This document shows positions 1-32,000 of a DNA stretch of 32,000 bases, one piece after another (positions within the stretch are counted from its first letter, which is position 1; the number at the start of each line of letters is the position of its first letter). The notes under the pieces were generated by a model. The model did no database searches, was not told where the DNA came from, and worked only from the letters and a program-made list of their open reading frames with translations. Both the position numbers and the translations under genes were made by a program. The stretch is from Thermococcus camini (GTDB lineage Archaea > Methanobacteriota_B > Thermococci > Thermococcales > Thermococcaceae), in NCBI RefSeq assembly GCF_904067545.1, contig NZ_LR881183.1, positions 406,277 to 438,276 of the forward strand, in the 5' to 3' direction.

Positions 1-990
1 CTTCATTCCCTCTGGAACGACAACGGCCGTTATCGTTGGGCTCTCGTAGCCGGGCTCAGCCAGAACGCCGAGGCCCATCTCCTTGACGCCTTCCCTTATC
101 ATCTCGCTCCTCTTCCTGTACATTCCGAGCCAGGCATCTTTGCCGCCCATCTTCTCGACTATCCTGAGCACAACGTTGAGGCCGAATATCTGCGGGAGCG
201 GTGGAGTTGAGGGCGTTCCCTTCTTCTTCTCGTTGAACTTCTTGTAGAGCGGCAGGTCGAAGTACCAGCCGCGCTCCGGCATCTTCTCGGCTATCTCGAA
301 AACCCTCTCGCTGACCGCTGCAACTGCCAGCCCAGGCGGGACGCCGAAGGCCTTCTGCGAGCTGGCGAATATCATGTCGAGGCCCCATTTGTCGAACTTT
401 ATGTCCGCGCCACCCATGGCTGAGACGGCATCGACGAAGAGGAGCTTGTCGTGCTCGTGGACGACCTTCGCCAGCTCGGGGAGCGGGTTGAGGACACCGG
501 TCGAGGTCTCGTTGTAGGTTATGGTTACCGCAACGACGTCGGGATTCTTTCTGAGGGCCTCGTCGAGCTCCTCCGGCTTGATTGCGTATCCAGGCTCCTT
601 ACTCAGGATGACGGCTTCCCTGCCGTTGGCGTTGACGACGTCAGCGAAGCGCTTTCCGAAGGCACCTATGGCAGTGACCAGTACCTTTCCTCCCTTCGGC
701 ACGGTGTTTCTCACAGCAGCTTCCATGAAGCCGGTTCCGGAGCTGGGGAACATTATTATCTCGCCTTTCTCGGCTTCGAGAAAAGCCTTGAGCCTATTGA
801 GGGTATCAACGTGAACTTCCTTTGCCTCGGCCGAGCGGTGGCTGAACATCTGGACGCTCATTATCGCGAGAACCTCCGGGAAACAGGCAACCGGTCCTGC
901 CGTGAAGAGCCTGTACTTCGGCTTGACGAGCTCGTAAACCTCCCTGTAGGCTTCTTCATACTCCATGTTGAACTTAATCTCCATCAGCAT
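1..990 (-). CDS. Class V PLP-dependent aminotransferase (serine-pyruvate / alanine-glyoxylate aminotransferase family); its C-terminal end lies beyond the window start
   Basis: Own minus-strand translation from ATG at 990-988 gives MLMEIKFNMEYEEAYREVYELVKPKYRLFTAGPVACFPEVLAIMSVQMFSHRS...FASSQKAFGVPPG (SxQK PLP-lysine motif)...ESPTITAVVVPEGMK. It stays open and in frame to nt 1. GAGGTG lies directly upstream (991-996, minus) and a TATA-like CTTTTTATAT lies at 1017-1026 (minus). It is missing from the ORF track because it has no in-window stop. Track ORFs 56..388(-), 451..1053(+) and 521..814(+) are shadows of it. Confidence 0.85.
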   Translation of the reverse strand, partial: MLMEIKFNMEYEEAYREVYELVKPKYRLFTAGPVACFPEVLAIMSVQMFSHRSAEAKEVHVDTLNRLKAFLEAEKGEIIMFPSSGTGFMEAAVRNTVPKGGKVLVTAIGAFGKRFADVVNANGREAVILSKEPGYAIKPEELDEALRKNPDVVAVTITYNETSTGVLNPLPELAKVVHEHDKLLFVDAVSAMGGADIKFDKWGLDMIFASSQKAFGVPPGLAVAAVSERVFEIAEKMPERGWYFDLPLYKKFNEKKKGTPSTPPLPQIFGLNVVLRIVEKMGGKDAWLGMYRKRSEMIREGVKEMGLGVLAEPGYESPTITAVVVPEGMK

Positions 991-1148
991 CACCTCGGCG
1001 GGAGTTTGGAGGGGAGATATAAAAAGGGTTCGCTGGAGGTGTGTAGCAATTAGTTGAAGCTCCACTCATTTATTCCGTCGATGATTGAAAAATCTTCGGC
1101 ATGGCCAAGACTTTTAAAATCTTTATCTAACGTTCAGAAGGTGGTCGT

Positions 1149-2306
1149 ATGGAATCCAGACGTCTCGCCGGAATACTCCTGCTCATACTGTCAGCCTTCA
1201 CAGGCACGATAGCCTTCCGCCTTGCCACTCCGGCCATAGCGTTCTACACCCGTGATATACTCCGGGCCTCGATGCTTTCCGTTTCAATCGTCTCGATGTC
1301 GTTTGTGCTCGCGAGGGCATTTTCCTCAGTCTTTGGCGGGCTGATGCTCGAAAGGGGCAAGAGGCTCGTCTATATCGGTGCGGTAGCCATGATGGGAAAC
1401 GCCCTGGCGGTTCAGCTCTATCCCCTGACCTCAACCTGGTTCCAGGTTGCGGGAATAAAGCTCCTCAACGGCTTTCTAAACGGCCTCAGCTGGCCGATGG
1501 CGCAGTTCGTCATAGCCATAGCGACCCCGAAGGAGATAAGGGCGAGGGTTACCGCGGTCTACTTCTTCTTCGGCAGCATCGCTTCCCTCCTCGGAAACTA
1601 CGTCTACGCATACACCATAGACCTTGGACTTGCCAAGCAGATGTGGATTTCCTCCGCGTTCTTTGTCCTGACGGGCCTGATAATGGTGGCCAGCTATGCT
1701 CTCCTCTACGAGAGAATAACGCCCAAGAGGAAGAAAACCCCCGACGGTGAAAAGCCGAGCCTCGAACCCAAGAGGGTTCTAATCATCGCCTCGTTGATGG
1801 CAATCATAGTGGCCTTTACCTCGGGAGAGATAACCTACGTCTACGTCTCCGAAGCGTTGGGGATGGAGAAGGCAAGAACCGCCACGCTCATCGGCTGGGC
1901 GGGGTTTCTCGCCGCGATGCTCAGCTACTTCGCTTCTTGGCTTGCCGACGTGAGGAGCGAGAGGCGGATGGTTCTGCTCACGTCTCTAATGGCCGCGCTC
2001 TCACCGCTCCTCGCCGCTGTAAAGACAGCCCCGACGGTTTTCCTGGGGATATTCCTCGCCCTCTTCGCTTTCCAGAGCTTCCGCCCGATTTCCAGAAAGG
2101 TTCTCGCTTCATACCACCGCTCCTCCCTTGCCATCGGGGGCGTTAATGGCGTTCAGAACCTCTCGACTTTCCTGGGAGGAATGCTCTTCGGCTTTGCGTA
2201 CTCGCTGGGCGAGCTTCATGGGGTTGTAACACTGAACCTGGCTTTGCTCGCCTTTCTGCCGTTTTCAATTGGGTTAGTTGTGGAGGGATTGTCTATGGTA
2301 GATTAA
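1149..2306 (+). CDS. Major facilitator superfamily (MFS) transporter
   Basis: 385-aa ORF that is hydrophobic throughout, with about 12 predicted TM segments in two halves joined by a charged loop (ERITPKRKKTPDGEKPS). It has an MFS motif-A-like GGLMLERGKRLV after TM2. AGGTGG SD lies 6 nt upstream and TTTTAAAA at 1113-1120. Confidence 0.8.
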   Translation: MESRRLAGILLLILSAFTGTIAFRLATPAIAFYTRDILRASMLSVSIVSMSFVLARAFSSVFGGLMLERGKRLVYIGAVAMMGNALAVQLYPLTSTWFQVAGIKLLNGFLNGLSWPMAQFVIAIATPKEIRARVTAVYFFFGSIASLLGNYVYAYTIDLGLAKQMWISSAFFVLTGLIMVASYALLYERITPKRKKTPDGEKPSLEPKRVLIIASLMAIIVAFTSGEITYVYVSEALGMEKARTATLIGWAGFLAAMLSYFASWLADVRSERRMVLLTSLMAALSPLLAAVKTAPTVFLGIFLALFAFQSFRPISRKVLASYHRSSLAIGGVNGVQNLSTFLGGMLFGFAYSLGELHGVVTLNLALLAFLPFSIGLVVEGLSMVD

Positions 2307-2396
2307 CATTAGAACGTTCTGCTTTAATTTCTAAAATTACTTGAAAAAAGAAAAACTTAAAAACGTCGACGACGTAATATATGGTGAGGCGGATCT

Positions 2397-2480
2397 ATGA
2401 AAAAGCCGAGAATAATGCTTGGAATGCTTTTGATAATATTATTGATGGGTAGTGTGGCTGGGGCCTATCGGTTTTTTTAA
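2397..2480 (+). other. 27-codon signal-peptide/anchor ORF fragment (MKKPRIMLGMLLIILLMGSVAGAYRFF*), out of frame with the downstream 463-codon ORF because of a T7 run
   Basis: ATG 2397 is preceded by GGTGAGG (2383-2389). The peptide has a basic n-region plus a hydrophobic core, typical of a signal peptide. It stops at TAA 2478-2480 inside the run gTTTTTTTaa (T7 = 2472-2478). Removing one T reads ...AYRFFNKPEKGLLIEL..., straight into ORF 2452..3843. Confidence 0.6.
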
Positions 2481-3843
2481 CAAGCCAGAAAAGGGTCTAC
2501 TAATTGAACTCCCAAATCCAGACCGGACAATGGGCAGGAGCGCGCTTGCCAGCTGGCTGGCCCCTAAGTACCGGTACTACGTCCAGGTCCAGGTAATGAC
2601 ACGGGAAGGTTTCAGAACCGTTTACCTGGGAAGTTCTCCGGGAAAAGTGCTCATTCCCAGTTCAAATCTCTCCGAAATCAAACGCTCCTGGAAAGACGTG
2701 AATCCAGCGGTTCTCATTGACGTATGGATTGTTGAACCCGAAACCGGGAAAACGTACGAGGTCGGGACGTTTAGCATAAGGCTTACTGAGAACTCGATCG
2801 AGGGCCTTCAGAGGTTCACTCCCAAATTCTCAAAGGGTGACCTCCACGATTTTTCGGTGGGTGGATTAGAGAGAACCTCCCCAATTACGCCCACTAGAGG
2901 ATTTTTTGCAGGTTATCGCTGGAGAACGAAGAGAGAATACCTTCGGGAGGACGACTATCCTGGTGGCATGTATCTTCCGGTTCTTATACTTGACAACGGG
3001 GAGGGACACGCCACAGTTCTTGGAGCTTACAAGGTTGAGGTCAGGGAGAGCTCATCCACTTCTTCTGGGCTTTCCATCGGTTTCTCGACCACGATAATCA
3101 GAGGGGCCCAACTGAGTAGTAAGGGCAAGTTCAGTATCAAAAGGGGTTTGGAGAACGGGGAGATACGGATTGAACTGAAAAAGGGCAATGAGTTTGTTAG
3201 GTCTATCATTGATGGTGAAGTAAAGAACGTCAAACCCGGCGATGTGGGAGTTATGGCTATAAAAGGAGAGCCATACATCGCCCTTCAGGTTCTCCAGAAG
3301 TGCTACGTTGATGAGTTTAGAAAGATGCACTGTTTTGACACAGACCAAGAGAGGGTGCTTATAACGGTTTCGGATGTTGAACGAACTTATGACTCCCGCA
3401 AAAAAGCCTACCTCATTAAAACTTTCTCCTTCGTGAACCCTCCAAGGAGCGTGTATCCTGCGGATAGCTTTGAGAGACTTGTCGATGACAACGCGAAGAT
3501 GGAGACACTAACAACACTCTACGGGGAAAAGCAGAACGGGAGATCTTCTCACATGGAGATTTTCCTGGACGAGTACGATACCTACTCAAACTCATACATC
3601 CCACTGCTCGCGGTGACCGTTGCCCTCCAGCCTGAGGCATGGCCGGCATTTTTGATAGGCTTAAGTGCAGTTGGGGGGATTTACATAACGAACGAGGGGC
3701 ATGAAAGGGCATTTGGGGCCTTTACGATTATGGATCAATCGGACTACACCAAGACCACCGTTAAGTACGCGAGTCTTGAGTATTCGGTGAAAGATTCCAA
3801 CCATCACACAAGGTTTCCCTTTGCATATCTGCGGTTTGAGTAG
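2452..3843 (+). CDS. Hypothetical protein (probable secreted or membrane-anchored protein; N-terminus likely supplied by the 2397 ORF fragment)
   Basis: 463-codon ORF from the track with no family I can recognise. It has Ser/Thr-rich stretches and a hydrophobic segment near the C-terminus (IPLLAVTVALQPEAWPAFLIGLSAVGGIYI). It is A/T-richer than the flanking genes. The track start (GTG 2452) has no SD of its own. Confidence 0.6.
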   Translation: MWLGPIGFFNKPEKGLLIELPNPDRTMGRSALASWLAPKYRYYVQVQVMTREGFRTVYLGSSPGKVLIPSSNLSEIKRSWKDVNPAVLIDVWIVEPETGKTYEVGTFSIRLTENSIEGLQRFTPKFSKGDLHDFSVGGLERTSPITPTRGFFAGYRWRTKREYLREDDYPGGMYLPVLILDNGEGHATVLGAYKVEVRESSSTSSGLSIGFSTTIIRGAQLSSKGKFSIKRGLENGEIRIELKKGNEFVRSIIDGEVKNVKPGDVGVMAIKGEPYIALQVLQKCYVDEFRKMHCFDTDQERVLITVSDVERTYDSRKKAYLIKTFSFVNPPRSVYPADSFERLVDDNAKMETLTTLYGEKQNGRSSHMEIFLDEYDTYSNSYIPLLAVTVALQPEAWPAFLIGLSAVGGIYITNEGHERAFGAFTIMDQSDYTKTTVKYASLEYSVKDSNHHTRFPFAYLRFE

Positions 3844-3910
3844 TACTTCTCTCTTTTTAACTTATTTTCTAGATAGTTCCAGCTCCCTTCACTACCCACC
3901 TTGGCACTCC

Positions 3911-3925
3911 AAAACTTTTATAAAA
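3911..3925 (+). promoter_or_regulatory. BRE/TATA promoter (AAAAC-TTTTATAAAA) upstream of the rpl10e leader
   Basis: Perfectly palindromic TATA box TTTTATAAAA at 3916-3925 with a purine-rich AAAAC just upstream. Applying the usual archaeal spacing of about 25 nt places the start site near 3947-3950. Confidence 0.5.
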
Positions 3926-3944
3926 GCGAGGGCAAGCTAAGTTT

Positions 3945-4095
3945 AGGCTTAGCTGTCATTGAGATTACTTCAGATGCCGATAACCCCTGAAGGGGTAACG
4001 GCCGAAGACCCGGCCCTCGGGCTGATGTCCGAAACCGGCGACGGGAGTAGGAAAAGCCCGTAAACCGATGCACTCGGAGGTCAGGCTCATTTGGA
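3945..4095 (+). ncRNA. GC-rich structured ~150-nt 5' leader of rpl10e, or an independent small RNA (unclassified)
   Basis: It lies between the predicted start site (~3948) and the rpl10e SD (GGAGGTGA 4092-4099). It has no coding potential on the + strand. Local hairpins include ccg-a-ta-a-cccc/UGAA/ggggtaacgg (3978-4002), acggg/11-nt loop/cccgt (4041-4061) and agctaag/tttagg/cttagct (3935-3954). No C/D or H/ACA boxes were found. Confidence 0.3.
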
Positions 4096-4104
4096 GGTGA
4101 GAGT

Positions 4105-4653
4105 ATGGGACTGAGACCAGCCAAGATTGATAGGGACGTTGACAAGCCCGCTTACACGAGGAGGAAGTACATCCGCGGTGCGCCCGGTCCGAGAATAACG
4201 ATCTTTGATATGGGCAACCTCTCAGCCGAGTTCGAGTACGAGGTCAGCCTTCACGCGGAGCAGGCCATGCAGATAAGGCAGAACGCCCTCGAGGCCATCC
4301 GTATCCAGGTGAACAGGTACCTCCAGAAGAACGTCGGAAGGAGCAACTACCACTTCAAGATAAGGGTTTACCCGTTCCAGGTTCTCAGGGAAAACCCGAT
4401 GGCAACCGGAAGGAAGGCCGACCGTTACGGAAATGGTATGAGGAGGCCCTTTGGAAAGCCGATTGGTTTAGCTGCCCGCGTCAAGAAGGACCAGAAGATC
4501 ATCACTGTCTGGGTGAATGAGAACCACCTCAAGTTCGCCCTTGGAGCGATGCACAGGGCCAAGATGAAGCTGCCCTACAGCGCCTACTACAGGATCTACG
4601 ACAAGGAAGGCAACGACATCACCAGCAAGGTTCTCTCGACCATGAAGCGCTGA
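4105..4653 (+). CDS. rpl10e: 50S ribosomal protein L10e (uL16)
   Basis: [38 protein letters not shown]... is the typical archaeal L10e/uL16 N-terminus. GGAGGTGA SD lies 5 nt upstream. T-rich tracts follow the stop. Confidence 0.95.
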
Positions 4654-4714
4654 AGCGCACCTTCTTCTTTGTTCTATTTTCGCGCGTTAGTACTTCCATA
4701 TGTTACCGCGCGGA

Positions 4715-4729
4715 GAAAACTTTTAAATA
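4715..4729 (+). promoter_or_regulatory. BRE/TATA promoter (GAAAAC-TTTTAAATA) for the 4761 membrane-protein gene
   Basis: The motif sits ~32 nt upstream of ATG 4761, with GGGGAGGGGG between them. Confidence 0.45.
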
Positions 4730-4760
4730 CTATTGCTGGAAGTTACTTCTGGGGAGGGGG

Positions 4761-5213
4761 ATGTTTAAGGAACATAGACAGGGGCACGTTTTCATTCCCG
4801 GTTTCATCCTTGCTACGATGCTTCTGTTGGTTCTCATGGTTGGTGGTTTTGACTATCTGGCCCAGCGTTATCCTGGGCTCATCGATATGCTCCCGGGCAT
4901 CACGGTGGAGTCTGACCCTACGTCTGGTGGACACATCTTCCTTGAATCATGGGGAAGGCTGTTTTATCCAATCCTTGTCGTGGCACTGCTCACTACAATC
5001 TTTCTGAAAAAGACGGGGCTTCCGGAGGATTCTTTTGTGATATCGAGCTTGGTCATTCCTCTCGTTGTTATTCTAACGGCACTTGCTGTTGTTGCTGTTT
5101 TTGGTGGCAATTGCGAATACGAGTTCGGGTTCTTTGCTATTTACCTGCTCTTTGTGCTTCCCTATCTTCTTGGGGCCTTAGGACACTACCTGCTCTCACG
5201 TCTGGTATGGTAG
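4761..5213 (+). CDS. Hypothetical integral membrane protein (about 4 TM segments)
   Basis: This 150-aa frame is the one supported by the upstream TATA and G-rich SD. It contains four clear hydrophobic helices (FIPGFILATMLLLVLMVGGF, FYPILVVALLTTIFL, VISSLVIPLVVILTALAVVAVFG, FGFFAIYLLFVLPYLLGALGHYLL). The competing track ORFs 4669..5007 and 4949..5242 lack start context. Confidence 0.6.
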   Translation: MFKEHRQGHVFIPGFILATMLLLVLMVGGFDYLAQRYPGLIDMLPGITVESDPTSGGHIFLESWGRLFYPILVVALLTTIFLKKTGLPEDSFVISSLVIPLVVILTALAVVAVFGGNCEYEFGFFAIYLLFVLPYLLGALGHYLLSRLVW

Positions 5214-5269
5214 CCTTTCTTATAATTCATAATGATTATTAACGATGCCACCCAACTTAGACTGGTGGG

Positions 5270-6415
5270 ATGATGGTAAGCTCAGGCTTTAGGGCAACCC
5301 TCCTCAAGCTCGGTCTGCCAGAGGACAGGCTGGCGGTTCTTGAGGGCAAGGGTGGAGTTGTGGAGGGGGAATTCAAGGGCATAAGATACGTCCGCTTTCG
5401 GGATTCCGCCAAAGGGTTCCGGCGCGGAACGGTTGTATTTGAGAACGGCGATGTTGTTCTGGGCTTCCCCCACATAAAGCGTATCGTCCAGCTGGAGAAG
5501 GGGGTAAAAAGGATCTTCAAAAACAGACCCTTCTACGTTGAGGAGAAGGTGGACGGCTACAACGTCCGCGTCGTGAAGGTGATGGACAGGGTTCTCGCTC
5601 TAACGAGGGGCGGCTTTATCTGTCCCTTCACGACGGAGAGGATACTGGACTTCATCAACGATGAGTTCTTCAAAGATTACCCCAACCTTGTCCTGGCCGG
5701 TGAGATGGCCGGGCCCGAAAGCCCGTACATCGTCGAGGGGCCGCCCTACGTGAAGGAGGACATAGAGTTCTTCCTCTTTGACATCCAGGAGAAGGGAACG
5801 GGAAGGAGCCTTCCTGTGGAGGAGAGGCTTAAGCTTGCCGAGGAGTACGGCATTCGTCACGTTGAAACTTTTGGCCTCTACGACCGCTCGAAGATTGAGG
5901 AGTTGCATGAGTTAATCGAAAGGCTGGGCAGGGAGAGGAGAGAGGGCATCGTTATGAAAACGCCCGATATGAAGAAAATCGCGAAGTATGTAACGCCGTA
6001 CGCCAACATCAACGACGTCAGGATAGGCTCGCACATATTCTTCGACCTGCCCCACGGCTACTTCATGGGGAGAATTAAGCGCCTCGCTTTCTACCTGGCC
6101 GAAAAGCACATCAAAGGCGAGGAGTTCGATGAGTACGCGAAGGCCCTCGGAAAGGCCCTCCTCCGGCCGTTCGTTGAGAGCATCCACGAGGTCGCCAACG
6201 GCGGCGAGGTCGAGGAGGTCTTTACGGTGAGGGTGAAGAGCATAAGCACCGCCCATAAAATGGTGACTCACTTCGAGAGGCTCGGTGTGAAGATCCACAT
6301 CGAGGACATAGAGGATCTGGGCAACGGCTACTGGAGGATAACATTCAAGAGGGTCTATCCCGATGCAACGCGCGAGATGAGGGAGCTGTGGAACGGCAGG
6401 GCGTTTGTGGATTGA
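5270..6415 (+). CDS. ATP-dependent RNA ligase, Pab1020/Rnl3 family (archaeal RNA-circularising ligase)
   Basis: Collinear along its length with my memory of Pyrococcus abyssi Pab1020 (MVSS.F...LGL.E.R...LE.KGG.VE.EF.G.RY.R..DSA...RRGTVVF). Nucleotidyltransferase motif I is EEKVDGYNVR (Lys codon 5546-5548). The C-terminus is ...ELWNGRAFVD. The start is probably the second ATG (5273). Confidence 0.9.
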   Translation: MMVSSGFRATLLKLGLPEDRLAVLEGKGGVVEGEFKGIRYVRFRDSAKGFRRGTVVFENGDVVLGFPHIKRIVQLEKGVKRIFKNRPFYVEEKVDGYNVRVVKVMDRVLALTRGGFICPFTTERILDFINDEFFKDYPNLVLAGEMAGPESPYIVEGPPYVKEDIEFFLFDIQEKGTGRSLPVEERLKLAEEYGIRHVETFGLYDRSKIEELHELIERLGRERREGIVMKTPDMKKIAKYVTPYANINDVRIGSHIFFDLPHGYFMGRIKRLAFYLAEKHIKGEEFDEYAKALGKALLRPFVESIHEVANGGEVEEVFTVRVKSISTAHKMVTHFERLGVKIHIEDIEDLGNGYWRITFKRVYPDATREMRELWNGRAFVD

Positions 6416-6802
6416 AGCGGCAGATTTCATGAAAATTATTCTACCAATTTGGATGGATAAGTAAAATCGGGGGACTTTAACTTGCGCCCCCACAAGTTAC
6501 TTGCACCCCTGCAAGTTAAGAGGCTTTCCCCAACCTTTGCGAAAGCAAAGGTTGATCAAAAAGTCTTCGCCGTTAAAAGGGTATGGAAATGTTTGCATGC
6601 TATTTTAATGATGTGTGTTTTAATGGGTTTGTATCAAATTTCATCGATTTTGGGCGTGTTTTGCTCCAACTCAGCGCCCGAAGGGCGCCAAAAATGAAAA
6701 ACATGAGTAAGAACTGTCAAGATTAAGAATAAACCCGTGTAAAAATTAGGCTCATTTAAATGGCATGCCGTTTTCGATGAAACATTCCCCAGAAAAGTTT
6801 CT

Positions 6803-7139
6803 TAACGTGGGGCAAAGCCCACTTTGGGGGTTTGAGACTGCAGGGAACTTTGCCTGCGCAAAGTTTCATCAAAGTTTGTGATTCCCGTTGGGGCTCTTCT
6901 ACAAAGGGATTTCACTTCCAAACTTGCCCGTAAAAGGTTGAATTCTCTAAGATAAAACTTTTCCCACGTGGGTTCTACTTGAACCGCGCTCCAAAGGGGT
7001 GCAAAAACGCTTGAACCTTCCTGGAACGCATCCTTAGAATGAATTCATTCTGCCCAAAAAGAAGTCCTCAAAGAAATCCACTCCAGAACACGCTTTTCAA
7101 GAGGAATCACAACCTTGATCAAACGTCGCGCAGGCGAAC
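6803..7139 (+). repeat. Repeat unit A (~335 nt, diverged copy)
   Basis: Aligns end to end with unit B. Shared blocks are gtggggc.aagccc.actt.gggggtttgaga, caaagtttgtgatt, gggttctactt.aaccgcgctcc, aaaaacgcttgaacc, tcctt.gaatgaat.c and gaatcac.aaccttgatcaaac.tcgcg. Confidence 0.8.
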
Positions 7140-7432
7140 AAGCTTTTAAAAAAGCTTGACCAAAAAGCCTTAACTGCCTAGAAGCGAGGAGTTAGAAGTT
7201 GGTAGCTCTTCTTGAGGTCATGCTCTGAATACAGGGGGTTTCAAGTCAGGTGCCAATGTTTCAAGTGAGAACCAGTTTTGGGTTCCTTTGATGAGGGTTT
7301 AACTTGAAAAAGACGCCCGCAGGGCATCAAAAAGGCAAACCTAACCCAAGAGTGAATTTTAGGCAAGTTCTTTATGTTGAACGCTCCAGTAATGATAAAC
7401 CCCTTGAAAATCGGCACGTCCAAATGGGGCTA

Positions 7433-7500
7433 CAAATTTTGATGAAACTTTGCGCAAGCAAAGTTTCTGGGGGGTGTGGGGGCGTTAGCCCCCCAGTAGT
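7433..7500 (-). repeat. Partial inverted copy of the 5' module of the repeat unit
   Basis: The reverse complement reads ggggggc-taac-gccccc-acaccccccagaaactttgcttgcgcaaagtttcatcaaaatttg. This matches unit A 6845-6879 (ggaactttgcctgcgcaaagtttcatcaaagtttg) nearly base for base. Confidence 0.65.
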
Positions 7501-7513
7501 TTAGAGGAAAAGC

Positions 7514-7850
7514 GGGGTTGTGGGGCGAAGCCCCACTTCGGGGGTTTGAGAGTACAGAGCAAGCTTTAAGAAAGCTTGACCAAAAGTTTGTGATTTTTTG
7601 AGGTAGTGCCCTTAAAGAGGGATTCATTTCAAAATCAGCCATTAGGAAGTTGGATCCCTCGAACAGATTTTTTCACATGGGTTCTACTTCAACCGCGCTC
7701 CTTCGGAGCGCTAAAAACGCTTGAACCCTTCTGAAAAGTTTCCTTGGAATGAATCCAACACTCACAAGCAAATTCCAGAGAATCCACTTAGGAACACTCA
7801 TTACAGACAGAATCACCAACCTTGATCAAACTTCGCGAAGGCGAAGTTTG
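7514..7850 (+). repeat. Repeat unit B (~335 nt); its first 46 nt are repeated exactly, inverted, at 29735-29780
   Basis: See unit A. It starts with ggggttGTGGGGCgaaGCCCCACttcgggggtttgagagtacagag (7514-7559) and ends with the 10-bp hairpin caaacttcgc-GAAG-gcgaagtttg (7827-7850). Confidence 0.8.
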
Positions 7851-7900
7851 CTTTGCAAAAAATTTGTACACCTCCCAACCCAAAAAAGGGTGGAACGGTT

Positions 7901-7917
7901 CGAAAGCCTTTTAAATA
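7901..7917 (+). promoter_or_regulatory. BRE/TATA promoter (CGAAAGCC-TTTTAAATA) for the SPOUT-rpl3 ribosomal-protein operon
   Basis: TTTTAAATA at 7909-7917 lies ~55 nt upstream of ATG 7973. It is the only strong TATA-like box between the repeats and the first operon gene. Confidence 0.45.
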
Positions 7918-7972
7918 GTCTCCATAGACCCCACTTCAGCGTTAAAGTACCCACAGCAAAGGATGACGGAAA

Positions 7973-8743
7973 ATGGCCTGGCACATCTTCATTCCAGATT
8001 CGCTCCTTGAAGAGACCGACGACCCCAAAATCAGAACGTACAAGGTTGGGCAGATAGCCAGGGCCGCTGCAATCTTCGGCGTTGAGCACGTGTGGGTTTA
8101 CAGGGCCGGCGGCAGGGACGGAAGGTTCATCAAAACGATCCTTGAGTATGCGGAAACGCCCCAGTACCTCAGAAAGAGGCTGTTCCCCCTCATGCCGGAG
8201 CTCCGCTATGTTGGCGTCATCCCGCCGCTGAGGACTCCCCACCACAAGCTTAAGGGGAAACCGAGGGTCGGGGAGATCCGCGAGGGCTTCGCCTTTCGGA
8301 AAGGAAGGAGAACCTACGCGGACATCGGCCTCGACGACCTCGCCGCGGTGGAGGGGGACGTTGAGGGGCGCGCAACTTTCAGAATAGTCTCAGCAAGGCC
8401 TCTCAGAGTGATACCAGCGAAGCCAGAGGAATACTGGGGGTACAGGGTGCATCTCACGAGGAAGTCACTGGCAAAAACACTTAAAAAGGCCAGGCTGGAT
8501 TTGGCGATTGCCACCTCCCGGAGGGGGCGTGACATTCGAGAGGTGAAGCTTCCCCCGCTCGAGGGGGAGGTCGGATTCGCCTTTGGCTCACCGAGGAAGG
8601 GCGTGATGGAGCTCCTCGGCGAGGAGGAATATGACTTTGATCTAATCCTCAACACCATTCCAAATCAGCGGACGGCCACCGTCCGCACCGAGGAGGCCGT
8701 GTTGGCCACACTCGCTGTGTTTAATCTCATAAGGAGGGATTGA
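7973..8743 (+). CDS. Putative SPOUT-superfamily RNA methyltransferase (COG2106/DUF171 family), the usual gene preceding rpl3 in archaea
   Basis: 256 aa starting [43 protein letters not shown]..., with ...[27 protein letters not shown] at the C-terminus (trefoil-knot-like end). Its stop lies 1 nt before the rpl3 ATG. Confidence 0.7.
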
Positions 8744-8744
8744 G

Positions 8745-9788
8745 ATGGGAAAAATACACAGGCCAAGGAGAGGTTCACTGGCTTACTCCCCGAGAAAGAG
8801 GGCTAGGAGCGTAGTCCCAAGAATCAAGAAGTGGCCGAAGGACAGCGAAGTCAGGATGCTCGGTTTCGCCGGCTACAAGGCTGGTATGACCCACATCCTC
8901 ATGATAGACGACAGGCCAGGGCTCACCAAGGGGAAGGAGATCTTCATGCCGGTCACGATAGTCGAGGTCCCGCCGCTCTTCGTCTACGGCATCAGGGCCT
9001 ACAGGCAGGGCTACCTCGGTCTCGAGACCGCCACCGAGGTCTGGTTCCACGAGCTCAACGACCACGTCAAGAGGCGCATAAAGACCCTGCCAAAGAACTA
9101 CGACGAGGAGGCCTTCAAGGCTAGGCTTGCCCAGCTTGAGGAGCTTATCGAGGGCGGCGAGATAGTTGACGTCAGGCTTCTCGTCCACACCCAGCCGTGG
9201 CTCATCAAGCTCAAGAAGAAGCCGGAGGTCATGGAGTACGCCATCGGTGGCGACGACATCAGGGCCAAGTTCGACTACGCCAAGGAGAAGATAGGCAAGG
9301 ATCTCCGTGCGAGCGAGGTTCTCCACGAGGGTGAGCTCCTCGACATCATAGCCGTCACCAAGGGTAAGGGAACCCAGGGTCCGGTCAAGCGCTGGGGTGT
9401 CAAGATACAGTTCCACAAAGCCCAGAGGGCTGGCAAGGCCAGGCACATCGGTAACCTCGGTCCGTGGCACCCGACCAGGGTCATGTGGACCGTCCCCCTC
9501 GCGGGTCAGATGGGCTTCCACCACAGGACCGAGTTCAACAAGAGGCTCATTGCCATAGGTGAGAACGGTAAGCTCAAGCTCGGTGACAAGAAGGAGATAG
9601 AGATCACCCCGAAGGGCGGCTTCCCGCACTACGGTGTCATAAGGAGCGACTTCCTCATGATACAGGGCACCGTTCCGGGAGCCTTCAAGAGGATCATCAG
9701 GGTCAGGCCGGCTATAAGGGCGCCGAAGAAGAGGCCGCCGGTTGAGAGGCCGCAGATAACCTACGTCAGTAGGGAATCCAAGCAGTGA
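8745..9788 (+). CDS. rpl3: 50S ribosomal protein L3 (uL3)
   Basis: [20 protein letters not shown]...GYKAGMTHI...[15 protein letters not shown]...; position in the operon. Confidence 0.97.
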
Positions 9789-9798
9789 GGTGAGATAA

Positions 9799-10566
9799 AT
9801 GAAGGTTAAGGTTTTCAATCTCGAAGGCGAGCCTGTGGAGGAGATAGAGCTTCCGAAGGTCTTTGCCACCCCGTTCAGGCCCGACCTCATCAGGAGGGCT
9901 GTCATCGCCTCATGGACCCACAGGATACAGCCGCAGGGCAGGGATCCGCTCGCTGGAAAGAGAAGGGTCACCGAGAACATCGGAAAGGGCCACGGAATGG
10001 CAAGGGTTGAGAGGATAAAGACCTCCCCGAGGTTTGCCGCCTTCGTCCCCTTCGCGAGAGGTGGAAGGAGAACCCACCCGCCCAAGGTCGAGAAGGTCAT
10101 CTGGGAGGACATCAACAAGAAGGAGCGCAGGCTGGCCATAATGAGTGCCATCGCTGCAACCGCCAACTACGACCTCGTCAGGGCCAGGGGCCACATCGTT
10201 GACAACGTTCCGCAGGTTCCGATAGTCGTCACCGACGACCTCGAGAAGGTTTTCAAGACCGCCCAGACCCGGGAGATATTCAAGAAGCTCGGCGTCTGGG
10301 ATGACATCGAGAGGGCCAAGAAGAACACCAAGATAAGGGCCGGTAAGGGCAAGATGCGCGGAAGGAAGTACAAGAAGGCCAAGGGTCCGCTCGTCGTCGT
10401 TGCCAAGAACGAGGGAATCGTTCAGGGTGCCAGGAACCACCCGGGCGTTGACGTCGTCACCGTTGAGAACCTCGGCGTTGAGCTTCTCGCTCCGGGTACC
10501 CACCCGGGAAGGCTCACGGTCTGGACCAAGGGCGCCATAGAGAGGCTTAGGGAAATTTACGGGTGA
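9799..10566 (+). CDS. rpl4: 50S ribosomal protein L4 (uL4)
   Basis: [22 protein letters not shown]...[13 protein letters not shown]...; preceded by TGAGGTGAGATAAATG. Confidence 0.97.
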
Positions 10567-10572
10567 TGAGAG

Positions 10573-10833
10573 ATGGATCCGTACAAGGTTATCGTCAAGC
10601 CGGTCGTCACGGAGAAGGCCGTGGCCATGATCGAGAACGAGAACAAGCTCACCTTCATAGTGGACAGAAGAGCTACCAAGCAGGACATCAAGAATGCCGT
10701 GGAAGCGATGTTCGATGTCAAGGTCGAGAAGGTCACCACCCTCGTGACCATGAAGGGCGAGAAGAAGGCCTATGTGAAGCTCAAGCCTGAGTACAGCGCA
10801 AGTGAGGTTGCTGCCAGGATAGGATTGTTCTGA
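10573..10833 (+). CDS. rpl23: 50S ribosomal protein L23 (uL23)
   Basis: [40 protein letters not shown]...; operon order. Confidence 0.96.
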
Positions 10834-10846
10834 CGGGGTGAGTGAG

Positions 10847-11566
10847 ATGGGAAAGAGTCTGATTCAGCAGAGGAGAGGTAAGGGAACCACGACCTTTAGA
10901 GCCCCCTCCCACAGGTACAGGGGTGCCGTCAGGTACGTTCCGCTCAACCTTACCAAGGAGAAGACCCTCGTCGGCAAGGTCGTAGAGATACTCCACGACC
11001 CGGGAAGGACCGCCCCAGTGGCAAGGGTCAAGTTCGAGAACGGCATGGAGAAGCTCATAATAGCTCCCGAAGGAGTCCTCGTCGGTGAGGAGATAGCCAT
11101 CGGGCCGAACGCCCCGATCAAGATCGGCAACACCCTCCCGCTTGCCATGATACCGGAGGGAAGCTACGTCTACGACATCGAGGGAGTTCCGGGCGACGGT
11201 GGCAAGTACGTCCGCGCCGGCGGTGCCTACGCCCTCGTCGTCAGCAGGGAGAAGGACAAGGTCATAGTCCAGCTTCCGAGCGGTGAGCTCAAGCAGTTCA
11301 AGCCGACCTGCAGGGCTACCATAGGTGTCGTTGCCGGTGGCGGTAGGCTCGAGAAGCCCATCGTCAAGGCGGGTAAGGCCTACTACATCGCCAAGGCAAG
11401 GAACAGGTTCTGGCCGAAGCCGAGGGGTGTCAAGATGAACGCCGTCAACCACCCGCACGGTGGTAAGGAGCACCACATCGGCAGGCCGAGCACCGTCTCG
11501 AGGCGCGCTCCGCCCGGAAGGAAGGTCGGTCACATAGCCGCGAGAAGAACTGGTAGGAGGAAGTGA
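10847..11566 (+). CDS. rpl2: 50S ribosomal protein L2 (uL2)
   Basis: [13 protein letters not shown]...[28 protein letters not shown].... ATG 10847 follows GGGGTGAG. The track ORF begins at the in-frame GTG 10838, which lies inside the SD. Confidence 0.95.
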
Positions 11567-11571
11567 TGAAG

Positions 11572-11973
11572 ATGGCGAGAAAGAAGGAGTTTAAGTACCG
11601 GGGTTACAGCTTCGAGGAACTGCTCAACATGTCACTCGAGGACTTCGCTAAGCTCCTCCCGGCCAGGCAGAGGAGGAGCCTCAAGCGCGGCCTCAGTCCG
11701 GAGCAGAAGAAGCTCCTCAGGAAGATAAGGCTTGCCAAGAAGGGCAAGTACAACAAGCCGATAAGGACCCACAGCAGGGACATGGTTATACTCCCCGAGA
11801 TGGTCGGCATGACCATCCACGTCTACAACGGAAAGGAATTCATCCCGATAGAGATCAAGGAGGAGATGATCGGCCACTACCTCGGCGAGTTCGCCCTCTC
11901 CAGGAAGGTCGTCCAGCACGGTTCACCTGGTGTCGGTGCGACCAGGTCATCGATGTTCGTGGCGGTCAAGTGA
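11572..11973 (+). CDS. rps19: 30S ribosomal protein S19 (uS19)
   Basis: [41 protein letters not shown].... The third in-frame start (track ORF from 11563) is chosen by similarity to Pyrococcus S19, which begins MARKEF. Confidence 0.93.
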
Positions 11974-11983
11974 GGTGGTATAG

Positions 11984-12454
11984 ATGAGCAGGGGCAGGTT
12001 TTCCTACTCATTCCAAAATTTTGACCCCGAGAAGATGGCTCGTGCCAGCGGAAGGGACCTCAGGATATCCCCGAAGCACAGCGTCGAGCTCCTCAGGGAG
12101 ATCAGGGGAATGATGGTCAACGACGCGCTCAGGTATCTCGACGACGTTATAGCCCTCAAGAGGCCGGTTCCGATGAAGCGCCACAACGACAGCCAGGGCC
12201 ACAAGCCGGGCAGGGGCTTTGGTCCGGGTAGGTACCCGGTCAAGGTCGCCAAGGCCGTCAAGAAGGTCCTCCTCAACGCCAAGAACAACGCCGAGCAGAA
12301 GGGCCTCGACCCTGACAGGCTCAGGATAATCCACGCGGCAGCGCACAGGGGCCCGGTCCTCAGGGGTTACATCCCGAGGGCCTTCGGAAGGGCCACACCG
12401 TTCAACGAGCAGACCACCCACATCGAGATAGTCGTTGAGGAGATTAGGAGGTGA
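11984..12454 (+). CDS. rpl22: 50S ribosomal protein L22 (uL22)
   Basis: [42 protein letters not shown]...; preceded by TGAGGTGGTATAGATG. Confidence 0.96.
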
Positions 12455-12459
12455 GACTT

Positions 12460-13092
12460 TTGGCGATCGAGAGATACTTCATCAAGGAAAACGTTAGGGA
12501 TATGCTCATCGACGAGTACCTCGAGAAAGAGCTCAGAAGGGCCGGCTACGGCGGAATCGACATCAAGAAGACCCCACTCGGAACAAAGGTCACCATCTTC
12601 GCCGCCAACCCCGGCTACGTCATAGGCAGGGGCGGAAGGAGAATAAGGGAGCTCACCAGGATACTCGAGAGAAAGTTCAACCTTGAGAACCCGCAGATCG
12701 AGGTCGAGGAGATCAAGAACCCCTACCTCAACGCCAAGGTCCAGGCCGTCAGGCTCGCCCAGGCCCTTGAGAGGGGCGTCCACTTCAGAAGGGCCGCCTA
12801 CTCCGCTATCAGGGCCATAATGCGGAACGGAGCAAGGGGTGTCGAGATCCGCCTCAGCGGAAAGCTCACCGGCGAGAGGGCCAAGAGTGTCAGGTTCTAC
12901 CAGGGCTACCTTGCCAAGGTTGGAAACCCTGCCGAGACCCTCGTCAGCAAGGGCTACGCCCAGGCCAAGCTCAAGCTCGGTGTCATCGGTGTTAAGGTTT
13001 CCATCATGCCGCCTGACGCCAAGCTCCCGGACGAGATTGAGGTCATAGAGAAGCTCGTTGAGGAAGAGGTGAGCACCAATGAAGCCGAGTGA
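12460..13092 (+). CDS. rps3: 30S ribosomal protein S3 (uS3)
   Basis: (M)[43 protein letters not shown]..., with KH domain sequence [14 protein letters not shown] 12460 is preferred because it lies 8 nt after AGGAGGTGA. The track start GTG 12451 is inside the SD. Confidence 0.93.
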
Positions 13093-13279
13093 GATTAGGG
13101 AGATGAGCATCGAGGAGATCGACAAGAAGCTCAGGGAGCTCCGCCTCGAGCTCGCCAAGGAGAGGGGTGTGCTCACCATGGGGGCCTCCATAGAGAACCC
13201 CATGGTCATCCGCAACCTCAGGCGCGACATAGCGCGCCTGCTTACCATAAAGAAGGAGAAGCTTAGGGAGAAAAGGTGA
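13079..13279 (+). CDS. rpl29: 50S ribosomal protein L29 (uL29)
   Basis: [32 protein letters not shown]...; overlaps the rps3 end by 14 nt. Confidence 0.95.
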
Positions 13280-13285
13280 GGTTCG

Positions 13286-13582
13286 GTGCCAAGGATTGTT
13301 AACCCTCTGGATGAGATGCTCTTTAAAGAAGTGCTGAAGGAGCAGCAGAGAATTAGAGTGTACATAGAGAAGGCCCGCTACGGAAAGCTTAAAACCATAA
13401 TTGAGGGCATAGACGAGAAGGAGTTCGACCTGGATGATATAGCAAAGAAGCTGAAGGCGAAGCTGGCATGCGGCGGAACGGTCAAGAAGGGAAGGATAGA
13501 GCTCCAGGGAGACCACAGAGAAAGGGTCAAGAAGTTGCTCGGAGACCTTGGATTTTCCGAGGACTTGATAGAAATCGAGTGA
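13286..13582 (+). CDS. Translation initiation factor SUI1 (aSUI1/eIF1 homologue)
   Basis: (M)[10 protein letters not shown]...[19 protein letters not shown]...[34 protein letters not shown]... has the SUI1 fold signature. GTG start lies 5 nt after AAGGTGAGG. Confidence 0.93.
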
Positions 13583-13845
13583 ATCAGAAAAACATCATCT
13601 GGGGCGAGCTCATAGGGCTGAAAGCAAAAATTATAAGGGCATCTCATCCAGAGCTGGTTGGCATCGAGGGCTACGTCCTTGACGAGACGAGGAACACCCT
13701 CACCATCGGCGGTGAGAGGGTCTGGGTTATCCCGAAGGACGTGGCGGAGCTCGAGTTTGAAGTTGGCGGTAAAAAAATCCGAATCAACGGAAAGGAACTG
13801 ATTGGAAGACCCGAGATGAGATTGAAGAAGAGGTGGCGAAAATGA
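13468..13845 (+). CDS. rnp1: RNase P protein component 1 (Rpp29/Pop4)
   Basis: [78 protein letters not shown]...[13 protein letters not shown]. From memory, both the basic N-terminal tail and the Sm-like core match Pyrococcus Rpp29 (~127 aa). The first 115 nt overlap SUI1 in another frame. An alternative short start is GTG 13579. Confidence 0.85.
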
Positions 13846-14177
13846 GAGAGATCGGATTGAAGGTTCAGCCTCCCGCTGAGAAGTGTGACGATCCCCACTG
13901 CCCCTGGCACGGACACCTCAGGATACACGGCAGGTACTTCGAGGGTGTCGTCGTCAGTGACAAGGGCAAGAAGACCGTCGTCGTCGAGAGGCAGCACTAC
14001 CACTACCTCAAGAAGTACGAGAGGTATGAGCTCAGGAGGAGCAAGGTTCACGCTCACAACCCGGAGTGCATAGACGCCAAGGTCGGTGACAGGGTCCTCA
14101 TCGCCGAGACCCGGCCGATAAGCAAGACCAAGAGCTGGGTTGTCGTTGCCGTCACCAAGAGGGCTGGCGAGAGGTGA
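13842..14177 (+). CDS. rps17: 30S ribosomal protein S17 (uS17)
   Basis: [41 protein letters not shown].... The ATG overlaps the Rpp29 stop (aATGA). Confidence 0.95.
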
Positions 14178-14182
14178 TATGA

Positions 14183-14608
14183 ATGGCGAAGAAGGGTGCA
14201 GGTGCTACGAGAGGAATTAGCCCGGTCAGGCCGACTCGCGCTCTTCCGATAGGCGCTTACCTCAAGGTCGCCGACAACAGCGGCGCCAAGGTCGTCCAGA
14301 TCATAGGCGTCGTTGGCTACAAGGGCACCAGGAGGAGGCTCGCCTCTGCCGGTGTCGGCGACATGGTCGTCGCCACCGTCAAGAAGGGAAGGCCCGACAT
14401 CAGGCACCAGGTGGTTAGGGCCGTTGTCGTCAGGCAGAGGAAGGAGTACAGGCGCCTTGACGGAATGCGCGTCAAGTTCGAAGACAACGCCGCAGCTATA
14501 GTTACCCCAGAGGGTGTCCCGAGGGGAACCGAGATCAGGGGTGCCATAGCCAGGGAGGCCGCCGAGCGCTGGGTGAGGCTCGGCAGCATAGCGAGCATAG
14601 TGTTGTGA
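14183..14608 (+). CDS. rpl14: 50S ribosomal protein L14 (uL14)
   Basis: [43 protein letters not shown]... Confidence 0.97.
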
Positions 14609-14618
14609 GGTGAGAAAG

Positions 14619-14984
14619 ATGAAGTTGAAGACCAGGCAGCCGAGGAAGCAGAGGAAGTTCCTCTACAACGCTCCCCTTCACCTTAGGAGCAAGGTAATGG
14701 CCGCCACCCTGAGCGAGGATCTCAGGAACAAGTACGGCGTGAGGAGCCTTCCGATCAGGGAGGGCGACAAGGTCCGCGTGATGCGCGGAGACTTCAAGGG
14801 TAAGGAAGGCAAGGTCGTTGAGGTTGACCTCAAGAGGTACAGGGTGCACGTCGAGGGCGTTACCCACAAGAAGACCGACGGAACTGAGGTTTACTACCCG
14901 CTCCACCCGTCGAACGTTATGATAATCGAACTCAACCTCGACGATGAGAGGAGAGAGAAGATAATTAAGAGGAGGGCTGGTTGA
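14619..14984 (+). CDS. rpl24: 50S ribosomal protein L24 (uL24)
   Basis: [35 protein letters not shown]...[18 protein letters not shown] (KOW motif). ATG follows GAGGTGAGAAAG. Confidence 0.95.
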
Positions 14985-15715
14985 TGGCGAGGAAAGGCGC
15001 TAAGAGGCACCTTAAGAGGCTTGCCGCTCCCAATCAGTGGTACATCTCGAGAAAGACCTACAAGTGGGCGGTCAGGCCGAGGCCGGGTCCGCACAGCATG
15101 AGGACCTCGATCCCGCTGCTCTACATAGTCAGGGACTACCTCGGCTACGCCAAGACCGCCCGCGAGGCGAGGAAGATACTCAACGAGGGCAAGATCCTCG
15201 TTGACGGCCGCGTTAGGAAGGACTACAAGTTCCCGGTCGGAATCATGGACGTCGTTTCCATCCCCGAGACCGGCGAGCACTACAGGGTTCTTCCGAACAG
15301 GATCGGCAAGCTCATACTCCACCCGATAAGCGAGAAGGAAGCAAACATAAAGCCGCTCAGGATAAGCAACAAGCGCATGGTCAAAGGCGCGAAGGTTCAG
15401 CTCAACCTCCACGACGGAAGCAACCACCTCGTCACCATGGACGAGAAGGACAGGTACATGACCGCCAGCACCGTCCTCATGAAGGTCCCCGAGAGGGAGG
15501 TCATCGAGGTTCTCCCGTTCGAAGTCGGTGCCTACGTCTTCGTCACCCAGGGTAAGAACGTCGCAAGGAAGGGTAAGGTCGTCGAGGTCAGGCAGTTCCC
15601 GATGGGCTGGCCGGACGTCGTCACCATCGAGGACGAGAACGGGGAGCTCTTCGACACCCTGAAGGAGTACGCCTTCGTCGTTGGTAAGGAGAAGCCGGAG
15701 ATTTCCCTTCCGTGA
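14984..15715 (+). CDS. rps4e: 30S ribosomal protein S4e (eS4)
   Basis: [38 protein letters not shown].... The ATG overlaps the rpl24 TGA by 1 nt. Confidence 0.96.
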
Positions 15716-15726
15716 GGTGAGATAAG

Positions 15727-16278
15727 ATGCAGATCAACAGAGAGGCTATCCTAGCGGACTGGGAAGCTCACCCGATGAGGAAGCCCAGGATCGCTAAGCT
15801 TACCATCAACATTGGAGTTGGCGAGAGCGGTGAGCGCTTAACTAAGGCTGAGACGATGCTTGAGCAGCTCGTCGGCCAGAAGCCCATAAGGAGAAGGGCC
15901 AAGCAGACCAACAAGGACTTCGGAATCAGGCGCGGAGAGCCGATAGCGGTTAAGGTTACCCTCCGCGGCAAGAAGGCCGAGGAGATGCTGAACAGGCTCC
16001 TCGAGGCCGTTGACAGGAAGCTCAAAGCGAGCAACTTCGACGAGCACGGCAACTTCTGCTTCGGAATCCAGGAGCACATCAACATACCGGGCGTTGAGTA
16101 CGACCCGGAGATAGGCATCTTCGGTATGGACGTCTGCGTTACCCTCGACAGGCCAGGATACAGGGTCGCCAAGAGGAAGAGGCAGAGGAAGAAGCTCCCG
16201 ACCAAGCACAAGCTGACCAAGGAGGAGGGTATCGTCTTCGCTATTGAGGAGTTTAAGGTTACCGTGGAGGGATTGTGA
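15727..16278 (+). CDS. rpl5: 50S ribosomal protein L5 (uL5)
   Basis: ...[39 protein letters not shown]... Confidence 0.96.
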
Positions 16279-16279
16279 G

Positions 16280-16450
16280 ATGGCGAAGGCTGACTACAAC
16301 AAGAGGAAGCCCAGGAAGTTTGGAAAGGGTGCGAGAAGGTGCATGCGCTGCGGCCAGTACGGCCCGATAATCAGGATACACGGCCTTATGCTCTGCAGAC
16401 ACTGCTTTAGAGAGATAGCCCCCAAGCTGGGCTTTAAGAAGTACGAGTGA
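16280..16450 (+). CDS. rps14: 30S ribosomal protein S14 type Z (uS14), zinc-binding
   Basis: [56 protein letters not shown] (CxxC...CxxC), 56 aa. The track ORF extends upstream into rpl5. Confidence 0.95.
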
Positions 16451-16461
16451 GGTGAGAGGAG

Positions 16462-16854
16462 ATGACGTTGCTTGATCCGCTGGCGAACGCTCTCTCCCAC
16501 ATAACCAACAGCGAGAGGGTCGGTAAAGAGGAGGTTTACCTCAAGCCGGCTTCCAAGCTCATGGGAGAGGTCCTCAGGGTTATGCAGGAGAACGGCTACA
16601 TCGGCGAGTTTGAGTTCATAGACGACGGAAGGGCCGGCATCTACAGGGTGCAGCTCATAGGTAAGATCAACAAAGCTGGAGCGATAAAGCCGAGGTTCCC
16701 GGTCAAGGCCAGGGAGTACGAGGCCTGGGAGAAGAGGTTCCTTCCGGCCTTCGAGTTCGGTATCCTCATCGTCTCGACCTCCCAGGGCGTCATGACCCAC
16801 AAAGAGGCCATCGAGAAGGGAATCGGCGGAAGGCTGATAGCCTACGTCTACTGA
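16462..16854 (+). CDS. rps8: 30S ribosomal protein S8 (uS8)
   Basis: [33 protein letters not shown]... Confidence 0.96.
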
Positions 16855-16864
16855 GGTGAGAGAG

Positions 16865-17419
16865 ATGCCGATAGACGCGTGGGTAAGGGAAGAGGTTGAG
16901 ATTCCAGAGGGAGTCGAGGTCACCGTTGAGGGGAACACCGTCAAGGTCAAGGGTCCCAAGGGCGAGCTCGAGAGGGAGCTCAAGTATCCGGGCGTTCAGA
17001 TATTCACCGAGGACGGCAAGGTCGTCGTCTTCAAGGAGTTCCCGAGGAAGAGGGACATAGCCATAGCGAGGACCTTCAAGGCCCACATAGCCAACATGAT
17101 CAAAGGAGTTACGGAGGGCTTCACCTACAAGCTCAAGATCGTTTACAGCCACTTCCCGATGACCGTCAAGGTTCAGGGTGACGAGGTCGTCATCGAGAAC
17201 TTCCTCGGTGAGAAGAACCCGAGGAGGGCGAAGATCCTTCCGGGAGTCACCGTCAGGGTCTCCGGTCAGGAGGTCATCGTCGAGGGCATAGACAGGGAAG
17301 CGGTTGGCCAGACCGCGGCCAACATCGAGCAGGCCACCAAGATAACCAAGTGGGACAGGCGTGTCTTCCAGGATGGTATCTACATCGTTGAGAAGGCTGG
17401 TAAGCCGATAAAGTTCTGA
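16865..17419 (+). CDS. rpl6: 50S ribosomal protein L6 (uL6)
   Basis: [39 protein letters not shown]...; preceded by TGAGGTGAGAGAGATG. Confidence 0.96.
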
Positions 17420-17429
17420 GGTGTGAGAA

Positions 17430-17810
17430 ATGAACGAGAAGGCGAGACTCCTTAGGATAAGGGCCAGGATCAAGAGGAAGAAGCCCCGCTTCCTTAGGCA
17501 GGAGTGGTGGCGCTATCCGAAGTTCAAGAACGACCCCAAGTGGCGCAGGCCCAAGGGAATCGACAGCAAGATGAGGCTCAAGAAGAAGGGCAAGCCCCGC
17601 TCACCCAGCATAGGCTGGAGCTCCCCGAAGGCCGTTCGCGGTCTCCACCCGAGCGGCTACGAGGAAGTCCTCGTCCACAACATCAGGGAGCTTGAGGCCA
17701 TCGACCCGATCAGGCAGGCTGCAAGGATAGCGAGAACCGTTGGTGCCAGGAAGAGAGAGGCCATACTCACCAGAGCCAAGGAGCTCGGTGTGAAGGTACT
17801 CAACCCGTGA
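17430..17810 (+). CDS. rpl32e: 50S ribosomal protein L32e (eL32)
   Basis: ...[34 protein letters not shown]... Confidence 0.95.
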
Positions 17811-17820
17811 GGTGAGGCTC

Positions 17821-18267
17821 ATGCTCAAGATGCAGAGAAGGATTGCCGCTGATTTGTTGAAGTGCGGTGAGAACAGGGTCTGGATTGACCCGGAGAGGAT
17901 TGACGACGTCGCCGCCGCCATAACCAGGGAGGATGTGAGGAGGCTCATCAACGACGGCGTCATCAAGAAGAAGCCCGTCAAGGGCCAGAGCAGGGCCAGG
18001 GCGAGGGCCTTCCAGGAGGCCAGAAAGAAGGGACGCCACAGGGGTCCCGGAAGCAAGAAGGGTAAGAAGACCGCTAGGATGGGCAAGAAGGAGCGCTGGA
18101 TGATGACCATAAGGGCCCTCAGAAAGGAGCTCAGGAAGCTCAAGGCTGAGGGCAAGCTTGACGAGCACACCTACAGGAGGCTCTACATCAGGGCCAAGGG
18201 CGGTCAGTTCAAGAACAAGAGGCAGCTCTACCTGTTCATGCAGGAGCACGACATACTGAAGGAGTGA
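17821..18267 (+). CDS. rpl19e: 50S ribosomal protein L19e (eL19)
   Basis: [43 protein letters not shown]... Confidence 0.95.
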
Positions 18268-18277
18268 GGTGAGAGAG

Positions 18278-18883
18278 ATGGCACACGGACCGAGGTATAG
18301 GGTTCCGTTCAGGAGAAGGAGAGAGGGTAAGACTAACTATCACAAGAGGCTCGCCCTCCTCAAGTCTGGAAAGCCCAGGCTTGTCGTGAGGAAGACCCTC
18401 AACCACCATGTCGCTCAGATAGTCCTCTACGACCCGAAGGGTGACAGGACTGTCGTTTCGGCTCACACCAGGGAGCTCATGAGGGACTTCGGCTGGAAGG
18501 GCCACGGCGGCAACACCCCGAGCGCCTACCTGCTCGGTCTCCTCATAGGCTACAGGGCCAAGAAGGCCGGCATCGAGGAGGCCATCCTTGACATAGGCCT
18601 CCACCCGCCGACCAGGGGTTCGAGCATCTTTGCCGTCCTCAAGGGAGCCGTTGACGCGGGACTGGACGTTCCGCACAGCGAGGAGATCTACCCCGAGGAC
18701 TACAGAATAAACGGCGAGCACATAGCGAACTACGCCAAGGCCCTTAAGGAGGAGGACGAGGCCCTCTACCGGAAGCAGTTCAGCGGCTACCTCGTCAAGG
18801 GCCTCGAGCCCGAGAAGCTCCCCGAGCACTTTGAGGATGTTAAGGCTAAGATAATCGAGAAGTTTGAGGGGGCGAGAGAATGA
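18278..18883 (+). CDS. rpl18: 50S ribosomal protein L18 (uL18)
   Basis: [43 protein letters not shown]... Confidence 0.96.
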
Positions 18884-19587
18884 GCGACCCGAGAGAGATT
18901 ACTCAGCGCGTCCTTGAGGAGTGGGAGCCGAAGACCAAGCTCGGCAGGCTCGTCAAGGAGGGCCAGATAACTGACATTCACGAGATATTCCGCAAGGGCT
19001 ACCAGATCAAGGAGCCGGAGATAGTTGACGTCCTCCTCCCGGAGGTCAACATGAGGGAGAACCAGGAGGTTCTCGACATAGCCCTCACCGTCAGGATGAC
19101 CGACAGCGGCAGGAGGATCCGCTTCAGGGTTCTCGCCGCTGTGGGCAACAGGGACGGCTACGTCGGCCTCGGAATCGGCCACGGGAAGGAGGTTGGAATA
19201 GCCATCAGGAAGGCCATCAACTACGCCAAGATGAACATCATCGAGATCAAGCGCGGCTGTGGAAGCTGGGAGTGCAGGTGCAGGAGGCCGCACTCAATCC
19301 CGTTCGCCGTCGAGGGCAAGGAAGGAAGCGTCCGCGTCAAGCTCATGCCGGGACCGCGTGGCCTTGGTCTTGTCATAGGTGACGTCGGCAAGAAGATACT
19401 CAGTTTAGCGGGCGTCCAGGACGTCTGGTCCCAGACCCTCGGTGAGACGAGGACCACCGTCAACTTCGCCAAGGCGGTCTTCAACGCGCTCTACAACACC
19501 AACAGCGTCGCCATCAAGCCGGAGGACATCGAGCGCTACGGCATAATCGTCGGAAGGGAGATGTCAGCAAACTTCCAGGTTGAGTGA
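18880..19587 (+). CDS. rps5: 30S ribosomal protein S5 (uS5)
   Basis: [37 protein letters not shown]...; ATGA overlap with rpl18. Confidence 0.96.
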
Positions 19588-19598
19588 GGTGAGAAAAG

Positions 19599-20066
19599 AT
19601 GGCTAAGTTAGCGCTCATCAGGCTTAGGAGCGGGATAAGGGCGAAGGGTGAGGTCAGGGACACCCTCGCCATGCTCCGCCTCCACAGGATCAACCACCTC
19701 GTCATCGTTGACGACAACCCGAGCTACAAGGGAATGGTTCAGAAGGTCAAGGACTACATCACCTGGGGAGAGATTGACGCCGAGACCCTTGCGGAGCTCC
19801 TCAGGAAGAGGGGCAGGCTCATCGGCAACAAGCCTGTTACCGACGAGTACGTTCAGGAGAAGCTCGGAATGAGCATCGAGGAGTTCGCCAAGAAGGTTGT
19901 CGATGGCGAGATGAAGCTCACGGACCTCCCGAGCATCAAGCCCGTCTTCAGGCTCCACCCACCGAGGGGCGGCCTCAAGGGCGGCAAGAAGCGCACCTTC
20001 AAAGAGGGCGGAGCGCTCGGCTACCGCGGCGAGAAGATAAACGAACTCATTGAGAGAATGCTCTGA
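19599..20066 (+). CDS. rpl30: 50S ribosomal protein L30 (uL30)
   Basis: [37 protein letters not shown]... Confidence 0.96.
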
Positions 20067-20077
20067 GGTGGCGAGAG

Positions 20078-20524
20078 ATGATAAGGAGGAAGAAGAAGGT
20101 TAGGAAGCTCCGCGGAAGTCACACTCACGGATGGGGCTGCAAGAAGAAGCACCGCGGCGGCGGCAGCAAGGGCGGTAAGGGAATGGCCGGAACCGGAAAG
20201 AGGAAGAACACCAAGTGGACCTGGGTCATCAAGTACGCCCCGGACCACCTTGGAAAGCGCGGCTTCCACAGGCCCAAGGCCGTCCAGTACACCCCGAATA
20301 CAATAAACCTCAGCGACATAGACGAGAACCTCACCCTCTTCCTTGACATGGGCGTCGCCTATGAGGAGGAGGGGAAGGTCATAGTTGACACCACCCAGCT
20401 CGGTGTTGACAAGGTTCTCGGAACCGGCAGGCTCAGCAGGCCCCTCGTTGTTAAGGCCTACTACGTTACCCCGAAGGCCGAGGAGAAGATCAAGGCCGCT
20501 GGCGGCGAGGTTCTCCTCGCCTGA
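20078..20524 (+). CDS. rpl15: 50S ribosomal protein L15 (uL15)
   Basis: [43 protein letters not shown]... Confidence 0.96.
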
Positions 20525-20559
20525 TTCCCCTTTAATTTAACTTTTGGCGGGTGTTAATC

Positions 20560-22005
20560 ATGGGGTTCAGAAACGTAGTGTTCGCGATTGAAAGGTACTT
20601 CCCCGAGGTTGAGCGGCCCAAGAGGCACGTGCCGCTCAAGGAAAAGTTCATGTGGACAGGGATCGTTCTGCTGCTGTACTTCGTCCTCGCGGAGATTCCC
20701 CTCTATGGAATCCCGGCACAGATTCAGGACTACTTTGCCACGCTCAGATTCGTGCTCGCAGGAAGGAGCGGTTCCCTCCTGACCCTTGGTATCGGTCCAA
20801 TCGTCACCGCGAGCATTATCATGCAGCTTCTCGTCGGTTCCGAGATAGTTCACCTCGATCTCTCAAATCATGAGGATAGGAGATTCTACCAGGCCGCTCA
20901 GAAGCTCTTTGCCGTGTTTATGAGCTTCTTCGAGGCCGCCATATACGTATTCGCAGGTGCGTTTGGTAAGGTTGACATGGGACTCGGAGCGTTCCAGACA
21001 GTCACGACACCCGCCGGACAGGTTTACATAGGCCTGGGTCTTGGGATACTCATAATACTCCAGCTTGGCTTTGCCTCCGTCATGCTCATACTCCTAGACG
21101 AGCTCGTCAGCAAGTGGGGAATAGGAAGCGGTATCAGTCTCTTCATCGCCGCGGGTGTTTCCCAGACCGTCGTCACCAAGTCTCTCAACCCGTTCACCAC
21201 CAGCCAGTACATGGATCCAGTTACCGGGGGCCCCGCCATAATCGGTGCCATCCCAGCGTTCATACAGCACCTATTTTACGGGGACCTGACCGGCGCGCTG
21301 TACAGAGGCACCCTGCCGGACATGATGGACGTCTTTGCCACCATCGTGGTGTTCCTCGTGGTCGTCTACCTCGAGAGCATGCGCGTTGAGATACCGCTCA
21401 GCTACGGTCGCGTCACCGTCCGCGGAAGGTACCCGATAAGGTTCATGTACGTCAGCAACATACCGATCATCCTCACCTTTGCCCTCTACTCCAATATCCA
21501 GCTCTGGGCCAGGCTCCTCAACAACTACGGCTACACCTTCCTCGGAACGTTTGATGAGAACGGATACCCCCTGACTGGCTTCGTCACCTACCTCTATCCG
21601 CCGAGGGACATCTACCACGTCATAGCCGACCCCGGAAGGGCCCTCGTCTACGCGCTGATGACGATATTCTGGGCCATACTCTTTGGATTCCTGTGGGTCG
21701 AGCTGACGGGTCTTGACGCCAAGAGCATCGCCAGACAGCTTCAGAGGGCAGGGCTGCAGATACCGGGGTTCAGGCGCGACCCGAGGATACTTGAGAGGGT
21801 TCTCAACAGGTACATTCCCTACGTTACCTTCTGGGGTTCGTTCACGCTGGCTCTAGTTGCGGTGCTGGCGGACTTCCTGGGTGCCCTCGGTACCGGAACG
21901 GGAATCCTCCTTACGGTCGGTATCCTCTACAGGCTCTACGAGGAGGTCGCAAGGGAGCAGGCCACGGAGATGTTCCCCGCACTCAGAAAGTTCTTTACAA
22001 AGTGA
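20560..22005 (+). CDS. secY: Preprotein translocase subunit SecY
   Basis: [50 protein letters not shown]..., 10-TM pattern, position after rpl15. ATG 20560 follows GGCGGGTG. The track ORF starts 9 nt upstream. Confidence 0.95.
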
Positions 22006-22023
22006 GGCCTTTCTTTTCTTTCA

Positions 22024-22038
22024 CAAAACCTTTTAAAC
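22024..22038 (+). promoter_or_regulatory. BRE/TATA promoter (CAAAACC-TTTTAAAC) for adk and downstream genes, following T-rich secY terminator tracts
   Basis: The oligo-T tracts cctttcttttctttc (22009-22022) are followed directly by a BRE/TATA-like motif ~45 nt upstream of ATG 22082. Confidence 0.4.
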
Positions 22039-22081
22039 TCGGTTCTGTTACTTTCTCCAGAAACCTTCCTGGGTGAGCGTG

Positions 22082-22672
22082 ATGCCGTTTGTGGTCATGA
22101 TAACAGGAATTCCAGGGGTGGGGAAGAGCACTATAACCAAGCTCGCACTCAAGAAGTCCCGGGCCAAGTTCAGGCTCGTCAACTTCGGGGACCTGATGTT
22201 CGACGAAGCTGTTAGGACAGGACTGGTGAGGCACAGGGATGAGATGAGGAAGCTCGACCCGAACGTCCAGAAGGAACTTCAGATGAAGGCCGCGAGAAGG
22301 ATAGTCGAGATGTCCCAGCGCGAGCCGGTCCTGATCGACACCCATGCGACGATAAGGACTCCTGTGGGCTACCTCCTCGGTTTTCCCAGGGAGGTTATTG
22401 AGGTCATAAACCCCAACTTCATCGTCATAATTGAGGCGGCACCGAGCGAGATACTTGGAAGGCGCCTGCGTGACCTGAAGCGCGACCGTGACGTGGAAAC
22501 TGAGGAGCAGATACAGAGGCACCAGGACCTGAACCGCGCCGCCGCGGTCAGCTACGCTATGCACTCCAACGCGCTCATAAAGATAATAGAGAATCATGAG
22601 GATAAGGGCCTCCAGGAGGCCGTTCACGAGCTTGTTGAAGTACTGGATCTGGCGGTGGGAGAGTATGATTGA
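22082..22672 (+). CDS. adkA: Archaeal-type adenylate kinase (AdkA)
   Basis: [23 protein letters not shown] (P-loop)...[19 protein letters not shown]..., typical of the archaeal AdkA family. Lies in the secY-adk position. Confidence 0.93.
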
Positions 22673-23192
22673 GGAGATATACACGTTCCTTGACAGCATC
22701 TTTGGGCCGATGATACAGGCTTACCATCCGATATGGGTGGTCACGGTATCTGGAATCATACTGGGTTCCTTCTTCACCCTGCTGAACTATCTCCTTGTTG
22801 ATCAGGAAAAGATGAAGCGCCTTCAAAAGAAGAGCAAGGAGTTCCAGAAGAAGTACAAGGAAGCCCAGGCTGCGAAGGATGAGAAGAAGCTCAAGAAGCT
22901 TCAGCAGGAGCAGATGGAGCTTATGAAGCTCCAGAGCGAGGTCATGAAGGACCAGATGTTCAAGGTTACCCTCCTGACGCTGCCGATATTCTGGATATTC
23001 TTCGGCTGGCTCAGAAGGTGGTACGTTGAGGTCGGTATCGTGAAGTCACCCTTCGACTTTTTCCTCTTCGGCTGGTTCCACGGCCTCTACCACTCGGGGC
23101 TTCCGGCCAGCGAGCTCGGTTACATCGGATGGTACGTTCTAACGTCCATGATAACCGGCTACGTCCTCAGGAAGCTCCTCGATATGGGTTAA
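22665..23192 (+). CDS. DUF106-family membrane protein (Oxa1/YidC/EMC3-like archaeal insertase homologue)
   Basis: [68 protein letters not shown].... The layout is TM1, then a lysine-rich coiled coil, then TM2/TM3, as in the MJ0480 family. ATG 22665 overlaps the adk end by 8 nt. The track ORF extends spuriously upstream. Confidence 0.8.
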
Positions 23193-23234
23193 ATTTAAAA
23201 ACGATTCCCTGAAAGGAAAGGCGAGGTGAGAAGA

Positions 23235-23507
23235 ATGAAGCCGATGTACAGGTCAAGGTCATGGAGAAGGAAGTACGTCAGGACCCCTGGCGGAAGGACC
23301 GTCGTCCACTTTGAGAGGAGGAAGCCCAAGGTCGCCCACTGCGCCATGTGCGGCAGGCCGCTCAACGGTTTCCCGCGCGGCAGGCCCAGCGAACTCAGAA
23401 AGCTTCCGAAGACCGCCAAGAGGCCGGAGAGGCCCTACGCCAACCTCTGCCCGAGCTGCATGAGGAAGGTCATGAAGGCCCAGGTCAGGGCGGGCGTTGC
23501 CCTCTGA
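23235..23507 (+). CDS. rpl34e: 50S ribosomal protein L34e (eL34)
   Basis: [45 protein letters not shown]... Confidence 0.94.
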
Positions 23508-23526
23508 TTTCGGATGAGGTGCTAAC

Positions 23527-24108
23527 ATGCCAAAGGGCTGCCTCGTGATAACCGTCAGCGGCCTGGCAGGCTCGGGAACGACCACCCTCTGCCGCAATCT
23601 CGCTAGGCACTACGGATTCAAACATATCTACGCTGGACTCATCTTCCGGCAGATGGCGAAGGAGATGGGCATGACTCTGAAGGAGTTTCAGGAGTACGCC
23701 GAGCTTCACCCCGAGATCGACCGCGAGGTTGACAGGAGGCAGGTGGAGGCAGCCAAGGAGTGCAACGTCGTTATTGAGGGCCGCCTCGCCGGCTGGATGG
23801 TCAAGGAGGCAGACCTCAAGATATGGCTTGACGCCCCCATGATGGAGCGTGCAAGGCGCGTTGCCCGCCGTGAGGGAGTCTCCGTTGAGGAGGCCTTTGT
23901 GGGAATTGCCGAGCGCGAGAAGGGCAACAGGAAAAGGTATTTAAACCTCTATGGAATTGACATCGACGACAAGTCGATTTATGACTTGATCATAAATACC
24001 GCCCATTGGAATCCCGATGGCGTCTTCGCGATTGTGAAGGCCGCCATCGACCACCTATACCCCGACGGTGACGCGGGGTCGGGTGCAAACCCGGGCAACA
24101 AAAAATGA
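23527..24108 (+). CDS. cmk: Archaeal cytidylate kinase
   Basis: ...VITVSGLAGSGTTTLCRNLARHYGFKHIYAGLIFRQMAKE...VIEGRLAGW... has a P-loop. Conserved position between rpl34e and rpl14e. Confidence 0.92.
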   Translation: MPKGCLVITVSGLAGSGTTTLCRNLARHYGFKHIYAGLIFRQMAKEMGMTLKEFQEYAELHPEIDREVDRRQVEAAKECNVVIEGRLAGWMVKEADLKIWLDAPMMERARRVARREGVSVEEAFVGIAEREKGNRKRYLNLYGIDIDDKSIYDLIINTAHWNPDGVFAIVKAAIDHLYPDGDAGSGANPGNKK

Positions 24109-24121
24109 GGAGGTGGGATGA

Positions 24122-24373
24122 ATGCCAGCTATGGAAGTCGGAAGGCTTGCCGTTATAATCGCCGGAAGGAGGGCCGGAGAGAAGGTCGTCGTCGTTGACG
24201 TCATCGACAGGAACTTCGTCCTCGTTACCGGCGCTGGCCTCAACAAGGTCAAGCGCAGGAGGATGAACGTCAAGCACCTCGAGCCCCTTCCGGAGAAGGT
24301 CAGCATCGAGCGCGGCGCCGACGACGAGGCCGTCAAGGCCGCCCTCGAGCAGGCTGGAATCAGCCTTGAGTGA
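24122..24373 (+). CDS. rpl14e: 50S ribosomal protein L14e (eL14)
   Basis: [55 protein letters not shown]... (KOW-like). Confidence 0.95.
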
Positions 24374-24414
24374 TGCCCTTTTGTCTCTTTTTGATTCTCT
24401 TTTGTTCTCATTTG
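24374..24414 (+). terminator. Oligo-T terminator region after rpl14e (convergent junction with the NTPase gene)
   Basis: T4 (24379-24382), T5 (24388-24392), T4 (24400-24403) and T3 (24411-24413) on the + strand, consistent with archaeal oligo-T termination. The minus strand here is A-rich, so the NTPase gene has no equivalent signal. Confidence 0.45.
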
Positions 24415-27405
24415 TTAATACGTTAAGAAGAACATTTTAATTATAGAGTTCGTATCGATTTTATCATGTTTCATATTCTCGAAGATATTCTTAAGAAGAA
24501 TGGCACGGAGAATTTGGTCGTTTTTCTTATATTCCTTTATTGCTTTATAAATAACAACGGCGAGATCTGGATATGTGAGTTGTAGATAACTTCCTTTATA
24601 TAAATCTTCAATTTTATCTAATGCCATTGATGCGGCAATAAACTCCAAGACTATTTGAAAGTCGTGTTGACTTATTGGGACTGAATCTATAATTTGAAGA
24701 TAGGCTTCTTTGTATTTTCTCTCTAGTATATCCAGTAAAATGTGTATTTCGTTATATACAAAAGGAAATGTATCCCTTAAGATTAACTCTAGTTCTTTTA
24801 TGGAGTTCATAACACTTTTGGATATTTTAATGTTAAGTTTCAGTATCCTGTCTGAATAATATTTGACAAAAATTATCTCAGCAATTAGTGTCATTGTGTT
24901 CTCCGGAGGTAACATTAGTAGATATTCTTTAATTATTGGAGCGAATTCTATAAATTCTTTTACACTTTCATAGTTCAAACCATTTTTTATCACATTTATT
25001 CTCATGGAAAGATCATGCAATAATATCCAGTTTAATACTCTCTTTCCAGATGCGTTAAACTCTTTCTTCGAATATTTTAAAGCTAGAGATACATATTTTC
25101 TCGCTTCTTCGATATTTCCCAGAAACAGGAAAGCGAATGCAAGGGTGTAATAAGTTAGTCTAAAGCTACCAAAGATCCTCAATTCAAGCAATTGTTTTAT
25201 TCTTTTTTGTTTGTCTTCTTTGTTATCCCGTATGAAAACAGTGCTAAAGAGAGCGTTAACATCTTTGTCATTCTGTAGAAGTTCAAAATTGGCCTCTAAT
25301 TCATTTAAAAGTTTTTCAGCGTTCCTTAAAAATTGTATATTCTCTTTGGTAGCTTCACTGGTTAATGGTATAGGTGAGAAGGTAAATATCTCTCCAAGCT
25401 TGAGATACAGCTCCATCTTGGCATATTTATCAAACCATGTATCTCCTAAGATTCTTATGCTCTCTATCACTTGCTCTATTTTTCTGCTCATCATGTGCCT
25501 CTCTTTCTTCAAAAATGGGCTGTAGACCTTCTTTCTTATGGTGTTTACCTTAGTAGCTATTGTAAGAAACCTTACTATGTTATTGTCGGGTAACTCTTTG
25601 GTGAGTTCTCTTAAAATAGTGGAAATTTTATGATCTACTTCCTCAATAACATAGGGATTCAAAGCTGAACTATCACTATATTGCCATAAAAATGACAATA
25701 ATCTTAATTTGTCTTCTTGAGTTAGGGCAGAGACTCCACCTGTTTTTGAGAGTATATTAAATATAGCAATTGTAACTTCATATATGATTGGGGACTGACT
25801 ATTGGCTACTTGGATTCCTGCGTTTATTATCAATGTGAATGTAACTTCAAGTTCATAGTTATCTACTAATTCAAGAATTTTGAGAATACTAATTAATCCG
25901 TTCTCTGAGTATTCTGAAGTACTGTTTATAGCCTCTAGCATAAGATTTACAAACCTTGAAATCTCTGTTCGTATGGCATCATTCCTTATGAGATACGGTA
26001 TGAACGTTCTAAGATGAGAATATAGCTCAGTTAGATCGTATATCTCATCAACAATTTGTCTATCATGATCATTTAGTGAACCAACATATACATAGCCGTT
26101 AAGATGTACGATATCCTCGCTAAATATAAGATCTGTTAATTTATTTTTGCCCTGATCCCCATAAACTAGTCTCCCCAATATTTCTAGGATTGATTTTTCA
26201 AGAGGAGTCAGTAAAAGGGGTATTACTAGTTTGTTTCTCTTACTAAGCTCTTTATATATGAACTCGTTTGACTTAATCAGTCCCTTAAGATTATACATAA
26301 TCTGGTCCTGATTTTTGGATGCAACATCTAAGGGGTAATACACCCGATCTGCTTGAGGAAGGTTATCAAGGAGGTCATCAATGTTTACTTTGAGATTAGT
26401 GGATACTTTTGCGAGCATAACAGCAAACCCCGGGAGTCCCGAAGTAAGTGCTTTTAATTTTTCGCCATAGTTCGGATCTATATTAATTCCATTTGAGTGG
26501 ATAATATCTAAGAATTTTTTGCTATCAATAATCGGGCCGATGAATATGACTTGTTCCGAACTTTCAATGAGAGTGTGTTCACTAAGAATGCTTCTTACAT
26601 ACTCAGGAGAATTTAGGGTAAATTGTTTTCCCTCATTTGCTAACTTTTCTATGGGAATTCTGTTAACTATAATTACCCTACTTCCTAGATTTGAGAGTTC
26701 AGTAATTAATTTGGATAGCACATTTCGCTCGGATAGAGAGTAGTCCATATAGTCGTCGATTAAAAACACAAATTTTGAAGCTTTAGATTTTACTTTTGAA
26801 TCCTTGTAGGAGGTATATAGTTCTCTGCCTGTCTTCCATATGTTTCCTATTGCCGATATTCCTTCAAAAATTGTCATTCCAATTACTATAGACTGAGTTA
26901 TATCCAGGATTTTATCAAATGGCTCTTTCTCTATAATGGACTTTAGCTTAATTGAGATGTGCTGAAGATTCACGCCTCTTATCCCGATTATCTCTAGCAG
27001 AGTTTTTATTGAGTTGTCAACTGTGTTGACGTATTCCTCTATGTTTGAAACATTAGAGATGATATCCGTAATTTTTTCTAGAATTCCTTGAGAAGTGGCA
27101 GCCTCTACAACCTGCAAGACAAGAGACCTTTCGCTCTCAGAGATCATCTTGATTGGAACTAACGGCATGTAAAATGGATTTCCATGGTTATCAACAATCT
27201 TCTTTAATTGAGGTTGGGCAGAATAATGTCTGGGAGACAATATTATAGGTATATACCCTTCTTCTCTTGCCATTTTCATGGCTATATATCGTGCCAGAGT
27301 ACTCTTGCCACTTCCAGGTAATCCGAGTATCATGACTGGGTTTCCTTCTTTTAGTTGTTTCAGGATGTGTTCCTCTTTCCCAGTAACCACGTATCGTTGC
27401 ATCAT
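24415..27405 (-). CDS. 996-aa NB-ARC-like STAND P-loop NTPase with a long C-terminal helical (TPR-like) region; strongly AT-rich
   Basis: Motifs occur in NB-ARC order: Walker A GLPGSGKST (res 28-36, nt 27298-27324), Walker B FVFLIDDY (res 212-219, nt 26749-26772), GSRVIIVNR (res 241-249), VIFIGPIIDSKKFLDII, and SGLPGFAVMLA (res 322-332, GLPLA-like). About 650 aa of helical repeat-like sequence follows (e.g. YYTLAFAFLFLGNIEEARKYVSLALKY). Codons are overwhelmingly A/T-ending, unlike all neighbouring genes. Confidence 0.8.
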   Translation of the reverse strand: MMQRYVVTGKEEHILKQLKEGNPVMILGLPGSGKSTLARYIAMKMAREEGYIPIILSPRHYSAQPQLKKIVDNHGNPFYMPLVPIKMISESERSLVLQVVEAATSQGILEKITDIISNVSNIEEYVNTVDNSIKTLLEIIGIRGVNLQHISIKLKSIIEKEPFDKILDITQSIVIGMTIFEGISAIGNIWKTGRELYTSYKDSKVKSKASKFVFLIDDYMDYSLSERNVLSKLITELSNLGSRVIIVNRIPIEKLANEGKQFTLNSPEYVRSILSEHTLIESSEQVIFIGPIIDSKKFLDIIHSNGINIDPNYGEKLKALTSGLPGFAVMLAKVSTNLKVNIDDLLDNLPQADRVYYPLDVASKNQDQIMYNLKGLIKSNEFIYKELSKRNKLVIPLLLTPLEKSILEILGRLVYGDQGKNKLTDLIFSEDIVHLNGYVYVGSLNDHDRQIVDEIYDLTELYSHLRTFIPYLIRNDAIRTEISRFVNLMLEAINSTSEYSENGLISILKILELVDNYELEVTFTLIINAGIQVANSQSPIIYEVTIAIFNILSKTGGVSALTQEDKLRLLSFLWQYSDSSALNPYVIEEVDHKISTILRELTKELPDNNIVRFLTIATKVNTIRKKVYSPFLKKERHMMSRKIEQVIESIRILGDTWFDKYAKMELYLKLGEIFTFSPIPLTSEATKENIQFLRNAEKLLNELEANFELLQNDKDVNALFSTVFIRDNKEDKQKRIKQLLELRIFGSFRLTYYTLAFAFLFLGNIEEARKYVSLALKYSKKEFNASGKRVLNWILLHDLSMRINVIKNGLNYESVKEFIEFAPIIKEYLLMLPPENTMTLIAEIIFVKYYSDRILKLNIKISKSVMNSIKELELILRDTFPFVYNEIHILLDILERKYKEAYLQIIDSVPISQHDFQIVLEFIAASMALDKIEDLYKGSYLQLTYPDLAVVIYKAIKEYKKNDQILRAILLKNIFENMKHDKIDTNSIIKMFFLTY

Positions 27406-27428
27406 ACTGGCTTACACTAGGTATGCGT

Positions 27429-27474
27429 AAGTTTAAATACTTTTTGTGTAGCTACCTAGTCAATATTTAAACTT
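27429..27474. promoter_or_regulatory. Divergent promoter/operator: inverted 11-nt TATA-containing arms AAGTTTAAATA / TATTTAAACTT centred on the palindrome GTAGCTAC
   Basis: The arms are at 27429-27439 and 27464-27474. The central GTAGCTAC at 27448-27455 shares their symmetry axis (27451/27452). The element lies between the NTPase start (27405, minus) and the SDR start (27502, plus). Confidence 0.5.
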
Positions 27475-27501
27475 GCTACTAAAATTATCGTGGGTGATAA
27501 A

Positions 27502-28209
27502 ATGAAAACCGCTCTCATTACGGGTGCCTCCGGTGGAATAGGCAGGCTTCTGGTGGAAGGGCTTGTTGAAAAAGGCTATCTGGTCGTGGGAGTCGGCAGG
27601 AGCAGGGAGCGGCTAGAGGGTCTCAAAGGCCTGGGGAACTTTGAGTACATTGTTGCGGATCTCCGAGACCGGAGCTCCCTCGAGAGGATAGCCGGACCTC
27701 TGCGTGAGCTGGGCGTTGACAAACTCGATCTGCTCATCAACAACGCTGGCTACGCTCTCAGAAAGCCCCTCTTGGAGCACTCACATCAGGAGCTGGAGAA
27801 CCTGTTCAGGGTAAACGTTTTTGCACCCCTTGAACTCACGAAAACACTACTTCCAGTGCTCCCAAAGGGTTCGACTGTGGTGTTCATAATCAGCGGCGTC
27901 GCGTTCATTAACGTTCCTGAATTGCCCTCCTACTGTGCCGCCAAGGGTACGCTCCATTATTTGGTGATAAACCTTGAGAGGGAGCTTTCTGTGAAAGGAG
28001 TTCACGTTATGCGCGTCTATCCCAAACATGTCAAGACCGGATTCTGGAACGGAAAGGTTCCGAAGGGCTCGATAGAGCCGGAAGATGTTGCACGGGCAGT
28101 GTTCAAGGGGCTCGAAAAGGGTAAGAGAGAGGTCTTTGTGCCGGGCTACCTGAAACTCGTCAAATATCTCCCCAACTGGCCGGTCTTTACCTACAGATTC
28201 AGGTATTAG
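27502..28209 (+). CDS. Short-chain dehydrogenase/reductase (classical SDR)
   Basis: MKTALITGASGGIGR (TGxxxGxG), NNAG, and catalytic YCAAK (YxxxK). G/C-ending host-like codon usage. ATG follows GGGTGAT. Confidence 0.88.
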   Translation: MKTALITGASGGIGRLLVEGLVEKGYLVVGVGRSRERLEGLKGLGNFEYIVADLRDRSSLERIAGPLRELGVDKLDLLINNAGYALRKPLLEHSHQELENLFRVNVFAPLELTKTLLPVLPKGSTVVFIISGVAFINVPELPSYCAAKGTLHYLVINLERELSVKGVHVMRVYPKHVKTGFWNGKVPKGSIEPEDVARAVFKGLEKGKREVFVPGYLKLVKYLPNWPVFTYRFRY

Positions 28210-28213
28210 GTGG

Positions 28214-28223
28214 TTTTATAAAA
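28214..28223 (+). promoter_or_regulatory. TATA box (TTTTATAAAA) upstream of hicB
   Basis: Lies ~35 nt upstream of ATG 28258, with GGAGGTGAG SD at 28245-28253. Confidence 0.45.
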
Positions 28224-28257
28224 TGTTGTACCTTTGTATTATTCGGAGGTGAGCTGA

Positions 28258-28479
28258 ATGGAGCTTCATGCGGTCATATGGGAGGAAGAGGGAACATACA
28301 TAATCAGAGAGGTTTTTACGGGAGTCACAACGCAGGGGGAGACCCTGGAGGAGGCTATTGAAAATCTAAAGGAGGCCGTTGAGCTTTACCTTGAGGAATT
28401 TCCTGAGCTGAGGGAGGAACTGGAAAAAATCAAGTTTGTGGGCGATTTCAATGTCCAGATTGCCAAGGCTCTCGGGTGA
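28258..28479 (+). CDS. hicB: HicB-like antitoxin (UPF0150/HicB N-terminal domain only, 73 aa)
   Basis: MELHAVIWEEEGTYIIREVFTGVTTQGETLEEAIENLKEAVELYLEE... matches the HicB/UPF0150 pattern (a beta-rich start followed by the GxTxEEAxxNxxEAxxxxxE helix). Paired and overlapping with a HicA-like ORF. Confidence 0.75.
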   Translation: MELHAVIWEEEGTYIIREVFTGVTTQGETLEEAIENLKEAVELYLEEFPELREELEKIKFVGDFNVQIAKALG

Positions 28480-28690
28480 GCAAGTTATTAAAGTCCTCGT
28501 CAAAAAGTTCGGTTTTGAGGTATCCAGACAGAGAGGAAGCCATGTGGTTCTGGTTAAGTATAAAGACGGCAGGAAGATAGGAACCGTTGTTCCCCTTCAT
28601 AAAGAGTTAAAAGCGGGAACACTTATGGGTGTTCTAAAACTGACTGGAATCGAAAAAGATGAATTTATGGAAGCTTTGAATGATCCCTAG
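28451..28690 (+). CDS. hicA: HicA-like mRNA-interferase toxin (YcfA/HicA family, 79 aa)
   Basis: MSRLPRLSGEQVIKVLVKKFGFEVSRQRGSHVVLVKYKDGRKIGTVVPLHKELKAGTLMGVLKLTGIEKDEF. It has the conserved ...G.....RQ.GSH..L... core and ends ...PxHxxELKxGTLxxIL. ATG 28451 lies within the track ORF 28436..28690. Confidence 0.78.
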   Translation: MSRLPRLSGEQVIKVLVKKFGFEVSRQRGSHVVLVKYKDGRKIGTVVPLHKELKAGTLMGVLKLTGIEKDEFMEALNDP

Positions 28691-28699
28691 GTGATGCTC

Positions 28700-29704
28700 A
28701 TGGCGAGGGACGAAGTGAGGAGAATCCTTCCGGCTGACGTAAAGCGAGAGGTTCTGGTTAAGGACGAGAAAGCTGAAACTAACCCAAAGTGGGGCTTTCC
28801 ACCCGAGAAGAGGCCAATGGAGATGCACATGCAGTTTGGCATAATCAACCTCGACAAGCCGCCTGGGCCGACGAGCCACGAGGTCGTTGCCTGGATCAAA
28901 AGGCTCTTCGACCTGAACAAGGCCGGCCACGGCGGAACCCTCGACCCCAAGGTCAGCGGTGTTCTGCCGGTTGCCCTTGAGAGGGCAACTAGGGTCGTCC
29001 AGGCCCTTTTGCCTGCGGGAAAGGAGTACGTCGCGTTGATGCACCTCCATGGGGACGTTCCAGAGGATAGGATTAGAGCGGTTATGAGGGAGTTTGAAGG
29101 GGAGATAATCCAGAGGCCGCCCCTGAGGAGCGCGGTCAAGAGAAGGCTCAGGACGAGAAAGGTTTACTACATTGAGATACTGGAGATAGAGGGCAAGGAC
29201 GTGCTCTTCCGCGTTGGAGTTGAGGCGGGAACCTACATAAGGTCGCTCATCCACCACATCGGTCTTGCCTTGGGTGTCGGTGCCCACATGGCCGAGCTGA
29301 GGAGAACGAGGAGCGGCCCCTTCAAAGAGGATGAAACTCTGGTGACCCTTCACGACCTCATTGACTACTACCACTTCTGGAAGGACGATGGTATCGAGGA
29401 GTACTTCCGCAAGGCAATACAGCCGATGGAGAGGGCCGTTGAACACCTGCCGAAGGTCTGGATTAGAGATTCGGCCGTTGCGGCGGTAACCTACGGCGCC
29501 GACCTTGCCGTTCCGGGAATAGTCAAGGTTCACAAGGGCATCAAGAGGGGCGACCTCGTTGCGGTCATGACTCTCAAGGACGAGCTGGTGGCACTCGGTA
29601 AGGCCACGATGGCGAGCGGGGAGATGCTCCAGAAGGGCAAGGGGATAGCGGTTGATGTTGACAAGGTCTTCATGCCGAGGGACTGGTACCCGAGGCTCTG
29701 GTAA
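28700..29704 (+). CDS. cbf5: tRNA/rRNA pseudouridine synthase Cbf5 (H/ACA RNP catalytic subunit, TruB family)
   Basis: MARDEVRRILPADVKREVLVKDEKAETNPKWGFPPEKRPMEMHMQFGIINLDKPPGPTSHEVVAWIK...GHGGTLDPKVSGVLPV (catalytic Asp)...PUA domain...MPRDWYPRLW. From memory this is near-identical to Pyrococcus furiosus Cbf5. The track ORF begins at GTG 28691. Confidence 0.96.
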   Translation: MARDEVRRILPADVKREVLVKDEKAETNPKWGFPPEKRPMEMHMQFGIINLDKPPGPTSHEVVAWIKRLFDLNKAGHGGTLDPKVSGVLPVALERATRVVQALLPAGKEYVALMHLHGDVPEDRIRAVMREFEGEIIQRPPLRSAVKRRLRTRKVYYIEILEIEGKDVLFRVGVEAGTYIRSLIHHIGLALGVGAHMAELRRTRSGPFKEDETLVTLHDLIDYYHFWKDDGIEEYFRKAIQPMERAVEHLPKVWIRDSAVAAVTYGADLAVPGIVKVHKGIKRGDLVAVMTLKDELVALGKATMASGEMLQKGKGIAVDVDKVFMPRDWYPRLW

Positions 29705-29713
29705 CGAAAGACA

Positions 29714-29728
29714 GGGGGGCTCCGCCCC
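29714..29728 (+). terminator. GC hairpin GGGGGC-TCC-GCCCCC followed by a pyrimidine tract, 10 nt after the cbf5 stop (possible terminator or RNA-processing element)
   Basis: Perfect 6-bp G/C stem seen directly. Oligo-T tracts follow further downstream (T6 at 29818-29823, then T-rich to ~29870). Confidence 0.3.
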
Positions 29729-29734
29729 CTTATC

Positions 29735-29780
29735 TCTCTGTACTCTCAAACCCCCGAAGTGGGGCTTCGCCCCACAACCC
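29735..29780 (-). repeat. Exact 46-nt inverted copy of the repeat-unit core (partner 7514-7559)
   Basis: ctctgtactctcaaacccccgaagtggggcttcgccccacaacccc is the reverse complement of 7514-7559, 46/46 by hand comparison. It contains the hairpin GTGGGGC-TTC-GCCCCAC (29758-29774). Confidence 0.9.
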
Positions 29781-29923
29781 CTGAACCTTTGGTTGTACAA
29801 GTAACATCGTTTGTATCCTTTTTTGCTTTTACTCTGGCTTCTTTCGTCTCATTCTTGTCGTTTTGACACGGTTGGAAGTTGAAAATCCTACGAAAAAAAC
29901 GGAACTTATTCAAACTTATAATT

Positions 29924-29938
29924 GGAAAAGCTTTTAAG
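29924..29938 (+). promoter_or_regulatory. BRE/TATA promoter (GAAAAGC-TTTTAAGG) for the 29983 secreted-protein operon
   Basis: Lies ~45 nt upstream of ATG 29983. GGAGGT SD at 29969-29974. Confidence 0.4.
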
Positions 29939-29982
29939 GATTTTGACGTTACATGTAGTGATAATCTCCGGAGGTATGCCCA

Positions 29983-30174
29983 ATGGAAGGCTGGGCTAAG
30001 AAGGTTGGTGCGGTGTTGTTGCTCGCCATGCTGTTGAGTCTTCAGTTGATTGCCGCTCCACAGGCCGCGGCAATGACTGCCAACAATGCTAGTATAACCT
30101 TCAGGAGGGCTGTGGTTGCCTGGTACGATGACAAGGGCAGGCTTGAGATGAACGTGACGTGGATTAAAAGGTAG
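29983..30174 (+). CDS. Signal-peptide-bearing N-terminal part (63 codons) of a secreted glycoprotein; probably one gene with 30174..30872, interrupted at an A4 run
   Basis: MEGWAKKVGAVLLLAMLLSLQLIAAPQAAA|MTANNASITF...NVTWIKR*. The signal peptide has an AxA-like cleavage motif, and there are two N-x-S/T sequons. A strong SD lies 8 nt upstream. Confidence 0.6.
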   Translation: MEGWAKKVGAVLLLAMLLSLQLIAAPQAAAMTANNASITFRRAVVAWYDDKGRLEMNVTWIKR

Positions 30175-30872
30175 TGAACTTCACAAACCTGACGAAGGGC
30201 TGTCCGCTTTATCACACCAATGTAACGCCGAAGGTGAACGTTTCCGTGGTCACGCTTTACAACATGACGGAAAAGCACGAGCAAATGCTCTTTTTCAGGC
30301 TGAACTTCTACAATAGCACGTTCAACTATACCATGTACGCGCTCGTTTATCGCGCCGAGAGGAGCCAGTACAACTTCACTCTCGTTACGAGGATATTCAC
30401 CGACCCTAAGACTGGTGCTTATAAGGCTTACCTGACTGGAATGAACATTGCCCCAAATGATGAAAACAAGGTCGTTCCCGTTGGAGATACGATTATAACT
30501 AAGGACAACCTCACGCTTTCAGAATACTACTGGACTCTGAACAAGGTTCTCATGAAGCTCCGCAGGGGCGATGAGACGAACTGGGTCTGGGGCAGGAGTG
30601 CCTACGAGCTGAGGCACTTGTCACACCTAGTGAGGCTAAAACTACCAGAATACAACCAGGGGAAAGCAGTAGGAATGACAGTGGCTATGGATAGTGCAGG
30701 AGAACTAGCCTGCGATGTTATATGTCATTTGCTTATTGCAGGGGGAGTATGGGCGTGTTGCGCACTTTATCCTCCAGCGTGTCCAGTATGCATATTGGTC
30801 TATGAAGTCTTGGAGACTGGTCAATTAACATACGTATTTTGTTATGAGACCTGTGAAAGACTAGTGGGGTAG
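30174..30872 (+). CDS. Sequon-rich extracellular protein body with a Cys-rich hydrophobic C-terminal module (no signal peptide of its own)
   Basis: (V)NFTNLTKGCPLYHTNVTPKVNVSVVTLYNMTEKHEQ...FYNSTFNYT...YNFTLV...DNLTLS contains nine N-x-S/T sequons. The last 56 aa hold 8 Cys (ELACDVICHLLIAGGVWACCALYPPACPVCILVYEVLETGQLTYVFCYETCERLVG). The GTG start overlaps the TAG of the upstream ORF. Inserting one A at 30166-30169 fuses the two frames (..WIKKVVNFTNLT..). Confidence 0.6.
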   Translation: MNFTNLTKGCPLYHTNVTPKVNVSVVTLYNMTEKHEQMLFFRLNFYNSTFNYTMYALVYRAERSQYNFTLVTRIFTDPKTGAYKAYLTGMNIAPNDENKVVPVGDTIITKDNLTLSEYYWTLNKVLMKLRRGDETNWVWGRSAYELRHLSHLVRLKLPEYNQGKAVGMTVAMDSAGELACDVICHLLIAGGVWACCALYPPACPVCILVYEVLETGQLTYVFCYETCERLVG

Positions 30873-30888
30873 TTGGAGGTGGTGACCA

Positions 30889-31395
30889 ATGAAGGGCCAG
30901 ATTTTATATTCTCTTTTTTTACTCGCTATTGGAGTGGGAGTGCTTAACATCTTCGTGCCCTTGAGGGAGATGAATTACCTGACACTGGTAATTCTAATCT
31001 CGCTTCTCTTCCTCCGTGCAGTGCTTCCCAAACGGTTCGAAAACAGAACCATAACCTTTCTGTGGAATCTTTCAGTAATATTCATGATGGGCTCTTTAAT
31101 TTACCCGTACAATGAGCACCTCGCGTACTCTTACTTTGCCGGTGCGGGTGTGGTTGCAACATTCTACGCTTTTGCTGACAGGCTGTTCTACTATGCGCCC
31201 CAGATAACGTACTTCTGGATCGGCCTTGCAATAGGCTTTGTCTTATCACTTACAGTCTTTAGAGACGATGTTCGGGGCAATACTGGATTATTTCTCCTCC
31301 TTACGTTGGGATTTGGCCTTGCAACGCTCCTCATGGGAAAACTCGTTAGCTACAGGCCATTTTCTAAAAGATTTGATGGTGAAAACATTGAATAG
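30889..31395 (+). CDS. Hypothetical integral membrane protein (about 5 TM segments)
   Basis: 168 aa with hydrophobic helices throughout (ILYSLFLLAIGVGVLNIFV, LTLVILISLLFLRAVL, ITFLWNLSVIFMMGSLIY, AGAGVVATFYAF, YFWIGLAIGFVLSLTVF, GLFLLLTLGFGLATLLMG). GGAGGTGG SD is followed by ccaATG. Confidence 0.65.
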   Translation: MKGQILYSLFLLAIGVGVLNIFVPLREMNYLTLVILISLLFLRAVLPKRFENRTITFLWNLSVIFMMGSLIYPYNEHLAYSYFAGAGVVATFYAFADRLFYYAPQITYFWIGLAIGFVLSLTVFRDDVRGNTGLFLLLTLGFGLATLLMGKLVSYRPFSKRFDGENIE

Positions 31396-31473
31396 GGTTC
31401 TAACTCAGTCGCTGACCAATTCCTGGTGGAAAGGCCGGGTGAATAAAAGTTCGTCATTAGGGAGGTGAAGCCA

Positions 31474-31751
31474 ATGAACCTTCTTGACTTTGGTGCCTAC
31501 GCAGGCATCGTGGGGGAATAATTTACCTTTTTCTGCTTTTTGCCTTCAGGGATTCTTTTGCTGGCCGTGGTAGGATCTCGTGGGCACTCCAGTTGGAGAT
31601 GGCCTTCTTCATGGTGCTCATAGGCTTCCTTGTCTGGGGAACTCGCAACGATAGTATTCCATTCTACGTTCTGGGAGCGGCTGGGTGGATATGGCTTGCG
31701 GTGGTTATTGCGACGGTTTTGCTGTGGCTGGAGAGTGGTTCAAAGAAATAA
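31474..31751 (+). pseudogene. Small (about 92-aa, 3-TM) membrane protein interrupted by a frameshift in a G5 run
   Basis: ATG 31474 with a strong SD (GGAGGTGA, 31461-31468) gives MNLLDFGAYAGIVGE* (stop 31519-31521). Adding one G to G5 (31512-31516) gives MNLLDFGAYAGIVGGIIYLFLLFAFRDSFAGRGRISWALQLEMAFFMVLIGFLVWGTRNDSIPFYVLGAAGWIWLAVVIATVLLWLESGSKK*. The 3' part alone (ATG 31599..31751, 50 aa) falls below the track cut-off. Confidence 0.45.
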
Positions 31752-31781
31752 TTGGCTGGAAATTCTTGGACATGACTCACC

Positions 31782-31789
31782 TTTATAAA
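31782..31789 (+). promoter_or_regulatory. TATA box (TTTATAAA) placed for a leaderless transcript of the 31811 methyltransferase gene
   Basis: The TATA box ends 21 nt before ATG 31811 and there is no SD in between. This is the typical geometry of archaeal leaderless mRNAs. Confidence 0.45.
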
Positions 31790-31810
31790 CCCCTCAACGA
31801 ACCACCGCAC

Positions 31811-32000
31811 ATGAGCCACTACTACTCCGAGGAGCCGAACGTCCCGTTGAGGACGAAAACGATAGATGTCTGCATTAGAGGTCAGTGTTTCAAGTTCATC
31901 ACCGCCAGCGGGGTCTTTTCATTCGGCAAGCTCGACAGAGGAACGGAATTGCTCATAGAGAGCATGATACTTGATGGGAACTGGCGCGTCCTTGACCTTG
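31811..32000 (+). CDS. Class I SAM-dependent methyltransferase (RsmC/RsmD-like small-domain family), N-terminal part; continues beyond the window end
   Basis: Own translation: MSHYYSEEPNVPLRTKTIDVCIRGQCFKFITASGVFSFGKLDRGTELLIESMILDGNWRVLDL... This has the characteristic N-terminus of the MJ0882/RsmC-like family (F.T..GVFS....D.GT.LL), leading into the VLDLG SAM motif. It is not in the ORF track because it has no in-window stop. Confidence 0.7.
   Translation, partial: MSHYYSEEPNVPLRTKTIDVCIRGQCFKFITASGVFSFGKLDRGTELLIESMILDGNWRVLDL

Follow-up and report, generated by a model that had tools for sequence, protein, structure and literature searches.

The 1557-nt spacer bracketed by the Rnl3 and SPOUT methyltransferase genes of Thermococcus camini (positions 6416-7972 of the window, by which we mean the whole 32,000-nt stretch of DNA analyzed) is probably an array in which four diverged members of one DNA repeat family stand in tandem; the family is non-coding, palindromic and dispersed in Thermococcus, and would be either MITE-like or REP/BIME-like in character. 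The initial annotation had left two readings of the spacer: (i) a cluster of structured non-coding RNAs; and (ii) an array of hairpin-ended, non-autonomous elements. The second is favored by our analysis, because the spacer resolves into four units of a kind that is dispersed and variable in number, and the first gains no support.

Organization of the Rnl3-SPOUT spacer

The longest ORF within the spacer encodes 71 amino acids and the short ORFs overlap one another, which confirms the earlier description of a 1557-nt gap with no substantial ORF. The other spacers of the window had been put at 1-200 nt; the ORF map suggests that a few measure about 260-425 nt, but this spacer is the largest by far. 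Its GC content is 0.44 (0.41-0.48 across the spacer), which is under the genome average and compares with 0.55-0.62 in the flanking genes. The plus strand of the window has few T-runs and the minus strand has many. An Rfam search of the spacer gave no match at the gathering score and only noise at E ≤ 10, and a tRNA search of the spacer found none.

All 16 hairpins reported in the initial annotation are present, exactly where they were placed or 1-2 nt away, with imperfect stems at 6807-6822, 6986-7002 (which contains G-T pairs), 7126-7137 and 7315-7325. Their density is above chance when compared with shuffled sequence, the check that had been proposed: the 1.56-kb spacer contains 10 perfect stems of at least 7 bp, against 0.56 per kb elsewhere in the window and 1.05 ± 1.11 in 500 shuffles that preserve dinucleotides, where 10 was never reached. 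The loops had been likened to GNRA and UUCG loops; two are true GNRA loops (GAAA and GCAA), but the commonest is a 3-nt loop (GAA, AAA or TTC) closed by a C-G pair.

The spacer holds four tandem units of ~300 nt (280-335 nt), E1 to E4, which are joined by small GC-hairpin linkers (Table 1). Each unit has two ends in inverted orientation, both consisting of a 20-24-nt perfect hairpin followed by ATCAARG, and its interior carries a subterminal helix (of the GCATGC type in E1) and, at the center, a GC hairpin of 7 bp that closes a 3-nt loop. E2 and E4 are ~70% identical over 340 nt; the units that L188 and L205 have at this locus are 86-87% identical to E2. The first linker module is homologous to the second and is found between tandem units in many metagenome loci; the second is 97% identical over 38 nt to the linkers of L121, L186 and L202. 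The small GC hairpin module likewise occurs beside units elsewhere (L082, L104, L114, L121, L135, L153 and L205). A Logan contig from the same strain (L081) ends inside the spacer array.

Table 1. Features of the spacer and its borders (window coordinates).
Feature	Position	Strand	Composition and basis
Rnl3 gene	5270-6415		Pfam RNA_ligase + Lig_C
Double-hairpin module	6478-6516	.	TAACTTG-N8-CAAGTTA overlapping ACTTGCA-CCCC-TGCAAGT; just downstream of Rnl3, outside the ~300-nt units
Unit E1	6530-6807	+	Left hairpin 6531-6554; central hairpin 6674-6688 (GCGCCC-GAA-GGGCGC); degenerate right hairpin 6779-6801; nhmmer, alignments, fold z-score -4.8
Linker module 1	6802-6843	+	TTAACGTGGGGC-AAA-GCCCAC...GGGGGTTTGAGACTGCAG; joins E1 to E2
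Unit E2	6843-7141	+	Left hairpin 6845-6867; helix 6871-6885 with 7103-7120; central hairpin 6986-7002; truncated right hairpin 7125-7139; inverted repeat I2/I9, fold z-score -5.3
Unit E3	7122-7472	+	Left hairpin 7139-7158; central hairpin 7312-7328; right hairpin 7444-7467; fold z-score -2.9
Small GC hairpin module	7467-7496	.	CTGGGGGGTGT-GGGGGC-GTTA-GCCCCC-CAG
Linker module 2	7517-7557	+	GTGGGGC-GAA-GCCCCAC...GGGGGTTTGAGAGTACAG; precedes E4
Unit E4	7555-7855	+	Left hairpin 7560-7578; helix 7583-7595 with 7810-7827; central hairpin 7695-7711 (GCGCTCC-TTC-GGAGCGC); right hairpin 7827-7850; nhmmer, alignments, fold z-score -5.1
Promoter-proximal block	7851-7972	+	Conserved block of the SPOUT/ribosomal-protein operon, outside the repeat family
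BRE/TATA-like element	7901-7918		CGAAAGCCTTTTAAATAG; putative promoter of the SPOUT/ribosomal-protein operon
SPOUT methyltransferase gene	7973-8743		

The array is flanked on the SPOUT side by a promoter-proximal block that is kept in L002, L003, L021 and L202-L206. The right-end hairpin of a unit adjoins this block in every unit-bearing relative, from T. barophilus to the window, and in Thermococcus sp. P6 (L203) the block is present without a unit.

On the Rnl3 side, the double-hairpin module of ~50 nt occurs twice in three relatives (L002, L204 and L205), as a direct repeat around an archaeal ATPase gene, whereas the window has one copy of the module and no ATPase gene. Archaeal ATPase genes (PF01637/DUF234) are found in the relatives' version of the same spacer, and their association with the units was seen at the Rnl3/SPOUT locus only. 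Such genes, together with SSV-type archaeal integrase genes near some arrays (3 neighbor clusters), might suggest that the spacer arose by decay of a gene or was left behind by a plasmid or virus that had integrated. That possibility is effectively refuted. A tblastn search with the relatives' ATPase-type proteins finds no remnant in the window, in support of the earlier inference against decayed coding sequence; ~1.3 kb of the 1557 nt is explained by repeat units and linker modules; and the unit has no match in plasmid collections, phage collections or the viral contigs of IMG/VR.

Distribution of the family and conservation of its hairpins

A scan of metagenome contigs by the terminal hairpin pattern yielded at least 120 loci. 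The unit is carried by at least 95 Thermococcus-like loci, in at least 139 instances, at least 77 of them full length (241-338 nt). Among the matches listed, the 103 arrays comprise 73 single, 25 double, 4 triple and 1 quadruple; overlap with a long ORF is absent in 69 of the 77 full-length copies; and the unit ends have a family-wide organization of hairpin, ATCAARG and GTGATTC/GAATCAC.

Sixty of the 103 arrays among the matches listed lie at most ~120 nt from a tRNA gene, most of them 0-10 nt past its 3′ end, although the tRNA-adjacent fraction may be inflated, because the locus sample was picked by the terminal hairpin pattern. The neighboring tRNAs in these matches represent at least 16 amino-acid identities, and at 117 of the 182 unique unit ends listed a CCA lies within 12 nt on the outer side. 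C/D-box sRNA genes are adjacent to or near some arrays, and many tRNA genes at unit-bearing loci have no unit. The tRNA association was invisible in the initial annotation because the window contains no tRNA gene. Rnl3 or SPOUT, on the other hand, is present at only 5-6 of the 120 loci listed, and the ligase neighbor is therefore coincidental; adjacency to Rnl3 has no functional meaning, and the association is instead with tRNA 3′ ends. The location had been called suggestive but perhaps coincidental, and it is the reservation that stands. In the literature searched, on Thermococcales MITEs, on tRNA-flanking repeats and on these hairpin sequences, we found no description of the family.

The hairpins are maintained by compensatory change. 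Among the matches listed, the two free stem positions of the terminal hairpin are Watson-Crick paired in 101 of 109 cases, with three variants, and the central hairpin is found in 72 of 76 non-redundant units, with four compensatory stem variants (counted in register; MAFFT placed one subfamily one column off). C(GAA)G, with its complement C(TTC)G, dominates the central loops; triloops of the d(cGNAg) type have unusual stability in DNA. Covariation that preserves the stems is as compatible with an RNA as with a functional DNA hairpin, and is not what is predicted for conserved transposase-binding ends. A rod formed by the whole unit and held together by co-evolving arms finds weak support: the interior arms pair at -13.2 kcal/mol within a copy and at -10.3 kcal/mol between copies, a small difference in duplex energy, and global arm identity (0.60 within a copy, 0.57 for shuffled arms) is an uninformative measure.

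A different interpretation of the same hairpins is that the units are a structured non-coding RNA family, transcribed as 3′ extensions of tRNA and sRNA genes or by read-through from Rnl3, and freed by tRNA 3′ processing. We regard this as rather improbable. The units start 0-10 nt past the CCA ends of tRNAs, so that tRNA transcripts must enter them unless terminated, and the interpretation also draws on the compensatory changes in the terminal and central stems, the fold z-scores of -2.9 to -5.3 across E1-E4, the presence of some G-T pairs (e.g., in the E2 central stem), and the asymmetry of the window, whose plus strand is poor in T-runs and minus strand rich. However, covariation in the hairpins is equally expected for DNA hairpins, no Rfam family is matched, and the family consensus shows no conserved promoter block. 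The low GC content of the spacer is also at odds with a stable RNA in a hyperthermophile; in Thermococcales, the GC content of stable RNAs lies far above that of the genome (66-70% compared with 44% in P. abyssi; PMC3124441). The strand that is co-directional with the tRNA folds no better than its complement (p = 0.16), and the orientation of the central loop relative to tRNA direction is random (11 against 15). Moreover, single units occur between convergent tRNAs (L166), where the transcripts would be complementary to each other, and about half of the tRNA-proximal ends have a tract of at least four Ts within 45 nt, so that many tRNA transcripts probably stop within the first 50 nt.

Turnover and the search for a mobile source

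The number of units varies between orthologous loci. Orthologous tRNA loci contain 1-3 units, and the Rnl3-SPOUT or SPOUT-upstream spacer contains none in Thermococcus sp. P6, about half a unit in T. barophilus, two in T. atlanticus, three in Thermococcus sp. 18S1 and four in the window; in Thermococcus sp. P6, Pyrococcus kukulkanii and Palaeococcus pacificus the spacers measure 139-217 nt and no unit was detected. Closely related strains can also differ in the units they carry: L204 and L205 are 97-98% identical in their flanks, but the segments enclosed by their shared breakpoints, of 418 and 653 nt, are not homologous. E3 is 98.8% identical over 347 nt to a unit of T. atlanticus (L204, 9543-9889), as against 79-88% identity between the flanking genes of the two species. 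Differently flanked copies reach at most ~80-89% identity, and there is accordingly no sign of a recent burst, E3 excepted. Among the orthologous loci compared, no clean pair of empty and filled sites with exact boundaries was found, and L113 has the look of a deletion derivative, not of an empty site.

This turnover bears on whether the units are instead cis-acting DNA elements of the host, that is, terminators or insulators that work in both directions, or binding-site arrays of a palindrome- or cruciform-recognizing protein, which would flank highly expressed genes and be kept alike by selection and gene conversion. Such a role is in keeping with where the units lie, beside tRNA and sRNA genes and immediately before the promoter of the ribosomal-protein operon. 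It also agrees with the right-end hairpin meeting one and the same promoter block in T. barophilus and in the window, with the retention of hairpin structure by compensation, and with the symmetry of the unit, which would suit bidirectional action between convergent tRNAs. In addition, T-tracts are enriched at tRNA-proximal ends (49% against 24%, p = 0.002), including tracts of five or more Ts (18% against 5%). Yet only half of the proximal ends have a T-tract, many tRNA genes at unit-bearing loci do without a unit, and units number from 0 to 4 per locus with no apparent cost, the short spacers of sp. P6, P. kukulkanii and P. pacificus being examples of loci in which none was detected. No binding protein or recurrent neighbor gene was found among the 309 neighboring ORFs, and a 98.8%-identical E3 amid ~79-88%-identical flanks resembles transfer between species more than local selection. 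On balance, we think it unlikely that the units are host elements of this kind and not selfish repeats.

The search for a mobile source gave the following results. No autonomous element or transposase sharing the ends of the unit was found among the 309 neighboring ORFs, in plasmids or phages, or in viral contigs. No target-site duplication was detected at the 182 unique ends, including the TA duplication of IS630/mariner-type elements, and the outer dinucleotides at these ends are not fixed (AG 45, TA 36, AA 35, CT 22). The 309 neighboring ORFs, in 203 clusters, include no recurrent protein family and no transposase in their leading Pfam families, and no RAYT-like (HUH Y1 transposase) gene was seen in ~740 kb of loci.

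Several specific candidates were considered and rejected. IS200/IS605-type ends were suggested by TTGAT, the target of ISDra2, beside the hairpin, but the two ends of the unit are inverted and have TTGAT on the inner side of the hairpin. The units also differ from IS200/IS605-derived PATEs, which have subterminal hairpins on the same strand at both ends and no inverted ends, whereas the unit ends are inverted copies of each other. An origin of replication, prompted by the repeated inverted sites, is rejected by the occurrence of the unit at more than 100 loci. Finally, a box C/D or k-turn reading of TGATGA...CTG around the hairpins was rejected by inspection, there being no D box and the motif being variable (TGATCA, TGGTCA).

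Related systems and possible mechanism

There are several known systems with which the Thermococcus family can be compared. Like MITEs, the units are short and non-coding, have terminal inverted repeats (I1-I3, I9) and are present in multiple copies at unrelated loci; the target-site duplication of MITEs was not detected at the 182 unique ends. With Correia/NEMIS, ERIC and the Sulfolobus SM elements the units share a small size (~300 nt), a non-coding, multi-copy and intergenic nature, terminal inverted repeats of ~35-40 nt, a fold into a long imperfect hairpin, and copy numbers that vary between strains. In contrast to these, the Thermococcus units have no detected target-site duplication, cognate transposase or autonomous element, their ends are perfect covarying hairpins and not conserved sequences, and they have a central GC hairpin, a strong placement at tRNA 3′ ends and frequent tandem arrays.

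REP/BIME sequences of bacteria, which are mobilized by RAYT, an IS200/IS605-like HUH transposase, offer a second set of parallels. These are extragenic palindromes of 20-40 nt that are conserved as hairpins, form oppositely oriented pairs as well as clusters, lie at gene 3′ ends and between convergent genes, generate no target-site duplications, and have a short motif at the hairpin foot (TTGAT/ATCAA in Thermococcus). The 20-24-nt terminal hairpins of our units, with their compensatory variants, inverted pairs and tandem arrays, fit this description. The differences are that the Thermococcus hairpins bound a ~300-nt unit, one whose center is conserved, and are not free-standing 35-nt repeats, that the family is archaeal with no RAYT-like gene seen in its loci, and that tRNA association is not a REP feature.

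In compact genomes, tRNA genes also serve as landing sites or safe havens for Ty3, for the Dictyostelium TRE and DGLT-A elements, and for archaeal tRNA-targeting integrative elements. Those, however, are retrotransposons or integrase carriers that recombine inside the tRNA gene, whereas the Thermococcus units are non-coding and begin just past the CCA end, leaving the tRNA intact. Integron attC sites and CALIN arrays are also imperfect palindromes conserved in structure and not in sequence, with an array content that varies between close strains; the Thermococcus units differ in being ~300 nt long, with three hairpins, and dispersed at tRNA genes, and no attC features (an integron integrase among the neighbors, cassette ORFs, an R/L box organization or a GTTRRRY core) are recognizable for them.

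Taken as a dispersed DNA repeat family, the units might behave as follows. They would act at the DNA level, as palindromes that form hairpins or cruciforms or are bound by protein, and would be spread either by an enzyme acting in trans or by recombination between their conserved ends. They would build up where insertion is harmless, in the 3′ flanks of stable-RNA genes; in the window, the harmless site would be the gap that precedes the promoter of the ribosomal-protein operon. The arrays would expand and shrink as their conserved terminal hairpins recombine unequally, and a secondary role as terminator or insulator beside highly expressed genes is possible.

A more specific proposal, which we hold only tentatively and consider doubtful in its full form, is that the units represent a class of palindromic DNA element new to science, one that homes to tRNA and sRNA genes at their 3′ ends. 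The ends and center of the element would be read as extruded DNA hairpins and not as sequence, and it would be moved or exchanged by an enzyme encoded elsewhere (e.g., a hairpin-recognizing HUH-type enzyme or a recombinase) or by hairpin-guided recombination. Beside the genes that the host transcribes most heavily, the main ribosomal-protein operon among them, the element would have been co-opted as a bidirectional terminator or insulator.

Finally, we note what the family would mean for the Thermococcales, whose genomes are compact and usually described as poor in repeats and insertion sequences. For the window itself, a large gap beside an RNA ligase gene does not amount to a ligase-related RNA locus. 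If a large share of tRNA genes is followed by members of an abundant repeat family, the annotation of Thermococcales intergenic DNA would have to change. The family would also help to explain breaks in metagenome and short-read assemblies at unit loci, and would offer a substrate for the frequent chromosome rearrangements of the order. It also raises the question of how a non-coding palindrome, with neither a visible transposase nor a target-site duplication, reaches tRNA 3′ ends and crosses between species.

Repeat units of the Rnl3-SPOUT spacer

The 1557-nt spacer between the genes for the RNA ligase Rnl3 and a SPOUT methyltransferase is an array of repeat elements, and not an RNA locus linked to the ligase. 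The window is Thermococcus DNA, its SPOUT protein being 99% identical to the one in Thermococcus sp. 18S1. The initial annotation had described it as ORF-free and had listed 16 hairpins; the longest ORF is 71 aa, and all 16 hairpins are present. The excess of hairpins over shuffled sequence, set beforehand as a test, is likewise borne out, with 10 perfect stems of ≥7 bp compared with 1.05 ± 1.11 in 500 dinucleotide shuffles; the rest of the window has 0.56 per kb. The GC content of the spacer is 0.41-0.48, whereas that of the flanking genes is 0.55-0.62. Rfam gives no match to the spacer at the gathering score and only noise at E ≤ 10, and a tRNA search of the spacer finds none.

In a self-comparison, 6807-7138 and 7520-7845 are 70.6% identical over 340 nt, and there are several inverted matches among hairpin-plus-flank segments. 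Alignment and profile search, from which the unit borders are taken, resolve the spacer into four tandem units, E1-E4 (Table), all on the same strand. Each has an 8-10-bp outer hairpin with a loop of 3-6 nt and with ATCAARG on its inner side; a subterminal helix (in E2, AAAGTTTGTGATTCC at 6871-6885 paired with GGAATCACAACCTTGATC at 7103-7120); a GC-rich central hairpin; and a right end that mirrors the left. Compared with shuffles, the folds of the four units have z-scores of -5.3, -5.1, -4.8 and -2.9. Variant unit ends occur elsewhere (T. atlanticus locus L204, 9495-9556; also L102, L194 and L086), in which the terminal hairpin encloses two additional small ones, ACGGGAC-TGTC-GTCCCGT and GTTGAAGC-TCC-GCTTCAAC, making three hairpins in a row.

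Coordinates of features in the window (bare positions) and in compared loci (L-numbers)
Feature	Position	Strand	Remarks
463-aa ORF	2452-3843	+	upstream of Rnl3; no Pfam match
150-aa ORF	4761-5213	+	upstream of Rnl3; no Pfam match
Rnl3	5270-6415		left border of spacer; Pfam RNA_ligase and Lig_C
Double-hairpin module, ~50 nt	6478-6516		single copy in window
Unit E1	6530-6807	+	central hairpin 6674-6688
Unit E2	6843-7141	+	central hairpin 6986-7002
Unit E3	7122/7136-7472	+	central hairpin 7312-7328
Unit E4	7555-7855	+	central hairpin 7695-7711
Short GC hairpin modules	6802-6843, 7467-7496, 7517-7557		between units
Conserved non-repeat block	7851-7972		last 120 nt of spacer; BRE/TATA-like CGAAAGCCTTTTAAATAG at 7901-7918; putative promoter of ribosomal-protein operon
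SPOUT methyltransferase gene	7973-8743		right border of spacer; first gene of L3-L4-L23-L2 ribosomal-protein operon
Double-hairpin module, relatives	L002 2427-2482 and 3563-3650; L204 8041-8085 and 9164-9216; L205 1593-1637 and 2716-2768		direct repeat
463-residue gene, Palaeococcus pacificus	L208 223-1614		likewise without Pfam match
C/D-box sRNA genes (sR47, sR36), metagenome loci	e.g. L146 934-991; L112 3446-3500; L114 1512-1570; L121 12395-12454		8-300 nt from arrays
Type 2 repeats (L048-type flanks), metagenome loci	e.g. L119 422-530; L155 1-170; L094 downstream of 3205	L155 reverse	

The hairpins of the units are conserved and their sequence only poorly so, pairwise identity being typically 70-76%. 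Two positions of the terminal stem that were left free in the search pattern are Watson-Crick paired in 101 of 109 cases (6% expected by chance), with TG/CA (43), CG/CG (33) and TT/AA (24) as variants. Of 76 non-redundant units, 72 have a central hairpin of 7 bp with a loop of 3 nt, whose stem falls into four fully compensated variants: GCGCTCC/GGAGCGC (17), GACGCCC/GGGCGTC (16), GGCGTCC/GGACGCC (9) and AGCGCCC/GGGCGCT (7). By inspection, the outer helix GGGTTY...RAACCC, with its variants, also covaries. Pairing of the remaining arms is only a little stronger within a copy than from one copy to another (-13.2 versus -10.3 kcal/mol, p = 1e-4), so inverted ends with a structured centre describe the unit better than a perfect rod does.

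A dispersed family beside tRNA genes

When used to scan contigs from metagenomes, the terminal motif TTGRTSAAACTTNNCNNNNGNNAAGTT gave at least 120 loci. Most of these come from a small number of vent data sets, and their GC contents are about 0.5-0.56. A profile of the four units, run on the loci listed, finds a whole unit in 95 of them and at least 139 instances in all, at least 77 of which are full length (241-338 nt). There are at least 103 arrays among these loci (73 single, 25 double, 4 triple and 1 quadruple). No more than 5-6 of the at least 120 loci listed contain SPOUT or Rnl3, and the ligase neighbour is therefore coincidental; adjacency to the ligase gene had earlier been called suggestive but perhaps coincidental, and it is the second half of that remark that stands.

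The consistent neighbour is instead a tRNA gene, found within about 120 nt of 60 of the 103 arrays listed, a fraction that may be biased upward since the sample was chosen by one type of terminal hairpin. Among the arrays listed, the unit mostly begins 0-10 nt from the tRNA 3′ end, and the tRNA is always directed into the terminal hairpin. The tRNAs cover at least 16 amino acids and have about 27 different anticodons, and six of the arrays listed occupy the gap between two convergent tRNAs. The trinucleotide CCA lies within 12 nt outside the unit in 117 of 182 unique ends among the matches listed. Where no tRNA adjoins the array, a C/D-box sRNA gene or a tRNA is often close by; in metagenome locus L146, the 3′ end of the sRNA is 8 nt from the unit end, an arrangement like that at tRNAs.

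A second, related palindromic family (type 2) adjoins units of the E1-E4 type or lies directly at tRNA ends. Its hairpin is followed by AGCGCTGGCGGAA, and its centre is GGCGTCC-TTCG-GGACGCC. The layout around this same centre is a hairpin, then AGCGCTGGCGGAARR...GTGC...TTTT...GAGTGTTTCACTC, and copies also occur directly after tRNA CCA ends.

Turnover of the units

Querying with Rnl3 matched only MAGs, and named genomes were reached through the SPOUT protein. Three relatives with Rnl3-SPOUT synteny (L002, L003 and L021) have spacers of 1.7-3.4 kb that contain archaeal ATPase genes (PF01637, DUF234, MCM winged helix) as well as 1-3 units immediately upstream of SPOUT. These ATPase genes left no remnant in the window, in agreement with the initial view that the region is not decayed coding sequence. 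There are three units in the 1069 nt upstream of SPOUT in Thermococcus sp. 18S1, two in the 836 nt that follow an ATPase gene cluster in T. atlanticus, and half a unit in T. barophilus, where the right-end hairpin abuts the same putative promoter block. None was detected upstream of SPOUT in Thermococcus sp. P6 (217 nt), Pyrococcus kukulkanii (139 nt) or Palaeococcus pacificus (207 nt). Thermococcus sp. P6 (L203 9235-10001) lacks Rnl3 between the L10e gene and SPOUT, and the position of Rnl3 is thus variable among Thermococcus. Many MAG contigs (L001, L005, L008, L009, L020 and L023) and a same-strain Logan contig (L081) end inside or beside the Rnl3-SPOUT spacer, consistent with assembly breaks caused by a multi-copy repeat. 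The double-hairpin module of the window is, in relatives, a direct repeat on both sides of an archaeal ATPase gene (PF01637 plus MCM winged helix); the gene and its modules look like a cassette that may be gained or lost by recombination between repeats, and the window would be the empty state.

Four comparisons speak for movement or exchange of the units. Unit number varies between orthologous tRNA loci, the spacer of a convergent tRNA-Thr/tRNA-Pro pair being 256, 827 or 976 nt and that of tRNA-Arg(gcg) 108 or 676 nt. In two T. atlanticus-like assemblies the SPOUT protein is the same and the flanks are 97-98% identical, and the segments between identical breakpoints, 418 and 653 nt long, are non-homologous. 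Over 347 nt, E3 matches a T. atlanticus unit at 98.8% identity, versus 79% for the surrounding L10e, 88% for Rnl3 and 81% for the SPOUT operon. The window is 97% identical to Thermococcus sp. 18S1 from 7809 rightward (SPOUT and the ribosomal operon) and 89% in Rnl3, and the spacer left of 7809 is mostly unalignable. This sharp breakpoint (L202 9836) falls in the right end of E4, a position that points to a recombination tract with its end in the repeat.

An array of hairpin-ended non-autonomous mobile elements had been one of two initial alternatives. The array of repeat elements is upheld, but classical transposition is not: unit ends have no target-site duplication, and no transposase or other recurrent protein occurs near the units (309 ORFs, 203 clusters). 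Nor is there a clean empty site among the orthologous loci compared, and searches of plasmids, phages and viral contigs find no copy. Identity between copies whose flanks differ does not exceed about 80-89%. The sole mobile-element family near the units is archaeal integrase, in three clusters; it is of the SSV type (PF16795), counted as 3 of 148 clusters of proteins that neighbour the metagenome arrays, and its presence probably reflects the use of tRNA genes by integrative elements as well. Expansion and contraction of the arrays, and cassette-like swaps, would be explained by unequal recombination at the conserved hairpins of the unit ends.

RNA or DNA, and relation to known repeats

The other initial alternative, a cluster of structured non-coding RNAs, would make the units functional RNA. 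Several observations argue against it. The GC content of the spacer is below the genome average, whereas that of stable RNAs in Thermococcales is far above it (PMC3124441). In 32 units, the strand codirectional with the tRNA has no folding advantage over the opposite strand (p = 0.16), the central loop on the tRNA-sense strand is of purine type (GAA and similar) in 11 units and pyrimidine in 15, and single units are found between convergent tRNAs. Among central loops, C(GAA)G (19) and its complement C(TTC)G (15) occur most often. In DNA, GNA triloops with a closing C-G pair have exceptional stability, and these loop sequences would fit the formation of DNA hairpins or cruciforms. Possible use by the host is hinted at by T-tracts within 45 nt inward, which are enriched at tRNA-proximal relative to other ends (≥4 T, 49% versus 24%, p = 0.002; ≥5 T, 18% versus 5%, p = 0.03).

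Like bacterial and archaeal MITEs and REP/BIME, the family is small, non-coding, palindromic, extragenic, clustered and variable between strains. Unlike MITEs as defined, it lacks target duplication, and no cognate transposase, the second defining feature, was found among the neighbouring ORFs; for these reasons we file the family under neither MITE nor REP/BIME. What sets it apart is that its three hairpins are conserved in structure and that it lies so close to the 3′ ends of tRNAs. The literature searched gives no earlier description of Thermococcales MITEs, of tRNA-flanking repeats or of the hairpin sequences. What is known here is the MITE- and REP/BIME-like behaviour; what may be new is a palindromic repeat family of Thermococcus that is placed at the 3′ ends of tRNA genes.

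Follow-up and report, generated by a model that had tools for sequence, protein, structure and literature searches.

Polar fold-back repeat modules form mosaic arrays in gene 3′ flanks of one Thermococcus lineage: an apparently undescribed family, possibly of non-autonomous DNA elements

Introduction

The REP/BIME elements and REPINs of E. coli and Pseudomonas consist of extragenic palindromes joined to other short motifs in mosaic arrays; they are located at operon ends and between convergent genes, their copy number varies by strain, and their structure is kept better than their sequence. To our knowledge, interspersed mosaic repeats of the REP/BIME type have been described in bacteria rather than in archaea. 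The Thermococcus modules described here resemble them in all these respects; however, REPs are 20–40 nt and REPINs about 100 nt in size, whereas the modules are about 270–310 bp, and they possess a conserved central hairpin, differentiated ends and G-rich leaders. Their host is an archaeon, and no RAYT-type gene was seen. Like MITEs, such as the Correia elements of Neisseria and SM1-4 of Sulfolobus, the modules are small, non-coding, multi-copy, intergenic and polymorphic for insertion, and they carry terminal inverted repeats (∼40 nt). Different from MITEs, neither a clear target-site duplication nor a cognate IS was found for them, their termini are themselves palindromes, the whole body is constrained, and they are strongly biased to the 3′ ends of tRNA and C/D sRNA genes.

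The ends of IS200/IS605-derived elements (PATEs) are defined by hairpins that are recognised as single-stranded DNA, and insertion occurs without duplication. Their ends are not inverted repeats, whereas the module ends are; PATEs have subterminal hairpins and insert 3′ of a fixed 4–5-nt target, whereas the TTGAT of the modules lies inside the module and is not a flanking target. TTGAT beside a hairpin presumably recalls the ISDra2 target, which we treat as a lead only. A TnpB gene was found near an array in one locus only (L120, 1.3 kb off). Repeated, structured intergenic sequences of Thermococcales are also represented by sRkB/sRkC and sRk48/52 of P. abyssi (TnpB omega-RNA loci); we rejected a link to them, the published sRk48/52 alignment having no similarity to the modules (PMC3124441).

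Integron attC sites and CALINs likewise form cassette arrays bounded by imperfect palindromes, in which the fold is conserved over the sequence and cassette content varies by strain. However, the module boundary, TTGAT[G/C]AAAC...GTTT[C/G], lacks the RYYYAAC/GTTRRRY (R/L) boxes, there is no integrase, and the module cassettes are non-coding, fixed in size and mutually related, in short (1–4), dispersed arrays. The single-strand origins and nick sites of rolling-circle replicons (pC194/phiX174; pGT5/pTN1 of Thermococcales) share with the modules a fold-back of 200–300 nt whose structure is conserved, but the modules are chromosomal and multi-copy and have no Rep gene. As leads only, the C(C/T)TTGAT of the modules resembles the nick site of such replicons, CTTGATA, and the GCGAAGC of leader X corresponds to a known ultra-stable DNA mini-hairpin.

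A fold-back family of ∼300 nt offers a handle on the turnover of intergenic DNA in hyperthermophiles, on the termination of tRNA and sRNA transcription units in Thermococcales, and possibly on a new mechanism of mobilisation. It shows cassette-like swapping at tRNA and C/D sRNA 3′ ends between strains whose flanking proteins are 93–99% identical. In practical terms, such repeats break short-read assemblies and can pass for RNA genes.

Results

Composition of the spacer

The window (the whole 32,000-nt stretch of Thermococcus camini DNA that was analysed) contains one 1.56-kb spacer of the order Z0-X-YA-Z1-W-X-YB, and one related pair of elements at 29.7 kb, next to a cbf5 gene that was assigned by Pfam. 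The parts are as follows.

6531–6801, + strand: module Z0, with left hairpin (6531–6554), central GC hairpin (6672–6689) and degenerate right end (6771–6801)
6806–6844, + strand: leader X, degenerate copy (CGTGGGGCAAAG-CCCACTTTGGGGGTTTGAGA...), 85% identical to the 29.7-kb X
6845–7139, + strand: module Y1 copy A, the body of unit A
6845–6867 and 6868–6884, + strand: left hairpin and 5′ arm of copy A
6970–7018 and 6986–7002, + strand: GGGTTC...GAACC pair and central hairpin (with two G·T pairs) of copy A
7104–7124 and 7125–7139, + strand: 3′ arm and decayed right hairpin of copy A
7139–7467, + strand: module Z1, with left hairpin (7139–7158), decayed central hairpin (7312–7328) and right end (7437–7467)
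7469–7494, + strand: module W, a G-rich hairpin (GGGGGGTGTGGGGGCGTTAGCCCCCC) related to the 5′ half of X
7514–7559, + strand: leader X, intact copy, holding the hairpin GTGGGGC GAA GCCCCAC
7560–7850, + strand: module Y1 copy B, the body of unit B
7560–7578 and 7579–7595, + strand: left hairpin and 5′ arm of copy B
7695–7711, + strand: central hairpin of copy B, with a cUUCGg loop
7810–7831 and 7827–7850, + strand: 3′ arm and right hairpin of copy B
29705–29735, − strand: short module V (CGAAAGACA-GGGGGGCTCCGCCCCC-TTATCT on the + strand), beginning directly behind the cbf5 stop codon
29736–29781, − strand: leader X, third copy, oriented toward the cbf5 3′ end

The first-pass annotation had described A and B as two ∼335-nt units that align end to end through shared blocks. 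This alignment and the listed blocks are borne out by BLASTN, which matched 6807–7138 with 7520–7845 at 70.6% identity over 340 columns (E 2e-30). However, the unit is not a single entity; each is a composite of the G-rich leader X and one ∼295-nt module Y1, and the two are separable, since locus L002 has Y1 without X and the 29.7-kb site has X without Y1. The supposed third copy of the unit at 29.7 kb comprises the 46-nt X alone on the minus strand (46/46 identical to 7514–7559, E 2e-18), and the gggggc/gccccc stem that had been taken for a swapped hairpin belongs to V, one non-homologous short module at a different position. The DNA before and between A and B consists of further related modules (Z0, Z1 and W).

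Z0 and Z1 match the Z profile with E-values of 8e-55 and 5e-42, respectively; orthologous Z modules are present in L003, L006 and L004, and one near-identical copy of Z1 occupies the same locus in T. atlanticus (L033, 9560–9888). Copy A of Y1 is 76% identical to the copy in L002, which adjoins tRNA-Cys, and copy B matches the Y profile with E 2e-55 on the + strand and 2e-22 on the − strand. The degenerate X lies where X is placed in 16 metagenome loci, and the intact X gave exact-pattern matches in 16 Thermococcus metagenome loci. W is found also 5′ of X or of a Z module in L003, L008, L015 and L024–L029. The X-V pair also abuts tRNA-Arg, tRNA-Gln and sR36 (L010, L028, L030, L015). A Logan assembly contig breaks at window position 7530, within X.

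Shared architecture of the modules

A profile search of 317 kb of loci gave 37 modules of four related subfamilies, from 21 Thermococcus loci and about 13 distinct sites; within the 317 kb, modules were found in such arrays only. The subfamilies cross-match one another, with less than 50% identity between them. Module length is about 270–310 bp (234–329 bp over the 37 extracted) and is tightly constrained, within about 5%. An exact-pattern scan for the Y1 core, which covered 185,579 species genomes, gave one single match, L002.

The left end of a module is a palindrome ([C/G]AAGC...GCTT[G/C]) with ACCAAAAG, followed by the first arm; the middle runs from GGGTTTA through the central GC hairpin to TAAACCC and the second arm; and the right end is CTTTGAT with another palindrome ([G/C]AAAC...GTTT[C/G]). 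All 37 modules have both terminal palindromes with the inner flanks A[C/T]CAAAG ... CTTTGAT, arms complementary to each other, the GGGTTTA/TAAACCC pair and the central GC hairpin. The G-rich hairpin leaders X and W stand before modules, and the arrays follow the grammar gene - (module)n - (W)(W2) - X - (module or V) - gene.

Over ∼40 nt, the left end corresponds to the right end read in reverse complement. Each profile also matches its own modules in reverse complement (for the Y profile on window 6849–7138, E 2e-56 on the + strand and 1e-30 on the − strand for the same module), which indicates terminal inverted repeats and dyad symmetry of the whole module. Despite this symmetry, the two ends are differentiated, TTGGT accompanying AAGC stems and TTGAT accompanying AAAC stems. 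Several invariant motifs exceed the needs of pairing, namely TTGAT[G/C]AAAC, GCATGC in Z, and GGGTTTA/TAAACCC. The GC content of the modules is 40–47%, compared to 52–59% in the adjoining genes. A coding role was ruled out because 1-nt, frame-breaking indels occur inside conserved blocks and no ORF is conserved in the modules.

Pairing and compensatory change

The fold-back structure, rather than the sequence, is conserved. The shared blocks that had been regarded as single-stranded are complementary, caaagtttgtgatt to gaatcac.aaccttgat and gggttc to gaaccc; in 20 copies, 89.7% of the long-range pairs are paired in register, compared to 31–53% when slid. In the closing arms, GTGATTC/GAATCAC is exchanged for GTAGCTC/GAGCTAC or GTGGCTC/GAGCCAC, with 30 double-change cells, a number that none of 500 shuffles reached. 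Stem pair 1 of the terminal hairpins, counted over 33 distinct ones, is C-G 14 times and G-C 15 times, and the Watson-Crick type also switches at pairs 4, 8 and 9. The earlier view that structure is kept while sequence changes is thus supported by compensatory changes in both the terminal hairpins and the closing arms, and such support extends to the GGGTT[T/C]/[A/G]AACCC pair and the central hairpin. In the central hairpin, 3.9% of positions differ between related copies, compared to 25% elsewhere. Compensatory change is, however, equally expected of DNA hairpins or co-evolving inverted repeats.

The individual stems are located as previously described. The left hairpins contain aactttgc/gcaaagtt in A (within 6845–6867) and caagcttt/aaagcttg in B (7560–7578); the central hairpin of A is gcgctcc/ggggtgc with two G·T pairs, whereas that of B is all Watson-Crick; the terminal hairpin is 10 bp in B and decayed in A. 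Copy A is decaying outside the central stem, its terminal stem being lost and its leader hairpin carrying a deletion; L002, its nearest relative, has a perfect stem at the position of the two G·T pairs. The wobble pairs had been read as the mark of one + strand RNA. The family-wide count is neutral in this respect: local hairpins (100 distinct, 903 stem pairs) contain seven G·T and six A·C, and long-range helices 23 G·T and 30 A·C. Where mismatches recur and are conserved, they are of the C·C or G·G type, and these are no wobble pairs on either strand.

RNAalifold retained 16 pairs (−13.7 kcal/mol), comprising the closing stem, the central hairpin and one short three-pair local stem. At 37 °C, both strands are predicted to fold better than shuffles, with similar MFE z-scores (−3 to −6); at 85 °C, the prediction retains little besides GC hairpins and some short stems. 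Central loops of cUUCGg occur nine times on the forward strand and five times on the other strand. T5+ runs in the modules number 29 forward and 54 reverse; the Z and Y2 subfamilies have 7 forward versus 32 reverse, and Y1, the subfamily of A and B, has 17 on the forward strand. Copy B contains two T6 runs on the + strand.

Genomic sites and turnover between strains

The arrays start 0–6 nt from gene 3′ ends, with the first hairpin following the CCA end, the D box or the stop codon; this spacing was seen in more than 20 junctions. tRNA or C/D sRNA genes flank 10 of the 13 sites. Orthologous sites hold different cassettes in related strains, modules being gained, lost and exchanged. In the spacer upstream of the SPOUT methylase gene, a single Z is present in L006, the array Z-W-Z-X-Y1 in strain 18S1 and the full Z0-X-YA-Z1-W-X-YB in the window, and the flanking proteins are 93–99% identical despite these differences. 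Behind tRNA-Gln, Y2 is present in L025 and V in L028; behind tRNA-Cys, Y1 is present in L002 and T3 in L018; the cbf5 3′ flank has seven different states. The highest similarity between copies occurs at non-orthologous sites (Z of L003 is 90% identical to that of L024 and 87% to that of L028), and orthologous Z copies of the window and 18S1 share only about 70–76% identity.

Comparison of filled with empty sites showed no direct repeat, with TA or TAA frequent at the gene-side junction. The TA is consistent on one side only, and TA target-site duplication was therefore dropped as a candidate.

Searches in sequence collections

Rfam searches, run in gathering mode over the whole window and 15 loci and in E-value mode over 6300–8100, returned tRNAs and C/D sRNAs only, or noise; the modules matched no family. 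This is consistent with the previous remark that no described RNA family has such an architecture. BLASTN of the spacer found no copy in plasmid and phage collections. Four scans of viral-contig collections gave zero matches or about 40 chance 16-mers each, none of which fits the module profiles. No transposase, recombinase or autonomous partner was found, and no cognate IS with the same ends was present in the 317 kb of loci or in the plasmid, phage and viral collections. Pfam tables of the flanking genes contain no Y1 transposase, and no integrase is among the neighbour genes. Inspection by eye revealed no conserved BRE/TATA upstream of X, and the defining motifs of origin-of-replication boxes, CRISPR, C/D or H/ACA boxes, tRNA-like fragments and att remnants were missing. 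No description of these modules was found in the literature on MITEs or repeats of Thermococcales.

Discussion

The family is apparently undescribed and belongs to one Thermococcus lineage, in which it stands behind tRNA, small-RNA and other genes. Our leading, though tentative, reading is that A and B are lineage-specific, non-coding, polar fold-back repeat modules, arranged as mosaic arrays in gene 3′ flanks, and that they are non-autonomous DNA elements, in kind similar to MITEs or bacterial REP/BIME. Their ends are probably recognised as DNA hairpins; recognition may involve extruded or single-stranded hairpins beside the invariant TTGAT motif, which would keep the stems paired while the stem sequence drifts. 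The arrays would grow and shrink by insertion beside existing hairpins and by recombination between hairpins, and would last at places where an insertion does no damage, immediately downstream of stable-RNA genes and stop codons; wherever transcription of a flanking gene runs on into an array, the array would be transcribed passively. This reading is favoured by the dispersal of the 37 modules over about 13 sites, the inverted-repeat ends, the turnover at orthologous sites and the closest copies lying at non-orthologous sites, as well as by the assembly break in X, wobble neutrality, low GC, T5+ runs on both strands, the few pairs kept by RNAalifold and the limited folding at 85 °C. Against it stand the negative searches for a transposase, recombinase, autonomous partner or clear target-site duplication, and for copies in plasmid, phage and viral collections. 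The copies in any one genome are old (only 70% identity between A and B), the abutment on gene ends and the excess of tRNA and C/D sRNA genes could reflect a host function at RNA 3′ ends, and the avoidance of forward T5+ runs in Z and Y2 would suit forward transcription.

The constraint on the whole module (its length, the 3.9% divergence of the central hairpin, the GGGTTTA/TAAACCC pair) exceeds what a simple MITE would need and points to a function of the folded module. It is conceivable, although doubtful, that the modules represent a new class of archaeal element, in which one polar ∼300-nt fold-back module with a G-rich leader is active as a single strand of DNA or RNA in its folded form, and is targeted to the 3′ ends of genes for tRNAs, C/D sRNAs and some proteins, at a distance of a few nt. 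Such an element could be mobilised by a single-strand (HUH-type) or unknown enzyme, or else be released from tRNA or sRNA precursors as a structured trailer RNA that has its own function. A role in RNA as cis elements of the 3′ trailers of flanking genes is unlikely. In this reading either strand is transcribed, each from its own convergent gene, and the hairpins would block 3′ exonucleases, or stall and terminate RNA polymerase, downstream of highly expressed genes for tRNAs, C/D sRNAs and ribosomal proteins, as REP/BIME elements of bacteria do for mRNAs. The distance of 0–6 nt from the CCA end, D box or stop codon, the stable-RNA gene at 10 of 13 sites, and the T5+ runs that the tRNA-side sense strand reaches 40–100 nt into the module are all consistent with such a role, and dyad symmetry and a neutral wobble count fit use of both strands. 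However, most tRNA genes of the same loci and other genes of the 32-kb window have no such hairpin behind them, therefore the element is no general requirement. Furthermore, the gene sense strand after the hairpin is A-rich rather than U-rich, and the 250-nt body, the length constraint and the replacement of one module type by another at the same site are left unexplained.

We give little credence to the original proposal that each ∼335-nt unit is one structured non-coding RNA of the + strand, whose hairpins are under selection for RNA pairing including G-U. The helices do covary, both strands fold better than shuffles at 37 °C, two G·T pairs are tolerated in the central stem of copy A, forward T5+ runs are depleted in Z and Y2, and cUUCGg closes nine forward-strand central loops; however, five such loops lie on the opposite strand, G·T amounts to 30 versus 36 A·C overall, and the conserved mismatches are C·C or G·G. 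In archaea, T-runs such as T6 act as intrinsic terminators, and the Y1 subfamily has 17 forward T5+ runs, with two T6 in B. The stable RNAs of hyperthermophiles are far more GC-rich than 40–47%, whereas the modules are lower in GC than their flanking genes. The lack of conserved BRE/TATA upstream of X and of an Rfam match argues in the same direction, as does the separate occurrence of X and Y, because of which the unit is not one entity. An RNA gene on the + strand is not needed to explain the data. It is similarly improbable that the modules are DNA-level sites of the host, at which palindromes and dyad blocks bind dimeric DNA-binding or chromatin proteins and insulate convergent, highly transcribed genes from each other or form roadblocks between them. 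Invariant motifs beyond pairing needs, strand-symmetric conservation and constrained length would agree with such sites, but the coordinated half-site changes (stem pair 1 from C-G to G-C in about half of the copies) are unexpected for a sequence-specific protein, and close strains vary freely in module presence, number and type. Just as little speaks for the arrays being scars or end-sequences of larger islands, i.e. junctions left by repeated integration and excision beside tRNA and other genes. tRNA genes are classical integration sites, the X-V pair of the window lies at the junction of cbf5 and one ∼2-kb island that is missing from L121 (where the next operon begins 75 nt after cbf5), and the methylase-upstream spacer also holds an ATPase gene cassette that is present or absent. 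However, neither duplications of tRNA 3′ ends (att repeats) nor fragments of an integrase were seen, a module is lacking at the second junction of the island, and in many cases (L008, L009, L015, L018) the array is flanked by two RNA genes and there is no island.

An array of modules upstream of the methylase gene

The repeats are located in a spacer of lower GC content (0.45–0.48) than its flanking genes (0.52–0.59); the L3 ribosomal-protein operon also lies downstream:

5270–6415, Pab1020-type RNA ligase gene, upstream of the spacer
6416–7972, gene-free spacer holding the repeats, 1557 nt
7973–8743, SPOUT methylase gene (99% identical to the Thermococcus sp. 18S1 protein)

A BLASTN search of the window with the spacer as query recovered the repeat of units A and B described in the first-pass annotation (6807–7138 against 7520–7845; 70.6% identity, 340 columns, E 2e-30), and the hairpins and conserved blocks listed for them are present as described. 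The blocks had been taken as single-stranded; in the same search the 5′ block (6846–6884) matches the 3′ block (7103–7138 and 7810–7848) in reverse complement, and therefore the two are mutually complementary arms. A further copy placed at 29.7 kb is a copy of the leader only: 46 nt (7514–7559) are 100% identical to 29781–29736 on the minus strand, where a different short GC hairpin module follows. Each unit consists of one G-rich leader (X) and one body of subfamily Y1 (YA or YB). The sequence before and between A and B consists of further related modules, giving the order Z0, X, YA, Z1, W, X, YB:

6531–6801, Z0 (subfamily Z)
6806–6844, X, first copy
6845–7139, YA
7139–7467, Z1 (subfamily Z)
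7469–7494, W (G-rich element)
7514–7559, X, second copy
7560–7850, YB

Module architecture and relatives

Extra loci were gathered around orthologues of the methylase and Cbf5, and 37 modules of subfamilies Y1, Y2, Z and T3 were extracted. Y modules are 286–309 nt in length and Z and T3 modules mostly ~266–282 nt, with a few outliers (234–329 nt); the GC content is 40–47%. The 5′ half of every module runs from the left palindrome through A[C/T]CAAA(A)G and the 5′ arm to GGGTT[T/C]; the centre is one GC hairpin with a loop of 3–4 nt, followed by [A/G]AACCC; the 3′ half contains the 3′ arm, complementary to the 5′ arm, then C(T)TTG[A/G]T and the right palindrome. The closing stem is GTGATTC/GAATCAC in Y1 and GTAGCTC/GAGCTAC in Y2. 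Subfamily profile HMMs match the other subfamilies; they also give matches to those same modules on the complementary strand (YA, 2e-56 on the plus and 1e-30 on the minus strand), so the whole module is dyad-symmetric. The module halves are ~58% complementary (mean z 2.5).

Two loci, L019 (1495–1560) and L033 (T. atlanticus, 9495–9560), carry hairpins nested or inserted in a module's right-end hairpin, for example ACTTTCGC[A CAGCCTTTAAGAAAGGCTG]GCGAAAAG, which suggests insertion into hairpin loops.

In the 317 kb of sequence covered, matches were confined to arrays of this kind. The sole genome match, in a Thermococcus MAG (L002), is a Y1 copy without X that directly adjoins tRNA-Cys. When metagenomes were scanned for X, 24 loci were recovered; 16 are Thermococcus contigs in which X has the same surroundings. 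At the methylase locus, T. atlanticus has Y1-Z1 and T. barophilus has a remnant; no module was found at that locus in Thermococcus sp. P6. The literature searched gave no account of such elements in Thermococcales. The repeated RNAs sRk48/52 and sRkB/C of P. abyssi are TnpB-linked (PMC3124441); a link to them was rejected, as the sequences are unrelated.

Conserved pairing and the strand question

Among 20 Y copies, the closing stem and GGGTT[T/C]/[A/G]AACCC are 89.7% paired in register, versus 31–53% when slid; double-change cells number 30, a value reached in none of 500 shuffles. The 33 distinct terminal hairpins differ in base-pair type along the stem: at pair 1, 14 have C-G and 15 have G-C; at pair 4, 23 have A-T and 4 have G-C; at pair 9, 24 have G-C and 8 have T-A. 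Between closely related copies, divergence is 3.9% in the central hairpin, 17% in the arms, 18% in the terminal hairpins and 25% elsewhere. The proposal that structure is kept over sequence is upheld by this in-register pairing and these compensatory stem changes.

Evidence gave no support to the accompanying reading, an RNA from the plus strand: G·T pairs are about as frequent as A·C, T5+ runs occur on both strands, and Rfam searches of the window and loci returned no match to the modules. With G·T and A·C treated equally in hairpin detection, the stem mispairs of 100 distinct hairpins (903 pairs) are 7 G·T, 6 A·C, 7 G·G, 7 T·T, 6 C·C and 5 A·A. The long-range helices contain 23 G·T and 30 A·C; the latter cluster in two columns and represent a systematic difference between left and right ends (ACC versus GAT), not wobble. 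Recurrent mismatches are conserved, C·C in the Z left hairpin and G·G in the T3 right hairpin. The two G·T pairs of copy A, read as a strand sign, occur in a copy that also lacks the right hairpin and has a deletion in the leader hairpin; L002, its closest relative (76–77%), has a perfect stem there. The 37 modules hold 29 T5+ runs on the forward and 54 on the reverse strand, with two T6 runs on the plus strand of copy B. In Z and Y2, such runs are scarce on the forward strand (7 versus 32), a point in favour of a forward transcript, which may exist for Z-X-Y2 arrays; modules may also act at the RNA level, as 3′ trailers of their neighbouring genes. At 37 °C both strands fold better than shuffles (z −3 to −6). 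The RNAalifold consensus holds only the closing stem, the central hairpin and one short three-pair local stem (16 pairs, −13.7 kcal/mol); folding at 85 °C gives predicted energies of just −5 to −20 kcal/mol, with little structure predicted to persist apart from the GC hairpins and a handful of short stems. Taken together, the earlier observation is real but is re-framed.

Placement at gene ends

Oriented by X, the arrays read: gene 3′ end, (module)n, (W)(W2), X, module or V (a short module), 3′ end of a convergent gene. The first hairpin starts 2–6 nt past the CCA end, 0–1 nt past the stop codon or just past the D box of a C/D sRNA, and an adjacent tRNA is always faced by the right palindrome. 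A tRNA or C/D sRNA gene flanks 10 of ~13 distinct sites; genes of these two classes account for only a few per cent of the genome in Thermococcus. Such hairpins are absent at other tRNA genes of the same loci and at all other window genes. Three C/D box sRNA genes on the minus strand stop 1–6 nt short of a Z module's left hairpin (L015, ~13210–13280; L031, ~9970–10030; L018, 934–991); one is sR47 by Rfam, and two, with no Rfam call, clearly show all four boxes (C, D′, C′ and D). At the other side of these arrays, V or T3 is directly next to sR36.

Turnover between strains

The methylase locus holds a single Z in L006, Z-W-Z-X-Y1 in 18S1 and seven modules in the window; L004, L005 and L007 have an added ATPase gene. 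Between the same X and the same tRNA-Gln, Y2 lies in L025 versus V in L028; at tRNA-Cys, Y1 lies in L002 versus T3 in L018. The cbf5 3′ flank shows seven states.

States of the cbf5 3′ flank across loci
L121: solo hairpin after an ordinary T5 terminator
Window: V-X
L123: Z-V-X
L122: Z
L022: Y1-X-Y2
L024: T3-Y2-X-Z-W
L120: T3-Y1-X

The most similar copies (90% and 87%) are at non-orthologous sites; between the window and 18S1, orthologous Z copies show ~70–76% identity, beside a flanking protein that is 99% identical. In a public short-read assembly, the break falls inside X.

A 20-nt palindrome, AACTTGC(G/A)CCCC(C/T)(A/G)CAAGTT, stands in two tandem copies at 6479–6516, with matching repeats in L004 (8427–8469 and 9550–9592) and L033 (9170–9210). 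In L004, L005, L007 and T. atlanticus these repeats flank the gene of a 360-aa ‘archaeal ATPase’ (PF01637), not present in the window or L006; the gene is a present/absent cassette between palindromic direct repeats.

Nature of the modules

The modules form a modular, polar, dyad-symmetric repeat family, with hairpins kept by compensatory change, gene-end placement and rapid, cassette-like turnover. They belong with interspersed mosaic repeats, and their interest lies in the architecture and the tie to stable-RNA gene ends. We infer that they are DNA elements of a non-autonomous type, comparable in kind to MITEs or BIMEs. The module ends would act as DNA hairpins beside the invariant TTGAT motif, and arrays would change via insertion beside hairpins and recombination between them. 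Short motifs offer tentative leads: TTGAT is the target of ISDra2, the module motif C(C/T)TTGAT resembles CTTGATA, at which rolling-circle Rep proteins nick DNA, and GCGAAGC in X is a known ultra-stable DNA mini-hairpin. Several results count against this reading: in the loci examined (317 kb) neither a mobilising enzyme nor an autonomous partner was found, module sites show no clear target duplication, and constraint spans the whole module, which suggests that the folded module does something.

Other features of the loci

In the window, cbf5 is separated from the PF05175 methyltransferase/S13 operon by a ~2-kb island of small unknown ORFs (29705–~31775); the gene and the operon are 75 nt apart in L121, and related islands occur in L122 and L123. 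In L120, a TnpB gene (OrfB_IS605/Cas12f1-like_TNB; 5385–5959, minus strand) is truncated where the contig ends; its distance to the T3-Y1-X array behind cbf5 is 1.3 kb.

Between the promoter and start of rpl10e (4105–4653), the window has a ~130-nt GC-rich stretch (~3955–4085) with no Rfam match and a fold z of −1.5, missing in 18S1 (L003, 7070–7110). A 463-aa ORF without Pfam match (2452–3843) separates the MFS transporter gene from rpl10e; the two genes are adjacent in 18S1. On the minus strand (24415–27405), in an island of 34–41% GC, a 996-aa protein has an N-terminal STAND/AAA NTPase signature; it is probably foreign, and its gene is possibly a defence gene.

Follow-up and report, generated by a model that had tools for sequence, protein, structure and literature searches.

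The locus analyzed here raises the question of the function of an AT-rich gene for a large predicted NTPase, which in Thermococcus camini lies between the ribosomal-protein operon and cbf5. The window, a stretch of 32,000 nucleotides, carries this gene on the minus strand, and NCBI names its product 'nSTAND3 domain-containing NTPase [Thermococcus camini]' (via identity to P0001). The first-pass annotation had described the gene as a horizontally acquired orphan for an NB-ARC-like STAND NTPase with a helical, sensor-like tail. Antiviral STAND or NLR-like sensors of bacteria are well documented; to our knowledge, very few archaeal ones have been the subject of study, and none from a hyperthermophile. 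The features of the locus are collected in Table 1.

Table 1. Coordinates of the STAND gene, its domains and motifs, and the flanking features in the window.
Feature	Position	Strand	Evidence or remark
L14e gene, conserved left flank	24122..24373	plus	tblastn, 80-98% identity in 12 Thermococcus loci
T-rich spacer, left junction of the island	24374..24414	plus	T-runs 24379-82, 24388-92, 24400-03; oligo-T termination of the L14e operon
STAND gene	24415..27405	minus	996-aa ORF, ATG start; nSTAND3-type NTPase and TPR-like solenoid
All-alpha TPR-like solenoid, aa 476-996 (~520 aa)	24418..25980	minus	~26 AF2 helices; pLDDT 80-92 for aa 480-860
Winged-helix-like domain, aa ~351-475, wing hairpin 438-458	25981..26355	minus	AF2 N-terminal model (pTM 0.83); Foldseek; alignment
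GxP motif of helical lid, SGLPGFAVMLA, aa 322-332	26410..26442	minus	Family consensus SxGLPxLA; in AF2 lid helices 311-347
Sensor-1 strand, GSRVIIVNR, aa 241-249	26659..26685	minus	R249 invariant (11/11); end of AF2 strand 243-249
Walker B, FVFLIDDY, aa 212-219	26749..26772	minus	D217 invariant, D218 in at least 90%; AF2 strand 212-216
Helical insert within NTPase domain, aa 88-206	26788..27144	minus	AF2 helices 90-202; pLDDT <50 at 187-207
Family-specific beta-hairpin after strand 2, aa 66-85	27151..27210	minus	AF2 strands 66-71 and 77-85; D72, G75, P84 conserved
Walker A (P-loop), GLPGSGKST, aa 28-36	27298..27324	minus	G28, G33, K34 invariant; centre of all P-loop profile matches
Divergent intergenic region	27406..27501		Two archaeal TATA-like boxes; block kept in 4/4 STAND-bearing loci
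TATA-like box of STAND gene	27432-27439	minus	Plus strand TTTAAATA, gene strand TATTTAAA; 26 nt upstream of ATG
TATA-like box of SDR gene	27464-27471	plus	TATTTAAA
Shine-Dalgarno GGTGAT	27493-27498	plus	Ahead of likely SDR start, ATG 27502
SDR gene	27502..28209	plus	Pfam adh_short 1e-36; neighbour in 4/4 STAND-bearing loci
hicB-like and hicA toxin-antitoxin pair	28258..28690	plus	hicB-like 28258-28479, hicA 28436-28690
cbf5 (pseudouridine synthase), conserved right flank	28691..29704	plus	tblastn, 87-93% identity

The GC content of the STAND gene was 0.341 and its GC3 0.329, compared with GC3 values of 0.72-0.85 in the L30, L15, SecY, adk, L34e, cmk, L14e, and Cbf5 genes and 0.62 in the SDR gene. 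In 500-nt windows, GC was 0.30-0.38 inside the gene versus approximately 0.53-0.61 upstream and 0.48-0.56 downstream. The edges at the two gene ends were sharp, confirming the AT-rich island of the first-pass annotation. The gene had also been said to use A/T-ending codons almost exclusively; the bias was found, but its extent had been overstated, as such codons made up 67% of the total. An Rfam search of the window gave no match.

Profile searches assigned the protein to a STAND family. Pfam nSTAND3, the NTPase module of Avs5, matched at 33.5 bits (cutoff 27.2) and was the best Pfam family in all 11 members of the family alignment, on which the residue conservation given here is based. The match was confined mainly to the stretch from P-loop to Walker B and covered profile positions 1-51, or 1-93 after deletion of aa 60-205. 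The NB-ARC profile (PF00931, cutoff 23.5 bits), in contrast, reached 12.2 bits (E 0.1) over aa 14-46 only, and at best 15.7 bits with the insert deleted, again on the P-loop alone. The motif order of NB-ARC proteins such as Apaf-1, plant R proteins, and CED-4 (P-loop, hhhhDD, Arg-ending strand, GLPxA, winged helix) is the same; however, Walker A and Walker B lie approximately 70-80 aa apart in those proteins and approximately 180 aa apart here. The label NB-ARC-like was therefore replaced by nSTAND3. Searches of NCBIfam returned generic P-loop matches only, far under the cutoffs, and PDB searches with the sequence and the family profile yielded P-loop (SRP54/Ffh, ArsA) and TPR (LGN) matches only, which did not settle the family placement.

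Structural models were in agreement with this assignment. The AF2 models had pLDDT values of 73.6 and 77.2 and pTM values of 0.65 and 0.83. Foldseek with the full-length model gave Avs3 (8dgc) as the best match (E 6.6e-4), followed by SAMD9 and RdrA, and the N-terminal half matched Orc/Cdc6, MalT (probability 1.0), RdrA, and RFC; these E-values are marginal (~1e-3) and the TM-scores low. The N-terminal model aligned with Orc1/Cdc6, MalT, RFC, and DnaA over 390-550 columns at probabilities of 0.9-1.0, and the MalT and Orc/Cdc6 matches, the best for aa 1-480 (8bob_C and 2qby_A, both probability 1.0), covered the NBD, lid, and winged-helix parts. The protein thus combines Walker A and B, a sensor-1 Arg, a lid with GxP and a winged helix, a curated STAND profile above threshold, and a C-terminal repeat region, all of which count as criteria for the STAND superfamily. 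These results showed that it is a STAND NTPase, as first proposed, with the NOD plan of NBD, helical lid, and winged helix, followed by a TPR-like solenoid.

Two related NTPase classes were set aside. An ORC-CDC6-like profile matched the P-loop only (E 0.02, ~14 bits versus a cutoff of 27), the locus showed no origin association, and the sensor-1 Arg and GxP motif are features of STAND proteins, not of Orc/Cdc6; judging from the models, the resemblance is at the level of the common AAA+ plus winged-helix plan. In KAP NTPases, two or four transmembrane helices are expected to separate Walker A from Walker B, whereas a single hydrophobic helix was present here, and KAP_NTPase was absent among the 25 best of the 27 Pfam families at E<=10.

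Within the NTPase domain, the motifs quoted in the first-pass annotation were all present in the order given, and they coincided with invariant or near-invariant columns (G28, G33, K34, D217, D218, R249, Q285, F298, N305, G323, and A328). In the GxP motif, A328 was invariant and G323 near-invariant. The AF2 model placed lid helices at 295-347 and, after them, a helical domain with the wing hairpin. Y456 was invariant in this domain, and a His at position 464, present in most members, is possibly the counterpart of the MHD motif.

The gap of approximately 180 residues between Walker A and Walker B is due to the beta-hairpin and the helical insert (~aa 60-206) inside the NTPase domain; both the insert and the gap had been missed at first reading. 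The insert ends with a conserved hydrophobic helix (aa ~165-190), followed by a disordered linker. Kyte-Doolittle 19-residue means at the corresponding site ranged from 1.36 to 2.3 among family members, with 1.39 in the window protein, where the usual cutoff for a transmembrane helix is 1.6. We considered this helix as a transmembrane effector and downgraded it, because it is a single segment that splits one cytosolic domain and its hydropathy is below the cutoff. Since AF2 was confident on its first half (block mean pLDDT of 90 at aa 171-180 in the N-terminal model), it may simply be a core helix preceding the Walker B strand.

The remainder of the protein is the long, all-helical, TPR-like tail claimed earlier, on which AF2 and Foldseek agreed. 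Foldseek matched the solenoid to the TPR of LGN/Pins at probability 1.0 and also to Ctr9 and PPR10. TPR Pfam models were sub-threshold in the window protein (TPR_2 at 751-779) and clearer in the relative P0014. Conservation in the solenoid, the putative ligand sensor, was limited to P834, A768, and L490, and its last 140 residues were poorly modelled by AF2. The C-terminus carries the family motif K-[LM]-[FY]-[FY]-x-x-h (24418-24438); HbYX-type proteasome docking through this motif was ruled out, as the penultimate residue was never Tyr in family C-termini. The stretch ahead of the P-loop is just 27 residues long, and neither SIR2 nor any other effector was matched in Pfam, NCBIfam, PADLOC, or the structure searches, in line with the effector-less architecture described at the outset.

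The surroundings of the gene were compared among Thermococcus loci. L14e was followed directly by cbf5 in L008, L009, L011, L012, and L014, as well as in one Bathyarchaeia and one Methanobacterium locus, and by the SDR gene in L005 and L006, which have no STAND gene. The toxin-antitoxin pair was identified by Pfam HicA_toxin (6e-15) and DUF7387/HicB_lk_antitox. The L14e-cbf5 interval is thus a variable slot that collects the STAND gene, the hicBA pair, and the SDR gene. No target-site duplication and no integrase or tRNA signature were found on reading the junction sequences. At the left junction, the proposed convergent terminator was only partly borne out: the spacer has an oligo-T signal for the L14e operon, but it is not a bidirectional terminator by sequence because the T-runs are on the plus strand and none are on the minus strand. 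Loci without the STAND gene have a GAGGCCTTCTGGCCTC hairpin in place of this spacer. At the right junction, the divergent promoter was supported by two TATA-like boxes, one per gene, and the STAND mRNA is probably leaderless.

The STAND gene was missing from 10 informative related Thermococcus loci, where L14e joins cbf5, hicBA, or the SDR gene, including that of L005, the nearest host in the sample (cmk dS 0.43). All four Thermococcus copies lay at the same chromosomal site, so the gene is syntenic but not universal in the genus. Intact STAND ORFs were present in five assemblies and in four species-level backgrounds; in the L001/L002 allele, a frameshift substitutes the last 36 residues. Among the four loci, two allele types with 38% protein identity were recognized, and each of the four possible pairings of a 5' type with a body type occurred; the sequences showed recombination between allele types near codons 20-40. 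The dS between alleles was 0.43 and 0.74, compared with SecY dS of 1.27 and 1.81 in the same host pairs. The lower dS and the mixed 5'/body combinations indicate lateral exchange and, together with the absences, support the view that the gene is accessory and laterally exchanged in Thermococcus, consistent with the horizontal acquisition first suggested. Between close alleles, dN/dS was 0.21 and 0.15, with values of 0.15-0.25 in every domain, showing purifying selection on the coding sequence; no diversifying selection was detected at the gene-wide dN/dS level.

The gene is not an orphan. Fourteen matches were found among 1.84 billion cluster representatives, giving four close and approximately ten distant relatives, archaeal wherever assignable, and a second word-indexed search with the family profile added no members. 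Across six different genomic contexts the members were solo genes, with no conserved partner gene. A homologue from Methanosarcinales is located, amid toxin-antitoxin genes, 35 bp downstream of a split Type IIG restriction-modification enzyme (E 3e-206), and another distant homologue adjoins an OLD/GajA-like (OLD/Gabija-like) nuclease (E 2e-68) and a Mrr_cat-TPR protein; some homologues are located amid housekeeping genes. In the window's own slot, the hicBA pair is a defence-type neighbour. No relative was found in viral contigs, phage records, or plasmid records, and carriage by a mobile element is therefore unsupported; a Foldseek comparison with viral structures yielded no meaningful match.

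Taken together, these data suggest that the gene is a rare archaeal variation on the known STAND sensor plan, most likely antiviral. Our preferred reading, to which we assign a probability of roughly 0.55, is a single-gene, Avs-like, NLR-type (STAND) immune sensor, a self-contained predicted ATP switch of a small archaeal family. The defence role is inferred from the architecture, the defence-island neighbours of the two distant homologues, and the polymorphism pattern. The closest known system is Avs5 (AVAST type 5), a bacterial SIR2-nSTAND3-TPR antiviral protein, with which the window protein shares the nSTAND3-type module, a long C-terminal alpha-helical repeat sensor, and the single-gene format. 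In contrast to Avs5, it has no SIR2 or other N-terminal effector, since its P-loop starts at residue 28, its family has the 150-aa beta-hairpin and helical insert between Walker A and B, and its assignable members are archaeal. The NOD plus TPR-like sensor plan is also common to Avs1-4 and approximately 90 defence-associated prokaryotic STAND families (PMC13581612), which share its horizontal mobility and patchy distribution. In those families, effectors such as a nuclease, protease, or NADase are present and activity is lost when they are deleted, whereas no effector was detectable here.

For such a sensor, the resting state would be an ADP-bound monomer, as in Avs proteins and NLRs. The solenoid would bind a virus or plasmid protein, and nucleotide exchange would lead to oligomerisation via the NOD. 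As to output, we rank first that the oligomer would recruit or sequester a protein, either one from another locus or one of the invader, second a role of the family-specific NBD insert or the C-terminal 140 residues, and third, as least likely, that the hydrophobic helix within the insert would perturb the membrane. If it had a partner gene at another locus, the protein would be a conventional sensor and one more ordinary member of a large class already known. In a bolder version, which we consider unlikely, the protein would be an NLR-like receptor that needs no enzymatic effector; its output would lie within the NOD (beta-hairpin and helical insert) or the C-terminal 140 residues, for example as membrane perturbation or trapping of an invader protein, and at the hot spot the gene would persist as old, trans-species allele classes that recombine, its AT-richness being actively maintained.

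A non-immune, MalT-like STAND signalling or regulatory ATPase, sensing a metabolite or protein and controlling transcription, for example of the divergent SDR gene, is an equally doubtful explanation. MalT (8bob_C, best TMq 0.34) was among the best N-terminal structural matches, the SDR gene and the common promoter block accompany the gene in all four Thermococcus loci, and selection was purifying rather than diversifying. However, the protein lacks the LuxR-type DNA-binding domain of MalT, and no DNA-binding domain besides the NOD's winged helix was found in Pfam or NCBIfam. In L005 and L006 the SDR gene is present with its own promoter but without the STAND gene, the distant homologues have no SDR neighbour, and both presence/absence among close relatives and two 38%-identical alleles are unusual for a metabolic regulator.

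Somewhat less probable is an ATPase subunit of a multi-gene system with partners elsewhere, such as a methylation-linked (MADS/BREX/restriction-modification-like) defence. PADLOC mad8 (PDLC04140) matched 10 of the 11 family members and was the sole significant PADLOC match for the window protein (best E 1.2e-9; aa 16-252 versus profile positions 22-235 of 314); it is a generic ATPase model, and no Avs model matched any of the 11 members. The Methanosarcinales homologue, immediately downstream of the Type IIG enzyme on the same strand, points in the same direction. Mad8, however, is described as HerA-like and belongs to an eight-gene operon (mad1-8) with an N6-methyltransferase, a specificity subunit, and a kinase, whereas the AF2 model here has a STAND-type lid and winged helix. 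No mad operon was found at the window locus (neighbours L14e, SDR, hicBA, and cbf5) or in L001, L003, and L004, its immediate neighbours in the window and the other Thermococcus loci include no gene for a methyltransferase, kinase, or nuclease, and the restriction-modification linkage was seen in one lineage only.

It is quite improbable that the locus serves allorecognition or addiction, like fungal NLR het genes, with allele types marking incompatible lineages rather than viruses. Two deeply diverged alleles at one site in different species, breakpoints at the flanks, and presence/absence polymorphism would fit; however, four loci only were sampled, and defence hot spots typically show this pattern as well. 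Cell fusion-linked incompatibility is not known to occur in Thermococcus, which also counts against it. Weakest of all is a decaying, functionless foreign insert, a compositional relic: the atypical composition, the mesophile-like charged-minus-polar index of 3.9 (13-23 in soluble neighbours), and the L001/L002 frameshift would suit it, but the ORF is full-length and intact in four species-level backgrounds, dN/dS is low in every domain, the promoter block is conserved, and the IVYWREL content of 47% equals that of neighbouring genes.

A small single-gene family, archaeal where assignable and without an effector domain, poses a clean question, namely how a NOD-plus-sensor protein gives output alone. 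The locus is a natural experiment, with related Thermococcus carrying one allele, the other, or no gene at the same site, and T. kodakarensis is genetically tractable, so that experiments on defence, on ligand specificity, and on what the NBD insert does are feasible. The AT-richness was retained in every copy, with GC3 of approximately 0.3 versus approximately 0.75 for the genome across alleles diverged to saturation, and this persistence bears on how foreign and defence genes keep their composition in archaea.

A Pfam search matched the window's STAND protein to nSTAND3 (PF20720) with a score of 33.5 bits (cutoff 27.2), and NCBI labels the protein 'nSTAND3 domain-containing NTPase [Thermococcus camini]'. 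NB-ARC scored 12.2 bits, on the P-loop alone. The first-pass annotation had regarded the protein as NB-ARC-like and had overlooked the ~180 residues separating Walker A from Walker B, which contain a beta-hairpin and a helical insert (see the table). After deletion of aa 60-205, the nSTAND3 match grew to profile positions 1-93 (37.7 bits) and NB-ARC still fell below its cutoff in the profile search; the NB-ARC identity was thus rejected. A KAP NTPase identity was rejected as well. nSTAND3 was also the best Pfam family for all 11 sequences in an alignment of the window protein and ten longer relatives, from which conservation was read. Invariant or near-invariant positions were G28, G33, and K34 in Walker A, D217 and D218 in Walker B, R249 in sensor 1, where the following strand ends, Q285, N305, and G323 and A328 within SxGLPxLA. 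These columns coincide with the motif positions proposed earlier and, as read from the alignment, are the STAND motif set. Almost all conserved positions lie within the NOD (P-loop domain, lid, and winged helix), and aa 480-996 retain only L490, A768, P834, and a C-terminal K-h-[FY]-[FY] motif. Such sparse conservation would fit a solenoid that serves as a binding surface rather than an enzyme.

AlphaFold models, which rest on shallow family alignments, reached pLDDT 73.6 and pTM 0.65 for the full length and pLDDT 77.2 and pTM 0.83 for aa 1-480. The modelled chain runs from a P-loop domain through a four-helix lid and a helical domain with a wing hairpin into ~26 helices that reach the C-terminus. 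When the full-length model was compared with the PDB using Foldseek, the best match was Avs3 (E 6.6e-4), followed by SAMD9, RdrA, and TPR proteins (LGN/Pins, Ctr9); the long helical, TPR-like tail predicted earlier was therefore borne out. The N-terminal half matched Orc/Cdc6, RdrA, MalT (probability 1.0), RFC, and DnaA, all of which have the AAA+ core in common; Orc/Cdc6 and MalT additionally share the lid and winged helix. Searches with Pfam, NCBIfam, PADLOC, and the PDB revealed no effector domain, in agreement with the first reading of the sequence.

Features of the STAND gene, its protein, and its surroundings
Feature	Position	Location or strand	Remarks
Left spacer	24374-24414	+	three T-runs, termination signals of the L14e operon
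Right spacer	27406-27501	divergent	TATA-like box 26 nt upstream of the STAND ATG; second TATA-like box
hicB	28258-28479	window	same slot
hicA	28436-28690	window	same slot
Beta-hairpin	aa 66-85	between Walker A and B	conserved D72, G75, P84
Helical insert	aa 88-206	between Walker A and B	terminal helix hydrophobic in every family member

The family is tiny so far, and archaeal where its members can be assigned. HMMER was run exhaustively over 1.84 billion cluster representatives; 14 proteins reached E<=1e-3, and only two clusters reached E<=1e-30. A word-indexed search of 5.8 billion proteins gave four matches: the query, a Thermococcus sp. protein (84% identical), and two metagenome proteins (36-37% identity). 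The distant full-length relatives (915-1083 aa, 17-21% identity) come from one Methanosarcinales archaeon and from contigs without a taxon, one or more of which came from a hydrothermal-vent metagenome; the locus of one also encodes a DUF22 protein. Searches of viral contigs, phage records, and plasmid records yielded no member.

The 996-aa ORF was called at 24415-27405 (minus strand), and in 500-nt windows GC fell from ~0.53-0.61 to 0.30-0.38 exactly across it before returning to 0.48-0.56. The gene has a GC of 0.341 and a GC3 of 0.329, compared with a GC3 of 0.72-0.85 for L30, L15, SecY, adk, L34e, cmk, L14e, and Cbf5. The AT-rich island described in the first-pass annotation was therefore confirmed, and its bias toward A/T-ending codons held, although at 67% these codons are not used "almost exclusively". 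Similarly, the proposed convergent terminator is present for the L14e operon but not for the STAND gene, on whose own strand no T-runs were seen in the left spacer. The distance between the TATA-like box and the ATG suggests that the STAND mRNA may be leaderless, with a predicted start near 27405. Between these two elements, a block (27406-27440) conserved at all four Thermococcus loci (the window, L001, L003, and L004) carries the inverted repeat CTTAC-N11-GTAAG, a possible operator that would overlap the start of transcription. All four copies have a GC of 0.32-0.35 and a GC3 of 0.29-0.33 despite saturated mutual divergence, indicating that the AT-richness is not simply that of a recent, un-ameliorated import. 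The base composition of the gene has shaped the protein: the charged-minus-polar index was 3.9-5.9 for the STAND proteins versus 13-23 for soluble neighbours and 12-26 for distant homologues. IVYWREL residues made up 47%, within the range of the neighbours.

The STAND gene occupies the same site in all four Thermococcus copies, convergent with L14e, the last gene of the ribosomal-protein/SecY/adk/cmk operon, and divergent from a short-chain dehydrogenase (SDR) gene. An L14e scan limited to a single genome for each species gave 12 Thermococcus loci, 10 of them informative. L14e was followed directly by cbf5 in five, as it was in one Bathyarchaeia and one Methanobacterium locus, by hicB-hicA and then cbf5 in three, and by SDR in two (one continuing with hicA and cbf5, the other on a contig stopping inside SDR). 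None of the 10, among them L005, the closest sampled host to T. camini (cmk dS 0.43, L14e dS 0.11), contained the STAND gene. These varied contents identify the L14e-cbf5 junction as a hot spot that gathers accessory genes, with the STAND gene as its rarest occupant. The mechanical ORF call began the SDR gene at GTG 27490; the true start is more likely ATG 27502, which agrees with homologue N-termini (MKTALITG / MRTALVTG) and has a GGTGAT Shine-Dalgarno sequence 4 nt before it. Beside one type B allele (L003 1-206, reverse), the SDR gene appears frameshifted or truncated shortly past GxxGxxG, where MRTALVTGATGGIGKH... meets a stop and the homologous sequence goes on in another frame; this could reflect pseudogenisation or a contig-end assembly error. 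The contigs of two Thermococcus MAGs (L015 and L016) end at ~10190-10206, inside or right after L14e, and those of L003 and L004 break just past the STAND gene. These breaks suggest a junction that is hard to assemble, perhaps owing to strain heterogeneity or the composition shift, and the frequency of the STAND gene in MAGs may thus be underestimated.

The four copies fall into two allele types. Type A (the window and L001) shows 83% amino-acid identity and a dS of 0.43, and type B (L003 and L004) shows 79% identity and a dS of 0.74. Between the types, protein identity is 38%, DNA identity is ~50%, and synonymous sites are saturated. This divergence ends abruptly at the L14e stop codon, where identity rises to 90-95%, and at the other edge ~100 nt inside the 5' end of the STAND gene. 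Codons 1-20 and the promoter block pair unlike the gene body, the window with L004 (91%) and L001 with L003 (96%). All four combinations of 5' and body type are present among the four loci, which requires recombination within the conserved P-loop-coding stretch. SecY dS is 1.2-2.0 among the four hosts, which are about equidistant, and exceeds the dS between same-type alleles; this suggests that the gene has moved from one species to another, a reading qualified by the distortion of dS under extreme codon bias. Judged by dN/dS, which is 0.21 within type A and 0.15 within type B, the gene is functional. Domain values ranged from 0.11 to 0.27, the solenoid slightly exceeding the winged helix, and neither pair gave a visible sign of diversifying selection across the gene as a whole. 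With these ratios and intact ORFs, the gene is very improbably a dead insert, the weakest explanation considered. A frameshift near codon 961 in the 84%-identical type A allele of Thermococcus sp. GCA_027023865 (L001 7948-8055, L002 3383-3490) puts the conserved C-terminal 36 residues in another frame; it is probably real because an independent assembly (Logan SRR7968105) has the identical sequence.

Gene contexts were compared for functional clues. The six contexts had no conserved partner gene in common, which makes it probable that the protein works by itself or together with products of genes located elsewhere. One distant homologue, set amid toxin-antitoxin genes, follows a split Type IIG restriction-modification enzyme (PADLOC E 3e-206) after 35 bp, and another adjoins both an Mrr_cat-TPR protein and a nuclease of the OLD/GajA-like kind (E 2e-68); by their annotated neighbours, these two sit in defence islands. 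A third is next to a transposase fragment, and one other is surrounded by housekeeping genes. Architecture, neighbours, hot-spot location, and polymorphism jointly favour an Avs-like pattern-recognition sensor, to which we assign a probability of roughly 55%. In such a sensor, the solenoid would bind an invader's protein, ADP would then be exchanged for ATP, and the NOD would oligomerise. The output would most plausibly be recruitment or sequestration of another protein, next an action through the NBD insert or the C-terminal 140 residues, and last a membrane action by the hydrophobic helix of the insert. This helix may be a core helix, since it is a single segment within one cytosolic domain, scores 1.39 in a 19-residue hydropathy window, and has a confidently modelled first half.

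The protein could alternatively be a MalT-like regulator of the SDR gene; this is unlikely, as a DNA-binding domain is absent and the SDR gene also occurs without the STAND gene. Slightly less credible is one subunit of a dispersed methylation-linked system. The only PADLOC match to the window protein was mad8 (E 1.2e-9), shared by 10 of the 11 members. Mad8 is described as HerA-like and part of an eight-gene methylation-linked system; no such operon accompanies the STAND gene, whose modelled product folds with the lid and winged helix of STAND proteins. We therefore take the match to reflect resemblance in the ATPase core, and a MADS component was rejected. An allorecognition locus is far less probable still.

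The nSTAND3 label was already known, and prokaryotic STAND sensors with TPR-like tails form a large class of at least 90 defence-associated families (PMC13581612). Among bacterial antiviral proteins, Avs5 has the plan SIR2-nSTAND3-TPR, with nSTAND3 as its NTPase module; the window protein differs in lacking a SIR2 domain and any Avs model match, and an Avs5 identity was rejected on these grounds. What is new is the combination of no effector domain, an NBD insert, a tiny family that is archaeal where assigned, and a locus, next to a hyperthermophile's ribosomal-protein operon, with two allele types, recombination, and persistent AT-richness.

Two other regions of the window stood out. Between ORFs 5270-6415 and 7973-8743, upstream of the ribosomal-protein operon that begins at 8745, ~1.5 kb (6480-7970) has a GC of 0.43-0.45, no ORF of at least 110 aa, and no Rfam match even at E<=1. 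It contains two ~250-nt units (6809-7047 and 7523-7757; ~710 nt apart, ~80% identical), a palindromic 22-mer (AACTTTGCGCAAGCAAAGTTTC-like) that occurs four times, and GC-rich hairpins whose loops are of the UUCG type. Structured RNAs that have escaped annotation, or regulatory elements present in repeated form, may account for these features. Downstream of cbf5 (30174-31395) are two lower-GC ORFs (0.48 and 0.44), neither with a Pfam match. The first (232 aa) is rich in N-x-S/T sequons, and the second (168 aa), which looks largely hydrophobic by eye, may encode a membrane protein. L001 has other, unannotated genes on that side of cbf5, and this stretch may be a second variable region flanking cbf5.

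Follow-up and report, generated by a model that had tools for sequence, protein, structure and literature searches.

To our knowledge, very few archaeal antimicrobial peptides have been found, nearly all of them haloarchaeal, and we know of no characterised peptide toxin with its immunity protein from a hyperthermophile. The precursor of halocin C8 in Natrinema sp. AS7092, ProC8, is composed of HalC8 and HalI (bioRxiv 10.64898/2026.07.27.741052), and in the Thermococcales the VARTIG hypervariable Ig-domain modules have been described, in which the C-terminal part is shuffled and membrane-protein families track the variants (Makarova et al. 2021, PMC8416519). The locus presented here lies in a stretch of 32,000 nucleotides of Thermococcus camini DNA, here called the window, and it is read, with a probability of roughly 0.6, as a copy of a polymorphic system of Sec-secreted archaeocin precursors of hyperthermophilic archaea that has decayed in T. 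camini.

In the halocin C8 system as in the present family, the precursor is secreted and ends in a Cys-rich hydrophobic peptide of ~60-90 residues (the T. camini tail has 59 aa, 8 Cys and a hydrophobic core), and in several paralogous family members a true TIGR04449 domain occupies this very position. However, the T. camini module is unmatched by TIGR04449 and the N-domain by PF22862, the halocin signal is of the Tat type whereas that of T. camini is of the Sec type, and the halR, halU and ABC-transporter (halT1-3) neighbourhood was not found in the flanks of the T. camini locus, which has co-varying small membrane genes instead. The bacterial and archaeal polymorphic toxins (CdiA-CT/CdiI, Rhs) likewise have a conserved N-terminal part, exchangeable C-terminal modules, downstream genes matched to the module (in the present family, for types D and H), arrays of orphan modules and immunity genes, sharp breakpoints and a change of composition at the border of the module, but the carrier of the present family is a small protein of ~240 aa that has neither repeats nor a filament, its modules are hydrophobic disulfide-rich peptides and no nucleases, deaminases or other enzymes, its putative immunity proteins are integral membrane proteins, and dedicated secretion or contact-delivery machinery is lacking (no secretion-system genes in the window flanks, the Sec signal being the sole export feature). 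Class II bacteriocin operons also encode a small hydrophobic ribosomally made peptide that is freed from a leader or pro-region, with a small multi-TM immunity gene directly downstream and frequent orphan immunity genes; in contrast, the present family has, in place of a short double-glycine leader, a folded and glycosylated pro-region of 200 aa with a Sec signal, and it is archaeal and has no ABC exporter-peptidase. With VARTIG the family shares the combination of a variable C-terminal module of a Thermococcales secreted protein and variant-specific membrane proteins, although the VARTIG proteins are unrelated, large multi-Ig proteins as against a precursor of ~300 aa, and have neither a Cys-rich peptide module nor a link to halocin C8.

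The locus is placed between cbf5 and a methyltransferase gene, and its flanks comprise hicBA, cbf5, the MTS-type methyltransferase and then ribosomal protein genes; no transporter, protease or regulator was found near the precursor, and no mobile-element signatures (tRNA, flanking direct or inverted repeats, Rfam family) were found around the cassette. The features are listed in Table 1. The GGAGGT..CCAATG starts that the first-pass annotation had reported for all three genes were confirmed by direct reading.

Table 1. Features of the T. camini locus, with positions counted within the window.
Feature	Position	Strand	Remarks
Shine-Dalgarno-like GGAGGT + CCA, directly 5' of precursor ATG	29970..29982	+	read directly
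Precursor 5' fragment	29983..30174	+	63 aa; Sec-type signal peptide MEGWAKKVGAVLLLAMLLSLQLIAAPQAAA and first ~33 N-domain residues
Rest of conserved N-domain	30174..30617	+	GC3 0.68; low-GC3 patch 30396-30503
Linker LSHLVRLKLPEYNQGKAVGMTVAMD	30618..30692	+	protein conserved; A/T-ending codons; ends with Asp237 (30690-30692)
Cys-rich hydrophobic C-terminal module, 59 aa + stop	30693..30872	+	GC3 0.31
Swapped cassette (module + gene 2)	30693..31491	+	no DNA homology to orthologous L009 locus
Same GGAGGT + CCA motif, before gene 2	30875-30888	+	read directly
Gene 2, 168 aa, putative immunity protein	30889..31395	+	intact; ~4 hydrophobic segments; no Cys
Same GGAGGT + CCA motif, before gene 3	31460-31473	+	read directly
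Gene 3, ~92 aa, 3 TM once one base is restored	31474..31751	+	as deposited stops at 31519-31521

About 90 homologues were compared, from Thermococcales, Archaeoglobus and Ignisphaera, and a scan of the genome collection returned five MAG loci. The expected contrast between a conserved N-terminal part and variable C-termini was clear: ~237 residues are 53-80% identical and are followed by at least nine unalignable Cys-rich hydrophobic classes (alignment A1), with module lengths ranging from 59 to 120 aa. Neither uniform conservation over the full length nor a plain membrane anchor, the outcomes against which the first-pass annotation had set its proposal, was seen. Common to the family are a signal peptide, an N-glycosylated domain that is conserved, and a linker with an invariant Asp at its end, and module types A, F and halocin C8 recur on divergent N-domains in Thermococcus, Archaeoglobus and Ignisphaera. 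TIGR04449 (cut-off 24 bits) matches four members (P0004, P0005, P0020 and P0033) with 33-45 bits, the match beginning at the first Cys, 4-11 residues past the invariant Asp. CL1_0876 is an intact paralogue of the halocin C8 type. In T. camini the signal peptide (MEGWAKKVGAVLLL...AAPQAAA at the N-terminus) has no RR motif and is of the Sec type by appearance, as read from the sequence; the N-domain is beta-rich with two long helices, and all 11 N-X-S/T sequons of the fused protein fall within its first 178 residues. Neither the T. camini protein nor any of the 27 members aligned was matched by PF22862 (Hac8_like_N, HalI) at E <= 1, and the N-domain was rejected as a HalI on these grounds; since the same N-domain occurs whatever the module, it cannot be a specific immunity protein as HalI is.

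By analogy with halocin C8, the precursor would be exported by its Sec signal peptide, N-glycosylated on the conserved N-domain and cut near the invariant Asp at the linker end, so that a small disulfide-rich hydrophobic peptide would be freed and may attack the envelope or membrane of related cells, with a small Cys-free multi-TM protein encoded just downstream guarding the producer. We infer from this analogy that the protein is secreted, that it is cut at the Asp, that the peptide kills and that gene 2 protects. The earlier proposal of an antimicrobial or contact-toxin cassette with membrane immunity is largely supported in its architecture, but the precursor is frameshifted, the module is not of the halocin C8 kind and gene 3 falls outside the unit. 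It had further been supposed that no such system was known in the order; NCBI already names Thermococcus members 'halocin C8-like domain-containing protein', so the system is not wholly undescribed, although the architecture itself is undescribed in the full-text literature searched on halocin C8, HalC8 or archaeocin with Thermococc*, a body of texts outside which Makarova et al. 2019 (mBio) falls.

The eight cysteines reported for the last 56 residues of T. camini were confirmed at fused positions 244, 248, 259, 260, 267, 270, 287 and 291 (nt 30711 onward), where they form the pattern CxxxC, CC, CxxC, CxxxC; the module has at least one KD-predicted TM segment, its tail ends acidic (...CYETCERLVG), and its predicted structure stands at a pLDDT of ~30. 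A phmmer search with the 61-aa module against 1.84 billion representatives gave a sole match, to a 3203-aa repeat protein, that was judged spurious, and tblastn of the module against all fetched loci gave none. No TIGR04449 match was obtained for the last 84 aa or the fused protein at E <= 10 / E <= 1, in hhalign the module reached a probability of 2.3% against 10 modules of the halocin C8 type, and no Pfam or NCBIfam domain was found in it; PGF-CTERM and other sorting-signal models of NCBIfam were also without a match in this 59-aa tail with its 8 Cys and acidic end. Kinship with type D, which has four Cys pairs and a similar ...E[KR][FL]VG end, was considered and is unsupported by profile comparison, hhalign against the type D alignment showing no relationship. 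As far as these searches reach, the module is a database singleton that forms a class by itself and is distinct from halocin C8 domains, and we infer its toxin nature solely from its position in the architecture. The likeness to halocin C8 drawn in the first-pass annotation holds for the four TIGR04449-matching members of the family and fails for the T. camini module itself.

A codon change near 30618 had been pointed out, and the sliding GC3 of ORF 30174..30872 does drop from 0.80-0.90 (30534-30638) to 0.25-0.40 (30639-30863), the N-terminal part and the last 84 codons having a GC3 of 0.69 and 0.36, respectively (Fisher p = 4e-7). When expected GC3 was calculated per amino acid from the codon table of the 23 other window genes (mean gene GC3 0.77), the composition-controlled values were 0.79 observed and 0.79 expected for 30504-30617, 0.39 against 0.77 (z -4.4) for the linker 30618-30692, and 0.31 against 0.73 (z -7.5) for the module 30693-30869; the A/T-leaning usage extends, as reported, into gene 2 (0.48 against 0.73, z -7.4) and gene 3 (0.53 against 0.70, z -3.4). 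In the background genes the lowest 84-codon window is not below 0.48. A second low-GC3 patch, absent from the earlier description, was observed within the N-domain at 30396-30503 (0.43 against 0.75, z -4.6), and the boundary between conserved and variable protein, Asp237, lies 24 codons downstream of the codon switch. A nearby STAND island is also GC3-poor, like the putative immunity genes. The drop was present in 15/15 gene copies examined, irrespective of module, with a module GC3 of 0.28-0.38 in 13 of the 15 (the exceptions being L004 with 0.47 and the split T. cleftensis copy with 0.52 in its first 21 codons), and it is therefore not the mark of a recent event in T. camini. Low GC3 marks the pool of modules and no recent swap in the T. 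camini genome. On its 5' side the exchangeable unit begins with the linker, which is presumed to be the processing region as well.

At the orthologous cbf5-methyltransferase locus of another Thermococcus (L009), homology to T. camini ends at 30692 and resumes at 31492, so the module and gene 2 have been replaced as a block. Gene 3, which had been counted into the cassette, lies by the same alignment outside the swapped unit, and L009 has an intact 88-aa homologue (54% identity) at the corresponding place. T. thermotolerans has an orphan 3' fragment with a module (P0068) that matches the main gene at 100% identity over 235 nt; the two part abruptly 10 nt inside the LSH codons, where the codon switch of T. 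camini also lies. Further downstream come another small membrane gene and, after it, a chimeric scar ORF of 53 aa with a halocin C8 tail. As traced in these alignments, the linker, the module and the membrane gene or genes are exchanged by recombination in the conserved linker or the N-domain, so that one chromosomal site holds different module/immunity pairs in different strains, and former modules and immunity genes accumulate as orphans.

The downstream genes that co-vary with the module are small, Cys-free and multi-TM. The suggestion that they change with the module class is borne out by type D, which goes with a pair of 63 and 105 aa at 4 loci and 2 chromosomal sites, and by type H, which goes with 6-7-TM proteins of 255-270 aa at 4 loci; the evidence for co-variation comes from these two types, the T. 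camini module being a singleton whose pairing with gene 2 was seen once. Homologues of gene 2 (65-83% identity) adjoin vapBC in T. nautili, Thermococcus sp. 4557 and T. aggregans without a precursor directly upstream, a type-H precursor lying two genes downstream in T. aggregans, and two further membrane-protein families are also orphaned in islands beside vapBC. No module remnant was found upstream of the orphan gene 2 copies, and homology between gene 2 and its counterpart in T. nautili extends only 17 nt upstream of the ATG, so that module and gene 2 may have joined independently.

As deposited, the precursor is split into 29983..30174 and 30174..30872. Residues 1-62 of all full-length homologues align to the product of the first fragment, whose TAG at 30172-30174 is an end caused by the frameshift at 30166..30169 (+, AAAA), where T. 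camini has ATTAAAAGGTAGTG and the homologues have AT[TC]AACAAGGT[NG]GTG, one base being missing. The 295-aa fused protein of the first-pass annotation exists only if one base is restored there, and its ~92-aa gene 3 similarly needs one base at GGGGG 31512-31516. Other broken family copies, truncated or split, were observed (P0016, P0041, P0053, P0055, P0060 and L012 8147-9216). With a 1-nt deletion the precursor is probably non-functional and the toxin probably dead, and with such deletions in both the precursor and gene 3, production of the peptide has most likely been lost; most likely, T. camini no longer makes the peptide and has kept an intact putative immunity gene.

It might be argued that the T. 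camini cassette is still expressed and that the gaps are sequencing artefacts or are bypassed by ribosomal or transcriptional slippage, as in a phase-variable gene, for both fall in short homopolymers, one added base mends either of them, the frame past the shift is open and conserved, and the strong starts are kept in three genes. However, run ERR2021999, assembled independently in Logan (L006), gives the same sequence over 2249 nt (100% identity), both frameshift sites included; since the homologues have AACAAG at the first site, the history is most simply explained by loss of the C and not by a miscounted run; no evident split genes occur within window 4000-8800, the stretch examined; and decayed copies are frequent in the family. 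Programmed frameshifting was judged unlikely, as neither site fits the canonical slippery heptamer X XXY YYZ and both runs, by reasoning from the sequence, fall far short of the length of known tracts of transcriptional slippage, and continued expression is accordingly held to be rather improbable. Still less credit is given to the view that the composition switch is unrelated to exchange, reflecting translational or mRNA-level selection on hydrophobic Cys-rich tails or the generic AT-richness of accessory genes, while the tails diverge in place by fast point mutation. The GC3 drop in every family member with any module and the similarly GC3-poor immunity genes and STAND island would suit it, but the classes are unalignable and of unequal length, identical classes sit on divergent N-domains and across phyla, 100% identity gives way sharply to unrelated sequence within one genome, block replacement is seen at an orthologous site, and the low GC3 begins in the protein-conserved linker, as a recombination unit predicts.

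A stronger competitor, although an unlikely one, is a surface glycoprotein anchored by its variable hydrophobic tail and paired with variable membrane proteins for self/non-self recognition or adhesion, with no diffusible toxin. Hydrophobic C-terminal modules, with a predicted TM segment in T. camini, heavy glycosylation of the N-domain as in archaeal surface proteins and the lack of a toxin enzyme domain all suit such a protein, variable modules with co-varying membrane partners are equally expected of it, and for VARTIG both toxin and innate-immunity roles have been weighed (Makarova et al. 2021, PMC8416519). Against it stand the four modules that are true halocin C8 domains, halocin C8 being an antimicrobial peptide that is released (bioRxiv 10.64898/2026.07.27.741052); the size of the modules (60-120 aa) and their 8-23 Cys, which set them apart from simple anchors; the acidic T. 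camini tail, with no basic stop-transfer tail and no NCBIfam sorting-signal match; and orphan immunity-like genes without a large protein, which suit anti-toxin defence better.

The archaeocin-precursor reading can be extended, tentatively and at somewhat less than even odds, to a much larger polymorphic archaeocin system, common to hyperthermophilic archaea from two phyla (Thermococcales, Archaeoglobus, Ignisphaera), of which halocin C8 would be one module class. One glycosylated, Sec-exported pro-domain would bear at least 10 unrelated disulfide-rich membrane-active peptides, immunity would be provided by module-matched membrane proteins and not by the pro-domain, and cassettes would be exchanged via the conserved linker with its AT-rich codons; T. 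camini, freshly inactivated, would keep the only known copy of a module whose gene 2-family immunity gene circulates orphaned in other Thermococcus. If this is true, more than one kind of pro-domain delivers peptides of the halocin C8 type, and separate membrane proteins can confer immunity. The family offers a clear archaeal case of cassette exchange with a defined breakpoint and a ready set of natural candidate toxin/immunity pairs, in a group where genetic tools exist for Thermococcus. The smaller message of the T. camini window is that a probably decayed toxin gene beside a retained putative immunity gene is the expected end state of an arms race.

Three co-directed genes, each preceded by GGAGGT, 4–5 bases and CCAATG, lie between cbf5 and an MTS-type methyltransferase gene in T. 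camini (see table): a precursor gene, gene 2 and gene 3. The precursor is split into two ORFs, the second of which matches a T. camini hypothetical protein at 100% identity. At the frameshift site T. camini reads ATTAAAAGGTAGTG where the homologues have ATTAACAAGGTGGTG, indicating that one base is missing, and gene 3 is likewise interrupted, an unbroken 88-aa homologue being present in another Thermococcus. Over 2249 nt that take in both deletion sites, the independently made Logan assembly of run ERR2021999 shows 100% identity with the window, so the 1-nt deletions in the precursor and gene 3 are most likely real. The precursor is interrupted after residue 63 and the remaining ORF therefore has no signal peptide, while the reading frame of gene 2 is intact; most likely the toxin was lost and the putative immunity kept. 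Broken copies are frequent among the homologues (P0016, P0041, P0053, P0055, P0060 and L012 8147–9216). The last of these, in Thermococcus cleftensis (CP003651), is a decayed tandem second precursor 3' of CL1_0815, present as two ORFs and split inside its type H module.

Features of the window, with observed GC3 and the amino-acid-specific GC3 expected from 23 other window genes (mean GC3 0.77)
Feature	Position	Remark	GC3 observed	GC3 expected	z
Region without ORF >= 90 aa	6500-7750	about 1.2 kb			
44-nt repeat, copy (-)	7514-7557	intergenic			
996-aa ORF (- strand)	24415-27405	AT-rich island	0.33		
HicB-like/HicA pair	28258-28690	directly 5' of cbf5			
cbf5	28691-29704	5' flank of the three genes			
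44-nt repeat, copy (+)	29738-29781	intergenic, just 5' of cassette			
Precursor 5' ORF	29983-30174	63 aa, Sec-type signal peptide, stops at TAG			
Precursor 3' ORF	30174-30872	continuation in -1 frame			
N-domain patch	30396-30503		0.43	0.75	-4.6
Segment before linker	30504-30617		0.79	0.79	0.1
Linker	30618-30692		0.39	0.77	-4.4
Module	30693-30869		0.31	0.73	-7.5
Gene 2	30889-31395	168 aa	0.48	0.73	-7.4
Gene 3	31474-31751	interrupted; 92 aa, 3-TM once one base is added at GGGGG 31512-31516	0.53	0.70	-3.4
MTS-type methyltransferase gene	from about 31813	3' flank of the three genes			

With the repaired 296-aa precursor as query 71 proteins were found, and 94 by profile search, their hosts being numerous species of Thermococcus together with Pyrococcus yayanosii, Archaeoglobus and a crenarchaeon, Ignisphaera aggregans. 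When 27 sequences were aligned, the signal peptide, N-domain and linker (LSHLVRLKLPEYNQxKAxGxTxxMD) are 53–80% identical as far as the invariant Asp237 and unalignable beyond it. The tails, or modules, fall into at least nine classes (by eye and hhalign) of 59–120 residues, all hydrophobic and with 8–23 cysteines. The N-terminal part harbors 11 N-X-S/T sequons, and the AlphaFold model of the N-domain displays a beta-sheet and then two long helices (pLDDT mostly 70–94), with no significant structural neighbor in the PDB. The HalI immunity domain of the halocin C8 precursor (PF22862) was matched by 0 of the 27 aligned members; in contrast to HalI, the N-domain is common to all modules, which makes a role as carrier or pro-domain more likely for it than one in specific immunity. 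Precursors of Archaeoglobus sp. and Ignisphaera aggregans (P0090, P0098, P0105 and P0111) carry module classes A, F and halocin C8-type on divergent N-domains, outside Thermococcales and in a crenarchaeon as well, which implies that the family has crossed phyla by transfer among hyperthermophiles.

The NCBIfam model halocin_C8_dom (TIGR04449) scores 33–45 bits (cut-off 24) for four members of one class group, three of which are already named 'halocin C8-like domain-containing protein' by NCBI, and the match begins at the first cysteine, 4–11 residues past the invariant aspartate. A 2019 study by Makarova et al. reportedly extended the halocin C8 family to a range of archaea, and the precursor family may in part be described there already. 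The T. camini tail, with eight cysteines at fused residues 244–291, gave no TIGR04449 match at E <= 10, hhalign probabilities below 3% against the type D and halocin C8-type alignments, no real match among 1.84 billion representatives and no tblastn match in 18 related loci; judged by its sequence, this module is a class not seen elsewhere.

Small cysteine-free multi-TM genes without a Pfam domain lie 3' of the precursor in every locus examined, and BLAST clustering showed that they track module type. In four loci at two chromosomal sites (L002, L004, L007 and L009), one shared gene pair, of 63 and 105 aa, comes after the type D module; type H modules are followed by 6–7-TM proteins of 255–270 aa (L003, L012, L014 and L018), and type A by an 8-TM protein in the one locus examined (L012). 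Orphan homologues of gene 2 (65–83% identity) occur in T. nautili, Thermococcus sp. 4557 and T. aggregans, in an island adjoining vapBC and ileS, with homology starting only 17 nt 5' of the ATG. This recurrent island, between a radical-SAM/DUF8061 gene, vapBC and ileS (L015–L018, ~3400–6500; L007, L010 and L011, ~3700–5800), gathers three orphan membrane families (gene 2-like, 6–7-TM of ~260 aa and 8-TM of ~330 aa), and full precursor genes are also present there in some genomes. Gene 2 is only a putative partner of the T. camini module, by adjacency and block replacement.

At the orthologous cbf5–methyltransferase site, homology between T. camini and L009 extends to 30692 and resumes from 31492: the type D module and two membrane genes of L009 are replaced in T. 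camini by its module and gene 2, gene 3 being common to both, and L005 and L004 hold other cassettes again. The main gene of T. thermotolerans is halocin C8-type; after it come one membrane gene and a precursor 3' fragment with a different module (P0068). Over 235 nt the fragment matches the main gene at 100% identity; it then breaks away sharply, 10 nt inside the LSH codons and at most three codons from the T. camini codon switch (30618). The array continues 3' with one more small membrane gene and then a chimeric ORF of 53 aa, in which an immunity-like gene start runs into a halocin C8 tail, GAGVYTACQIGGAHICEKAGLC; this region (L010 6001–8850, CP102602) is a textbook displaced-module array. 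Comparison of the loci shows both the architecture and the cassette exchange.

The first-pass annotation had reported a codon-usage switch marking a swapped-in module. GC3 over the 232-codon ORF runs at 0.70–0.80, dips to 0.40–0.50 at ~30400–30500, rises to 0.75–0.90 and drops to 0.25–0.40 from about 30620, staying low until the stop. The switch is real: the composition-controlled values of linker and module uphold it, and the amino-acid-specific expectations rule out a by-product of amino-acid composition. Among 15 gene copies, GC3 is 0.41–0.69 in all N-domains (0.54–0.69 without the truncated L010 orphan fragment), 0.32–0.48 in the linkers with a single exception (0.76), and 0.28–0.38 in 13 of the modules, the others being L004 (0.47) and the split T. 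cleftensis copy (0.52, first 21 codons). Membrane genes are intermediate (0.40–0.66) and housekeeping neighbors reach 0.70–0.74, modules lying far below even the putative immunity genes. Because the drop is found in 15/15 copies, the switch typifies the whole class of exchangeable units, drawn from a horizontally circulating AT-leaning pool with the protein-conserved linker included, and provides no evidence for a recent T. camini event. The low-GC3 N-domain patch covers the more variable residues ~139–174 of the otherwise conserved N-domain, and the T. thermotolerans orphan fragment has its 5' end at residue ~138, which suggests a second recombination-prone segment.

Other features were also observed in the window. 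At its N terminus the 996-aa ORF has an nSTAND3/AAA P-loop (PF20720, E 4e-8), and it also gave weak TPR matches. Its surroundings form an AT-rich island with sharp edges (GC 0.29–0.39 vs 0.45–0.60 in the flanks); it resembles a STAND NTPase gained by horizontal transfer and may be a defence gene. The overlapping HicB-like (DUF7387/HicB) and HicA toxin-antitoxin pair has a counterpart at the equivalent place in another Thermococcus (L009 2811–3240). An exact 44-nt repeat, CTGTACTCTCAAACCCCCGAAGTGGGGCTTCGCCCCACAACCCC, with a GGGGC-TTCG-CCCC hairpin, was absent from the fetched loci of other species and is a candidate small repeated element or terminator; one copy falls inside the region lacking longer ORFs, which had no Rfam or tRNA matches.

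Halocin C8 is secreted as a precursor and cleaved to a C-terminal 76-aa peptide that lyses related archaea (bioRxiv 10.64898/2026.07.27.741052), and from this likeness we infer a toxin/immunity function for the precursor family. The precursor would be exported via Sec, its pro-domain N-glycosylated and cleaved near the invariant aspartate, a disulfide-rich membrane-active peptide would be released, and the producer would be protected by the matched membrane protein; possibly the tails serve recognition or anchoring instead. The archaeocin or polymorphic-toxin reading proposed at first pass is supported, with corrections, by the conserved N-terminal part, the exchangeable cysteine-rich C-termini and the matched membrane genes; the codon switch gives no evidence of a recent event in T. 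camini, and the toxin gene there is most likely broken. The evidence supports reading the locus as one decayed representative of a polymorphic family of halocin C8-like archaeocin precursors.
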